In this document: positions 1 through 45,901 of the stretch, one piece after another
How positions within the stretch are numbered: position 1 is the stretch's first letter
How the letters are laid out: each line of letters opens with the position of its first letter
Sequence record: NC_073065.1
DNA: 45,901 nt
Direction: 5' to 3' (one strand)
DNA from: Escherichia phage vB_EcoS_Zar3M
The notes under the pieces: generated by a model
The model's database searches: none
What the model was told of the DNA's origin: nothing
Seen by the model: only the letters and a program-made list of their open reading frames with translations
Position numbers and translations under genes: made by a program

Positions 1-101
1 CAGCAGATAGCGATCAACTTTTTCATGCGCGTGATTAATATTGGTTGCATTCGGCCTGGCACCCTGCTATTTTGGTTGCACACCAACATGAGGACTGAAC
101 A

Positions 102-407
102 ATGAAAGCGGTTATCTGGAATTACGCAATGTCTGTGGCTAAGCTGTACGAAGCAAAACACACAAACGGCAACGCAGACGACGCGCGCCAGGCTGTCATC
201 CTGGCCCAGCAGGGAATCATGAACGCGTTAGACAATATGTTTGCCAGCCTGGACGAACTGGAGCCGCTGCGCGTGGCAATCCAGGACTACGCGCTTGCAT
301 TTGCCCGTGAGCGCCTGGCGTATCGCTTCGGGATCGGTGAGACGGCTGTGACGAACATCGCCCGGATTAAAGCCCAGCGCGAACTATTCGCCCAGCTTGC
401 TAAATAA
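102..407 (+). CDS. hypothetical protein (101 aa)
   Basis: Intact ORF with ATG start ~25 nt downstream of two ATTGGTTGCA motifs (41-49, 72-80); protein-like composition; no recognisable motif. Confidence 0.45.
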   Translation: MKAVIWNYAMSVAKLYEAKHTNGNADDARQAVILAQQGIMNALDNMFASLDELEPLRVAIQDYALAFARERLAYRFGIGETAVTNIARIKAQRELFAQLAK

Positions 408-416
408 GGGGTCAAA

Positions 417-686
417 ATGGGGCGTAGACGAGCAAAACAGCTTTCGTGGCGTATCCCACTGCATTGCATACGAATATGGGCTAAGAATGCGAATGCGGGG
501 GATTCTGTGTACTGGTGCTATCGCGACGACGTAAAGCCGTTGACGCAGACTCGCTACTTGCACCAGTTCGCAGCACAACACGATTTCAGGGTGCGGACTT
601 CCTTGCAACCAATGGGGATCCGTATTACATTACGCCGGAAGCCCGCCATTGAGCGGGTAGGCAAACACTGGAGACTGAGCAAATGA
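417..686 (+). CDS. hypothetical basic protein (89 aa)
   Basis: ORF with AAGGGG Shine-Dalgarno ahead of ATG; Arg/Lys-rich; function unknown. Confidence 0.4.
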   Translation: MGRRRAKQLSWRIPLHCIRIWAKNANAGDSVYWCYRDDVKPLTQTRYLHQFAAQHDFRVRTSLQPMGIRITLRRKPAIERVGKHWRLSK

Positions 687-835
687 CACCAATGCAAAGA
701 GCACTAATGGCGGGATTCTCGCAGAAGTTTATTTCAGTAGACGCCTGCATAGCTGATTATGAGATGGACAGCATCGCTACGGTATGCGATGGCGACTATA
801 AGACTGTTGACGAGATTGAGGAGACTGAGCAATGA
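683..835 (+). CDS. small hypothetical protein (50 aa)
   Basis: Unlisted short ORF; ATGA start/stop overlaps with both neighbours (683 and 832), same GGAGACTGAGCAA context before each start. Confidence 0.3.
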   Translation: MTPMQRALMAGFSQKFISVDACIADYEMDSIATVCDGDYKTVDEIEETEQ

Positions 836-1386
836 AATTACTATTCCGCCGCAAATCAGACGGCAAAATCCTTAGACCAATACAGACCCTTGTGGCACAC
901 GTCCGCTTGCACCACGCCGCGAGTGATCGGGTTTGGTGGGCAGTGAAGGGCAAAGTGCCGGAGAAATACGATATTGTCACGCATGATATCGAGCGCGGCG
1001 ATGTGCTGCGTGATATTCGCGACGGGCAGTTGTGGATCGTCGAGTATGTCGGGCTTCATGGCCTGCGTATGAAAACCGCAAGGATGCTCGCCGGTATGAC
1101 TTACTTCGGCCTTGTCAACTACGAGCGAGTAGGCCGCAAATACTGCATTCGTGACCGCCAGCCGCATGCGCGCGTGGAGTTCCGCAAGTCGCAGCCCGCC
1201 TATGCCACCTACGACGCGAGCAAAGTTATGGATCCGATCCGCCAGGCGACGCATGAGATTATTAATCGCTTCGATGCCGTGACGAACGCACAGCGCCAGG
1301 CGCGGGAATACGGCGTCGGGTTTATCCGTGTCGAACCAGACGGCAGCATGAAGGCCATCGACCCGCGCTCGGTGATTCTGAAATGA
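832..1386 (+). CDS. hypothetical protein (184 aa)
   Basis: ORF coupled to upstream gene by ATGA overlap; antisense ORF 856..1632 has non-protein-like composition. Confidence 0.5.
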   Translation: MKLLFRRKSDGKILRPIQTLVAHVRLHHAASDRVWWAVKGKVPEKYDIVTHDIERGDVLRDIRDGQLWIVEYVGLHGLRMKTARMLAGMTYFGLVNYERVGRKYCIRDRQPHARVEFRKSQPAYATYDASKVMDPIRQATHEIINRFDAVTNAQRQAREYGVGFIRVEPDGSMKAIDPRSVILK

Positions 1387-1507
1387 ATAAATGCATTNGT
1401 GATATGCTTCAGCATAACCGCTTTGAGATAGGCGGTCGGGTGTTTCGCAATTACTTCGTGGCGCGTGCATGGGCGCGCCATATTGGCAAACCAGAGGGGG
1501 CAATACG

Positions 1508-1795
1508 ATGCTACACGATTTGATATATTGGTTTGGATTGGCCAGTTGGCTATGCTTGGTCACGGCAGGGCTTGGCGCGATATGGGTATTCCTGATTTGG
1601 CCAGCGGTGGAAGCCGCCAGCATTACCCGCATGACGTTTCAGATATACAAGCGCCGTGGCATCACGGAGCACCCGACCAGGTTGCGCATGTGGTGGCTAT
1701 GGTATCGGGATATGATAGGGGGCAGGATGTTCGAGGCCGTCCGGTCGACGGGATGGGAGTGGAAAGGCGTCGGCAAGTGGTCCATTTTCGATTAA
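1508..1795 (+). CDS. small membrane protein (95 aa)
   Basis: Internal ATG at 1508 preceded by GAGGGGG; N-terminal hydrophobic stretch LIYWFGLASWLCLVTAGLGAIWVFLIW predicts a TM helix. Confidence 0.4.
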   Translation: MLHDLIYWFGLASWLCLVTAGLGAIWVFLIWPAVEAASITRMTFQIYKRRGITEHPTRLRMWWLWYRDMIGGRMFEAVRSTGWEWKGVGKWSIFD

Positions 1796-1812
1796 TTATG
1801 CAAGCGTGATAT

Positions 1813-1847
1813 AGTCCCAGTGAGCTAAAACTTACTGGGACTTTTTT
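1813..1847 (+). terminator. intrinsic terminator-like hairpin abutting holin start
   Basis: AGTCCCAGT-12 nt loop-ACTGGGACT (9-bp stem) followed by TTTTTT, then ATG at 1848. Confidence 0.5.
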
Positions 1848-2138
1848 ATGGATAAGATAAACGAGTGGCTATTTGCCATCNCATNTNTGGNTGGCGGCTT
1901 NGTNGGCGCNCNCATTCNTGGNGNGGCNACGAAAGGGCCNCNAAACTTNGTTTTATATATCGTGGTNGGCTTCCTGTGCGCCATATTTGGTGCGCCAGCT
2001 ATCGCCGAGTGGGCTGGCTTATCTGGCGAGCGCACTGTCGCCGGTTTGGGCTTCGTAACTGCAATCTTCTGGATGCCAATAGCCGCCCGGATCAGGGAGA
2101 CTATTGAGTCGTTCCGACTTCCGGGGGGCGCAAAATGA
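1848..2138 (+). CDS. putative holin
   Basis: Small protein with hydrophobic segments (VLYIV.GFLCAIFGAPAIAEW, GLGFVTAIFWMPIAA) and charged C-terminus, directly upstream of endolysin; contains n-masked bases. Confidence 0.5.
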   Translation: MDKINEWLFAIXXXXGGXXGXXIXXXXTKGXXNXVLYIVXGFLCAIFGAPAIAEWAGLSGERTVAGLGFVTAIFWMPIAARIRETIESFRLPGGAK

Positions 2139-2380
2139 TTATCTCCGTCCTGTTGTTTGTTATCATAGGGGCTTCGTCCCTGTTTAACGTGTATGCGCCG
2201 TCCGTCCAGGATGGCATTTTAGGCCGGGTGTTATATCTGCTAACGGCGATGATCTGCGTTATCGGATTGTTGCAAACGGGAGACGTATCAGACACCACCT
2301 GGACCGCGTTAATCTGGCTGTTTGCATTGCGCACGCTGCGTAATGCTGTTTTGAATGGGGTAAAACATGCGATTCAGTGA
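2135..2380 (+). CDS. small membrane protein (second holin/antiholin candidate)
   Basis: 81 aa, 2-3 predicted TM segments (MIISVLLFVIIGASSLF, VLYLLTAMICVIGLL, ALIWLFAL); ATGA overlap with holin and overlaps endolysin start. Confidence 0.45.
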   Translation: MIISVLLFVIIGASSLFNVYAPSVQDGILGRVLYLLTAMICVIGLLQTGDVSDTTWTALIWLFALRTLRNAVLNGVKHAIQ

Positions 2381-2858
2381 CAACGGTCTACGATTTACGG
2401 CAGCATGGGAGACGTTCAGCCCGATGCCGTATTTCGCGACTAAGAAAGAGCAGGCCCGCGGCCTGTACACCTGGGGTTATGGTCACACCGGAACTAACCC
2501 GCCTCGAAGCATTACCCGCGCGGAAGCGCTGGAGCTACTCAAGCGTGACGTGGCGTATGCTGAGAACTGGGTGAACAAGTACGCACATCCGAGCATCAAC
2601 CAGGCGCAATTCGACGCGCTGGTGGACCTGGTAATCAATGCGGGTCAGGGTCCGATCGTACCGGACCATATCGCTAATGACTTCGATGATGCAGTGCGAC
2701 TGGGCGACTGGGCGAAGGTCCGTGCTACTCTGCCGCAGTTCCGCAAGCAAGGCGGGGAAGTGCTTAAGGGTCTGGTCCGTCGAGCAATCGGCAGACAAGC
2801 GCTATTCGATGGTAAGCAGTGGGACGTTGCCGAGAAGATCGGACGTAACGCAGCATAA
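2367..2858 (+). CDS. endolysin, lysozyme (glycoside hydrolase family 24-like)
   Basis: N-terminal GLRFTAAWE(T)FSPMPY with catalytic Glu context and TWGYGHTG, typical of phage T4/lambda-type lysozymes; located in lysis cluster. Confidence 0.8.
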   Translation: MRFSDNGLRFTAAWETFSPMPYFATKKEQARGLYTWGYGHTGTNPPRSITRAEALELLKRDVAYAENWVNKYAHPSINQAQFDALVDLVINAGQGPIVPDHIANDFDDAVRLGDWAKVRATLPQFRKQGGEVLKGLVRRAIGRQALFDGKQWDVAEKIGRNAA

Positions 2859-2874
2859 TACGGGGTAACACAGT

Positions 2875-3288
2875 ATGTTAAAAAGTATTCTTGATCATAA
2901 CGCCGACGCGCTCGCCGCGCTGGCTAAAACCGAAGACCCAGGCGCACGCGCTATTGTAGCGGATACGATCAGCCATGCGGGGGTATTCGACGCGAAGCTG
3001 CCTAGCCCGCCGGAAAGTNANCCGGTGACAAGCGCCACCGTAACCATCACACCGGAATCCGCCGCAGTTGGTGCGAAGGCCACCGCTTCGGTTGAGGTCC
3101 AGCCACCCGACGCGACTAACAAGGCCGGGAAGTGGGTGTCGTCGAATCCCGCCTGCGCGGCAATCGATCAGACTACCGGCGAAATCACAGCCCAAACGGC
3201 GGGTAGCGCCCACATCTTTTGGGTGGCCTCAGATGGTAGCGGGGCGATGGCGTCCGCCATCTTCACCGTAACGGGGGCGGAAGAATAA
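2875..3288 (+). CDS. bacterial Ig-like (Big_2-type) domain protein
   Basis: Ser/Thr/Ala-rich beta-type sequence ...VTITPESAAVGAKATASVEVQPPDATNKAGKWVSSNPACAAIDQTTGEITAQTAGSAHIF... resembling Big_2 domains; no TM or lipobox. Confidence 0.45.
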   Translation: MLKSILDHNADALAALAKTEDPGARAIVADTISHAGVFDAKLPSPPESXPVTSATVTITPESAAVGAKATASVEVQPPDATNKAGKWVSSNPACAAIDQTTGEITAQTAGSAHIFWVASDGSGAMASAIFTVTGAEE

Positions 3289-3384
3289 ATCTACCACCGC
3301 GGTTAATTCCGGGCTTTTTATTGCTTGACTTGCAACCAACATAGAGGCCATACTGCGACCAATCAACGAGAGGAGTAGTAAACT

Positions 3385-3465
3385 ATGGCACGTAATGATA
3401 TTTGGGTTTTGGCGATCTGGACCACCGCAGCATTCATTGGCATGGTTATTTGCGAATTGCTATAA
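3385..3465 (+). CDS. small hydrophobic peptide (26 aa) upstream of phosphoesterase
   Basis: Unlisted ORF MARNDIWVLAIWTTAAFIGMVICELL with strong GAGGAG RBS; followed by GGGACCG...CGGTCCC hairpin (3479-3506). Confidence 0.3.
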   Translation: MARNDIWVLAIWTTAAFIGMVICELL

Positions 3466-3526
3466 CCCGCCACAATAGGGACCGTGGTATATTGTCCTCG
3501 GTCCCATAATCAGGAAGTGGATTAAT

Positions 3527-4669
3527 ATGCACCCGCAAACTAAAATCACCGACGAGCAATTGATCGCCGAGTTGCAATCCGGCNCNNCCNCGAAANANAT
3601 TGCGAANAANTANGGTNTTTCCCNCCNAAATGTCTACATGCNAAAANCCCNCCTGTCGAANAAAGGTNTTGGTCNCGGNAANGANGCCGTAANCCGNAAG
3701 CGNGTTGCNGNNGGNTTNGGNGTTAAGNGTGTCNCCNCCCTGGNGNGNGGAAANGGNGAAGAGGTCATGTNGNGGGTTATCACTGAGCAGGACAAGGAGC
3801 GCCAGCTTGAGGCAATGCGCGCCGTTGTCGAGGGTATGAACAGCGAAATCAAACCGGCAGCACCCGTAAGCGCCCCGCCGGTCCCGATCCATGCGCTCGA
3901 CCTACTCAACCTGTACACCGTGTCCGACTTCCACCTGGGCATGTTGGCCTGGGGCGAGGAGACTGGCGAAGACTGGGATATGGCGATTGCCGAAGACCTG
4001 TTCTACCGCTGGTTTGTCGAAGCCTTCGCACGCGCACCGGACGCAGGCACTGCCGTAATTAATATCCTCGGTGATATGGCCCACTTTGATAGCCTCGATG
4101 CCGTCACTCCCGCCAGCGGTCACGTACTGGACGCGGATACCCGCTACCAGAAACTGGTCCGATACATGATTCGCATGGTGCGCAACGTGGTAGACCTGGC
4201 GCTGCAGAAACACCACAAAGTCAAACTGCTAATCGTCCAGGGGAATCATGACGAGTCGGGCATGATTTGGCTGGCTGAAATGTTCCATACTCTGTACGAG
4301 AACGAGCCACGCGTCGATGTGGATACGTCCCCGGACGTATACAAAATGGTGCAGCACGGCAAGACCACGCTGTTCTTCCACCACGGGCACAAAGCGCGCT
4401 TCGATGCCATCGAAACCGTCATGATTTCAAAATTCAGACAGGCTTTCGGGTCCAGCGAGTACAGCTACGCGCATGTAGGCCACTTGCACCACCAGAAGAT
4501 TGTAGAATCCCGCAACATGATTGTTGAACAACACCGGACCCTCGCAGCGAAAGACGCATATGCCAGCCGCGGCGGTTGGATGTCCGGTCGTAGTGCCAAC
4601 GTAATCACCTATAGCGCCAACTACGGCGAAGTAGCGCGCCTGACCATTAGCCCGGAAATGTTGAAATGA
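3527..4669 (+). CDS. metallophosphoesterase (calcineurin-like) with N-terminal HTH-like extension
   Basis: Calcineurin-type motif series DFHLG, GDMAH, QGNHDE, HHGH, GHLHH; N-terminal ~60 aa (ITDEQLIAELQSG...) looks like a helix-turn-helix; n-masked patch 3586-3775. Confidence 0.7.
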   Translation: MHPQTKITDEQLIAELQSGXXXKXIAXXXGXSXXNVYMXKXXLSXKGXGXXXXAVXXKXVXXXXXVKXVXXLXXGXXEEVMXXVITEQDKERQLEAMRAVVEGMNSEIKPAAPVSAPPVPIHALDLLNLYTVSDFHLGMLAWGEETGEDWDMAIAEDLFYRWFVEAFARAPDAGTAVINILGDMAHFDSLDAVTPASGHVLDADTRYQKLVRYMIRMVRNVVDLALQKHHKVKLLIVQGNHDESGMIWLAEMFHTLYENEPRVDVDTSPDVYKMVQHGKTTLFFHHGHKARFDAIETVMISKFRQAFGSSEYSYAHVGHLHHQKIVESRNMIVEQHRTLAAKDAYASRGGWMSGRSANVITYSANYGEVARLTISPEMLK

Positions 4670-4923
4670 TTAGACAAGTATTCATGAGCACGCAGGCGGA
4701 CCGCCTGAAGGAACTACGCAAACAACTGGAAGGATTGCGCCGATTCGAACGAACGGCAGCGGCAATCGGCATGTCTATCAGCGAGCGGATCGAGATACTA
4801 TCGCAAATACGCTACACAGAAGGCGCTATACGCGAAGTAGAAAGCATGTTAACCGATACTACGGTCGCGCCGTTTAACCCTCCTAGCCCGCCGATTTGGT
4901 GGGCTTTTTTGTGCCTGTTATAA
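4666..4923 (+). CDS. hypothetical protein (85 aa)
   Basis: ORF starting by ATGA overlap with phosphoesterase stop; alternative start at internal Met (MSTQADRL...); predicted helical. Confidence 0.4.
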   Translation: MIRQVFMSTQADRLKELRKQLEGLRRFERTAAAIGMSISERIEILSQIRYTEGAIREVESMLTDTTVAPFNPPSPPIWWAFLCLL

Positions 4924-4993
4924 TCCCCTTAGATGGCAGGGCCGTCTCCTATGTTGCCGATGGTCGGCGCATATGCACAAAAGGGCTTATATC

Positions 4994-5545
4994 ATGGCAG
5001 AAATCAAAGTTAAGGGCCGTCGCGCTAAACTGGACGGACGAGTAGCAGTTACCCCGCGCCGTAAACCAGGCGAGCAAACAGAACATACCAATCTCGGGCC
5101 GGAGATCGAATACGGCAAGCGCCGCAGAGGTGGCAAATGTGGACGCCCTACCGACTACCGTTCCGTGTATTGTGACCAACTTCGACGCTATTTCGCCGAT
5201 GCCGTAGCCTGGCAAGTTAACTACTCCGACAAGGGTGCTGCGCAAGTAATTCCCCGCAACATGATGCCTACCTTTGGTCGCTTCGCCGCAAAGATTGGCG
5301 TAGGCGTCGCATGCCTTTATCGCTGGGCGCGCGCACATGAGGAGTTCGCCGAGGCAATGGCTGACGCTATGGAGCTACAGAAAACCTTCCTGATGGAAGC
5401 TGGCGGCGTGACCATCGCGGCGGGCTTCGCTACCTTCCTGCTTAAAGCCAACCACGGCGTCCGGGACGATGTACCGCTGGATGACGACGAAGATGATAAC
5501 GGCGACGTCGTTGTGGAACCTACCGGCAAAGGTCAGGGTGATTAA
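4994..5545 (+). CDS. terminase small subunit (putative)
   Basis: Directly upstream of and overlapping terminase large subunit (TAATG); basic N-terminus, HTH-like segment RFAAKIGVGVACLYRWARAHEEF, acidic C-terminal tail. Confidence 0.55.
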   Translation: MAEIKVKGRRAKLDGRVAVTPRRKPGEQTEHTNLGPEIEYGKRRRGGKCGRPTDYRSVYCDQLRRYFADAVAWQVNYSDKGAAQVIPRNMMPTFGRFAAKIGVGVACLYRWARAHEEFAEAMADAMELQKTFLMEAGGVTIAAGFATFLLKANHGVRDDVPLDDDEDDNGDVVVEPTGKGQGD

Positions 5546-6930
5546 TGCGTAACTATGCGGCAGAACATCGCGCCCTTGAACGAGCGATCGCAAAGCGAAA
5601 CAGACCGCCGCGCCCGACACGCGTTGCGCAGGCCGTCCGCCTTTACCAGCCTGATTGCCTTCCGCACCAGGTGGAACTACTGCGCGACACGAAGACTAAA
5701 ATCATCGGCCTGTGTTCCGGCTTCGGTGGCGGTAAGTCATGGGTCGCGGCGAGAAAGGTCATCCAGCTTTTAACACTAAACCCCGGTCATGATGGCATCG
5801 TAACAGAACCGACTATTCCCCTCCTGGTTAAAATCATGTACCCGGAATTGGAAAAGGCATTCGACGAGGCGGGCTTCAGGNGGAAGTTTAACAAGCAGGA
5901 CAAGATTTATAGCGTGCTGGTGAAAGGCAAGTGGACGCGCGTAATCTGTGAGTCAATGGAAAACTACACCCGCCTAATCGGGGTCAACGCCGCGNGGNTT
6001 GTTGCCGATGAGTTNGATACCACNAAACAAGACGTCGCAATGGNGGCTTACCACAAATTGCTTGGTNGTCTGNGTGCTGGNTTGGTGCGCCAGTTCGTCA
6101 TCGTGTCCACGCCTGAAGGCTTCCGGGCGATGTATCAGATTTTCGAAGTGGAGAAGGATAGCCAAAAACGTTTGATCCGGGCGAAGACTACCGATAATCA
6201 CCACTTACCGGCAGACTTTATCGACACTCTGCGCAGCCAGTACCCTGCTAACCTGATTGATGCGTACCTGAACGGTATGTTTGTCAACCTTACGTCGGGC
6301 GCGGTATACAAGATGTTCAATCGTGAGGAGAACGCCAGCACCGAAGAAGTGCAGCCGGAAGACACGCTGATTATCGGGATGGACTTTAACGTCACGAAAA
6401 TGGCGGCGGTCGTGTACGTCAGACGGCAGCGCATCACCGAAAACAAGGAGTTCCGCGACGAGATTCACGCAGTGGATGAATTCGTGGACCTGTTCGATAC
6501 CCCGGCTATGATTGAGGCGATCGAGGAGCGCTACCCCGATCATTGTGCTGCCGGTCGGGTCGTCGTTTACCCGGATAGCAGTGGCAAGTCTCGTAAGACT
6601 GTTAACGCATCGTCGTCCGATATAGCGCAACTGGAAGACGCAGGCTTCGAGGTGGAATACGACAGCGTTAACCCACCTGTGAAAGACCGATTGATCGCGA
6701 TGAATACGATGATGTGCAACTCGAAGGGCGTGCGCCAGTATTTTGTCAACCTGGATAAATGCCCTACACTAGCGAAATGTCTGGAACAGCAGGTTTACGA
6801 CCTGAAGAAAGGCGAGCCGGATAAAACCGCCGGTGTGGACCACATGAACGATGCCGCGGGTTATCCAATTGCGCACCTGTTCCCAGTGATTCGTCCGATC
6901 GCCGTTGTTCCAACTGTAGACTTCTACTAA
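5545..6930 (+). CDS. terminase large subunit
   Basis: Walker A GFGGGKS, Walker B-like VADE, C-terminal nuclease-type region; position between small subunit and portal. Confidence 0.85.
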   Translation: MRNYAAEHRALERAIAKRNRPPRPTRVAQAVRLYQPDCLPHQVELLRDTKTKIIGLCSGFGGGKSWVAARKVIQLLTLNPGHDGIVTEPTIPLLVKIMYPELEKAFDEAGFRXKFNKQDKIYSVLVKGKWTRVICESMENYTRLIGVNAAXXVADEXDTXKQDVAMXAYHKLLGXLXAXLVRQFVIVSTPEGFRAMYQIFEVEKDSQKRLIRAKTTDNHHLPADFIDTLRSQYPANLIDAYLNGMFVNLTSGAVYKMFNREENASTEEVQPEDTLIIGMDFNVTKMAAVVYVRRQRITENKEFRDEIHAVDEFVDLFDTPAMIEAIEERYPDHCAAGRVVVYPDSSGKSRKTVNASSSDIAQLEDAGFEVEYDSVNPPVKDRLIAMNTMMCNSKGVRQYFVNLDKCPTLAKCLEQQVYDLKKGEPDKTAGVDHMNDAAGYPIAHLFPVIRPIAVVPTVDFY

Positions 6931-6940
6931 GGAAACGACC

Positions 6941-8461
6941 ATGACCGTTAACGTTGACAACCAGCACCCGCTCTATGCGCGCATCGCGCCCGAGTGGAAA
7001 ATGATCCGTGACTGTGTAGCGGGGGAGCGCGCCGTTAAGGCGTGCGGCCCCTTATACCTGCCACACCCAGCCAGTGGCGACAACACTGACCCGAAATCAC
7101 GGGCGCGGTATAAGGCGTACAAGCAACGCGCTGTATTCCTGAACGCCACCGCCCGCACACTTAACGCGCTGTTAGGCGTTGCCTTTGCTAAACCGGTGAG
7201 TCTTGACCTTTCCGGGGCGATGGCTGACCTGATTGACGACGTAGACGGCAGCGGTATGCCGCTGCCGCAACTCCTGCGCGGTGCTATGTCTGAAGTTCTG
7301 CAATCAGGCCGTGCGGGCTTTATGGTCGACTACGACCGTCAGGCGCATTTTGATGAACTGGGTAACGTAGTGCCGCAGACAGCCGCCGAGATGGCGTCAC
7401 ACCGCCCGCTTATCCGCCTGTACACGGCAGAACAGATCATCAACTGGCGGCAGACCCACGGCGTCGATACGCTAATTGTGCTGAAGGAAACGGACGAAAT
7501 CAGCACTGAAGACCCGGACGACTTCGCAAACCACGAAGTAACAATCTGGACCGAGCTTCGCATGATTAACGGTGCAGCACACGCCCGCCGCTGGTACTAC
7601 AACGCCGACACGTCCGAGGTGCAAATGGACTTGCCGCGTGGATTCACCCGCACCGACCTGGTGCCGCTGGTGGATGCTACCGGTAAGGCGCTGACACAAC
7701 TTCCGTTTTGCTGGTGTGGCGCGGTGGACAACAACGCAACGCCAGACGCCGCTCCGCTGGCAGATATCGCATCCATCAACATTAAGCACTACAACGCCGA
7801 AGCGGACGTCGCCGAGATTGCGCACATCGTGGGCCAACCTACCCTGGTAGCAACTGGCTTGACTCAATCATGGGCGGACAAAAACCTGAAAGGCGGCATC
7901 GCGCTCGGAGCGACTAAGGGCGTTATTCTGGGTCAGAACATGGACGCTAAACTGATTCAGGCCGAGGAGCGCAACTTGTCGGTCGCACTGTGTGAGCGAC
8001 GCGAATTGCAAATGGCTAAACTTGGCGCGGCCCTGGTCGAGAAGGGGACCGCACCTAAGACGGCAACCGAGGCGGCCTATGATGCGCAGACTGATAACAG
8101 TATCCTGTCGCTTATTGCCGGTAACGTTGAGAAGGCTTTCAACCGCGCGTTGCAAATTGTCCAACTATTCACGGGCGACACCGCCGACCAGCGCGTAACG
8201 CTGAATAAGTTCTACACAGAAATCACGGTTGATGCGCAGCTTATGACCGCGATGATGTCGGGTGTGCAGACTGGCACGGTCCGCCTGGCGGATTTCATCA
8301 AGTGGATGATGGCGCAGGGCGTCATCGACGACTCGCAAACCGTCGAGCAGGTGGAAGACGAATTGCGAAATCAGAATCCATTGCCTCAAATGTCCCCCGA
8401 TGCGGTAGAATCTACCGAAGAAGACCCGGACAAGGTAGCGGACAATGGCGAAGACAATTAA
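6941..8461 (+). CDS. portal protein
   Basis: 506-aa protein immediately after terminase, acidic C-terminus; portal-like size and position. Confidence 0.75.
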   Translation: MTVNVDNQHPLYARIAPEWKMIRDCVAGERAVKACGPLYLPHPASGDNTDPKSRARYKAYKQRAVFLNATARTLNALLGVAFAKPVSLDLSGAMADLIDDVDGSGMPLPQLLRGAMSEVLQSGRAGFMVDYDRQAHFDELGNVVPQTAAEMASHRPLIRLYTAEQIINWRQTHGVDTLIVLKETDEISTEDPDDFANHEVTIWTELRMINGAAHARRWYYNADTSEVQMDLPRGFTRTDLVPLVDATGKALTQLPFCWCGAVDNNATPDAAPLADIASINIKHYNAEADVAEIAHIVGQPTLVATGLTQSWADKNLKGGIALGATKGVILGQNMDAKLIQAEERNLSVALCERRELQMAKLGAALVEKGTAPKTATEAAYDAQTDNSILSLIAGNVEKAFNRALQIVQLFTGDTADQRVTLNKFYTEITVDAQLMTAMMSGVQTGTVRLADFIKWMMAQGVIDDSQTVEQVEDELRNQNPLPQMSPDAVESTEEDPDKVADNGEDN

Positions 8462-9548
8462 TCAATATATGGCGGATCGCATGATCCGCCGTCACATCTT
8501 CACCCAGCGCCTGAGCAATGACCAGGCGCGGAGGGTGCTGGCTATGTGGGAGAAGTTCCGGCCCGCTTTACTGGGTAAGTTGACCGAGTTACTTGATGGG
8601 AAAAAGTCCATGAGCAACAAGGCACTTACCACACTTTTAACGCAACTCGACAAGACCGTCAAAACGGAACTGCGCACCGAGTTTAAGGCGCTGGCTGAAA
8701 GCCTTCAGGAGTTCGCCGACACCGAGGCTGATTATCTTGCCGATACATTAACGGCGGCGATCCAGCCCGCGGTCGCCGTGCCGGCTGTCGAGGTGGTGGG
8801 TATTGTGACCGGCGCGCAGATCGCAGCGACTGCAATGAAAAACCCGTTCCAGGGTAATACGATGATGCAATGGCCTGACTCACTTTCCGAGTGGACCCGG
8901 ACGCAGATCGGCAATCAGGTGCGCGCTGGATTCATCCAGGGCAAGCCGACGATGGAAATTATTGCGGACGTGAGGCGCGCGCTCGGCGGTCGTAGTGCGC
9001 AAGCAATCTCAAGCGTTGTTAAGTCCGCGGTCAACCACTATGCGGCGACCGCCCGCGAATTAATGGTAAAAGCTAATGACGATATTCTCGAAGGTCGCCA
9101 ATGGTTGGCTACATTGGACACGCATACTTCTCCCATGTGCCAGCTACGCGATCGCCTGTTTTATCCGGTTGATGTTACTCCAGACACCAAAGGCAAGCGC
9201 GGCGGGAAAGTGGTGGCGGGATCACAATATGGCGCTGGTCCGGGCAAGCTGCATTATTGCTGCCGTTCGACGGAGACGTGGAAAGTCAAAGGTATGGAAG
9301 ATTGGCCCAGTGGTAAGCGTCCGGCACTGAAGGCTGACGCAGGCAGATTGCTGAGTGAGCAGGTCGACGCGCAGACTGATTTCTTCTCATGGGTGCAGCG
9401 CCAGCCGCGCCATATTCTGGAGGAACTATATGGGGTGCAGCGCGCAGACCAGATTATGCGAGGCGTGAAAGTGCCGAAGATGTTCACCGATACGGGCGAA
9501 CTAATGACTATTGCGCAGCTTAAAAACAGGGGGCTATGGCGTGATTAA
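8445..9548 (+). CDS. head morphogenesis protein (Mu F / SPP1 gp7-like minor head protein)
   Basis: 367 aa following portal with overlapping start; conserved-looking segment ...WLATLDTHTSPMCQLRD... typical of Mu F-like proteins. Confidence 0.7.
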   Translation: MAKTINQYMADRMIRRHIFTQRLSNDQARRVLAMWEKFRPALLGKLTELLDGKKSMSNKALTTLLTQLDKTVKTELRTEFKALAESLQEFADTEADYLADTLTAAIQPAVAVPAVEVVGIVTGAQIAATAMKNPFQGNTMMQWPDSLSEWTRTQIGNQVRAGFIQGKPTMEIIADVRRALGGRSAQAISSVVKSAVNHYAATARELMVKANDDILEGRQWLATLDTHTSPMCQLRDRLFYPVDVTPDTKGKRGGKVVAGSQYGAGPGKLHYCCRSTETWKVKGMEDWPSGKRPALKADAGRLLSEQVDAQTDFFSWVQRQPRHILEELYGVQRADQIMRGVKVPKMFTDTGELMTIAQLKNRGLWRD

Positions 9549-9870
9549 ATACGCGGCGATCGGACTGGTTATAGGTCTGGCAGTTGGATTCTGGCAGGGT
9601 GATTCCTACCGCGCAGGCGTAGTGGNGGNGGNGGCGCAANAAGNGCAAGCCCAANCCCAACGGCAGCAAANTAAAGTTGTGGAGCGCTCCGTGCAGGCCG
9701 AACAGGCCCGCGACGTGGAATACCGGACTATCACGAAAGAGGTTGTTAAATATGTTACGCGCCCTAACCGCCCTGATTGTAGTTTTGATGCTGAGCGCGT
9801 GCGGATCAAGCAGCGTGCCGTTGATGCCGCTAACGGAGTCGGCACTGCGACCGCCGTGCAAGTTCGATAA
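9541..9870 (+). CDS. i-spanin (Rz-like)
   Basis: GTG start after ACAGGGGG; N-terminal TM (IKYAAIGLVIGLAVGFW) followed by charged coiled-coil-like periplasmic region; contains an embedded +1-frame lipoprotein gene. Confidence 0.55.
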   Translation: MIKYAAIGLVIGLAVGFWQGDSYRAGVVXXXAQXXQAQXQRQQXKVVERSVQAEQARDVEYRTITKEVVKYVTRPNRPDCSFDAERVRIKQRAVDAANGVGTATAVQVR

Positions 9871-9982
9871 CCCGTCTGCGGACCCCGACGAAGATTTGAT
9901 GATTGACGTGAAAAATATGGAATGCGGGGCGAAGCTGAGGGCGCAAGTGCTGGATTTGCAGAAAATAATTCTGGGGCCGTGA
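9752..9982 (+). CDS. o-spanin (Rz1-like outer-membrane lipoprotein)
   Basis: ATG inside Rz in another frame; signal peptide plus lipobox LSAC (MLRALTALIVVLMLSACGSS), Pro-rich mature part; extends past Rz stop. Confidence 0.55.
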   Translation: MLRALTALIVVLMLSACGSSSVPLMPLTESALRPPCKFDNPSADPDEDLMIDVKNMECGAKLRAQVLDLQKIILGP

Positions 9983-9997
9983 TGGCCCCCTTTTATT
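9974..9997. terminator. bidirectional intrinsic terminator
   Basis: GGGGCC-GTGAT-GGCCCC followed by TTTTATT on + strand and AT-rich tail on - strand; lies between convergent Rz1 (+) and 9996..10760 (-). Confidence 0.6.
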
Positions 9998-10760
9998 AGC
10001 GCGGAATACCGCAGATTTCGTTTAACGTCTTCACGTCCAGCGCCACCGCCGTGGACTTCGGCTTATCCGGGTATGGAATAAACTGTTCAACTTCAGGCCA
10101 CGCCTTGATCAGCTTCTTATCGGTATTGTGCATATCAAGCACGCCGGTAACGGTTAGTTTGAACGCGTCATACTTAGCACGCAACTCACGTCGGGCATTG
10201 TCGTTACGGTCCAGGCGCTTGCAGAAATCATGATCCGCCGGGAAATCCGCACGACAGCGCGGCTTATAGATCGGCAGCGCTTTCCCATCCTCGTCCACTT
10301 CGCACACAGAAGCCAGCATTACTTCTTCGAACCCAGGTACAATATCGCCGAGATCGGGAGATAGCTTATTCATGTATTTATATTCCCAGTATCCGCGATG
10401 TACTCGGTATTGTCGTCCGTCACCGCTCAATGACAGTGTGCGCACATTTCCGCCTGCGTTGATTTCGAAAGTGGCGTCGTAAACGCTGCCGATGCCTTTT
10501 GGGCGGTCAGCGTTATAACTATACGTCGCCTTGTTGGTGTATACGCTTACTCCGTACATCTGCGACGGGTCGTCGCCGATTGCTTTAATGCGCGCGAGTA
10601 GCTCGGCGAAAGTGCGAATGCCTTCCGGCATACAGTCCAGCGTAATGGCGTACGCCAGGTCGCGCGAGTCCATCATGATGGATTTGGCTTCGGTCGCGAT
10701 TTCATGGTCGCGCAGGATGTTAGCCAGGATCAGGTTTTTAATGTCTTTTGTCAGTCTCAT
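9996..10760 (-). CDS. hypothetical protein (254 aa), reverse-strand moron gene
   Basis: Intact ORF on opposite strand inside late structural operon; protein-like composition; no motif I can name. Confidence 0.5.
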   Translation of the reverse strand: MRLTKDIKNLILANILRDHEIATEAKSIMMDSRDLAYAITLDCMPEGIRTFAELLARIKAIGDDPSQMYGVSVYTNKATYSYNADRPKGIGSVYDATFEINAGGNVRTLSLSGDGRQYRVHRGYWEYKYMNKLSPDLGDIVPGFEEVMLASVCEVDEDGKALPIYKPRCRADFPADHDFCKRLDRNDNARRELRAKYDAFKLTVTGVLDMHNTDKKLIKAWPEVEQFIPYPDKPKSTAVALDVKTLNEICGIPR

Positions 10761-10803
10761 TTTTGTGTCCTCGTTGTTGGGGCTTTCGCCCCGTTTGGTT
10801 TAG

Positions 10804-11211
10804 TTAAAGTGCTTCTAGAATCTCGTAAAACTTATTTGCCAGCGCTTGGCGGCGTTCGAATTTTTCAGTGATAACCAATTCCGGGCGGTTAAATAGCTTT
10901 GCGTGGGTGTTCCAATTGAGGATTTCCGTTTCCATTATTTTCTTCCGGTTGTAGTCGGTGTTTTTGATGCTAAATTCCTTGATAGCGTCATTAAGAAAAT
11001 CAGTCATACACTCAACGTCTGTTCTCTTAACTTCGAACGTACGGGCCTCGATTGGGCTATTTGTGCGAAGTACGACGACTCCGCCGTGGTAGGTGTCGAC
11101 TACCATATACTTATAAGTCACCCCATCCCACTCCGGATCGAAAGGGCGCCCAAATACGTCGTCGGCTTTCCACACTTTCTGGTACGGTGTTTCTTTGATT
11201 AATGTTGGCAT
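10804..11211 (-). CDS. hypothetical protein (135 aa), reverse-strand moron gene
   Basis: Intact ORF with ATG at 11211 preceded by AAGGAAAAACAAAATG; upstream promoter-like element containing ATTGGTTGCAC-TATATT. Confidence 0.5.
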   Translation of the reverse strand: MPTLIKETPYQKVWKADDVFGRPFDPEWDGVTYKYMVVDTYHGGVVVLRTNSPIEARTFEVKRTDVECMTDFLNDAIKEFSIKNTDYNRKKIMETEILNWNTHAKLFNRPELVITEKFERRQALANKFYEILEAL

Positions 11212-11212
11212 T

Positions 11213-11300
11213 TTGTTTTTCCTTCATGTCTCTGTTGGTGTGCAACCAATATAGTGCAACCAATACGCGGATTGCAAGCGAATTTTGCGATTATTTTTAT
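11213..11300 (-). promoter_or_regulatory. promoter-like element with tandem ATTGGTTGCAC motifs and conserved 40-bp box
   Basis: On - strand reads CTTGCAA-N8-ATTGGTTGCAC-TATATT-ATTGGTTGCACACC; shares ATAGTGCAACCAAT and TGCAAG(C/T)GAATTTTGC with 30281-30320. Confidence 0.4.
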
Positions 11301-11367
11301 CGCTGATAATATTAGAAGCGTGAAGTCGAGCGGGTGGCCTGCTCTGCCACAATCCCAGGGGGATAGC

Positions 11368-12072
11368 ATGAAACTTACTAAAGCAGAATATGACGCGTTG
11401 CCGGAAGGTATGAAGGCGCTTTTTGTTGCCGATGGCGACGGGTATAAATCAACGTTCATGACCGCAGAAGAAGTACAGGCGGAAATCAAGGGTCTGAAAG
11501 ACAACAACGCTAAGCTGGTGAGCGAGAAGAAAGCANAAGCNGAACCCCNCCCNNAAGGGGNGNGCCTNGNNAAANANAAANAGGAAGCCNCCNCNCNCAA
11601 AAACGGNGACCTCGAAGCGATCGATAAGTCCTGGAAGGATAAGTTTGCGAAACACGAAGCAGATACATCGGGAAAAATCGAAGCCTACCGCAAGCAGATC
11701 CACGACCTAACCATCGGCAGCGCTGCCAAAGACCTGGCATCGAAGCTATTCGGTAAGAATGCGGGAATAATGCAACGTCACGTTATGGATCGCCTCACTC
11801 TGGAGGACGGCGAAGACGGCAGCTTGAAAGTGCGTGTCTTGCAGGATGGCAAACCGTCCGCGCTGACTATGGAAGAGCTTGAAAAAGAGTTCCGTAATAA
11901 CGCCGATTTTGCATCCGTTCTGGCTGGCACGCCAGCCGGTGGCGCGCCTAGCAAACCGACGCAGGTTGTCGAAGATGTGAAGTCGAAAATCACTATGGGC
12001 CATAGCTTCGGTATCACTGACCTTACGAAACAGGCGGGGGATATCATCGCGAAGATGGGCGACGACGAGTAA
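11368..12072 (+). CDS. scaffolding protein (putative)
   Basis: ATG at 11368 with GGGGGA RBS; charged, helical, low-complexity protein immediately upstream of major capsid gene. Confidence 0.55.
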   Translation: MKLTKAEYDALPEGMKALFVADGDGYKSTFMTAEEVQAEIKGLKDNNAKLVSEKKAXXEPXXXGXXXXKXKXEAXXXKNXDLEAIDKSWKDKFAKHEADTSGKIEAYRKQIHDLTIGSAAKDLASKLFGKNAGIMQRHVMDRLTLEDGEDGSLKVRVLQDGKPSALTMEELEKEFRNNADFASVLAGTPAGGAPSKPTQVVEDVKSKITMGHSFGITDLTKQAGDIIAKMGDDE

Positions 12073-12076
12073 GCAG

Positions 12077-12104
12077 ATCGCCCGCGAAAGCGGGCGATTT
12101 TGCT
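12077..12104 (+). terminator. intrinsic terminator after scaffold gene
   Basis: ATCGCCCGC-GAAA-GCGGGCGAT followed by TTTTGCT. Confidence 0.5.
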
Positions 12105-12169
12105 AGCGCGGAAATCTAAGGTAACATTAACGTCACTGGGCGAATGCTCACAACTCAAAGGATTTCGAT

Positions 12170-13270
12170 ATGTCTTTAACAGTGTTCCAGCGTAAACTCG
12201 TTACCGCGGTTACGCAAATGATCCCCGACAACCTGAACGTTTTCAACNCCNCCNCCAANGGCGCTGTTGTTCTCGGTACTGGTGAAGTGCTGAAGGATGT
12301 TATTGAGAAAATGTCCGTAGGCTTGATCGCCAACCTCGTTACCGACCGTAACGCCTACGCCCCTGTCGGCACTCCGGCAACCGCGAAAGTGCTGGCGCGT
12401 ATGCTGACCAACTCGGTTAACCTGTCCGCGAAAGTGGGTCCGGTGGCAATCACTAAGGCTATGATGGCTAAGATCGAAACCAACGTTAACAGCGTTGCGG
12501 CTGAGATTGCGGCACAGGCTACTCAAGCGATTATGCTGCACTACCTAAAAGCGGGTATCGGTGCGGGTAAAGCGGCGATCGAAAGCAACGCAGCAGCAAA
12601 ATACACCCAACCGGCGCGCGTNGATGGCGTTGGCGGTCGTACCTTCCCGACCCTGGCAGACTTCCCGCTGGCGGCTTCTAAGTTCGGCGATCAGGCGTCT
12701 TTGATTAAGTCCTGGTTTATGGACGGCGTTACCTGGGCAAACTTCATTGCGTACCAGGCGCTCCCTTCCGCTGAACAGGTATTCGCAATTGGCGATCTCC
12801 AGGTAATGGGCGATGGCCTGGGCCGTCGCTTCATTATCTCCGATGCCGCTGCCGATGCTATGGGTGCTGGTAACATGCTGGGTCTGGTCCCTGGCGCGGT
12901 TGCAGTCACCACCAACGGCCTCGATATGCTGGCGCAGGAGAAAGGCGGTAACGAGAACATCGAACGCTGGTGGCAGGGCGAGTTCGACTTCAACGTGGCT
13001 GTTAAAGGCTACCGTCTGAAGGCGTCCGCTCGTACCCCGATCGAAGGCGTCCGCTCGTTCAAGCTGGACGATATCACCACTTCCGCTAACTGGGAACTGG
13101 ACCAGGGCCAGGTAGACAACGCACCGGCAACCGTTCAGGATGTTGGCGCTGTTGGTGATGGCGATACTAAAGGCCGTCGTAAGACCCAGGCCGCACAGGC
13201 AGTGCCTACCCGTCACATCAAGGAAACCGCTGGCGTACTGGTTACGCTGACGGCGACCACAGCGTCCTGA
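12170..13270 (+). CDS. major capsid protein
   Basis: 366-aa Ala/Gly/Val-rich protein with strong RBS, followed by a strong terminator; position after scaffold. Confidence 0.75.
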   Translation: MSLTVFQRKLVTAVTQMIPDNLNVFNXXXXGAVVLGTGEVLKDVIEKMSVGLIANLVTDRNAYAPVGTPATAKVLARMLTNSVNLSAKVGPVAITKAMMAKIETNVNSVAAEIAAQATQAIMLHYLKAGIGAGKAAIESNAAAKYTQPARXDGVGGRTFPTLADFPLAASKFGDQASLIKSWFMDGVTWANFIAYQALPSAEQVFAIGDLQVMGDGLGRRFIISDAAADAMGAGNMLGLVPGAVAVTTNGLDMLAQEKGGNENIERWWQGEFDFNVAVKGYRLKASARTPIEGVRSFKLDDITTSANWELDQGQVDNAPATVQDVGAVGDGDTKGRRKTQAAQAVPTRHIKETAGVLVTLTATTAS

Positions 13271-13288
13271 TCTACGCACATCCCAAAT

Positions 13289-13314
13289 GGGCGGGCTTAT
13301 GCCCGCCTTTTTTA
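13289..13314 (+). terminator. intrinsic terminator after major capsid gene
   Basis: GGGCGGGC-TTAT-GCCCGCC followed by TTTTTTA. Confidence 0.6.
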
Positions 13315-13328
13315 TAGGAGCAAATAAG

Positions 13329-13829
13329 ATGTATGGCGACCCGCAAACCTTTGTTGTTTATGCCGCTGCGCGAGGCGTTGAAATTACGCTAGGCGACGCA
13401 ACGCGACACCTTACCATTGTTAATGACTTCCTTAACGGCANCNNCNGGANCGGNGAACAAGCGGACCCGACCGGAATTGACGCATGGCCCCGCGTCAACT
13501 ACCCGTCAGACGGTAAGCCGGTGCAAAACACGCTTACTGAAGATTTGGCAGTAGTTCCCGCTGGGCAAATCGTAGACTTTGCATCAATCCCCGTTGCCGT
13601 TGAGCAAGCTGTTTACCGGCTGGCGATGTTGGTGGCGGATGAGATCGATATTTCTCCGGTCGGCGATGGTAAAGAGACTATTCGCGAAACGGTCGGCCCG
13701 ATCACGATGGAATATGACCCGGCGTCGATTGGTAGCGGGGTGTCATTCCCATGGTGGGATGGCTTGTTAGGCCACTGGGTTGATTCAGGCGGCAACGCAG
13801 CGGGTAATTTTGACGTATACAGGGGGTAA
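13329..13829 (+). CDS. head-tail connector/adaptor protein (putative)
   Basis: ATG at 13329 preceded by AGGAG; position between capsid and tail genes; assignment by synteny only. Confidence 0.4.
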   Translation: MYGDPQTFVVYAAARGVEITLGDATRHLTIVNDFLNGXXXXXEQADPTGIDAWPRVNYPSDGKPVQNTLTEDLAVVPAGQIVDFASIPVAVEQAVYRLAMLVADEIDISPVGDGKETIRETVGPITMEYDPASIGSGVSFPWWDGLLGHWVDSGGNAAGNFDVYRG

Positions 13830-13830
13830 T

Positions 13831-13956
13831 ATGAATCCTGCATTACTCGCAGCTATTATCGCTGCAAATACTAAACAGCCGACGGAACAACCAGTACCAC
13901 CGGAGCCAGAACCAGTACCACCGGCACAGGAGAGCGAAGAAGATGGCAGGCTTTAA
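13831..13956 (+). CDS. small Pro/Glu-rich hypothetical protein (41 aa)
   Basis: Unlisted ORF with AGGGGG RBS, overlaps start of next gene. Confidence 0.25.
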   Translation: MNPALLAAIIAANTKQPTEQPVPPEPEPVPPAQESEEDGRL

Positions 13957-14296
13957 TTACGCAGGATTAAAGCGGAAAGTGAATCCGCTGATTAAAAAAT
14001 TCGGCATGACCGTTACGGTTACGCGTCCGGGATCGGTTGACCGTGTAGACGGCGACGAAGTGGTGATCCCGCCAACGTCGTTTGACGTCATCGGTCTTCG
14101 CGAGGAGTACAAGCCGAGCGAGATCGACGGAACGCGTATCGTTGCCGGTGATGTGAAGTTTTTATGTCGGGCGGTTGAGCAATTGCGGGTGGGCGACCTG
14201 GTTAACCTGAACGGCACTGACTACCGGGTCGTCAACCCAAACCCACTGCAACCGGCTGGCACTACCATGCTGTTTCAACTACAGCTAAGGGGCTAA
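13943..14296 (+). CDS. head-tail joining protein (putative)
   Basis: 117 aa, position in neck module; synteny-based. Confidence 0.45.
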   Translation: MAGFNYAGLKRKVNPLIKKFGMTVTVTRPGSVDRVDGDEVVIPPTSFDVIGLREEYKPSEIDGTRIVAGDVKFLCRAVEQLRVGDLVNLNGTDYRVVNPNPLQPAGTTMLFQLQLRG

Positions 14297-14297
14297 C

Positions 14298-14891
14298 ATG
14301 GCTGAAGTCTACTCATTCGCCGCCACTATTGCTACGTGGGTGGATAAGACGAAGGAGAACAACGATAAGGCGGTGCGGGCGTACGGGATGCAAATACTCG
14401 GACGCCTTATTGAGATCTCCCCGGTGGGCGACCCTCGCCGGTGGAAGATTAACAAGGATTATGCAANGGCCCNCCAGCACGCGAANAAGGTGAACNCCGC
14501 ACAGCNCCNCAAGAATGGNGGCAAACTGAAGCGCGGGCAGAAGAAGCNCGCCAGTGTGCTCATCTCATTCAAGACTAAAAACGGCAACGTCACGTTCCGA
14601 CAGCGTGGCTGGGCTGCGAAGAATTACACCGGCGGACGCTTCCGGGGAAACTGGCAGGTTACGTTCGACAGCCCGGCTGTCGGCGCTATTGACCGCGTGG
14701 ACAAGGCCGGAACGGCAACATTAGCCGCGGGGCGTGAAGTGCTGGCGCATTACGATTCCGGGGAATACGGGTCGATCTGGTTTACTAACAATGTGCCGTA
14801 TGCGCAGCGACTTGAGTATGGCTGGAGTAAACAAGCGCCTGCGGGGATTGTTCGCGTCGTAGCGGCAGAAATTAATTCGAAGGTGAAATGA
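14298..14891 (+). CDS. neck/tail completion protein (putative)
   Basis: 197 aa in head-tail joining module; coupled to next gene by ATGATG overlap. Confidence 0.45.
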   Translation: MAEVYSFAATIATWVDKTKENNDKAVRAYGMQILGRLIEISPVGDPRRWKINKDYAXAXQHAXKVNXAQXXKNXGKLKRGQKKXASVLISFKTKNGNVTFRQRGWAAKNYTGGRFRGNWQVTFDSPAVGAIDRVDKAGTATLAAGREVLAHYDSGEYGSIWFTNNVPYAQRLEYGWSKQAPAGIVRVVAAEINSKVK

Positions 14892-15313
14892 TGAGCAATA
14901 CTCTAATCCGCAAGGCGCTTAACAGCGTTGTAGAAGAATTATCGGTAAGCCTGAGCACTAACCAGCGCCCGATAAAGGTTAACTGGGAGAACGTGAGNGG
15001 CGNCCACNCCAACGGCAGCGGTGTCTACCTGGAACCGTACCTGCTTCCGGCCCCGACCCAGTTTGTGGGCTTCCAGCAGAAGGGCCGGGTCTATGCTGGC
15101 GTTTATCAGGTTGCCGTCGTGTTCCCAGCGGGAACTGGAACACAGTACGCTAGCGAACTGGCGGACGCTATCGCGACGTCGGATAAGTGGCTGGAGGTAA
15201 AGATTTCCGGCGCTGCATTCCAGCTTCAGGACGCGCCCTATACCAGTTCAGTGGTTGAGGATGTTGATCGTGCCCGCATCGTGGTCACAGTCCCCTACAC
15301 CTGTTGCGCCTGA
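14888..15313 (+). CDS. tail terminator-like protein (putative)
   Basis: 141 aa immediately upstream of major tail protein; synteny-based. Confidence 0.45.
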   Translation: MMSNTLIRKALNSVVEELSVSLSTNQRPIKVNWENVXGXHXNGSGVYLEPYLLPAPTQFVGFQQKGRVYAGVYQVAVVFPAGTGTQYASELADAIATSDKWLEVKISGAAFQLQDAPYTSSVVEDVDRARIVVTVPYTCCA

Positions 15314-15373
15314 TTTGGCGCAATTCTATGCGTGCGGTATCATTAATCCGTATATCTAAACAGGAGCGTCATT

Positions 15374-16099
15374 ATGGGTTATCAACTTCCTAACGGGTCC
15401 AGCGTCCAGATTGGGTCCGTACTGGGCAGCGGCATCGCTGTTACGGCAGCTACCAACGCCGCCGCGTCTATCTCTGACCTTACGAAAGGTTGCGTTATCA
15501 CCTGCGCGGCGTCTCATGGCCTGAAAGTTGGCGACGTGGTAATGTTCACTAAAACNCCGTGGGNCCGNGCGCTGAACCNCGCGTTCNTNGNGGGNAAAGN
15601 GGCTACCAACNACGTTNCGCTGGNGCGCTTCGACACCTCGGACGNGACCAAGTATCCTACTGGNGCGTTTGGGGNNGGCNCTTCGGGNGAAGTGGTGAAG
15701 GTGTCGAGCTTTATCGACTTCCCTTTCATTACTAACGTTGCCGTATCCGGTGGTGATCAGCAGACGACCACCTTCCAGCCGTTACAGGTGAACACCGCAA
15801 TCAGTCTGAACACCACGAAAAACCCGTTTGTTCAGACTTACACCTTCNCCCNCGACGAANAANACCCNATCCGCCCAANCCTGGAANACCNGGACGGCAC
15901 ACANAAAACCNCTGTGATTAAGTTCNCNAACCCGGCNGCGGNAAGNGGCAAAGGNGAGATCCGTATTTACCCGGNGAAGGTATCTTTCCAGAAGATTCCG
16001 TCCGCTGAAGTAAACAACGTGGAAACGGTACAAGCCACCCTGACCATGCAGTCTGATATGGTTATCTACCGTAAGGATCTGGTCGAGGCATTGTCTTGA
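15374..16099 (+). CDS. major tail (tube) protein
   Basis: 241-aa Ser/Thr/Val-rich beta-type protein, strong RBS, followed by terminator and G/GT chaperone genes. Confidence 0.7.
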   Translation: MGYQLPNGSSVQIGSVLGSGIAVTAATNAAASISDLTKGCVITCAASHGLKVGDVVMFTKXPWXXALNXAFXXXKXATNXVXLXRFDTSDXTKYPTXAFGXGXSXEVVKVSSFIDFPFITNVAVSGGDQQTTTFQPLQVNTAISLNTTKNPFVQTYTFXXDEXXXIRPXLEXXDGTXKTXVIKFXNPXAXXGKXEIRIYPXKVSFQKIPSAEVNNVETVQATLTMQSDMVIYRKDLVEALS

Positions 16100-16129
16100 T
16101 TTGGTCGCTTAAGTAGCGAGTGATAATAT

Positions 16130-16154
16130 GGGGCCAGCACGGCCCCTTTTTATT
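16130..16154 (+). terminator. intrinsic terminator after major tail gene
   Basis: GGGGCC-AGCAC-GGCCCC followed by TTTTTATT. Confidence 0.6.
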
Positions 16155-16167
16155 GGAGAATACCACA

Positions 16168-16530
16168 ATGGCTAAAGCACCNCTCTTCACACTTNNCCCN
16201 AANCCAACCTTTAAGCNGCCGNTTGNGANCCCNCNCCCNGGNGAGAANNAACCCGGNAANATNACTTTTACCGNCCGCCACCGCCCGATCGACGAGTTTT
16301 CGCAGACCATGCAGGACACTGAACGAAAGCTATCGGAATATGACGACAATGACCCGGACGGCTTTAACGTTATGGTCGAGGCCATCATGCACGTCGCAGA
16401 AGGCTGGAATCTGCCGGACGAATTTAACGCGGAGAACGTCCGCCGCCTGGTGGTCAACTATCCACGCGCGTTCGGTGTGTTCCACACGNCGTACTATCTC
16501 GAACTGANGGGGTTGNGNGAAAAAAATTAA
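16168..16530 (+). CDS. tail assembly chaperone G
   Basis: Position between major tail and tape measure genes; ends in A-rich slippery run GAAAAAAATTAA (16519-16530). Confidence 0.6.
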   Translation: MAKAXLFTLXXXPTFKXPXXXXXXXEXXPXXXTFTXRHRPIDEFSQTMQDTERKLSEYDDNDPDGFNVMVEAIMHVAEGWNLPDEFNAENVRRLVVNYPRAFGVFHTXYYLELXGLXEKN

Positions 16531-16844
16531 TTGNGGNGGNGCGACNCTTTTNTGGCCCNCCNCCNCCCNCCNAANATTTAGCCNCAAGTTTNTGGGGNGN
16601 GGCCCCCGAAGATGTTTGTCCNCCTGTTGCACTATGGCCCGACAACGCGAAGATAGTCGCAGTCTTCACAGATTGCTCCACGCAATGGCGCACCGGATTT
16701 GGTGGCGCATACGGCATCGACTACGGCATGCTGGAGTGGTTATTTAAGATGCACGGTATCGAAAACGAGCAGCGCGCGTTTAAAGATATCAAGCTGATGG
16801 AACGAATCGCGCTTGATGAGATGGCGCAGCAGAACCCAGCATAG
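16168..16844 (+). CDS. tail assembly chaperone GT (predicted -1 frameshift fusion product)
   Basis: Slippery A_AAA_AAT at 16521-16527; the -1 frame reads ...EDVCPPVALWPDNAKIVAVFTDCSTQWRTGFGGAYGIDYGMLEWLFKMHG... (gpT-like motif) to TAG at 16842-16844; segment is heavily n-masked. Confidence 0.5.
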
Positions 16845-16846
16845 TG

Positions 16847-17160
16847 AAGNGGGACGTCTCCCTTTTTCCCGCCCTNCAAAACTNCATACCTNCTCAATTC
16901 CNCTGCATAAACNCAAAACGGGNCAGGNGGGNCNNCCCNCTTTNTCCCNCCCCNCAAATGCGCATACCTATGCAGTTTTAATGCATAAAGTAAGCGGGAC
17001 AGAAAGCGGGACAGAAAANNGGGGGGAAAAAGNGGGANAGCACCCCGTCCCCGCCAGTGCTGCCGCGGTTTTCAGCCGATCGGGACAGGCGGGACAACCC
17101 CCAGTNTTTCANACTAGACGGGGGTCAACGGCCCCCCTCGTNTGAGACTGAANAAGGTTT
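16847..17160. repeat. iteron-rich non-coding element, copy A (GCGGGACA octamers plus conserved stem-loop)
   Basis: At least 5 direct GCGGGACA-type boxes (16994, 17006, 17032 masked, 17080 variant, 17089), inverted CGTCCCCGC, stem-loop AGACGGGGG...CCCCCCTCGT flanked by CAGTCT/AGACTG; about 35 bp nearly identical to 45620-45655. Confidence 0.6.
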
Positions 17161-17218
17161 GTTTTAAAATCGCTGATACAATATCCATCGGCAACTGCAT
17201 AAAAAAGGGGACTGCATA

Positions 17219-19861
17219 ATGGCAGATCAAGCGGCAGGCATCACGCTGAAGGCTGATGTTGCACAAATCAGAACGGCAAATACTGTGCTGGACTCCTTCG
17301 CACAGAAATCCGAGAACACAGAAAACAAGGTTAAGAAATTAAACGACACCCTCGGCAAATCCAAAAAGGTGACGAGTGACGCCGCGGGCGGAATGGAGAA
17401 GCTCGCGACTGAATCGCAGCGCGCAGCCGATGGNANGACAAAACAGGNGCGNCTTGCCAACAGGTTAGGCATGTCGACCAAAAACCTGGGCTTTGCCTCG
17501 CGTAACGCCGCATTCCAGTTACAGGATATCGCAGTTACGCTTGAGATGGGGATGCCTGTTCACCGCGTCATGCTTCAGCAGTTACCGCAGCTAACTGGGG
17601 CGTTCGGCGGACTGGGTAACACGCTGCGTTTTGTTGCGGGCTTCCTCGGCCCAGTAGGGGTCGGCCTTGCCGCCGTAACGGCAACGTTAGGCGTGGGCGT
17701 GGCAATTACGTCCCGCGCGGAGAACCAGATCGCCNCGCTTAACAAGACGCTGGCACTTTCCGGTAACATTTCCGGCCTGACGGCAAACCAGATCCTGGTG
17801 CTATCTGAGAACGCCGNGCGCNNGGGNGGGNNGTTCCGCAANANGNGNGACACAANCCNGGCGNNGGNGGNGGNGGGTGTGAAAGNGGGNGGNGACTTCG
17901 GCGCACTGGNGAAAGTGGTGAATGACTTTGCGAAGGTGTCCAGCCAGCCGATCGAGGATGTGGTCGCGGCGGTGGCGAAGCTGTCAACCGACCCGGTAGG
18001 CGGCTTGCGAGCATTGGCTGATAAGTATCACGTCGTAAACGAAGCGCAGATCCAGCAGGTGCAGTCGCTTGTGGATATGGGTCGCGAGACAGACGCGGTT
18101 GCGTTGGCTAACAAAACCGCCGCAGCGTCGTTTACGACTATGACCAACGATATTAAGTCCAACATGGGTACGCTTGAGCGTTCGATGAACGTAGTCACAT
18201 CGGCAGCGAAATCCATGTGGGATGCCATCCTGGATGTTGGACGCGCGCAGTCCTCGAATGAGTCCGAGATGAAAGCGCGTGAGTCATTGCAGCGACTGAC
18301 CACGGCTTACTATGCCGAGATGAAAGCGGTAAACGCTGCCGGTGGGGTGATGACCGAAGCGCAGAAAGCGCGTATTAACATGCTTTACAGCGAACTGGTC
18401 GCCCAGGAGAAGGTGGTGGCGTCGCTCACCCTGCGCAACCGTGCCGAGCGGGACAACNCCCGCCCCNGGGAANAAGNNNNAAAGGNGAANGAANAGGCAA
18501 ACCNCACCGCCCGCNNCCNCGCCGCGTTTGNGAAGGAGTACGCAACCAACGCGAAGCGGCGAGCCGACGAGATCGCCCGCCTCAATTTGCTGAATAAGCG
18601 CGGTGTTATTAACGAGAAAGAGCTTGCCGAGGCGGTGAAGCAGGTAAACGAGCGTTACAAAGACCCCGCCCCGAAGAAGGCCGCCGCTGTTCGAGTCGAT
18701 GCCGGGCTGAAAATGCTGGAAGTCGCGCGAAGCGAATTAGCCCAGCTTCGTGAGTCTGGAAAGCAGATCGAAGCCAACTCTTCGACGCAGACCCGCACGC
18801 AACGCGCGCAAGCGGCCCTTAACAAGCTGATTGCCGACAACGAGCAGTTAATCGCTGCGAGCAAAGAAAGGGCGCTGACGGCAGCAGAGAAGCAGCAAAT
18901 GGTCGGGTTCGGAGGCGTTAAATCTGTACGCGAGCAGATCGTCGAAGAAGCCAAATTGCTGGACGCGAAAGAGAAGCAGGTCAAGGCGCACGCGCAGATC
19001 GACGCCTTCGTTAAGAACCAGAACGCCGAGCTAAAAGCCACCGCGGCGGGCTATGCGCTTTCCACTCGCGAAGCGGCTAACCTGCGCGAAGAATTGCAGC
19101 TAATTGACCGCCTTAAGCGGGTGGGCGCTAGTGATACCGATATTGATCTGGCGGTGTCTAAGCTGCGCGAAGTGCAGGAAGCACAGACCGGTGCTAACGC
19201 CTCGCTATGGGATGGATTAAGCCGCGGGCTTAAGGATAGCGTTGATGAAATGGGTAACGGCTATACGCAGATGGCGTCACTAACAAAATTCACGTTCGGC
19301 GCTATGCAGGACACGATGAACGAGTTTTTCGAGACTGGCAAGCTGAACGCAAAGGATATGGTTAAGTCCATCCTGAGCGAATTAATCAAGCTGGCTACAT
19401 CGCAGGCGTTCAAGTCCATCGTTAGCGCTTTNGGNGGNGNNGGNGGAAAAAANGGNTTNTTNGGNGNTNTNTTNNCCNGCCNGACTAANAANGNGGNNGG
19501 NGGNGNGNNCGNNGGGGGNAATCTCGCGGCCTNTTNGGGGNAAGTGGTAAGCCNNCCTNCCTTTTTNNGTTNCGGNGTCCNGGNGTTCGCTAAGGGTGCT
19601 GGATTGATGGGGGAGGCTGGACCCGAGGCCATCATGCCGCTGAAGCGCGGGCCAGACGGTAAACTGGGAGTTGCCGCTGCCGGTGGGGTCGGTGGGATGA
19701 TTGTAACGACCAACGTTAATATGGGTACCGGTAAGACGGATACCAGTGTGAGCGGACCGGACCCACGCACCGCGCAGGCGTTCGGAAAGCAAATCACCGA
19801 GTCGGTCAAGGCCGAGATTGTGAAGGCGACGAAACCGGGTGGTGTACTTTACAAACNATGA
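17219..19861 (+). CDS. tape measure protein
   Basis: 880-aa helical Ala/Gln/Lys-rich protein with Gly-rich hydrophobic C-terminal region; downstream of G/GT. Confidence 0.85.
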   Translation: MADQAAGITLKADVAQIRTANTVLDSFAQKSENTENKVKKLNDTLGKSKKVTSDAAGGMEKLATESQRAADXXTKQXXLANRLGMSTKNLGFASRNAAFQLQDIAVTLEMGMPVHRVMLQQLPQLTGAFGGLGNTLRFVAGFLGPVGVGLAAVTATLGVGVAITSRAENQIAXLNKTLALSGNISGLTANQILVLSENAXRXXGXFRXXXDTXXAXXXXGVKXXXDFGALXKVVNDFAKVSSQPIEDVVAAVAKLSTDPVGGLRALADKYHVVNEAQIQQVQSLVDMGRETDAVALANKTAAASFTTMTNDIKSNMGTLERSMNVVTSAAKSMWDAILDVGRAQSSNESEMKARESLQRLTTAYYAEMKAVNAAGGVMTEAQKARINMLYSELVAQEKVVASLTLRNRAERDNXRPXEXXXKXXEXANXTARXXAAFXKEYATNAKRRADEIARLNLLNKRGVINEKELAEAVKQVNERYKDPAPKKAAAVRVDAGLKMLEVARSELAQLRESGKQIEANSSTQTRTQRAQAALNKLIADNEQLIAASKERALTAAEKQQMVGFGGVKSVREQIVEEAKLLDAKEKQVKAHAQIDAFVKNQNAELKATAAGYALSTREAANLREELQLIDRLKRVGASDTDIDLAVSKLREVQEAQTGANASLWDGLSRGLKDSVDEMGNGYTQMASLTKFTFGAMQDTMNEFFETGKLNAKDMVKSILSELIKLATSQAFKSIVSAXXXXXGKXXXXXXXXXXXTXXXXXXXXXGXNLAAXXGXVVSXPXFXXXXVXXFAKGAGLMGEAGPEAIMPLKRGPDGKLGVAAAGGVGGMIVTTNVNMGTGKTDTSVSGPDPRTAQAFGKQITESVKAEIVKATKPGGVLYKX

Positions 19862-19865
19862 TAAA

Positions 19866-19896
19866 ATGGCCCTCACTACAACGTGGGGGCTTTTTT
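19866..19896 (+). terminator. terminator-like hairpin between tape measure and tail tip genes
   Basis: GGCCC-N12-GGGGC stem followed by TTTTTT, immediately before ATG at 19897. Confidence 0.4.
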
Positions 19897-20496
19897 ATGT
19901 CACAAGGCACAATCACTCTAACGAACGGAAGTAAGACCGTCACGGGCGCGGGAACGGCGTTCCTGAGCGAGATCGGGAAGGTCCGCGTATTTACCCGCAT
20001 CGACGGCAACGACTACACCGGAAAAATTGCGGCATTCAACTCTGACACTGTCATCACCCTGGCTGATAACTGGGCAGGCCCGACAAAAGCCGGTGCGGCT
20101 TATGAGCTAATCNAAGCGCACNACCCNCGGNNAAGCGAANGGCCTTATTNCTGGCANATGCAATTGCAAGGCGGNGGAGACGTGCAGTTGGCTTTCCGGN
20201 CCGNGGAATTGCAATTTGGTAATGGTTACGGTCANAACATCGCTGACGGCCCGAACGCCGAAACGAAACAGTTCCCCGTGCAATTCATCGGACTGACTAC
20301 TGACAAGTGGTGCGACCCTAAACTGGTTTACAACTTCCTTCGCGGGCACTTCGTCAAGCCGTTTGTCGTCACCGCGCCGGATGGCGAAACAGGTTTATTC
20401 GTGGTCGAGCGTTCGAGCTTGTCGTACACAGACAACGGGCATAACACGGCAACGGTGTCCGCCACCCTTAAGACTGCTATTGGATTCGTAAGATGA
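19897..20496 (+). CDS. minor tail protein (gpM-like position) with fibre-like N-terminal domain
   Basis: First gene after tape measure; N-terminus MSQGTITLTNGSKTVTGAGTAF resembles the N-terminus of tail fibre 27312..29135 (MAAGTLSVTNNSKAVVGVGTTF). Confidence 0.5.
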   Translation: MSQGTITLTNGSKTVTGAGTAFLSEIGKVRVFTRIDGNDYTGKIAAFNSDTVITLADNWAGPTKAGAAYELIXAHXXRXSEXPYXWXMQLQGXGDVQLAFRXXELQFGNGYGXNIADGPNAETKQFPVQFIGLTTDKWCDPKLVYNFLRGHFVKPFVVTAPDGETGLFVVERSSLSYTDNGHNTATVSATLKTAIGFVR

Positions 20497-21281
20497 ATAA
20501 ACTATATCGTGAGGCGACGCGCTTTGACCCATCGGGCCGCGTTCGCCTGATTCACATTGACGCGCAGGACGTGGAGCCTGGCGACGGCGCGATCGGCGCG
20601 GGCCATCACTATTTTCACTACTGCTTTATCCCGCACACTGCCGAAGATATTGCCNCNGNGGGNGGNGNNGNGNANAANNNAAAACCNAAANCCNTNTTNT
20701 TNGGNGGGNNGGNGTTNNAATTTTGGCCCTTNNATNTNTCCNGCCTTAACTTCNCCNCANCAACGGCANCANAACCNCAGCTAACCATCGTTGATATTGG
20801 CGGCATAATCACCCGGNTGTCGCTGAATCACGACCAGCTACTGGGCGCGAAGGTTGAGATCATTGATACGTTCGCGAAGTTCCTGGATAACGGATCGGAC
20901 CCAGACCCAACGCAAAAACGTGTCCAGGAGTATTACATAGACTCACAGGTAGGGCGCAATCCGGGCAAGCAGATCACCTTCGCGCTATCCTCCCCCGCGG
21001 ATATGGAGGGGCAAGTAGTACCACGCCGCCAGATCATGAACATGTGCGAATGGGCGCTCAATGGGAAGTACGCCAGCGGTGACGGTTGCACATGGAACCT
21101 TGCGCAGCCCGGAATCAAGTATTACGACGAGCGCGGAAACGAAGTCATCTCGATGACTATGGACCGATGCGGTGGATGCTTGTCGGACTGCTATCTTCGT
21201 TTTGGACAAGGTCTTGCGGATCCAAAAGCCGCAGTGTTGGACTTCGGCGGTTTTCCTGGGTCGAAATTGATTAAGGGGTAG
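20493..21281 (+). CDS. minor tail protein L (lambda gpL-like)
   Basis: Cys-rich C-terminal half (CEWALNG...GDGCTW...CGGCLSDCYLRF...FGGFPG) typical of gpL family; ATGA coupling. Confidence 0.7.
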   Translation: MNKLYREATRFDPSGRVRLIHIDAQDVEPGDGAIGAGHHYFHYCFIPHTAEDIAXXXXXXXXXKXKXXXXXGXXXXFWPXXXSXLNFXXXTAXXXQLTIVDIGGIITRXSLNHDQLLGAKVEIIDTFAKFLDNGSDPDPTQKRVQEYYIDSQVGRNPGKQITFALSSPADMEGQVVPRRQIMNMCEWALNGKYASGDGCTWNLAQPGIKYYDERGNEVISMTMDRCGGCLSDCYLRFGQGLADPKAAVLDFGGFPGSKLIKG

Positions 21282-21283
21282 TC

Positions 21284-22024
21284 ATGTTGACGAAAAAGGT
21301 TAAAAGTGATATCGCCNCACACGTTGCGGCATGTNTGCCGGAANAANCCNGNGGGNNGGTNGTCNTGGGGGGNCGNAAGNAAGTNTTCANCCCGTGCCNG
21401 AACGTCTTCGAAGACCCGACCGGCGTGCGCTCGCGCAAAGACGCTTTCACGATTAGTGATATGGCCTGGATGGATGCCGAGGATATGGGCGACGTCGTGC
21501 GTGTAGTCCACTCGCACCCAGGTCAGCGCGAGTTAACCCCGTCGTTGGGCGACGTTAACGGATGCAACGGCAGCGGCGTCGTCTGGACCATCACTAACGA
21601 ATATGGCGACTTTATCGAGATCGACCCGGAAGACCCGCCGCTGGTGGGTCGCAGATTTGTTCTCGGAATTACGGATTGTTATGGCCTCGTTATGGACTGG
21701 CATAAAAAGCAGGGCGTAAACCTGCCAGACTTCCGCGTACCGTACAACTGGTGGGAGACAGGCGAAAACCTGTATATGGACAATTGGTATGGAGCGGGCT
21801 TCCGGGAGTGTGCGGAGAATACGCCAGGGGCGATGGTCATCATGCAGATTAGCGCGCCAGTGCCTAACCATGCCGGAATCTACCTTCCGGGCAACCAACT
21901 ACTACACCATATCTACGGCAGCCTGTCGAGCGTGATCCCCTTCCGGGCAGGATTTTTCCGCGACAATGTGGTTAAATGGGTACGACATAAAGACCTACCG
22001 GGGAATATCACAGAATGGCAATGA
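21284..22024 (+). CDS. tail protein K (lambda gpK-like; JAB/MPN plus NlpC/P60 domains)
   Basis: JAMM-type VHSHP motif and NlpC/P60-type Cys in GITDCYGLV; position between L and I. Confidence 0.75.
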   Translation: MLTKKVKSDIAXHVAACXPEXXXGXXVXGXXKXXFXPCXNVFEDPTGVRSRKDAFTISDMAWMDAEDMGDVVRVVHSHPGQRELTPSLGDVNGCNGSGVVWTITNEYGDFIEIDPEDPPLVGRRFVLGITDCYGLVMDWHKKQGVNLPDFRVPYNWWETGENLYMDNWYGAGFRECAENTPGAMVIMQISAPVPNHAGIYLPGNQLLHHIYGSLSSVIPFRAGFFRDNVVKWVRHKDLPGNITEWQ

Positions 22025-22632
22025 CCACATTTAAATTGTACGGCGTCTTAGGACGTCGTTTTGGTAAAGTGCATAAGCTGGATTGCTTCACACCGGGCGA
22101 GGGTATCACCGGCCTGTGCGTTAAGTTACCCGGCTTACAGGACTTTCTAATGTCGGCCCACCTGGACAACATGATGTTCAAAGTGCGCAAGGGCAATCAC
22201 ACCATGACCGGCTATGATGAGCTGGGCGNGTTCCACGGCGACCGCGTAGTGACCATCNCNCCGGTTATGNNGGGNGNAAAAAGNGGNNNGGGCCAATTNN
22301 TGGGGGGGGNNGNGNTNGNGGNGGGGNNGTTNTNCGCCCCNGCNCTTGCNCCCCCCCCTTTTGGGGNTTNGGNNGCAACNGCNNCCNCTNTCGGTNCGGN
22401 GACGTTTTCGTTCGGCATGTCGCTTGCGATGGGCGGTGCTATGCAATTACTGTCGCCACAACCGAAAGGATTGCAGACCCGGCAGGACGTGGATAACAAA
22501 GCGTCGTACGCGTTCGGCGGACCGGTAAACACAACCGCGCAAGGCACGGCACTTGGTGTATTATGGGGCGAGCGTGAGATCGGCGGCGCTATTATTTCCG
22601 CCGGAATCGTAACCGAGGACTTGAACGAATGA
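22015..22632 (+). CDS. tail assembly protein I (lambda gpI-like)
   Basis: Position between K and J; N-terminal TTFKLYGVLGRRFGKVHKLD ubiquitin-like region; Gly-rich n-masked centre. Confidence 0.6.
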   Translation: MAMTTFKLYGVLGRRFGKVHKLDCFTPGEGITGLCVKLPGLQDFLMSAHLDNMMFKVRKGNHTMTGYDELGXFHGDRVVTIXPVMXXXKXXXGQXXGGXXXXXGXXXAXXLXPPPFGXXXAXXXXXGXXTFSFGMSLAMGGAMQLLSPQPKGLQTRQDVDNKASYAFGGPVNTTAQGTALGVLWGEREIGGAIISAGIVTEDLNE

Positions 22633-25600
22633 CGATTATCTACGACGTCACAGGGCATAAAGGCGGNGGCGGCAAACAGCACACCCCGCAGGAAACGCCG
22701 GANANCCNGCNTTCCCTGGCTAAAANCCGCATNTTGCTTGCGCNNGGGGNNGGGGAATTCGAAAGTATTACCNGCGCCNGCGAATTGNGGCNGNGTGTAT
22801 ACCTGGNCGGCACGCCGANCCAGAACGCCGACCTGTCTGAAAACTTCCCNGGCGCGCGCGTGGAGTTCCGCCCCGGTACACAGCACCAGGATGTGATCCA
22901 CGGATTTTCAGCGGTGGAAAGTGAGCAATCCGTCGGCGTAAAACTGGAAAACGGCACGCCGTGGGTGCGCCAGATTAACGACACCAGTCTTGACGCCGTG
23001 CGCATTCGTGTTGGTATCCCGGCCCTGTACACCAACGAAGATAATGGCGACCTGGTGGGCGGGCGCATCGACTATAAAATCGTTGTGTACACAGATAACG
23101 CCGACCCGCGCGAGTTCAACTTCGCTGCCGTTGGTAAAACAATGTCGCTGTATGAGCGCGACCACCGCATCGAATTACCGCCGAACGTGAACACCGGCTG
23201 GCGCGTGGAAGTGCACCGCACAACGGCAGATTCCACATCGGCGAAAGTGGTGAACGATATCCGGGTGCAATCAATCACTGAGATTATCGACGCCCGCCTG
23301 CGCTACCCGCAAACCGCGCTGTTGTTCGTGGAGTTCGACGCTAAAGCGTTCCAGAACATCCCGCGCGTATCCATTAAGTGCAAAGGCCGCAAAGTGCTGG
23401 TCCCGAACAACTACGATCCGATCAACCATACCTATTCGGGCGACTGGGATGGCACGTTTAAACGCGCGTGGACGGATAACCCTGCGTGGCACTGGTACGA
23501 TATTTGTATTACGGAGCGCTTCGGCCTCGGTCGCCGGATCAAACCGCAAATGCTGAACCGGTACGCGCTCTACCAGATTGCGAAGCGCTGCGATCAACTG
23601 GTCAGCGACGGCAACGGCGGGCAGGAAATACGATTTAAGAATGATATGTACATCCAGTCGCAGACAGACGCCTGGACCGTGCTTAAGGATTTAGCAGCTA
23701 TCTTTGCCGGTATGACCTGGTGGGGCAACCAGATGTTGAATATCGTAAGTGACCAGCCGGTCGCAGCGGTATCGCACACTATCACCAACGCCTCGGTTAT
23801 TGATGGCAGATTCGACTACGCGTCAGGGAGCCAGAAAACTCGCTATTCCACGTTCGCGGTAGCATACGGCAACCCTAAGAACCACTACGACGATGCCATC
23901 GCAACGGGACAGCGTGTCGAACTGGTACGCCGCCATAAGATTAACCGTCTGGATATTACGGCGATCGGCTGTACGCGTGAATCAGAAGCGCAACGCCGGG
24001 GGCACTGGGCGCTAATCTCCAACCAGCTTGACCAGCAAGTTAGCTTTAAGGTTGGCATGGAAGGACTATTCTTTATTCCTGGTAGTGTAGTCGCGATCGC
24101 CGATACAAACATTTCTGGCGGCTTCGAGACACGCGGCGGTCGCCTGTTGTCGGACCCCGGCACGCGTACCGTGCTTAACACGGACAGCGAAATCACGTTC
24201 CNCCCAGGTGATAAATTCCTGGTACGCACCGATAGCGGTAATGTGGAGACTCGCGAGATCGCCAGCGTCAACGGCAACAAGGTTACGCTAAAAACCGCAC
24301 TGGACGCCGACCCGATTCCAGACCAGCCGTTTTGCGTTGATGGCGACGATATCCAGTTGCAGAAGTTCCGCATAACCGACCTGGAATATGACGACTCTAC
24401 CAGCACTTTTTCGGTGCGCGGGATCGAGTACAACGACAGCAAGTATGATGCCGTTGATAATGGCGCGCGCCTTGATCCGGGTATCTTCACGCAAGTGCCA
24501 GACGGTGTAATGAAGGGGCCAGAGTCCGTGACCATCACTCCGTCGCAGATTTCATCGCAAGGCCAGCTAATCACCAACGTGGATATTGTTTTCCCGCCGG
24601 TGAAAGATGCCGTGGTGTATGAAATACAGTGGCGACGCACCAGCTTGCAGAATATGGCGGTCCAGTGGGGAAACGACTGGGTAAACATCCCCCGCACGGC
24701 ATCGAACGGCGCTCACATCCCTAACGTGTTCTCCGGTAACTACCAGGCACGCGTCCGCGCGATCGGTATGGGCGAGATTTCGTCCCCGTGGGTGTCGTCC
24801 GCTATCACGCCGGTGGAAGGTCGTCTCGGCGGTCTTAACGCNCCTATCNTCNCCAACGCGNTTTNGGGCCNCCNCCAAATTTTNTGGAAGNGGNGCCANA
24901 ANAACNCCNCGNNGGATATTTCGTACACCGAGCTTGAGGTCCGCAAGACGGGTGAAACGGAATGGAAGTTCCTAACCAACGTCCCATACCCCGGGTCGGA
25001 GTATGCGCAAACGTCGCTGGAGTTCGGCATCTATCAGCAGTTGCGCGCCCGTGTCGCGGATAAAATCGGCAACCTGTCGGACTGGTCGGCCCCGTTTGAG
25101 GGGCAGGTGAGTGACAAAGTTGACGAGTATATGAAGGGGCTTGATGACGCGTTCTTGACTTCCGAGGATGGTAAACACTTCCAGGAAGCAATAGACACGA
25201 TCCCGCAGGGTATTTACGAGGCGATGCTCACCGACGCGCAGCAATTGTTCAACGCCCGCGCNGAGTATAAAGGGATTTATGCGGAAATAACGGTGGCATA
25301 TAACGTGGCGGCGGACGCCCACAAGGCGGTCGCGCAACTTGAGACGTTGATCGGCACTCGTCTTGACGATGCAGAAGCGTCGATCCACACGTTGCAGACC
25401 GCGCAAAGCACGCATGAACAAGCGTTCGCCCAGTATCAACAAACGGTTGCCGCTAAGTTCGGGGAGCAGGAATCNGCNATNCAGCAGGTGCAAACGGCAA
25501 CGGCAGACGTAGCGGGCGCGCTGGCGGAGTACAAGACCCAGGTCGCGGCACAGTTCGGTCAGCAGTCCGCCGCTATCGAGCAGAAGATGACGTCCACGTT

Positions 25601-26051
25601 TAACCATGCCGGTGGCAACGCCACATACCGCCTTAAGGCTGGCGTGACGTATAACGGGACTTACTACGATGCCGGTATGCAGCTTTCAGTTGTTGCGGAA
25701 GGTGGCGAGGTTAAATCCCGCATCGCGTTCAAGGCGGACCAGTTCTACATCATGCACCCATCTAACGGGTCGCTTTCGTCCGCGTTTATCGTGGACGGCG
25801 GCGCGGTGTATATTGACACGGCACGCATCAAGGACGCGACTATCAACTTCGCGCAGATCACGGACACGCTGCAATCGAATAACTATGACGGCTACTCGCG
25901 TGGCTGGCGCTTAGGGAAAGACGGAACGTTTATCAACCTGGGAACCGGTAACGGTGGCGGGGCGATGAAAATGACGAATGACACAATCAGCGTAAAGGAT
26001 TCTAACGGAGTTTTGCGAGTTCAGATTGGTAAAATCACGGGGGGTTGGTGA
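22629..26051 (+). CDS. host specificity / tip attachment protein J
   Basis: 1140-aa protein after gpI with ATGA coupling; size, position and beta-rich sequence as in lambda J-type central fibre proteins. Confidence 0.8.
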   Translation: MTIIYDVTGHKGXGGKQHTPQETPXXXXSLAKXRXLLAXGXGEFESITXAXELXXXVYLXGTPXQNADLSENFXGARVEFRPGTQHQDVIHGFSAVESEQSVGVKLENGTPWVRQINDTSLDAVRIRVGIPALYTNEDNGDLVGGRIDYKIVVYTDNADPREFNFAAVGKTMSLYERDHRIELPPNVNTGWRVEVHRTTADSTSAKVVNDIRVQSITEIIDARLRYPQTALLFVEFDAKAFQNIPRVSIKCKGRKVLVPNNYDPINHTYSGDWDGTFKRAWTDNPAWHWYDICITERFGLGRRIKPQMLNRYALYQIAKRCDQLVSDGNGGQEIRFKNDMYIQSQTDAWTVLKDLAAIFAGMTWWGNQMLNIVSDQPVAAVSHTITNASVIDGRFDYASGSQKTRYSTFAVAYGNPKNHYDDAIATGQRVELVRRHKINRLDITAIGCTRESEAQRRGHWALISNQLDQQVSFKVGMEGLFFIPGSVVAIADTNISGGFETRGGRLLSDPGTRTVLNTDSEITFXPGDKFLVRTDSGNVETREIASVNGNKVTLKTALDADPIPDQPFCVDGDDIQLQKFRITDLEYDDSTSTFSVRGIEYNDSKYDAVDNGARLDPGIFTQVPDGVMKGPESVTITPSQISSQGQLITNVDIVFPPVKDAVVYEIQWRRTSLQNMAVQWGNDWVNIPRTASNGAHIPNVFSGNYQARVRAIGMGEISSPWVSSAITPVEGRLGGLNXPIXXNAXXGXXQIXWKXXXXNXXXDISYTELEVRKTGETEWKFLTNVPYPGSEYAQTSLEFGIYQQLRARVADKIGNLSDWSAPFEGQVSDKVDEYMKGLDDAFLTSEDGKHFQEAIDTIPQGIYEAMLTDAQQLFNARXEYKGIYAEITVAYNVAADAHKAVAQLETLIGTRLDDAEASIHTLQTAQSTHEQAFAQYQQTVAAKFGEQEXXXQQVQTATADVAGALAEYKTQVAAQFGQQSAAIEQKMTSTFNHAGGNATYRLKAGVTYNGTYYDAGMQLSVVAEGGEVKSRIAFKADQFYIMHPSNGSLSSAFIVDGGAVYIDTARIKDATINFAQITDTLQSNNYDGYSRGWRLGKDGTFINLGTGNGGGAMKMTNDTISVKDSNGVLRVQIGKITGGW

Positions 26052-26054
26052 TAT

Positions 26055-26076
26055 AGGGGCTTCGGCCCCTTCTATT
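26055..26076. terminator. bidirectional terminator between J (+) and reverse operon (-)
   Basis: AGGGGC-TTCG-GCCCCT hairpin with T-rich tail; flanked by convergent stops. Confidence 0.5.
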
Positions 26077-26689
26077 AATCGTATTTAGCCGCATCTATTG
26101 CGAGTATGGATGGTGAATAATAAACGCCGAGCGGCCCTGGTGTGTGGGCGACTTGCTTAGATATCGAATAAATGCTTGTTCCGGATGCGCCGGATTGTGA
26201 TTCATAAATCGCGTGCCCACCAATCTGAGGGGTGGGAACCGAGTTTATTGCCGTTTGTTGTGGCGATACGGCACATGTATACCCCAGATTAACATCAAAA
26301 GACAGACCATTTATCGGTATTTGGTGGGCCTCCAGCGGCAGCATTTTCCCGTGGTACACCATATTCCCAGCAGAATTATAGAATGCGATCCCGTAGTCTC
26401 CTGGCGGGGTAACCATATCACTAAAAGCATAAACCTTAATCCATCCGGGATTGTCGGTCTTGTCTAGCCGGAGCGCATGGTAACCCCCGTTATTTATGTG
26501 AGAGAATGCGGTGTACGCTCGCCCGCCCATCCTCACAAAGAAAAAGCACACGCGATCGAATGGTATTGGCGTTGTAAAAACAGAACCGCTATACACCCCC
26601 ATATCACCGCGACTTATTAAATTAACAGGCGTAAAATCCGGGCTTAACCAAATGGACCCATCCGGCTTTGTGATCTGCATTCCGTACAT
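26075..26689 (-). CDS. hypothetical protein (204 aa), Gly/Tyr/Ser-rich
   Basis: Intact ORF; ATG one nt after upstream stop (TAAcATG); third gene of reverse-strand lipoprotein operon. Confidence 0.45.
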   Translation of the reverse strand: MYGMQITKPDGSIWLSPDFTPVNLISRGDMGVYSGSVFTTPIPFDRVCFFFVRMGGRAYTAFSHINNGGYHALRLDKTDNPGWIKVYAFSDMVTPPGDYGIAFYNSAGNMVYHGKMLPLEAHQIPINGLSFDVNLGYTCAVSPQQTAINSVPTPQIGGHAIYESQSGASGTSIYSISKQVAHTPGPLGVYYSPSILAIDAAKYD

Positions 26690-26690
26690 G

Positions 26691-26969
26691 TTACCCCCAA
26701 TACGTATATATAAATCTTGATTCGCCAGCGTTAAAGCCGCTCCAGGAGACAGTGTTGTCGCTTACGGATATTGATGGCGCACCCCAAGATGTGCCGTTCC
26801 AGGTATGCGTACCAACGTAACCTGCCTTTAAACTTTTCCCCGGCGGACGGTTGTGATACGTCTTGCTCCCGGATGGTTGTGTGAATTTGTCAAGAAAAAA
26901 AACCGGCGTTAACAGGCCTGTGACGTCACGACCATGTTCGTCATAAATCGCGTACCCATAGTTACTCAT
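26691..26969 (-). CDS. hypothetical protein (92 aa)
   Basis: ATG at 26969 preceded by GGAG; 8-nt ATGAGTAA overlap with lipoprotein gene stop. Confidence 0.4.
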   Translation of the reverse strand: MSNYGYAIYDEHGRDVTGLLTPVFFLDKFTQPSGSKTYHNRPPGKSLKAGYVGTHTWNGTSWGAPSISVSDNTVSWSGFNAGESRFIYTYWG

Positions 26970-27231
26970 TTCTACACTCCACAATTTCAAATTTATCTTC
27001 GCTTTGCCATCTGTGAACGAAAGTTACAAATTTCTGTGATGGGGCTACTCGGTATTGTTTTTCGCCAAATCGGTTTTCACGCACCGCGTTTAGTTTAACA
27101 GGGTAGCTATCGTTTACGGGGAATGTTTTAACCGCATATTGGCCTACGCAATCGATAGCCTTGTAGTTGCCGTCTGGCGATGCGGAGCAACCGGACAAAA
27201 GAACCGCACAAATCATAATTAAAGTTTTCAT
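26962..27231 (-). CDS. small outer-membrane lipoprotein (Cor/Llp-like superinfection exclusion candidate)
   Basis: ATG at 27231 with AGGAG RBS; signal peptide plus lipobox MKTLIMICAVLLSGCSASP; divergent from tail fibre gene. Confidence 0.55.
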   Translation of the reverse strand: MKTLIMICAVLLSGCSASPDGNYKAIDCVGQYAVKTFPVNDSYPVKLNAVRENRFGEKQYRVAPSQKFVTFVHRWQSEDKFEIVECRNE

Positions 27232-27311
27232 GGTATCATCTCCTATATTTGGTTGAGTTTTAGTATTACACCGCTCGATCAAGAATGCAACCAATTTACG
27301 AGGATTTAGCT

Positions 27312-29135
27312 ATGGCAGCGGGCACACTATCCGTAACGAATAACAGCAAGGCGGTTGTAGGGGTCGGGACAACGTTTACCGCGTTTAACGCTGGCGACTT
27401 CTTAACGCTGGTGGTAGGGCAAGTCCCCTACACCGTAGCAATCGCGTCCGTTGAAAGCGAAACCGCGCTTACGCTGGTGTTACCGTTCGACGGCCCAACG
27501 GCAACCGGCCTTGCGTGGGATGGCGTTAAGCGCGATACCATGTCACTGGCGACGATGGGCGTAACCGTACAGGCACAGAAAGCATTGCGCTTGATGCTTG
27601 CAGATGAAAACAACTGGCGTGCAATCTTCGGCGACGCTGAAGAAATAACCGTGACGTTGCCTAACGGGCAGGTAATGCAGGGTATGTCATGGGGATATCT
27701 GTCGCAGTTGATGAAACAGGTCGACCCAGTTGAGATGCGCAACCTGCAACAGCAAGCCGCCGCATCTGAAGCAGCCGCGCAGGGATACCGGAACGAGGCC
27801 GAAGGCTTCAAGACCGAGACGGCGGGCATTCGCGACGCCACCAATCAGATTAAGGCGGATACGCAGGCGATCCACGACGCCACTAATACCATCAAGACGC
27901 AGACTGACCTGATTAAGACTGATACTCAGGCCATCAAGGACCAGACGAACCAGATCAAGACTGACACCGGCGTTATTCGTGACGAAGCCAATATGGCGAA
28001 GACTGACGCGCAGGCCGCCAGCGCTGCCGCGCAGGGATTTCGCGATCAGGCCGAAGAATGGGCGCAAAGCGTAAACCCCGACAATCTGCTAACCAAATCC
28101 GGCAACCTCGCCGGGCTTGCGGACAAAAGTGCGTCGTGGGCTAACCTTATGCCGTCAGGACCGCTTCGCGTAGGTGCGGACCCCGTAAACACCCTGGACG
28201 CTGCGACTAAAGGGTGGGTGTGGCGCGGTCTTGATGACGTGGGGCTTTGGGGTTTACGCAATAACTACGCTTCAGAACCCGCAGGGGGTGCAGAAGTATA
28301 CGGCGGGCGCTTTGACTCCTCTGTGAACGTCGCAGGGACCGAAAAATACAGAATGTCGATACAGCTTCAGGGGCGTAATAACGTAGACGCCTGGACACGT
28401 TTGGCGACCGCTGACGTCCGCAGCATGGCGAACGCGGCGACGTGGGACTTTAAATATGATGGCAAGATTATTTTCAATAAGGGATTGAGTCCATCGTCCA
28501 CCTCGGCGTCGCCAGGTAATACCTACGTAACCCTTGCGAATACATGGATGGACAGCCAATACTCGGGACACGTCGGCTTTGTTGGAGGCGGGGCGGGGAC
28601 GAGTGGTGGCGGGTGGCGTAACTTTATTTCGTTCGGCGCGCTGATCCACCCGCCCACCGGTAACTCGCACCCCCATGCTATGATTGCGCAGGTCTTTGAT
28701 TATGATTTGGCGTCCGGGACACAGCCTAACGGCGATAGCGTTCGAAACACTACATTCAACCCCGAAGCATACGATATCACCTTCGGCAACAACTTAGGGA
28801 CTGTTAACTATATTTTCGCAAAGTCCCCGGTATCCGATAGGGCGCTGAAGCATGATATCGCCCGGATCGATACTCAAGTTGCGTACGATAACGTTATGAC
28901 TATGGAGTACTCGTCCTTTGTTTATAACTACGACAAAAAAGAGACGGTTAGACGTGGTTTTATCGCGCAGCAGTTGGAAGAGATCGACCCGCAGTATGTC
29001 CGCAAGTACACCAACGCAACCGGTAAAGAGTTTCTGGCATTAGATGAAAACGTCCTACTACTTGACCTAATCGCGACTGTTCAGCATTTGGCGGCGAAGG
29101 TTGAGGCGTTAGAAAGTAAGTTAGCGGAGAAATGA
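27312..29135 (+). CDS. tail fibre protein with C-terminal intramolecular chaperone (peptidase S74-like) domain
   Basis: ATG at 27312 with AGGA RBS; coiled-coil heptad-like repeats (IKADTQAIHDATNTIKTQTDLIKTDTQAIKDQTNQIKTDTGVIRDEANMAKTDAQ); C-terminus DRALKHDIARIDTQVAYDNVMTMEYSSFVYNY...GFIAQQLEEIDPQYV typical of auto-cleaving chaperone domains. Confidence 0.75.
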   Translation: MAAGTLSVTNNSKAVVGVGTTFTAFNAGDFLTLVVGQVPYTVAIASVESETALTLVLPFDGPTATGLAWDGVKRDTMSLATMGVTVQAQKALRLMLADENNWRAIFGDAEEITVTLPNGQVMQGMSWGYLSQLMKQVDPVEMRNLQQQAAASEAAAQGYRNEAEGFKTETAGIRDATNQIKADTQAIHDATNTIKTQTDLIKTDTQAIKDQTNQIKTDTGVIRDEANMAKTDAQAASAAAQGFRDQAEEWAQSVNPDNLLTKSGNLAGLADKSASWANLMPSGPLRVGADPVNTLDAATKGWVWRGLDDVGLWGLRNNYASEPAGGAEVYGGRFDSSVNVAGTEKYRMSIQLQGRNNVDAWTRLATADVRSMANAATWDFKYDGKIIFNKGLSPSSTSASPGNTYVTLANTWMDSQYSGHVGFVGGGAGTSGGGWRNFISFGALIHPPTGNSHPHAMIAQVFDYDLASGTQPNGDSVRNTTFNPEAYDITFGNNLGTVNYIFAKSPVSDRALKHDIARIDTQVAYDNVMTMEYSSFVYNYDKKETVRRGFIAQQLEEIDPQYVRKYTNATGKEFLALDENVLLLDLIATVQHLAAKVEALESKLAEK

Positions 29136-29140
29136 GAATA

Positions 29141-29164
29141 AGGGGCCATACGGCCCCTTTTTTA
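29141..29164. terminator. bidirectional intrinsic terminator between late (+) and replication (-) operons
   Basis: AGGGGCC-ATAC-GGCCCCT followed by TTTTTT; convergent stops on both sides. Confidence 0.65.
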
Positions 29165-29737
29165 GTTTGAGTTTTCCCAGTCCATTTTGCGCCGCACCAG
29201 CGGGCTTTCAAAGTATTCCTTGCCCTCAACTTCCACCAAAGGCCAGTCGTTCACAATCACGTACGGCTCCGCGATATCCTCAATCACGCCGTGCGCGCTT
29301 TGCGGCCCTAACGACACACCAACCAGGATAACCCCGGCAACTCGACGAGTGAGATACTCGCGAGCGCAACGTGCCTCAACCAGCCCCCTACGGATGCCGC
29401 TGGTGGCCTTAACCTCGTACGCCCAAACGGCATCAATCATATGTTCCCGGAAGTCGGGACCAGACTTTACCTTGCGTTTGCCGACCATGATAATATCGCC
29501 GCGGTCGATAGTGTTAGCGCTAAACAGGCCGGTACGCATTAGCAAACCTTGAGGGATACAGCTACGCCCGCCCGCCTGCCCTTCTAGGTACATGCCCGCA
29601 AACATCTCACCCAGCACACCTACAAGGCGGCTTTGTTTGCACGCGTCAGACTTTAAGCGCCACTGTTCAAACTCTATGCTTGCGATCATTGCTGCGAGGT
29701 GGAATTGTTTACCGGTTATTTCATATTCGCCGTACAT
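29162..29737 (-). CDS. hypothetical protein, possible PD-(D/E)XK nuclease
   Basis: GPDF...(18 aa)...YEVKA resembles a PD-(D/E)xK core; weak assignment. Confidence 0.35.
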   Translation of the reverse strand: MYGEYEITGKQFHLAAMIASIEFEQWRLKSDACKQSRLVGVLGEMFAGMYLEGQAGGRSCIPQGLLMRTGLFSANTIDRGDIIMVGKRKVKSGPDFREHMIDAVWAYEVKATSGIRRGLVEARCAREYLTRRVAGVILVGVSLGPQSAHGVIEDIAEPYVIVNDWPLVEVEGKEYFESPLVRRKMDWENSN

Positions 29738-29778
29738 TGTGAATCCCTCATTGATGCGGGCCGAAGCCCGCGATTAAA

Positions 29779-30231
29779 TTATTTAAGTGCGCCAGTCACC
29801 AGTGTTTTTTCCATGTTGCGGAAATCTTCCGGCGTCATGAGGATTTTGGACCCATCTTCGCCGGTGAGCACGACCATAGGCCGGGCGTCTTGATCTGCGG
29901 TGGGGCAACCTTTGAGGCTTTCAAACTGTTCTGCCGTTGTGTCGATCTGAATCTCGTCATGCACGGGCATGTAAGACTCGCCCAGCAGGGAGGCATACGC
30001 CACCAGGTCCACGATGTTATCTTCCTGGTGCTTACGGTGCTGTCGCACCAGCTTCAGGCAGATCAGGAAGGTCCAGGCTTCTTGCTCGGTCAGGTCGCGA
30101 CCGGTAAGCGCGTTAAACACGGCAGCGATTTGCTTAGCGCTGCGTTCCTCTTTCGCGTTGTCATAGCCGTTTTCTTTTCCGCGCTGTTCCATAGTGGTGG
30201 CGGCGTTTTTGCAGTATTCGTATGCTTTCAT
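29779..30231 (-). CDS. hypothetical protein (150 aa), all-alpha acidic
   Basis: Intact ORF with AAAAAGGAAAACACCATG start context; upstream promoter-like box with palindrome GCAACCAATTTATTGGCTGC. Confidence 0.45.
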   Translation of the reverse strand: MKAYEYCKNAATTMEQRGKENGYDNAKEERSAKQIAAVFNALTGRDLTEQEAWTFLICLKLVRQHRKHQEDNIVDLVAYASLLGESYMPVHDEIQIDTTAEQFESLKGCPTADQDARPMVVLTGEDGSKILMTPEDFRNMEKTLVTGALK

Positions 30232-30294
30232 GGTGTTTTCCTTTTTCGGGGAGGCCGTATTGCCTCCCTGCGCGTTAACTATAGTGCAACCAAT

Positions 30295-30765
30295 TTATTG
30301 GCTGCAAGTGAATTTTGCAACGTTTATTGCGTAAATATTCGGGACCAGATCNNTGNNCGCCCGACGAATTGCCGCGATGTTCTTCTCGCAATCTTCAATG
30401 ATGACCAGTTCCGACACGTCCGCATAGCAGACCATTTTGAACACGGCGCACGCCTTAAACTCAGGCGGTGGGGTGTCGTCCAGCATGTGGCGCATAAACA
30501 ACCGACCGACAGGGAAGACCTCCAGTTGCTCGGCGGTAGTCTCCCAGCATTCTCGCTGCCGGTTTGTCAGATACGCGATCTCGAAGCCTTGCTCTTTATA
30601 CATGCTCAACAGCGGCAGCATATCCATGTTAAGGTCTTCGCGTACGTGCGCTTTGTGCCACTTCGCCCAAAATGTTGATTTGGTTTTTATACCTGGAACC
30701 AGGTCGGCGCGTGCATCACTCGAACCATTAATAACGCCATCAAGATCACAAATCAGTAGTTTTAT
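30295..30765 (-). CDS. HAD-superfamily hydrolase (phosphatase/nucleotidase-like), non-ATG start
   Basis: HAD motif I KLLICDLDGVI lies 46 codons upstream of the first ATG (30627); motif II IAYLTNRQ, motif IV-like IIEDCEKN; only in-frame start is ATA at 30763-30765 overlapping the upstream TAA. Confidence 0.5.
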   Translation of the reverse strand: MKLLICDLDGVINGSSDARADLVPGIKTKSTFWAKWHKAHVREDLNMDMLPLLSMYKEQGFEIAYLTNRQRECWETTAEQLEVFPVGRLFMRHMLDDTPPPEFKACAVFKMVCYADVSELVIIEDCEKNIAAIRRAXXDLVPNIYAINVAKFTCSQ

Positions 30766-30986
30766 TGTAAGCTCTCAATAAGGGTGTATCGGACGCTGCG
30801 CGCGGAAAACTTGTTACACACAAGATGCCAACGGGCGGTTATGACCAGCCAGCCGGTAAGATCCAGGCCCAGGATATATTCTGGACGTGACACGCGCTTC
30901 ACACGATCGCGGCGCGGGTCGATGTTATAGTCTATTTGCATTCGGACTACTACCGCAGGGTCGCGGTTAACGATTAAGATATTCAT
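30762..30986 (-). CDS. hypothetical protein (74 aa)
   Basis: Intact ORF between Dam and HAD genes; overlaps both. Confidence 0.4.
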   Translation of the reverse strand: MNILIVNRDPAVVVRMQIDYNIDPRRDRVKRVSRPEYILGLDLTGWLVITARWHLVCNKFSARSVRYTLIESLQ

Positions 30987-31452
30987 GTAGTACTCCTTCG
31001 CTCATTATTTCAATTCGTGCGCTGCCGATTGGCGGCGCTTCGTCAAAGATTATCAATTGCTGGCACTTGTTATTGCTCGGCCCGACTTCACCGGTGACAG
31101 CGTGTATAAATCTAATCCGCCAGTCCAGAAGAATTATCAGGTTTGCCGCCTTCCGGGCCAGCTTCGCCCACTTCGTCGACGTGTCCTGATTCAGTAGCAT
31201 GACAGTCTGGCGTCCGTGCGCCGCGCATTCCACCCACGGCAGCGGATCGGAATACGGCGGGTTGCACCACTTCCACCCTTTCAACTCTGCCCAGTCCACA
31301 TCAAGCGCGCTGTGCTCTGCCGTGAAGTAACGCGGTAGCAGATGATTGGCGTCGCTTGCCGCCATATCGTAACGGAATCGGTACTTCCGACGAAGCGGTT
31401 TAAATAAAGCTGGCGGCGTGCGCCAGCTATCTTTTTGCTTATTCTTCTGCAT
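30967..31452 (-). CDS. DNA N6-adenine methyltransferase (phage Dam-type)
   Basis: N-terminal WRTPPALF, DMAASDANHL and NPPY catalytic motif (WCNPPYSD), matching the small phage T1-type Dam family. Confidence 0.7.
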   Translation of the reverse strand: MQKNKQKDSWRTPPALFKPLRRKYRFRYDMAASDANHLLPRYFTAEHSALDVDWAELKGWKWCNPPYSDPLPWVECAAHGRQTVMLLNQDTSTKWAKLARKAANLIILLDWRIRFIHAVTGEVGPSNNKCQQLIIFDEAPPIGSARIEIMSEGVLHEYLNR

Positions 31453-31903
31453 GACCTGGATCTATCGCATAAAGTGGACTCTTATTGCCGGTTTTCATAA
31501 CGCGCTGGACGCGCTTTGACTCCTCGGCGCTCAGTTGGCGCGCATTCGTGTATAACCTGCCGTTTGTATGTATGCGCCACGCTATCAGCACCAGATCTTT
31601 CCGGTCGATCTTAGACTGGCGGCCCTTCGGTCGCACGTACGCCTCGGCCCGTTTGCAATGCTCGCGCAGACCTTCGGCAGTGATGCGGTTTAGTTGAACG
31701 GTGGTTGTGTACCCGGTGCGCTGCATAATACCCATCAACTCATACAGCAGTTCGAAGCGCTCCTCTAATTCCTTGCGCGCCTTCTCCTCGCCTTCATATC
31801 GCGCATGATAGGTGTCTGCCAGCGCGCTAACACGTTCGGCCTGTTCTCGGGCTTCGAGGCATTGCGCGGCCCAGTATGCTTTNTCGAAAAATAATGATCT
31901 CAT
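31439..31903 (-). CDS. hypothetical protein (154 aa)
   Basis: Listed ORF begins at TTG; likely true start is ATG at 31903 (GGAGACGACACATG). Helical, charged protein. Confidence 0.45.
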   Translation of the reverse strand: MRSLFFXKAYWAAQCLEAREQAERVSALADTYHARYEGEEKARKELEERFELLYELMGIMQRTGYTTTVQLNRITAEGLREHCKRAEAYVRPKGRQSKIDRKDLVLIAWRIHTNGRLYTNARQLSAEESKRVQRVMKTGNKSPLYAIDPGHAEE

Positions 31904-31990
31904 CGTGTCGTCTCCAGGTATTAAAAAAGGGCGTCCAAACCGGACACCCTCAATATAACGCAACCAATATGATTATGCAACCAATTTACG
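31904..31990 (-). promoter_or_regulatory. promoter-like region with two ATTGGTTGC motifs
   Basis: On - strand: CGTAAATTGGTTGCATAATCATATTGGTTGCGTTATATT then RBS; shares 17/18 nt (ATGCAACCAATTTACGA) with 27285-27302. Confidence 0.4.
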
Positions 31991-32303
31991 AATAAAAGTT
32001 CGGGTCGCGTGCGACGTCTACCAGGTAAAGGTTACTTATGCGGTTGCCGTAGTGCCCTGGAGTGCGCTGGCGGCACACAACGGCGAAGCCGGGAGGGATT
32101 GTATTGCCCGTCTCAATAATCCACGCGACGCGTGCGCCAGACAGCGTCTTTCCGTTGCATTCGATACGTGTTCCGCCATCGGCAGTATTGATGTTGCCAA
32201 TCTTGCAGCCGGTGGACTTCAGACGGATGACGCCGGTTTTGCTGTCGTAGGTGAATAGCTGGTTAGTCATTGCGACCGAAAAGTCGATGGCTTCGAATGT
32301 CAT
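31986..32303 (-). CDS. HNH endonuclease-like protein (intact copy)
   Basis: Pattern LFTYDSKTG...GKTLSGARVAWIIETG..IPPG...NRISNLYLV resembles HNH_3-type phage endonucleases, though the canonical DH dyad is not obvious; ATGA overlap with methyltransferase. Confidence 0.45.
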   Translation of the reverse strand: MTFEAIDFSVAMTNQLFTYDSKTGVIRLKSTGCKIGNINTADGGTRIECNGKTLSGARVAWIIETGNTIPPGFAVVCRQRTPGHYGNRISNLYLVDVARDPNFYS

Positions 32304-32995
32304 TTTAAATTTTCCTCGTTAACCGCTATCGCGAAGCCGCGCGGAGTGAGCGACCGGATTAATTTTGTGCGGGCTGATTTGCCTCCGAGGCGACTATACT
32401 GCTTCGAGTACCCTTTTTCAACGAAAACAGGTCTCTTCTCTGGCATACGGAAGCCGTTGCCGGTCCATAAGCAGGTCAGCTTCGGATATGAATCGCGAGC
32501 GTTGATGTATTCCGGGAAGAGCGGGTGTACGTCATCCTCCGGCAGATATCCCCCATACTCCCACGGGTCGAATGAGTGATCCGGCTTGCGCCACTGGGTG
32601 GAAAGCACACTGCGCGGATTCTCAATCATATATGGCACTTCAAAGAAGTCACCTAAGTAAGCGGCAATCTTCGCGGNGCGCACCGCCTTAAGCTGAAAGG
32701 CAGGGTCTTTAGCACGCTTGCGAGGGAAAGCGGGTGCACCGCTCACTGCCAGATCCGTACACGGCGGGAATGCATAAATGATATCCGGCGTGCCGAAATC
32801 ACCATTCATCGCGCGGTCCACGAAGTCCAGATCGATAAACTCATTACGATATCGGATACCGCGCCCATAAATCCGGTAGTCCAGGTACGAGCCGTGATCG
32901 GCTTCGGAGTAGTTGAAGCAATAACACTTATGCCCCATCTCGGCAGCACGCTCAATCATCAAGCCGCTGCCGTCGAATAATGACCAGATAATCAT
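32300..32995 (-). CDS. DNA (cytosine-5)-methyltransferase-like protein, copy 1
   Basis: Motif I-like SLFDGSG, PC motif AFPPCTDLAVSG, ENV-like MIENP; 231 aa (short for a C5-MTase). Confidence 0.6.
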   Translation of the reverse strand: MIIWSLFDGSGLMIERAAEMGHKCYCFNYSEADHGSYLDYRIYGRGIRYRNEFIDLDFVDRAMNGDFGTPDIIYAFPPCTDLAVSGAPAFPRKRAKDPAFQLKAVRXAKIAAYLGDFFEVPYMIENPRSVLSTQWRKPDHSFDPWEYGGYLPEDDVHPLFPEYINARDSYPKLTCLWTGNGFRMPEKRPVFVEKGYSKQYSRLGGKSARTKLIRSLTPRGFAIAVNEENLK

Positions 32996-33264
32996 ATGCG
33001 CGCCTTTTTAGCTTTCATGTATTCCATCAAGTCGTCCTGGATATCTCGCTTACTGTCTCGACGCTCTGCGACCAGTTCATCCAGTGTGCCGCGCGCCTGG
33101 ATAATGTAGACGAATACCGGACGAGGGTGTCCGGCTTGCATCTGGCGAACTGGCCCGATACGTTCAACTGCCCGTCTCAATAATCCACGCGACGCGTGCG
33201 CCAGACAGCGTCTTTCCGTTGCATTCGATACGTGTTCCGCCATCGGCAGTATTGATGTTGCCAA
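32992..33264 (-). pseudogene. helicase 3' fragment (duplication-derived ORF)
   Basis: C-terminal 57 aa identical to helicase C-terminus (ERIGPVRQMQAGHPRPVFVYIIQARG...KAKKARI); N-terminal part is out-of-frame junction sequence. Confidence 0.5.
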
Positions 33265-33367
33265 TCTTGCAGCCGGTGGACTTCAGACGGATGACGCCGG
33301 TTTTGCTGTCGTAGGTGAATAGCTGGTTAGTCATTGCGACCGAAAAGTCGATGGCTTCGAATGTCAT
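33164..33367 (-). pseudogene. truncated HNH endonuclease-like gene (duplication-derived)
   Basis: First 66 aa identical to 31986..32303, truncated at the duplication junction and lacking the NRISNL region. Confidence 0.5.
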
Positions 33368-34059
33368 TTTAAATTTTCCTCGTTAACCGCTATCGCGAAG
33401 CCGCGCGGAGTGAGCGACCGGATTAATTTTGTGCGGGCTGATTTGCCTCCGAGGCGACTATACTGCTTCGAGTACCCTTTTTCAACGAAAACAGGTCTCT
33501 TCTCTGGCATACGGAAGCCGTTGCCGGTCCATAAGCAGGTCAGCTTCGGATATGAATCGCGAGCGTTGATGTATTCCGGGAAGAGCGGGTGTACGTCATC
33601 CTCCGGCAGATATCCCCCATACTCCCACGGGTCGAATGAGTGATCCGGCTTGCGCCACTGGGTGGAAAGCACACTGCGCGGATTCTCAATCATATATGGC
33701 ACTTCAAAGAAGTCACCTAAGTAAGCGGCAATCTTCGCGGNGCGCACCGCCTTAAGCTGAAAGGCAGGGTCTTTAGCACGCTTGCGAGGGAAAGCGGGTG
33801 CACCGCTCACTGCCAGATCCGTACACGGCGGGAATGCATAAATGATATCCGGCGTGCCGAAATCACCATTCATCGCGCGGTCCACGAAGTCCAGATCGAT
33901 AAACTCATTACGATATCGGATACCGCGCCCATAAATCCGGTAGTCCAGGTACGAGCCGTGATCGGCTTCGGAGTAGTTGAAGCAATAACACTTATGCCCC
34001 ATCTCGGCAGCACGCTCAATCATCAAGCCGCTGCCGTCGAATAATGACCAGATAATCAT
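33364..34059 (-). CDS. DNA (cytosine-5)-methyltransferase-like protein, copy 2
   Basis: Identical to 32300..32995; ATGA overlap with full-length helicase stop. Confidence 0.6.
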   Translation of the reverse strand: MIIWSLFDGSGLMIERAAEMGHKCYCFNYSEADHGSYLDYRIYGRGIRYRNEFIDLDFVDRAMNGDFGTPDIIYAFPPCTDLAVSGAPAFPRKRAKDPAFQLKAVRXAKIAAYLGDFFEVPYMIENPRSVLSTQWRKPDHSFDPWEYGGYLPEDDVHPLFPEYINARDSYPKLTCLWTGNGFRMPEKRPVFVEKGYSKQYSRLGGKSARTKLIRSLTPRGFAIAVNEENLK

Positions 34060-35480
34060 ATGCGCGCCTTTTTAGCTTTCATGTATTCCATCAAGTCGTC
34101 CTGGATATCTCGCTTACTGTCTCGACGCTCTGCGACCAGTTCATCCAGTGTGCCGCGCGCCTGGATAATGTAGACGAATACCGGACGAGGGTGTCCGGCT
34201 TGCATCTGGCGAACTGGCCCGATACGTTCAACGATCTGCGAAAAGTGCTCAAAGTTCCAGGTATCGGNGAAGATTGCCNGGNGNTGTCCTCCGTCCTGCA
34301 AGTTAAGGCCGTGGCCTGCCGATGCCGGGTGTGCAAACATGATGGGGATCTCGCCTCTGTTCCACGCTTCCATATCCTTATTGCCCTGCTTACCTTTACC
34401 CAACGCAACGCCGTGCGGAAATTTCTTCTTAAGACGTGCCAGGTCATGCTTGTACTGATACGCAACGAGCAACGGCGCACCGTTCAACTCCTCCACGATA
34501 CTTTCCAGCGCGTCCAGCTTCGCGTCGTGAATCTTCACCCACTCGTCGGTCCGTTCGCCGTCTTCGTCCACCTTATACACGGCACCGGACGCAAGCTGAA
34601 GGCACTTGATGGTCTTCGACGCAGCGTTCGCCGCCTCTACGGTCCCGCTTTCCAGTTCTGCAAATAGCTCCGCTTCAAACTGATCGTAAATCTTGCGGGC
34701 TTTCTTCGGCAGGTCCACAACAACCGGCGTATAGATTGGCTTGTCGCATCCGAAGTATTCAGCCGCGTCAACGGTTAGTGATACGTCAGACAGGCGTTGT
34801 TGTATTTCTTTCTCGGAGTTCTTTAGCGGAGCGTGCTGCATCGTGAAGCTGCCAGGCTTAACAGGCTTGCTAATGAACCAGCGATCGGTGAATGCCTTAT
34901 AGCTACTGCCGAGGCGTTCGCCACCGTCGACAAACCACGTCTGACCCCATAAGTCTTTCAGCCCGTTTGGTGCTGGTGTGCCTGTAAGGTTAATCCAGCG
35001 CTTGACGTGTTTATGTGCAATCGCTGCCAGTGCGCGGGCGCGCTTGCTCCCCTGCTTGCTACGATAGCCTTTCAGCTTAGTCGATTCATCGGCAACAACG
35101 ACCGTAAAGGGCCACGCATCGCCGTAATATTCGACCAGCCACTCGACCACATCGTAGTTAACACAAACCACGTTAGCGTCGCTATCAAGCGCGGCAATAC
35201 GGTCCTTCTCCGGTCCGGTGCCGTCTACGACCAGCAGGGNTGAGAACCNCCATTTCTCCTGTTCCGGGGGCCATGTACCCGACGCAACACGCAGCGGGGC
35301 CAGCACCAGTACGCGGTCCTCATGATGGGACAGGATGCCAGTCTGGAACATTTTGTTCAGCGCCCACATTGTCGCGCCGGTTTTACCCGACCCCATTGTC
35401 GCCCAGATATTGCATCGCTTATGCTTGAGGATGAACGCGGTAATCAACTTCTGATATTCGCGGCGTCGGAATCGTGCCAT
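34056..35480 (-). CDS. SNF2/DEAD-like superfamily 2 helicase
   Basis: Walker A MGSGKTG, DEAH-like VVVADEST, C-terminal helicase domain; likely start is ATG at 35480 (MARFRRREYQ), not the upstream listed start. Confidence 0.75.
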   Translation of the reverse strand: MARFRRREYQKLITAFILKHKRCNIWATMGSGKTGATMWALNKMFQTGILSHHEDRVLVLAPLRVASGTWPPEQEKWXFSXLLVVDGTGPEKDRIAALDSDANVVCVNYDVVEWLVEYYGDAWPFTVVVADESTKLKGYRSKQGSKRARALAAIAHKHVKRWINLTGTPAPNGLKDLWGQTWFVDGGERLGSSYKAFTDRWFISKPVKPGSFTMQHAPLKNSEKEIQQRLSDVSLTVDAAEYFGCDKPIYTPVVVDLPKKARKIYDQFEAELFAELESGTVEAANAASKTIKCLQLASGAVYKVDEDGERTDEWVKIHDAKLDALESIVEELNGAPLLVAYQYKHDLARLKKKFPHGVALGKGKQGNKDMEAWNRGEIPIMFAHPASAGHGLNLQDGGXXXAIFXDTWNFEHFSQIVERIGPVRQMQAGHPRPVFVYIIQARGTLDELVAERRDSKRDIQDDLMEYMKAKKARI

Positions 35481-35484
35481 GTCT

Positions 35485-35703
35485 TTATTCCGCCTTTTTC
35501 CAGACTTCGGTTTCACTGTTCCAGTTCCTTTTTGTGGCGTCGTAGTTGGTGGCGTGTCCGATGTGGACACCGGTAGCCCGGAAGCTCTTAAATTTTTGCC
35601 AGCACACCGTCAACGGCAGCGGATCATTCATGCCCGCGATAAACCATACGCGATCGCCCGGTTTACATTCGCCCAGCTTGGTGAGTCGGTAATGTTCTTT
35701 CAT
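35485..35703 (-). CDS. hypothetical protein (72 aa)
   Basis: ATG with GGGAGA RBS right after a terminator-like hairpin; stop 5 nt before helicase start. Confidence 0.4.
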   Translation of the reverse strand: MKEHYRLTKLGECKPGDRVWFIAGMNDPLPLTVCWQKFKSFRATGVHIGHATNYDATKRNWNSETEVWKKAE

Positions 35704-35721
35704 CGTCATGTCTCCCAAAAA

Positions 35722-35745
35722 TGGCGGGACAAGCCCGCCGTATTA
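35722..35745 (-). terminator. terminator-like hairpin (- strand)
   Basis: On - strand GGCGGGC-TTGT-CCCGCC followed by ATTTTT, just after the stop of 35747..35920. Confidence 0.4.
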
Positions 35746-35746
35746 A

Positions 35747-35920
35747 TTATTTTTGTTCTGCACGGTAGCGGCGCTGCCGTTCGCGCTCTTTCTTATTGCG
35801 GCACGATTTGCACTCTGCCCGATACCCGTCTGGACTGCGCGCAGTCTTACCGGTGTATTTGTGGAACTGGGATAGCGGCTTTACACAGCCGCAATTACTA
35901 CAACGTTTTTCTTCAATCAT
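35747..35920 (-). CDS. small zinc-ribbon protein (57 aa)
   Basis: ATG at 35920 with AGGA RBS; Cys4 pattern CSNCGC...CKSC and basic C-terminus; the longer listed ORF has a hydrophobic non-coding-like N-extension. Confidence 0.4.
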   Translation of the reverse strand: MIEEKRCSNCGCVKPLSQFHKYTGKTARSPDGYRAECKSCRNKKERERQRRYRAEQK

Positions 35921-35960
35921 CTCTAAAATCCTCGATATGGCTAACCGGCACACTATACCG

Positions 35961-36239
35961 TTATGCGACCAATTCAGCAACCAATAAATCGCAGTCGGAT
36001 ATGTTGTCGATAACGCGAACGTCAGCACCGCGGCGGGCCATTCGCTCATGTTCACGTACCTGGTGCGGCTTCGGTTTTCCTCCGGGGCGCTTCACTTCGA
36101 CGAACACTATTTTGCCGTTGATGATAATAATCAGGTCGGGCGCACCCGCGCGCCCCTCCCATGCCAGTTTGCGGCAGAATCCGCCTACCTCTTTCACCCG
36201 TCGCTTCAGGTGACTTTGAATCTTGCCCTCTGGTGTCAT
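35961..36239 (-). CDS. VRR-NUC domain nuclease
   Basis: Motif GAPDLIIIINGKIVFVEVKRPGG (PD...E-V-K); start at 36239 or at 36311 overlapping polymerase 3' end. Confidence 0.6.
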   Translation of the reverse strand: MTPEGKIQSHLKRRVKEVGGFCRKLAWEGRAGAPDLIIIINGKIVFVEVKRPGGKPKPHQVREHERMARRGADVRVIDNISDCDLLVAELVA

Positions 36240-36270
36240 AATCTTATTCCCGTCAAAAGCAACATTTCCG

Positions 36271-38562
36271 TTACTTGCGGTAGCGATACATGCAATCGCC
36301 TTCGGCGGCAAGTGGGAAGCCTTTCGCCCATACAGGCAGGTCGCACATCAGCGCGCAAAGCTCCTCGGTCGTGTAGTCGTCGGTGTCGGGCACTTCTGTG
36401 ATCAATTCATCATGCACCGACAGGACGATTTCATACCCCGCAGCTTCAACGCCGGGCATGGACCATGCGAGAATATCGCGACACAACGCCTGCACTATGT
36501 TCTCCGTAAGTTTGCCGCCGTAGGTATACTGGAAGCCCCACTGGCGCGTCGTCTGATTCTCGCCCTGGTATTTGATGCGGGTGCTGGTACGCTTCTTGCC
36601 GGTGTCTTCGTCAATCTCGGTCGTGACAGACAGTGCGATGCCTGGGTAGCTCATGATGCGCCCTGACGGCAACTCAATTTTAAGCCACCACCCTGCCGCG
36701 TTCGGGTCGTCGCGCTCCTCNTCAAAGGTNGGGTNGTGCTTCGCCTTCGTACGGACAATNTTGNGCGCTTTCCTGCCGNCCGGGCGAACGTTCGCGCCAG
36801 CCCAGTATGCTTTGCCCGGATTGCGGATTGCACACAACACCGCGTCCTCAAGCTCGGCCCAAAAGGCTACCGTCATCGGGTGAGCCTCACGCCACATACG
36901 TTTGATCGCGTCACAAGTAAGCCATACGTTTTTCGGCAGTATGTAAGTAGGGCGCTCGTCCTTCTTGCCCGGCTTCGGCGGGCGCTTCGCTTCGTTAATG
37001 CGGGCGTACTCATAACCACGTTTCGCCGCCGCCCAAATGTGATCCGGGAACGTGCCTTTCATCACGTCCNCCATAGTGTAAAGGTCGAGGCCCAGGTTTT
37101 TAGCGAACTGCAAGAACGCCGCGACACCNCCNCCATAGCCCAGTCCCAATTCNCNCGCCTTACCGATCTGGCGCAAGTCTTTGCGGTTGGCTTTAATGTA
37201 GTCCGGGTCCAGGCCGAACATCTTACCGGCAGTCTCACAATAGATATCGCGACCGGCCTTAAACACCATGAGCGCTGTTTTCTCGCCAGCGATCCAGGCA
37301 AGGCCACGCCCTTCCACGTTGGAGTAGTCCGCTACGACAAACTTCTTACCCTTCGCCGGAATAATGCACCCGCGAACGGTCGAGGCTGTTAGCTTAGATA
37401 TGTCATACGCCCAGTGCGCTGTCCCGCGTAACAGGGAGTTTATGCCGTTGGTAAGCATGTGCGACCTGACCCAGAAAGAGACGTCGCTTTCGCCTTCGCG
37501 GCGCTTAATCTTACCTTCGTGGTCGTCGCTATACTCGCCGCGTGCCAGGTTTTGAGGCTGGAAGCCTTTACCGGCCCAGCGTAGCGTGCGCTTTGCGCCG
37601 CCATACTGAAGACACCCACGACGGCGACCATCGGCAGACAGCCCATTAACGAGCGGATTGTATTTAGTCGATGCCGTTGATGACGCGCCGAGGCGCATTT
37701 CGATAAGCGCTTTGCCTTCGTCTGGGAAGTCCGGGTCTTCAAGCAGGTCGTTTAGCGTGGATTTCTGCGCGTTGTGTATCGTGAATGCTGGCGCAATATC
37801 ACGCAGGATTGGCAGGAAGTCATTGCCAGTCAGCTTACCGCCAAATCGCTCCCAGGCTTCTTCCTTCAATTCTTCCTTATGCGCCTGCACCGCTTTGATC
37901 GCGGCGTTCGCCAGGTCAACGTCCACATAGAAGCCGCGGTCGTTGATCAACTGGTCGATAAGCAGGATTTCATCTTCCTTCGGAGTATTACCCCAGTCCG
38001 GTATGCGCCAGTAGACTTCACGCATTGCGATAATATCCAGCGCGGCATATCGCAAAAATTTGGCCCATTCTTCCGGGTGAGTCTCGCGGGNGTAGCGGCG
38101 GATTTTGTAGGTCTTAGGGGTAGGCTTACAGAACCGTTTAATCAGCGCCTTGCCTGCCTTATCCTTCGCGTGCTCTGCGTCAACGCCCAGCACCTGACAT
38201 TGCATATCGAGGCTGCCCGGCAGCGCGTGCCGAAAGGCCATAATCATGGTATCTTCGATCTGGCTTACCGGCAGGTCGATTCCCCACTTCTCACGGATAA
38301 CCAGGCGGTCAAACAGGAGGCCGTTAGCCATCACTATTTTTGCTTTNTTGCGGGATACATGGCGGAGCGCCTTGCGCAGTTCACGCGGCATTGTGGGGGA
38401 TTCAGTGCAATCCCATGTCTGCACGCGGCCCTCGTCGATGGCGTATGTGCAAATCATAATCTCGGTGGTTGGGTGCTCTGAGTAGGCGTACGCCCCAACT
38501 TTCTTCAGGTCCACCCCGCTAAATGTCTCGGTGTCGAGAAACAGGCGTTCGAAGTCTTTCAT
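36271..38562 (-). CDS. DNA polymerase I (family A) with 3'-5' exonuclease domain
   Basis: N-terminal Exo I motif FLDTETFSG; 763 aa with family A polymerase-like C-terminal half; n-masked patches inside. Confidence 0.9.
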   Translation of the reverse strand: MKDFERLFLDTETFSGVDLKKVGAYAYSEHPTTEIMICTYAIDEGRVQTWDCTESPTMPRELRKALRHVSRXKAKIVMANGLLFDRLVIREKWGIDLPVSQIEDTMIMAFRHALPGSLDMQCQVLGVDAEHAKDKAGKALIKRFCKPTPKTYKIRRYXRETHPEEWAKFLRYAALDIIAMREVYWRIPDWGNTPKEDEILLIDQLINDRGFYVDVDLANAAIKAVQAHKEELKEEAWERFGGKLTGNDFLPILRDIAPAFTIHNAQKSTLNDLLEDPDFPDEGKALIEMRLGASSTASTKYNPLVNGLSADGRRRGCLQYGGAKRTLRWAGKGFQPQNLARGEYSDDHEGKIKRREGESDVSFWVRSHMLTNGINSLLRGTAHWAYDISKLTASTVRGCIIPAKGKKFVVADYSNVEGRGLAWIAGEKTALMVFKAGRDIYCETAGKMFGLDPDYIKANRKDLRQIGKAXELGLGYXXGVAAFLQFAKNLGLDLYTMXDVMKGTFPDHIWAAAKRGYEYARINEAKRPPKPGKKDERPTYILPKNVWLTCDAIKRMWREAHPMTVAFWAELEDAVLCAIRNPGKAYWAGANVRPXGRKAXXIVRTKAKHXXTFXEERDDPNAAGWWLKIELPSGRIMSYPGIALSVTTEIDEDTGKKRTSTRIKYQGENQTTRQWGFQYTYGGKLTENIVQALCRDILAWSMPGVEAAGYEIVLSVHDELITEVPDTDDYTTEELCALMCDLPVWAKGFPLAAEGDCMYRYRK

Positions 38563-38729
38563 TGCTTTATCCTCACTACGGCGTCAGCGCTGCCGATCAT
38601 GGAGAAGATGCCGTCGGACAGGGCGATTTCTTCGCCGTTGTTGCGAATCTCGGCAACTGTGAAATATTCCCCCAGTAGCTTGGACCATACTTGCATTCCG
38701 ACTTTTACTTCGCTGGCTTTAATACGCAT
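38559..38729 (-). CDS. small hypothetical protein (56 aa)
   Basis: Unlisted ORF with AGGA RBS after terminator; ATGA overlap with polymerase start. Confidence 0.3.
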   Translation of the reverse strand: MRIKASEVKVGMQVWSKLLGEYFTVAEIRNNGEEIALSDGIFSMIGSADAVVRIKQ

Positions 38730-38741
38730 TTTTCATTGTCC

Positions 38742-38769
38742 TATTAAAAAGCCCGCATTAAGCGGGCTT
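38742..38769 (-). terminator. intrinsic terminator (- strand) after DUF2815 gene
   Basis: On - strand AAGCCCGC-TTAAT-GCGGGCTT followed by TTTTTAATAG. Confidence 0.55.
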
Positions 38770-38787
38770 GAATAGTGGGCTTTGCCC

Positions 38788-39573
38788 TTAACGGCGGCGA
38801 CGTTTACGTGGTGCTTCGTCTTCGTCGTCTTCGTCCTCATCTTCGTCATCGCGGGNCTTGCGGCGTTTGCGAGGTTTTTCATCTTCCTCATCGTNGTCGT
38901 CATCGCGGGGCTTGGATTTCTTGGACTTGCGCGGCTTGTCATCCTCATCATCGTCATCACGACGTTTTGACTTCTTAGCCTTGCGCGGTGCTTCGTCTTC
39001 GTCGTCGTTGTCCAGGTCTTCGTCGGAACATGAAGACCCGCCACCTCCGAAGGCTTCGCCGTCTTCACGGAATCGCAGACCCAGCAAGCCCGCCCCGAGT
39101 CCCTTGCCGTTGGTATTGTTCCACGCCCAAATATCAAGTGACACGTTGCAATAACAACCGGAGTAGATCTCCTGGCCTTCGATCTCGTCGCCTTCTACGG
39201 TCAGACCTTGTTCAGTCTGCTTCTCGCCGAGTGACGTTTGAATGATAGGCTGTTTGAACGATTTGGCGTTGATATACAACATGCCTTCGAATTCTTCGGT
39301 AACTTCATCGCGCTCGTCGCCGTCGCGAACTGCACATTCCTTAGAATCCTGGGCGTAGTGGCGGTCCATCCACTTATCGGCATTCTTCTCAGATTTCAGC
39401 TTGTCGGTGAGCACTGCACGCGCTGCCGCTTCCACTTTGTCCACCTGCGGATCTTCTTTATCAAGAAGAATCACGGCACGGTATGCCGGTTTTTGTCCAT
39501 CCTGTTTAGGGGTATCACGTTCCCAAATTTTCAGGAAGCATACGCGCACATTTTTCAGGTTGNCTTTANCCAT
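38788..39573 (-). CDS. DUF2815-type phage SSB-like protein with charged repeat C-terminal tail
   Basis: N-terminal region resembles DUF2815 proteins found beside DUF2800 and PolA in phage replication modules; C-terminal ~90 aa alternate acidic runs with KPRKSKKSK-type basic blocks. Confidence 0.55.
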   Translation of the reverse strand: MXKXNLKNVRVCFLKIWERDTPKQDGQKPAYRAVILLDKEDPQVDKVEAAARAVLTDKLKSEKNADKWMDRHYAQDSKECAVRDGDERDEVTEEFEGMLYINAKSFKQPIIQTSLGEKQTEQGLTVEGDEIEGQEIYSGCYCNVSLDIWAWNNTNGKGLGAGLLGLRFREDGEAFGGGGSSCSDEDLDNDDEDEAPRKAKKSKRRDDDDEDDKPRKSKKSKPRDDDXDEEDEKPRKRRKXRDDEDEDEDDEDEAPRKRRRR

Positions 39574-39663
39574 TTTCCAATTCCTCNTTTTCACATNTNT
39601 NGGGGTTNTTNTGNGCCNCCCCNNCCGGCTTGGTTNNCAATTTACTTGGTTGCGCCTGAGCGG

Positions 39664-39906
39664 TCAAGCATTTTCATTAAAAAGATTTCTGGTAACGTAG
39701 TTGGTGGTGTTNTCNNNCCNNCTTAACGGNGGGNGGNCNCCATGTCTCGCGATCCACGCCACGGCAATGGTGCTGTAACCATCGTCCAGCCATTGGGTTG
39801 GATGACGAATCATCCAGGCCACCATTAAGACGCCTTGCACGCAATGCAGGATAAAGCCCAGCGCGCCGAGCAAAAACATCAATAAGATTGCGAATACTTT
39901 ATTCAT
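39664..39906 (-). CDS. small membrane protein (80 aa)
   Basis: Two hydrophobic segments (VFAILLMFLLGALGFIL, VLMVAWMI); start overlaps DUF2800 stop by 8 nt (ATGAATAA); n-masked 3' end. Confidence 0.35.
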   Translation of the reverse strand: MNKVFAILLMFLLGALGFILHCVQGVLMVAWMIRHPTQWLDDGYSTIAVAWIARHXXXXPLXXXXNTTNYVTRNLFNENA

Positions 39907-41329
39907 TGCTTAAGTCCTCGTCAGTAGCTACAGACCACGCAGGGCGCGGGTCGTCGATGGGTGCTAATACCGGTTTAGCGGGTGCGCGCGTGATTTTATC
40001 ACACAACTTTGCCCACACTTTCGGCTTCTCGTCCTTCAATACCTTCTCGGCATCAGTAGGGCTGAGTAATGTTTCTTTGTACATCACGTCGCGCTTGATC
40101 CGGGCCTTCGTGAAGATCTCAATCACTTCGCTCTCGTCCGCCCACTTGCGGATTCCTTCCTTACCGGCAACCATCTTGAGGCCCAGCGATTCNCCATCAC
40201 CCNCCATTACGGCCTTNAACNCCGCGGNCNCGANAGCCTTGNTNTGNTGGCGCNTTGNGNCAANACCTTCANAANCCTTNCGCNGTTCCNCCNCNCCCAN
40301 NGCNCNGGGGGGGNCTTTTTTTTTNCCCCNCTCCCCNCGNGGNNCCCCTTTGGGGGNTNNGGGGGCCATNTTGNGGNCGTGATTGGCGCATTCTTCCTCT
40401 GTCGAAATACTCACGTCGTCGCCCAGGTCTTCGTCTGTTGCCGTTGGTGGGGCCATAGTGTCGATTGCAGCCTTAGCGCGGGCGCTACACTGATCCGCAA
40501 ATCTGCACCATTGACACGCATCAACGCTCGGTCGGAAGTCGGCACGGGTGAGTCCCTTTTTGCCGCGGTCGTACGCTTCCAGGGCGGCGATAGCACGCTT
40601 GGACGCAAACTTCGCGAATATCTCCAGGGCTTCTACCGAAATATCCCACTCCGACGCCCCGCCGCAATACGGCTGGAAGATAACCAGGCGCACGGTCGTA
40701 ATGTCGTACATAGTTTTCAGCTTGCGCAGCAGGCCCAGCGCATACAACATAAGCTGTTTGTTTTCTTTCGCCTCGACCTTATGCCGCCCCGTCTTCAGGT
40801 CGCCAACAATCAGCATGTACGTGCCGTCGGTCTTCTTCATGACCATGACCATATCCGCAGTGCCGAACGTCTTAACCCGGTTGCCGTCGATCTCGAAGCC
40901 AGAGTGTAGGACGCGGGTAAGATCGGCGCGCATCTCAAGCTGAACAAACTCCGCCACTTCGAGGAGCGGTCGCCAGTGGTCGATGTATGCGTCGCACTGT
41001 TTCACCATGTCGTCGTTGACCAGCACGCCGCCTTTCGGTGCTTTCGGGTGCGCCTTCACCGGCCCCTTACCTTCGTTCTCGACGTAACACCCTTTGTACG
41101 TCTTCGCGGTTATCAGCTTTTCACCGGCGATAATGCGGTTGAGCACGACTTCAGATACAGTGTGCATACTCGTACCGTTAATCGCCGCTTGCCCGGATTC
41201 GTTCGGGATACCTTGTTCTACCACCAGGGCGGCTGGGCAACCCATCCATTTTTTAGCACCGGATGGGCCGAGTAATGAATGCTCCGTGTTGCTACCGGAT
41301 TGCGTTTTACGTTTTGGTTTAATCGCCAT
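39899..41329 (-). CDS. DUF2800-type PD-(D/E)XK nuclease (Cas4-like, Cys cluster)
   Basis: N-terminal LLGPSGAKKWMGCPAA and C-terminal CQWCRFADQC Cys cluster, as in Cas4/RecB-like phage exonucleases. Confidence 0.65.
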   Translation of the reverse strand: MAIKPKRKTQSGSNTEHSLLGPSGAKKWMGCPAALVVEQGIPNESGQAAINGTSMHTVSEVVLNRIIAGEKLITAKTYKGCYVENEGKGPVKAHPKAPKGGVLVNDDMVKQCDAYIDHWRPLLEVAEFVQLEMRADLTRVLHSGFEIDGNRVKTFGTADMVMVMKKTDGTYMLIVGDLKTGRHKVEAKENKQLMLYALGLLRKLKTMYDITTVRLVIFQPYCGGASEWDISVEALEIFAKFASKRAIAALEAYDRGKKGLTRADFRPSVDACQWCRFADQCSARAKAAIDTMAPPTATDEDLGDDVSISTEEECANHXXXMAPXXPKGXXXGEXXKKKXPPXXXXXXEXXKXXEGXXXXRXXXKAXXXAXXKAVMXGDXESLGLKMVAGKEGIRKWADESEVIEIFTKARIKRDVMYKETLLSPTDAEKVLKDEKPKVWAKLCDKITRAPAKPVLAPIDDPRPAWSVATDEDLSNE

Positions 41330-41517
41330 TATTCCACCCTTGAAAATTGAGCAATGTAATAGTCGTGTTTAACATTGGCCCGCTTCGCGGCTTCGTTCAT
41401 GGTAGCCGCCAGTCCTCGAGCTTGCATCCAGCAGCAATTCCAGTTTTGATTCATAACAATTTCTGGTTGCTCGTCGCCGGTAATACGGCAACGAAATAAA
41501 ACAAAGAATATAGCCAT
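41329..41517 (-). CDS. hypothetical protein (62 aa)
   Basis: Short ORF in operon context; stop overlaps DUF2800 start. Confidence 0.3.
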   Translation of the reverse strand: MAIFFVLFRCRITGDEQPEIVMNQNWNCCWMQARGLAATMNEAAKRANVKHDYYIAQFSRVE

Positions 41518-41769
41518 TTATTTTGTCTCCCAGCGGTCAATTGTTTTTGCTTCGGATGCAACTGCGAAGCGAACATATTCCAGATTGGAATCCGCCCAAA
41601 TATAAAAGTCGGGGTTAGTAAAGGTGGTGCGCTTAATTTGCGCGGGGGTGTTACGGCGTTTATCTATTACGGCAACGCGTGACTGAAAGCTGCCGATGCG
41701 TTCGAATAGCCAATAGTACGGGCGCTGGTCGCGGGAGTCCACCGCCTCGATTAGCGTGAAGCGTGCCAT
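41518..41769 (-). CDS. hypothetical protein (83 aa)
   Basis: ORF with AGAGGACGAGACAATG start context immediately after a terminator. Confidence 0.4.
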   Translation of the reverse strand: MARFTLIEAVDSRDQRPYYWLFERIGSFQSRVAVIDKRRNTPAQIKRTTFTNPDFYIWADSNLEYVRFAVASEAKTIDRWETK

Positions 41770-41782
41770 TGTCTCGTCCTCT

Positions 41783-41809
41783 AAAAATAGGCCCGCAGAT
41801 TAGCGGGCC
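41783..41809 (-). terminator. intrinsic terminator (- strand)
   Basis: On - strand GGCCCGC-TAATCT-GCGGGCC followed by TATTTTT. Confidence 0.5.
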
Positions 41810-41817
41810 GGAATATA

Positions 41818-41943
41818 TTAATCTTCACCGCCGAGTTGTCTATAAACCTCGTCCGGGTCGTCGCCTCTTTCTTCGCAGAAGGCGGTGAACGCCGCCCAAT
41901 TTTCTGCTATGAAATCGAGCATGATTCTCATTTCATAGTCCAT
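41818..41943 (-). CDS. small acidic hypothetical protein (41 aa)
   Basis: Unlisted ORF MDYEMRIMLDFIAENWAAFTAFCEERGDDPDEVYRQLGGED between acidic repeat protein and terminator. Confidence 0.25.
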   Translation of the reverse strand: MDYEMRIMLDFIAENWAAFTAFCEERGDDPDEVYRQLGGED

Positions 41944-41947
41944 GATA

Positions 41948-42463
41948 TTAATCTTCCAGTTCGAAATAGGTTTCGACGATTTCTTTTAGCTCTTTGTGGA
42001 AGTCTTCGACGTCGTCATCTTCCAGCTTGGCGATTGATTTGATCTCGAACGATTCCAGCAGGTCGTCGAATTCGTCGTTCGCATCGTCGTCATCACCACC
42101 GGCGATAATCGCGGCATACTGTTTGATTTCGTCGCGCATCTCCGCCAGCGGATCGGCATCTTTCTTACCTTTGCCTTTCGCCGGTGCTTTCTTAGACTTA
42201 GCCGGTTTTTCGTCTTCGGCATCGTCGTCGTCATCTTCTACGACTTCTTTTTTAGCCTTACCTTTCGCCGGTGCTTTTTTAGCTTTAGCCGGTTTTTCGT
42301 CTTCGGCGTCATCGTCGTCATCTTCGACAACTTCTTTTTTGGCCTTAGACGGCTTCTTGTCTTCCTGTTTACCAACGGCAGCGCCAACGGTTTCATAATG
42401 CTTTGCAATGGTTTCCAGTGCTACTACGCCGCGAGTGATCAGGTTTACGATTTGCTCAAACAT
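41948..42463 (-). CDS. highly charged tandem-repeat protein (171 aa)
   Basis: ATG at 42463 with GGAGATATACATG; contains a 2x tandem repeat KKEVVEDDDDDAEDEKPAK(A/S)KKAPAKGK (DNA direct repeat about 60 bp at 42200-42330) plus acidic C-terminal region. Confidence 0.5.
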   Translation of the reverse strand: MFEQIVNLITRGVVALETIAKHYETVGAAVGKQEDKKPSKAKKEVVEDDDDDAEDEKPAKAKKAPAKGKAKKEVVEDDDDDAEDEKPAKSKKAPAKGKGKKDADPLAEMRDEIKQYAAIIAGGDDDDANDEFDDLLESFEIKSIAKLEDDDVEDFHKELKEIVETYFELED

Positions 42464-42699
42464 GGTATATCTCCGATTGGTTAAGTTTAGGTGTCGGCAG
42501 TTAACTTCGTCGGTGGCCTTAACATATTGCCAGGTTACGCGTTCTCCCGTTCGGGTAGTGGACCTGGTTATATAATCACGGTTGGGAATCCTGACACTTC
42601 GATCCGGCCCCTGCGTTGCCCCTCTCCAGTTTGCGTCCTGCATCCTGTCGACGGAGTGAATGATAGATTGGTTGGAGGAGGGGTGTCAACAACTAATTT

Positions 42700-42734
42700 C
42701 AAAAAAAAAAGCGCCGAGGCAAAATGCGACGGCG
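42700..42734 (-). terminator. intrinsic terminator (- strand) inside the divergent control region
   Basis: On - strand GCGCCG-N12-CGGCGC followed by T10 (plus-strand A10 at 42701-42710); no - strand gene lies upstream. Confidence 0.5.
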
Positions 42735-42754
42735 CTAACCAATAAGAGACAATG

Positions 42755-42795
42755 AGACGGGAATTATTATTACACGCGTGCGCGACCGTTTCAAT
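42755..42795 (-). promoter_or_regulatory. sigma70-like promoter (- strand) firing into the terminator at 42700-42734
   Basis: On - strand TTGAAA-N17-AATAAT; predicted start about 50-60 nt upstream of the T10 tract. Confidence 0.35.
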
Positions 42796-42805
42796 ATCCA
42801 AAGGA

Positions 42806-42834
42806 TTTGACACCGTGCAGTTTTGGGTGTAGTT
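42806..42834 (+). promoter_or_regulatory. sigma70-like promoter for regulator/primase operon
   Basis: Perfect -35 TTGACA (42806-42811), 17-nt spacer, weak -10 TAGTTT; about 30 nt upstream of ATG at 42867. Confidence 0.4.
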
Positions 42835-42866
42835 TCGTTGGTCATTAACCAACTGAGGGCTGAATT

Positions 42867-43196
42867 ATGAATATCAAAGAAGCAATTGAAGTGTTATCTA
42901 ATGCAATCCGCGGCGAAGCGGGTAAATCCTGGTATTACACAAATGCGGTGGATACTCTGTTATTTGAAGTCGTCCGATTACGCAGTGCTGAGAAGGAGTT
43001 ACGCGCGAAGCTGGAACTACTCAATGGTACGGCAGCCAGCAAGCTGCAAAAGCANAATGAAGAAATGGAAGAATACAAAAAGCAGGTTATCCGTTTGCGC
43101 GACGAAGGGAAATCATGGGCGATGATTGCAGAGCTAACCGGAATTAATCAGAGCACCGTGCGATCCTGGGTACGCAATAATAAAACCTCTAAGTAA
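42867..43196 (+). CDS. helix-turn-helix DNA-binding regulator (109 aa)
   Basis: C-terminal HTH-like GKSWAMIAELTGINQSTVRSWVRNN; N-terminal coiled-coil-like region; first gene of + operon. Confidence 0.5.
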   Translation: MNIKEAIEVLSNAIRGEAGKSWYYTNAVDTLLFEVVRLRSAEKELRAKLELLNGTAASKLQKXNEEMEEYKKQVIRLRDEGKSWAMIAELTGINQSTVRSWVRNNKTSK

Positions 43197-43206
43197 GGNA
43201 ACGGCA

Positions 43207-45471
43207 ATGNGCTTAATTAAATTCGCAGTAANACGACCCGCTAAAAAAGGNGAAAAAGCCAGGGCGGAAAANTTCCAGATGACTACCGATGAGTTTTTCG
43301 AATTTATCAACGATGCGAAAGAAATCTCCTCGGTGCATATCAACAAGACGGAAGATAAAGCGGAGTATGCGCGCCGCAAGCGTAAGGCCGATGGCATTGT
43401 GGCTTATACCAGTGATGGGCTGCGCCGCAAGACCAGTGCCGTGGATCGCTCGATCCTGTTCTTCGATATGAACCGTACCGACACCCGCACCTTGCGCCGC
43501 TGCCGTAAGGCGTTCATCGACGCGGGTCTTGAACACGTATTTCACACCACCACCGGCGACCGCCACCCGCTGAAGGGCGGCACGCGTTGCGCCCGTTTCC
43601 TGGTGCTAACGGATAAGCCCGTACCGGCGGAAGACCTGGGCCGCGTACAGTATGCACTATTACACCAACTCGGCCTGTCAGATGTGGACTTCGATGATTG
43701 CACGAAAGACACAAACCGCCTTATGTACCTGCCTCACCNGCAATCGGTTGTTAAGTGTCACTACGGCAAACGTGCCCGCGTCCGTCGTCTGATTCGCCTG
43801 GCGGATAAGCNGGGNGNGGAAAAAGAGGAAGTACGCCGCGAATTAACCCAGGGCGATGACGGCGTGGNGGACGGCATTNTGGNTTGGTGNTTCCAGGNAG
43901 GATTCGAACCGCTGTCGTCCGGTCGTGGTTATGAAGTGCCGTGCCCGAACGAACACCTGCACAGTGGTGAAGGGTCCACCGCTATCATGGTCAAGGATGG
44001 CGAGATCCGTTTCAAGTGTATGCACACTGGCAACGAGTGTTGCTCGGAACTGAACAGACACCAGCACCTGGCGCTACGTCTTATCGGGATACCGGACCAC
44101 CTGAACGTCGAACCACACAACATGTCTCGTAAGCAAATCGCCGCCATTCTCCCCGGACTGGACGACGAGGAAGTGGAATCGTGCTATGCGCATATAGTTG
44201 ATGCGGTCGGTGACGGCGACGAGTACGGCGTATGTACCGACGCGGACCTGGATAACGAACCGGTCGCACTGTTCAGTAAGCACGACCCGATCATCGAGGG
44301 GTTGATTAACTTCAAATCGACCTGGTATATGGCTGGCGAATCGAACATCGGTAAATCGTTCTACGTGCTGGGCCAAATGGGTGCGGTTGCCNCGGGGATT
44401 CCGTTCGGNGGTGCGAAGGTCGTCCAGTCTCATTGCTTCTATTTCGACGCGGAAGGTGGTGAAGCCTCCAACCAGCGTAAGGAAGCATTGCAGATCAAAT
44501 ATGAGCACGACCTGGACAAGCTGCACATTATCGATCTGCAATCACGCGGCTGGGATATCACCAGCAAATCCGGCTTGCGTGAAGTTATCAGCTTCATCAA
44601 CCGCACCGCTAACGGCGAACCGGTTGGCCTGGTGGCCTTCGACTCCCTCAACCAGACTGTTGCGTTGCGGTCCGCCGATGCTAAACCGTTCGACGAGAAC
44701 AACGCCAGCGATATGGGTGAAGTGGTCAAAGCGCTGAAGGCCATTGCGGAAAAGACCGGCGGCAGTGCTGGCGTCATCCACCACCCGGCGAAGGGCGCAA
44801 ACGGCAGCAGATCCCCCCGCGGGTCCGGCGCGCTGCATGGTGCTGTTGATTCTGCGTTCTTCCTTGAGCAACCGGACGACAACCAGCCGGGCCAGTTGAA
44901 CCTGTATCACGAAAAGGCACGTAACGGCATCAAGCAAGCGCCGCGCGGCTTCGTCCTGCTCAAGTGCAAGGTTAAGGNGGATCTCCGCAAGNCCGAAGCG
45001 TTCGAAGCCCNCCAGTCCNCCNGCACCGGGCCGGACTTTGGCGACGTCGTTGCCGGTTGGGACGTCAAGCCAATTGCCTCCACGCCACGCGACGAGACTC
45101 TTTACCTCGTNCCGGTCGCCCTGGCNCCGTTCNCTNTTGAGNNGGNGAAGGCCGNGGGNAAANNAGCCGTTAANNAANAAAANNCCNCNGGACCNCGCAA
45201 NNAGAAANANAAAGTGCTTTATGCGGCACTGGAAAAACTGATGGAAGATAACCCGGACCATACCGGATTCAGTAAATCGGCAATTGTCCGCCAGGCTGGG
45301 CTTGCGAAAGGGGGCACATCGACGAAGGCAATAGACGATATGGTGGAGCGCGGCGTGCTAGGTTTTTATACAGATCCGCACACTGGGGCCATCTATGGGT
45401 CGTCGAATATCGTCATCAAAACAAATATACCCATCACGCTTTCGGCGACCGATGATGATTTAAAAGATTAA
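43207..45471 (+). CDS. primase-helicase (primase-like N-terminal domain, zinc-binding region, P-loop RecA/DnaB-like ATPase)
   Basis: Cys/His cluster CPNEHLH...CMHTGNEC; Walker A GESNIGKS and Walker B-like LVAFDS; N-terminal domain has phage/plasmid primase-like features; several n-masked patches. Confidence 0.7.
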   Translation: MXLIKFAVXRPAKKXEKARAEXFQMTTDEFFEFINDAKEISSVHINKTEDKAEYARRKRKADGIVAYTSDGLRRKTSAVDRSILFFDMNRTDTRTLRRCRKAFIDAGLEHVFHTTTGDRHPLKGGTRCARFLVLTDKPVPAEDLGRVQYALLHQLGLSDVDFDDCTKDTNRLMYLPHXQSVVKCHYGKRARVRRLIRLADKXXXEKEEVRRELTQGDDGVXDGIXXWXFQXGFEPLSSGRGYEVPCPNEHLHSGEGSTAIMVKDGEIRFKCMHTGNECCSELNRHQHLALRLIGIPDHLNVEPHNMSRKQIAAILPGLDDEEVESCYAHIVDAVGDGDEYGVCTDADLDNEPVALFSKHDPIIEGLINFKSTWYMAGESNIGKSFYVLGQMGAVAXGIPFXGAKVVQSHCFYFDAEGGEASNQRKEALQIKYEHDLDKLHIIDLQSRGWDITSKSGLREVISFINRTANGEPVGLVAFDSLNQTVALRSADAKPFDENNASDMGEVVKALKAIAEKTGGSAGVIHHPAKGANGSRSPRGSGALHGAVDSAFFLEQPDDNQPGQLNLYHEKARNGIKQAPRGFVLLKCKVKXDLRKXEAFEAXQSXXTGPDFGDVVAGWDVKPIASTPRDETLYLXPVALXPFXXEXXKAXXKXAVXXXXXXGXRXXKXKVLYAALEKLMEDNPDHTGFSKSAIVRQAGLAKGGTSTKAIDDMVERGVLGFYTDPHTGAIYGSSNIVIKTNIPITLSATDDDLKD

Positions 45472-45546
45472 TTTGTGCGCGCATTGGTTGCCGATTTGGG
45501 AATTCCGATATGATTAAAAGATTAATTTGTGCGCGCATTGGTTGCC
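45457..45546. repeat. two ~35-bp direct repeats each containing ATTGGTTGCC
   Basis: TGATT(T)AAAAGATTAATTTGTGCGCGCATTGGTTGCC at 45457-45490 (overlapping primase stop) and 45510-45546; third ATTGGTTGCC at 45572-45581. Confidence 0.6.
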
Positions 45547-45619
45547 ATTTTTAGTGTTTTTATCTGGTCGTATTGGTTGCCGTGTAGTGTGTATATAATG
45601 AATAGTTATGCAATAAAAC

Positions 45620-45790
45620 TGCATAAAGTGAGCGGGACAGAAAGCGGGACAAACAAGGGGCGGGACAAAGCGGGACAGCGCCCCCGTCCCGCCCCGGATG
45701 GCGCGGCCTAGAGAGGAGCGGGACAGCGGGACAAAACCCCAGTCTTTCAGACTAGACGGGGGTCGATGGCCCCCCTCGTCTGAGACTGAA
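45620..45790. repeat. iteron-rich non-coding element, copy B (GCGGGACA octamers plus conserved stem-loop)
   Basis: Six direct GCGGGACA boxes (45632, 45644, 45660, 45670, 45718, 45726) and inverted CGTCCCGC (45685-45692); stem-loop CAGTCTTTCAGACTAGACGGGGGTCGATGGCCCCCCTCGTCTGAGACTG; homologous to 16980-17156. Confidence 0.65.
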
Positions 45791-45901
45791 TAAAATCCGG
45801 GGATTGCAAATTACACGGNAGCATNACGCGAAGTGCGGTCGCGGATGAACTAGGCAACCAATGCAAACCGCATTACGCTGAGTGAAAAATGCGGTTTGCA
45901 G

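Follow-up and report, generated by a model that had tools for sequence, protein, structure and literature searches.

The gene-free stretch that follows the primase-helicase gene of Escherichia phage vB_EcoS_Zar3M is a real, conserved control region, and we put at about even the chance that this stretch, termed region B, contains the phage replication origin. An earlier, sequence-only reading had proposed an origin 3′ of the primase-helicase gene. This is the best-supported reading and is strengthened by comparative evidence, although the hairpin and flanking motifs may instead have a transcriptional or RNA role. The origin reading is based on lineage-specific iterons at a fixed site, a winged helix in the primase-helicase, and a very AT-rich tract of 40–50 bp beside the iterons. 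In the searchable literature, we found neither a mapped origin of replication nor a described initiation mechanism for Dhillonvirus, no functional data on any of these phages, and no paper discussing region B or its second copy, region A.

The window analyzed is the whole stretch of 45,901 nucleotides (NC_073065.1). It is a Dhillonvirus (HK578-like E. coli siphophage), collinear with vB_EcoS_PTXU06. Because the window contains 577 N's, including positions 45819 and 45825 and many within region A, the fine anatomy was taken from the clean genome of PTXU06, which differs at about 7% of non-N positions in the first 3 kb. Continuity across the ends, previously only supposed, is seen in relatives, where position 45901 directly joins 1–101. 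The ORF-poor stretch is 531 bp long (45472–45901 plus 1–101), as had been estimated, and contains a single mechanical ORF (45529–45711; 60 aa, GTG start), with a frame that is disrupted both in the window and in several relatives. All of the features listed in the sequence-only reading are present where they had been placed or within 1–2 nt, and all are far above chance. Region B is composite, with a core module of about 190 bp (45600–45790) consisting of an AT-rich box pair, iterons and a 20-bp hairpin. The relevant features are as follows.

43207–45471, plus strand: primase-helicase gene (754 aa), with a putative AEP-like N-terminal primase region, a putative Zn-ribbon, an AAA_25 (RSF1010 RepA-like) helicase core and a C-terminal winged helix
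45217–45468, plus strand: C-terminal winged-helix domain of the primase-helicase, candidate iteron reader
45460–45586, plus strand: two direct repeats and a degenerate third, each bearing ATTGGTTGCC (45483, 45537, 45572)
45580–45633, plus strand: AT-rich segment with TATAAT (45594–45599) and a box pair
45632–45733, plus strand: CGGGACA iteron array, with direct GCGGGACA at 45632, 45644, 45660, 45670, 45718 and 45726 and one inverted GTCCCGC at 45686–45692
45740–45788, plus strand: hairpin 2, a stem of about 20 bp interrupted by two 5′ bulges and one C/C mismatch; no U-tract after it
45814–45823, plus strand: CACGGNAGCA, one copy of CGGCARC, the heptamer found throughout the genome; lies about 30 nt past hairpin 2 on the 3′ side
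45853–45862, minus strand: inverted ATTGGTTGCC copy, kept in all Dhillonvirus B regions
45862–45900, plus strand: perfect 13-bp inverted repeat (arms 45862–45874 and 45888–45900) with a 13-nt loop
41–101, plus strand: likely sigma-70 promoter and leader of the first rightward gene (start 102), as read from the sequence
16845–17218, plus strand: region A, where the iteron-and-hairpin module occurs a second time, ahead of the tape-measure gene (17219)

The records of several relatives carry a "hypothetical protein" here, and several frames are open owing to base composition. We reject a protein-coding gene at the module, small ORFs included, because the reading frame is not conserved across relatives and module copies differ by single-nucleotide indels. 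The longest frame does not run through intact in the window, in region B of LM40P1 and L002, or in region A of L010 and L015.

The iteron array begins about 160 bp past the primase-helicase stop codon, and all of it lies within 270 bp of that codon. The six GCGGGACA copies previously noted are confirmed, between 45632 and 45733; the window has 12 in all, versus 1.8 expected. Clusters of CGGGACA are confined to regions A and B, with other occurrences being scattered singles. The AT-rich segment adjoins the array and has a 40-bp GC content of 23–30%, versus a genome first percentile of 32.5%. Within it, the boxes GAATAGTTATGCA (45600–45612) and TGCATAAAGTGAGC (45620–45633), 20–21 bp apart, also give the inverted repeat TTATGCA-N7-TGCATAA; this pair is kept in Dhillonvirus and in the related lineages L036, L037, SP031 and L043. 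The TATAAT-like box noted earlier is present, but it belongs to no full sigma-70 promoter by consensus scan, and it is not conserved beyond the core Dhillonviruses.

Comparison with related phages, which had been suggested as a check, shows that the core module is conserved rather than lost. Both copies occur in all 157 Dhillonvirus-group records, with at least two matches per full-length record among the matches listed. In nine further lineages, with primase-helicases 43–72% identical, a gene-free gap of 290–900 bp comes straight after the stop codon, and each gap contains 3 to about 13 copies of a lineage-specific 6–9 bp repeat, most in both orientations. The repeats are listed by lineage.

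L036: CGGGACA
L037: GTGGCA
eiAU-183: CGCCCCG
SP031: GGGGAGA
L038: GGGGATC
L043: AGGGATA
L042: TGTGCGGAA
L040: TTGCGAGT
L041: TTGCGAn

An element-specific iteron array is found right after the candidate initiator gene, with L036 having the same repeat as Dhillonvirus. From lineage to lineage the module keeps its place at the primase-helicase 3′ end, with varying genes beyond it, and in SP031 it is found only there, with none before the tail genes. On the other hand, no gap follows the primase-helicase gene in the more distant Jerseyvirus SE2, Kagunavirus K1G and Snoke, which counts against the origin reading. The module was not found in the plasmid database. Relative to Dhillonvirus, the iterons of eiAU and the TTGGTTGC sites of L036 are inverted, and among the iterons there are tight palindromes, such as CGGGACGTCCCG, that cannot be RNA hairpins. 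A potential "hairpin 1" (45657–66 / 45686–95) is not kept across 30 copies, its pairing being lost without compensation. These observations of free orientation, tight palindromes and lost pairing indicate that the iterons are double-stranded DNA sites bound by protein.

Which protein reads them? AAA_25, a RecA-type family, is the sole Pfam match of the primase-helicase (residues 357–531, E = 2e-19). The PHROG match is "replicative helicase-primase", N-terminal matches are to primase families, the profile match to RSF1010 RepA (1g8y) is weak, and a search of PDB sequences found no match. The AEP-like motifs and Zn-ribbon are putative, read by eye from the translation. A winged-helix fold occupies the last 84 aa, as in SaPI Rep and P4 alpha, and is the fastest-evolving portion of the protein. 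Winged-helix likeness follows iteron likeness in two clusters, namely L040 with L041, and SP031 with L043 and L038. The first pairing contradicts the helicase-core tree (one case): the L040 core is nearest to that of L042 (78%), while its winged helix is nearest to that of L041 (58% vs 44%), the lineage whose iteron is related. Two exceptions weigh against the origin reading. The L037 iteron is unlike that of L036 and PTXU06, although its winged helix is no more diverged overall, and eiAU-183 has iterons although its C-terminus fails to align with the winged helix.

From these data we infer the iteron-binding partner, the melting step and the mode of initiation. The primase-helicase would bind the CGGGACA iterons 3′ of its own gene via its C-terminal winged helix and oligomerize on the array of six direct and one inverted copies; the neighboring very AT-rich box region (45580–45630) would then melt, the RepA-like helicase would self-load, and the fused primase would begin synthesis. 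Hairpin 2 and the nearby CGGCAGC may provide a structural or priming signal. Region A may represent a duplicated second origin or a cis-acting replication enhancer. The flanking TTGGTTGC sites and the promoter at 41–73 would belong to the transcription program, outside the origin proper. Copy A, as previously implied, is present, at about 16965–17160, and is 80% identical to copy B; it has hairpin 2A at 17102–17150, extra palindromic iterons upstream, and CGGCAAC at 17189–17195. Its features do not all favor an origin, however, since region A contains no stretch as AT-rich as that of region B, and a second copy of the module within a late operon would be unusual.

The CGGCARC heptamer is the commonest 7-mer of the genome (about every 440 bp, on both strands) and is common to all related genera. 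A copy lies about 20–75 nt 3′ of the hairpin in every lineage having such a hairpin. It is conceivable, if rather improbable, that hairpin 2 with CGGCAGC constitutes an ssi-like single-strand initiation site, that CGGCARC is the lagging-strand recognition sequence of an uncharacterized primase-helicase family, and that region A is a second firing site within the tail operon.

The layout most likely matches, by analogy, the design of SaPI Rep and P4 alpha, in which a self-loading initiator-helicase acts at an origin 3′ of its own gene. SaPI Rep has a winged-helix C-terminal domain, with 6–12 short iterons directly downstream of rep; the SaPI ori has an AT-rich tract and iterons facing either way, with a specificity that varies between elements, and in SaPI5 a primase (Pri) is fused to Rep (PMC9371898). 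The phage system resembles SaPI Rep/PriRep in its winged-helix helicase, short 3′ iterons in both orientations, AT-rich tract and element-specific repeats. It differs in that SaPI Rep is a superfamily-3 AAA+ protein, whereas the phage protein has a RecA-type AAA_25 core, and in that the phage iterons are 7–8 nt and are accompanied by a long hairpin and a second genomic copy. The position of the AT-rich tract differs as well: it divides the SaPI array and that of L043, whereas in Dhillonvirus it flanks the array on the 5′ side rather than lying in the center, a point against the origin reading. The spacer between iteron groups is GC-rich in Dhillonvirus and AT-rich in L043, and region B has one inverted iteron only.

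P4 alpha is at once primase and helicase, and the same polypeptide ends in a winged helix that binds the origin; the short octamer iterons of P4 lie in two separate cis-acting regions, ori and crr, about 4.5 kb apart. The phage shares the fused initiator-helicase design and the presence of iterons in two genomic regions. Nonetheless, the alpha helicase is of superfamily 3, without sequence similarity, and regions A and B are 17 kb apart rather than about 4.5 kb. By analogy, then, the primase-helicase may work like the SaPI Rep / P4 alpha family, yet it is not a member, because its core is RecA-type AAA_25 and not a superfamily-3 (AAA+) helicase.

In RSF1010, oriV has 20-bp iterons, GC-rich and AT-rich tracts, and the hairpins ssiA and ssiB, which are primase entry sites; RepA, RepB′ and RepC are separate proteins. 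Its helicase family (AAA_25), its iterons beside GC-rich and AT-rich tracts, and its conserved hairpins are all reminiscent of region B. The three functions carried by three proteins in RSF1010 are apparently fused in the phage, and the iterons are 20 bp versus 7–8 bp. We infer, purely by analogy, that hairpin 2 and CGGCAGC could take the role of ssiA and ssiB in primase entry. SPP1 offers a parallel for two copies: its oriL and oriR are initiator targets, one at the replication genes and one distant, among late genes, as regions B and A are here. G38P, the SPP1 initiator, is a protein in its own right that brings in a DnaB-type helicase with the help of a loader, and the two systems are unrelated in sequence.

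An alternative to the origin reading is that the iterons and TTGGTTGC are operators or activator sites of phage regulators, for example the small HTH protein encoded just upstream. Region B would then be the switch governing expression of the early right operon versus the long rightward one (lysis, head, tail), and region A would act likewise for the tape-measure and tail genes. We consider this unlikely, though less so than the other alternatives below. The 8-mer TTGGTTGC occurs 18 times in the window versus 1.8 expected, so it is not specific to region B, and it is found at sigma-70-like promoters genome-wide. The three ATTGGTTGCC copies reported earlier are present, but their assignment to the origin region was wrong: each genome has about 20 sites of this family, scattered among sigma-70-like promoters, and the triplet is part of it. 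In L036, a ATTGGTTGCC-type motif occupies the direct-repeat position in inverted orientation. A conserved promoter follows each module. The first, a likely sigma-70 promoter at 41–73 (TTGGTTGCAT), has −35 TTGCAT (44–49), an 18-nt spacer (17 nt in relatives) and −10 TATTTT (68–73), the last overlapping a second TTGGTTGC (72–79), and the 41–101 block is highly conserved across all relatives. The second is the extended −10 TGATACAAT at 17174–17182, just upstream of the tape-measure gene. Moreover, an HTH gene invariably precedes the primase-helicase gene, and the HTH of its product, gp62, is almost identical among Dhillonvirus, L036 and L037, all three of which use TTGGTTGC. No protein common solely to TTGGTTGC-using lineages was identified as its reader. 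The iterons behave differently. Unlike TTGGTTGC, they are limited to regions A and B and occur at no other promoter; the module is tied to the 3′ end of the primase-helicase gene while the genes downstream differ; and SP031 has no module ahead of its tail genes. The small HTH protein is ruled out as the iteron reader, being nearly identical in L036 and L037 despite their differing iterons.

Less probable still is a cis-acting RNA element made of hairpin 2, alone or together with the iteron region. It would serve for RNase III-type processing, stabilize a 3′ end, or signal put/nut-like antitermination, and would sit both at the beginning of and midway along a 29-kb rightward transcription unit with many predicted terminators. 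Both copies are indeed on the sense strand of co-directional operons. The GC-rich stem-loop, confirmed at 45740–45788, has about 20 bp with asymmetric bulges, and resembles T7 RNase III sites. Its stems are invariant within the genus and its loop is variable, a long hairpin occupies the same position in six of the seven other lineages folded, and in eiAU-183 the core GACGGGGG..CCCCTCGTC is retained, while the outer stem around it has changed to another sequence that still pairs. Folding of the 201-nt region is better than that of shuffled sequence (z = −3). Yet both strands fold equally well, invariance of the stems makes covariation within the genus uninformative, region B of eiAU-183 lacks hairpin 2, hairpin-1 pairing is lost, and iteron and motif orientation flips between lineages. 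Rfam gave no match at the gathering threshold over the whole window; with the cutoff relaxed to E = 10, nothing but snoRNA and miRNA matches at chance level came up. Neither hairpin is an intrinsic (Rho-independent) terminator, because no U-tract follows (AAUAAAAUCC comes after hairpin 2 in region B, and GGAUGGCG after hairpin 1), and a scan found no plus-strand terminator at either; the record of one relative labels hairpin 1 a terminator.

Short-repeat arrays are found in pac and cosB sites, and the window and PTXU06 records both begin right after region B, but a terminase small-subunit site (pac or cosB-like) or site-specific recombinase target is very improbable: the module follows the primase-helicase gene and not the terminase genes 5 kb off, two same-orientation sites 17 kb apart would yield sub-genomic packaging, GenBank start positions vary among relatives, and nothing in regions A or B is like ATCTTAAGGG, the predicted 10-nt 5′ cos ends of a Dhillonvirus relative (PMC10673088). 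As for other locations of the origin, the divergent early promoter region (42463–42867) was considered and has no iterons. GC skew switches at about 42–43 kb and 29 kb, exactly where gene orientation switches, and so gives no independent support and cannot locate the origin.

The two direct repeats described as 35 bp are present and are in fact 38 nt long (45460–45497 and 45514–45551, 95% identical), with the degenerate third copy at 45549–45586 and a short palindrome at 45494–45511. The first begins inside the primase-helicase gene and takes in its final codons and the stop. Sodalis phage SO-1 has one repeat fewer, implying that the direct repeats are a lineage-specific tandem duplication. 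The terminal inverted repeat exists and is perfect, at 13 rather than 12 bp, but it was mis-assigned to the origin: this phage shares it with just a single close relative, and it is not conserved because its 5′ arm differs in 15 of the 17 relatives aligned.

Dhillonviruses are among the most often isolated E. coli siphophages and are present in the BASEL collection and among therapy candidates. If the origin reading is true, a self-loading, iteron-specific initiator would here be built on a RecA-type (RepA-like) helicase, with a primase and a winged helix in the same polypeptide, a design so far documented for the superfamily-3 helicases of satellites (SaPI, P4). The natural initiator/iteron pairs, with at least eight repeat types, would offer a ready system for studying the evolution of origin specificity and could yield orthogonal phage replicons. 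If the priming-signal reading is also true, region A would give these virulent phages a second firing site in the tail operon.

The GenBank record of SO-1 already marks "region A/B", so observation of these regions is not new; the cross-lineage iteron evidence appears to be. Finally, there is a weak signal of concerted evolution between copies A and B, with mean differences of 4.9 and 10.0 within the same genome versus 6.2 and 11.1 between genomes.

The window is a Dhillonvirus, an HK578-like virulent siphophage of E. coli. The final 602 bases have matches in 157 phage records, almost all from Escherichia, Shigella or Sodalis phages of the Dhillonvirus group. Comparison with these relatives shows that region B, the gene-free stretch after the primase-helicase stop codon, is conserved, its iteron-and-hairpin module having a near-full-length match in all 157. 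In relatives, the sequence runs from position 45901 directly into 1-101 and then into the first gene at 102, bearing out the suspected continuity across the ends; the window is a permuted circle. The 577 N's in the window are clustered (16850-17040, 44978-45215, 45819, 45825 and elsewhere) and hit copy A and, within the primase-helicase gene, the codons for the linker that precedes the winged helix. Because several of these N's lie inside features of interest, we used vB_EcoS_PTXU06 and other clean relatives for fine detail; PTXU06 is collinear with the window, coordinate for coordinate, and in the first 3 kb about 7% of the non-N positions differ.

Features discussed here
about 16965-17160: copy A of the iteron-and-hairpin module (region A)
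17102-17150: hairpin 2A
17219: start of the tape-measure gene
42867-43196, plus strand: 109-aa protein with a C-terminal HTH (Pfam HTH_23 / Sigma70_r4_2)
43207-45471, plus strand: primase-helicase gene
45217-45468, plus strand: winged helix, the C-terminal 84 aa of the primase-helicase
about 45600-45790: copy B of the module (region B)
45657-45666 / 45686-45695: hairpin 1
45740-45788: hairpin 2

The sequence-only reading had singled out region B as a candidate origin or control region, and all the items it listed there are found. The 531-bp interval contains a single mechanical ORF, in line with the claim of about 530 bp without a convincing one. The six iterons are present as GCGGGACA, which occurs 12 times in the window (1.8 expected), and the element does exist in two copies, copy A aligning at 80% identity. 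Other items needed adjustment. The two direct repeats, 95% identical, are 38 rather than 35 nt long; the first overlaps the final codons of the primase-helicase gene, and the pair is a small tandem duplication, one copy of which is missing from Sodalis phage SO-1. The terminal inverted repeat is perfect but spans 13 bp, not 12, and this perfect hairpin is shared by the window and phage CEC_Kaz_2018 alone.

An alignment of 30 distinct A and B copies from 13 genomes defines a 190-bp module of four parts: an AT-rich segment with the related boxes GAATAGTTATGCA and TGCATAAAGTAAGC, 20-21 bp apart; four CGGGACA iterons followed by one inverted copy; a spacer specific to the A or B type, followed by two iterons; and a bulged hairpin of about 20 bp, whose stems are invariant and whose loop is variable. 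Every full-length genome among the matches listed has at least two module matches. The GenBank record of SO-1 annotates 'region A' and 'region B' as mutually similar repeat regions, so the bare observation is not new; no paper discussing them was found in the literature searched. Among 11 genomes compared, the A and B copies of one genome resemble each other, on average, only a little more than copies taken from different genomes do. In some genomes, rare variants are common to both copies (for example AAC-TCCC ahead of hairpin 2, in relatives L011 and L015), which suggests occasional gene conversion.

Homologues of the primase-helicase in other phages are 43-72% identical, and we read the DNA 3' of the stop codon in nine such lineages. 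A gene-free gap of 290-900 bp follows the stop codon in all nine. At the start of each gap stands a short repeat in several copies (3 to about 13), with both orientations present in most.

Short repeats following the primase-helicase gene, by lineage
L036: CGGGACA
L037: GTGGCA
Edwardsiella phage eiAU-183: CGCCCCG
Salmonella phage FSL SP-031: GGGGAGA
L038: GGGGATC
L043: AGGGATA
L042: TGTGCGGAA
L040: TTGCGAGT
L041: TTGCGAn

The box pair GAATAGTTATGCA is also present in L036, L037, SP-031 and L043, and in most lineages folded the array is followed by a long hairpin. The core GACGGGGG..CCCCTCGTC is retained in the eiAU-183 hairpin, whose outer stem is different yet complementary. Relative to the genes, eiAU-183 has both its iterons and its TTGGTTGC sites inverted, and L036 its TTGGTTGC sites. 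A second module copy precedes the tape-measure gene in Dhillonvirus and eiAU-183, and SP-031 has a single module only. A gap after the gene was not found in the distant relatives Jerseyvirus SE2, Kagunavirus K1G and Snoke (aligned segments 28-34% identical). Given a fixed position beside one gene, repeats that change between lineages and indifference to orientation, the arrays indicate a putative double-stranded DNA site co-evolving with a specific binding protein. As for eiAU-183 itself, the stretches concerned are 26870-27640 and 42930-43017 plus 1-222 of its record. Its region B counterpart, about 900 bp, contains nine exact TTGGTTGC copies (12 with TGGTTGC variants) and two inverted copies, about 200 bp apart, of a block of CGCCCCG iterons and GGGGCACTTATTGATTTATAAGG; hairpin 2 occurs only in the region A counterpart.

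The winged helix is a candidate reader of the iterons. Pfam recognizes only AAA_25 in the primase-helicase (RSF1010 RepA-type helicase family, residues 357-531), and a family profile weakly matches RepA 1g8y. The N-terminus is related to primases (PHROGs), with putative AEP-like motifs and a Zn-ribbon read by eye. Between lineages, identity is 20-58% in the winged helix versus 54-82% in the helicase core. Winged-helix similarity clusters coincide with iteron clusters (L040 with L041; SP-031, L043 and L038). Against the core phylogeny, L040 has its core nearest L042 and its winged helix nearest L041, with which it has a TTGCGA-type iteron in common. There are exceptions: L037 has a new iteron and a winged helix without clearly greater divergence (in helix 2, FSKSAI(V/L)(R/K)(Q/K) becomes FSRRAILNA), and the C-terminus of eiAU-183 does not align with the winged helix. 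The 109-aa HTH protein, encoded directly upstream and called 'transposase' in several records, has an almost invariant HTH in Dhillonvirus, L036 and L037; an HTH_3-type protein takes its place in other lineages. Its near-identity in L036 and L037 means that it cannot account for the different iterons of these two lineages.

The motif triplet noted in region B is real but not origin-specific. TTGGTTGC occurs 18 times in the window (1.8 expected), with sites at 41-48, 72-79, 3332, 11242/11256, 27287, 30286, 31960/31977, 35977, 39646, 45484/45538/45573 and 45854. It is dispersed at about 20 per genome, mostly intergenic and often paired, and the pairs overlap the -35, spacer or -10 of good sigma-70-like promoters (for example TTGCAT-17-TATATT before the first rightward gene and also before gp44; TTGCAA-18-TATAGT before gp40). 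It is also present in eiAU-183, and the variants GTTGGCTG, GTTGGCAGC and GTTGGCCGC flank the module on both sides in other lineages. These sites are probably part of the transcription programme. Directly after hairpin 2A, some 40 nt ahead of the start codon of the tape-measure gene, a conserved extended -10 (TGATACAAT, 17174-17182) suggests an internal promoter for tail genes; CTGCATAA copies lie at 17195-17219.

The TATAAT-like box is indeed at 45594-45599, but no full sigma-70 promoter scored there, and the box is missing from L036, L037 and the relative LM40P1. Could the iterons themselves serve transcriptional control? This is one of the two main rivals to an origin, and we regard it as unlikely. 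The other, an RNA-level role for hairpin 2, whose stems are invariant, seems more doubtful still: the module is not a known RNA family, and the lack of a U-tract after either hairpin rejects an intrinsic terminator, although hairpin 1 is so labelled in one relative's record. Hairpin 1 (iteron 3 plus the inverted iteron) is rejected as a maintained structure by uncompensated mismatches in many copies. In divergent Dhillonviruses, the inverted iteron lies directly against a direct one (CGGGACGTCCCG), an arrangement that is unable to form a hairpin and suits a dimeric DNA-binding protein. A protein-coding gene is dismissed by broken frames in several copies, among them copy B of the window itself, and by the occurrence of single-base indels.

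A replication origin is the best available reading of region B, with real comparative support; it is putative and unproven, and we give it about an even chance. Immediately 5' of the iterons, 40-50 bp have a GC content of 23-30%, under the genome's first percentile, and the iteron array reaches 82% GC. Region A has no comparable AT extreme, which points to region B as the primary site. GC skew tracks gene orientation and is therefore uninformative. The closest documented design is SaPI Rep/PriRep, self-loading helicases in which a winged helix at the C-terminus recognizes iterons of five or six nucleotides; six to twelve of these follow rep directly, on both sides of an AT-rich tract, and in SaPI5, a primase is fused to Rep (PMC9371898). 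The SaPI/P4 helicases belong to superfamily 3, whereas the phage protein has a RecA-type AAA_25 core, so we would say that it works like these systems and not that it is one of them. Further parallels are P4 alpha with ori and crr, RSF1010 oriV with its ssi hairpins, and SPP1 oriL/oriR. If the origin reading is true, region B is a variant on a known design.

Finally, CGGCAGC and CGGCAAC are the two commonest 7-mers of the genome, as measured on the collinear clean genome L030. There, CGGCARC, extended roughly to AACGGCA[AG]C, has 99 sites on both strands versus 22.6 +/- 4.7 in shuffles (for example 167, 1341, 2398 ... 45816). The median spacing is 439 bp, the sites fall in several reading frames, sense and antisense, and they are 3.3 times as dense as in a 50-kb sample of E. 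coli K-12. The heptamer is similarly abundant in four complete related genomes (SO-1, LM40P1, eiAU-183 and SP-031), whereas Snoke has fewer, at 1.4 per kb. Regions A and B each have one copy 3' of hairpin 2, and TTGGTTGC copies with a GCCG end include the reverse complement of CGGCAAC. CGGCARC may serve as a recognition sequence for primase or as some other signal in DNA. In the PTXU06 genome, TGCATAA/TTATGCA heptamers cluster in regions A and B, which contain 7 of the 13. On the minus strand, at about 31986-34059, there also appears to be a tandem duplication of about 1.06 kb, with a pair of 231-aa ORFs (32300-32995 and 33364-34059), each beside an HNH-like small ORF, and motif positions repeated at a 1064-bp offset (32456/33520, 32941/34005, 32966/34030).
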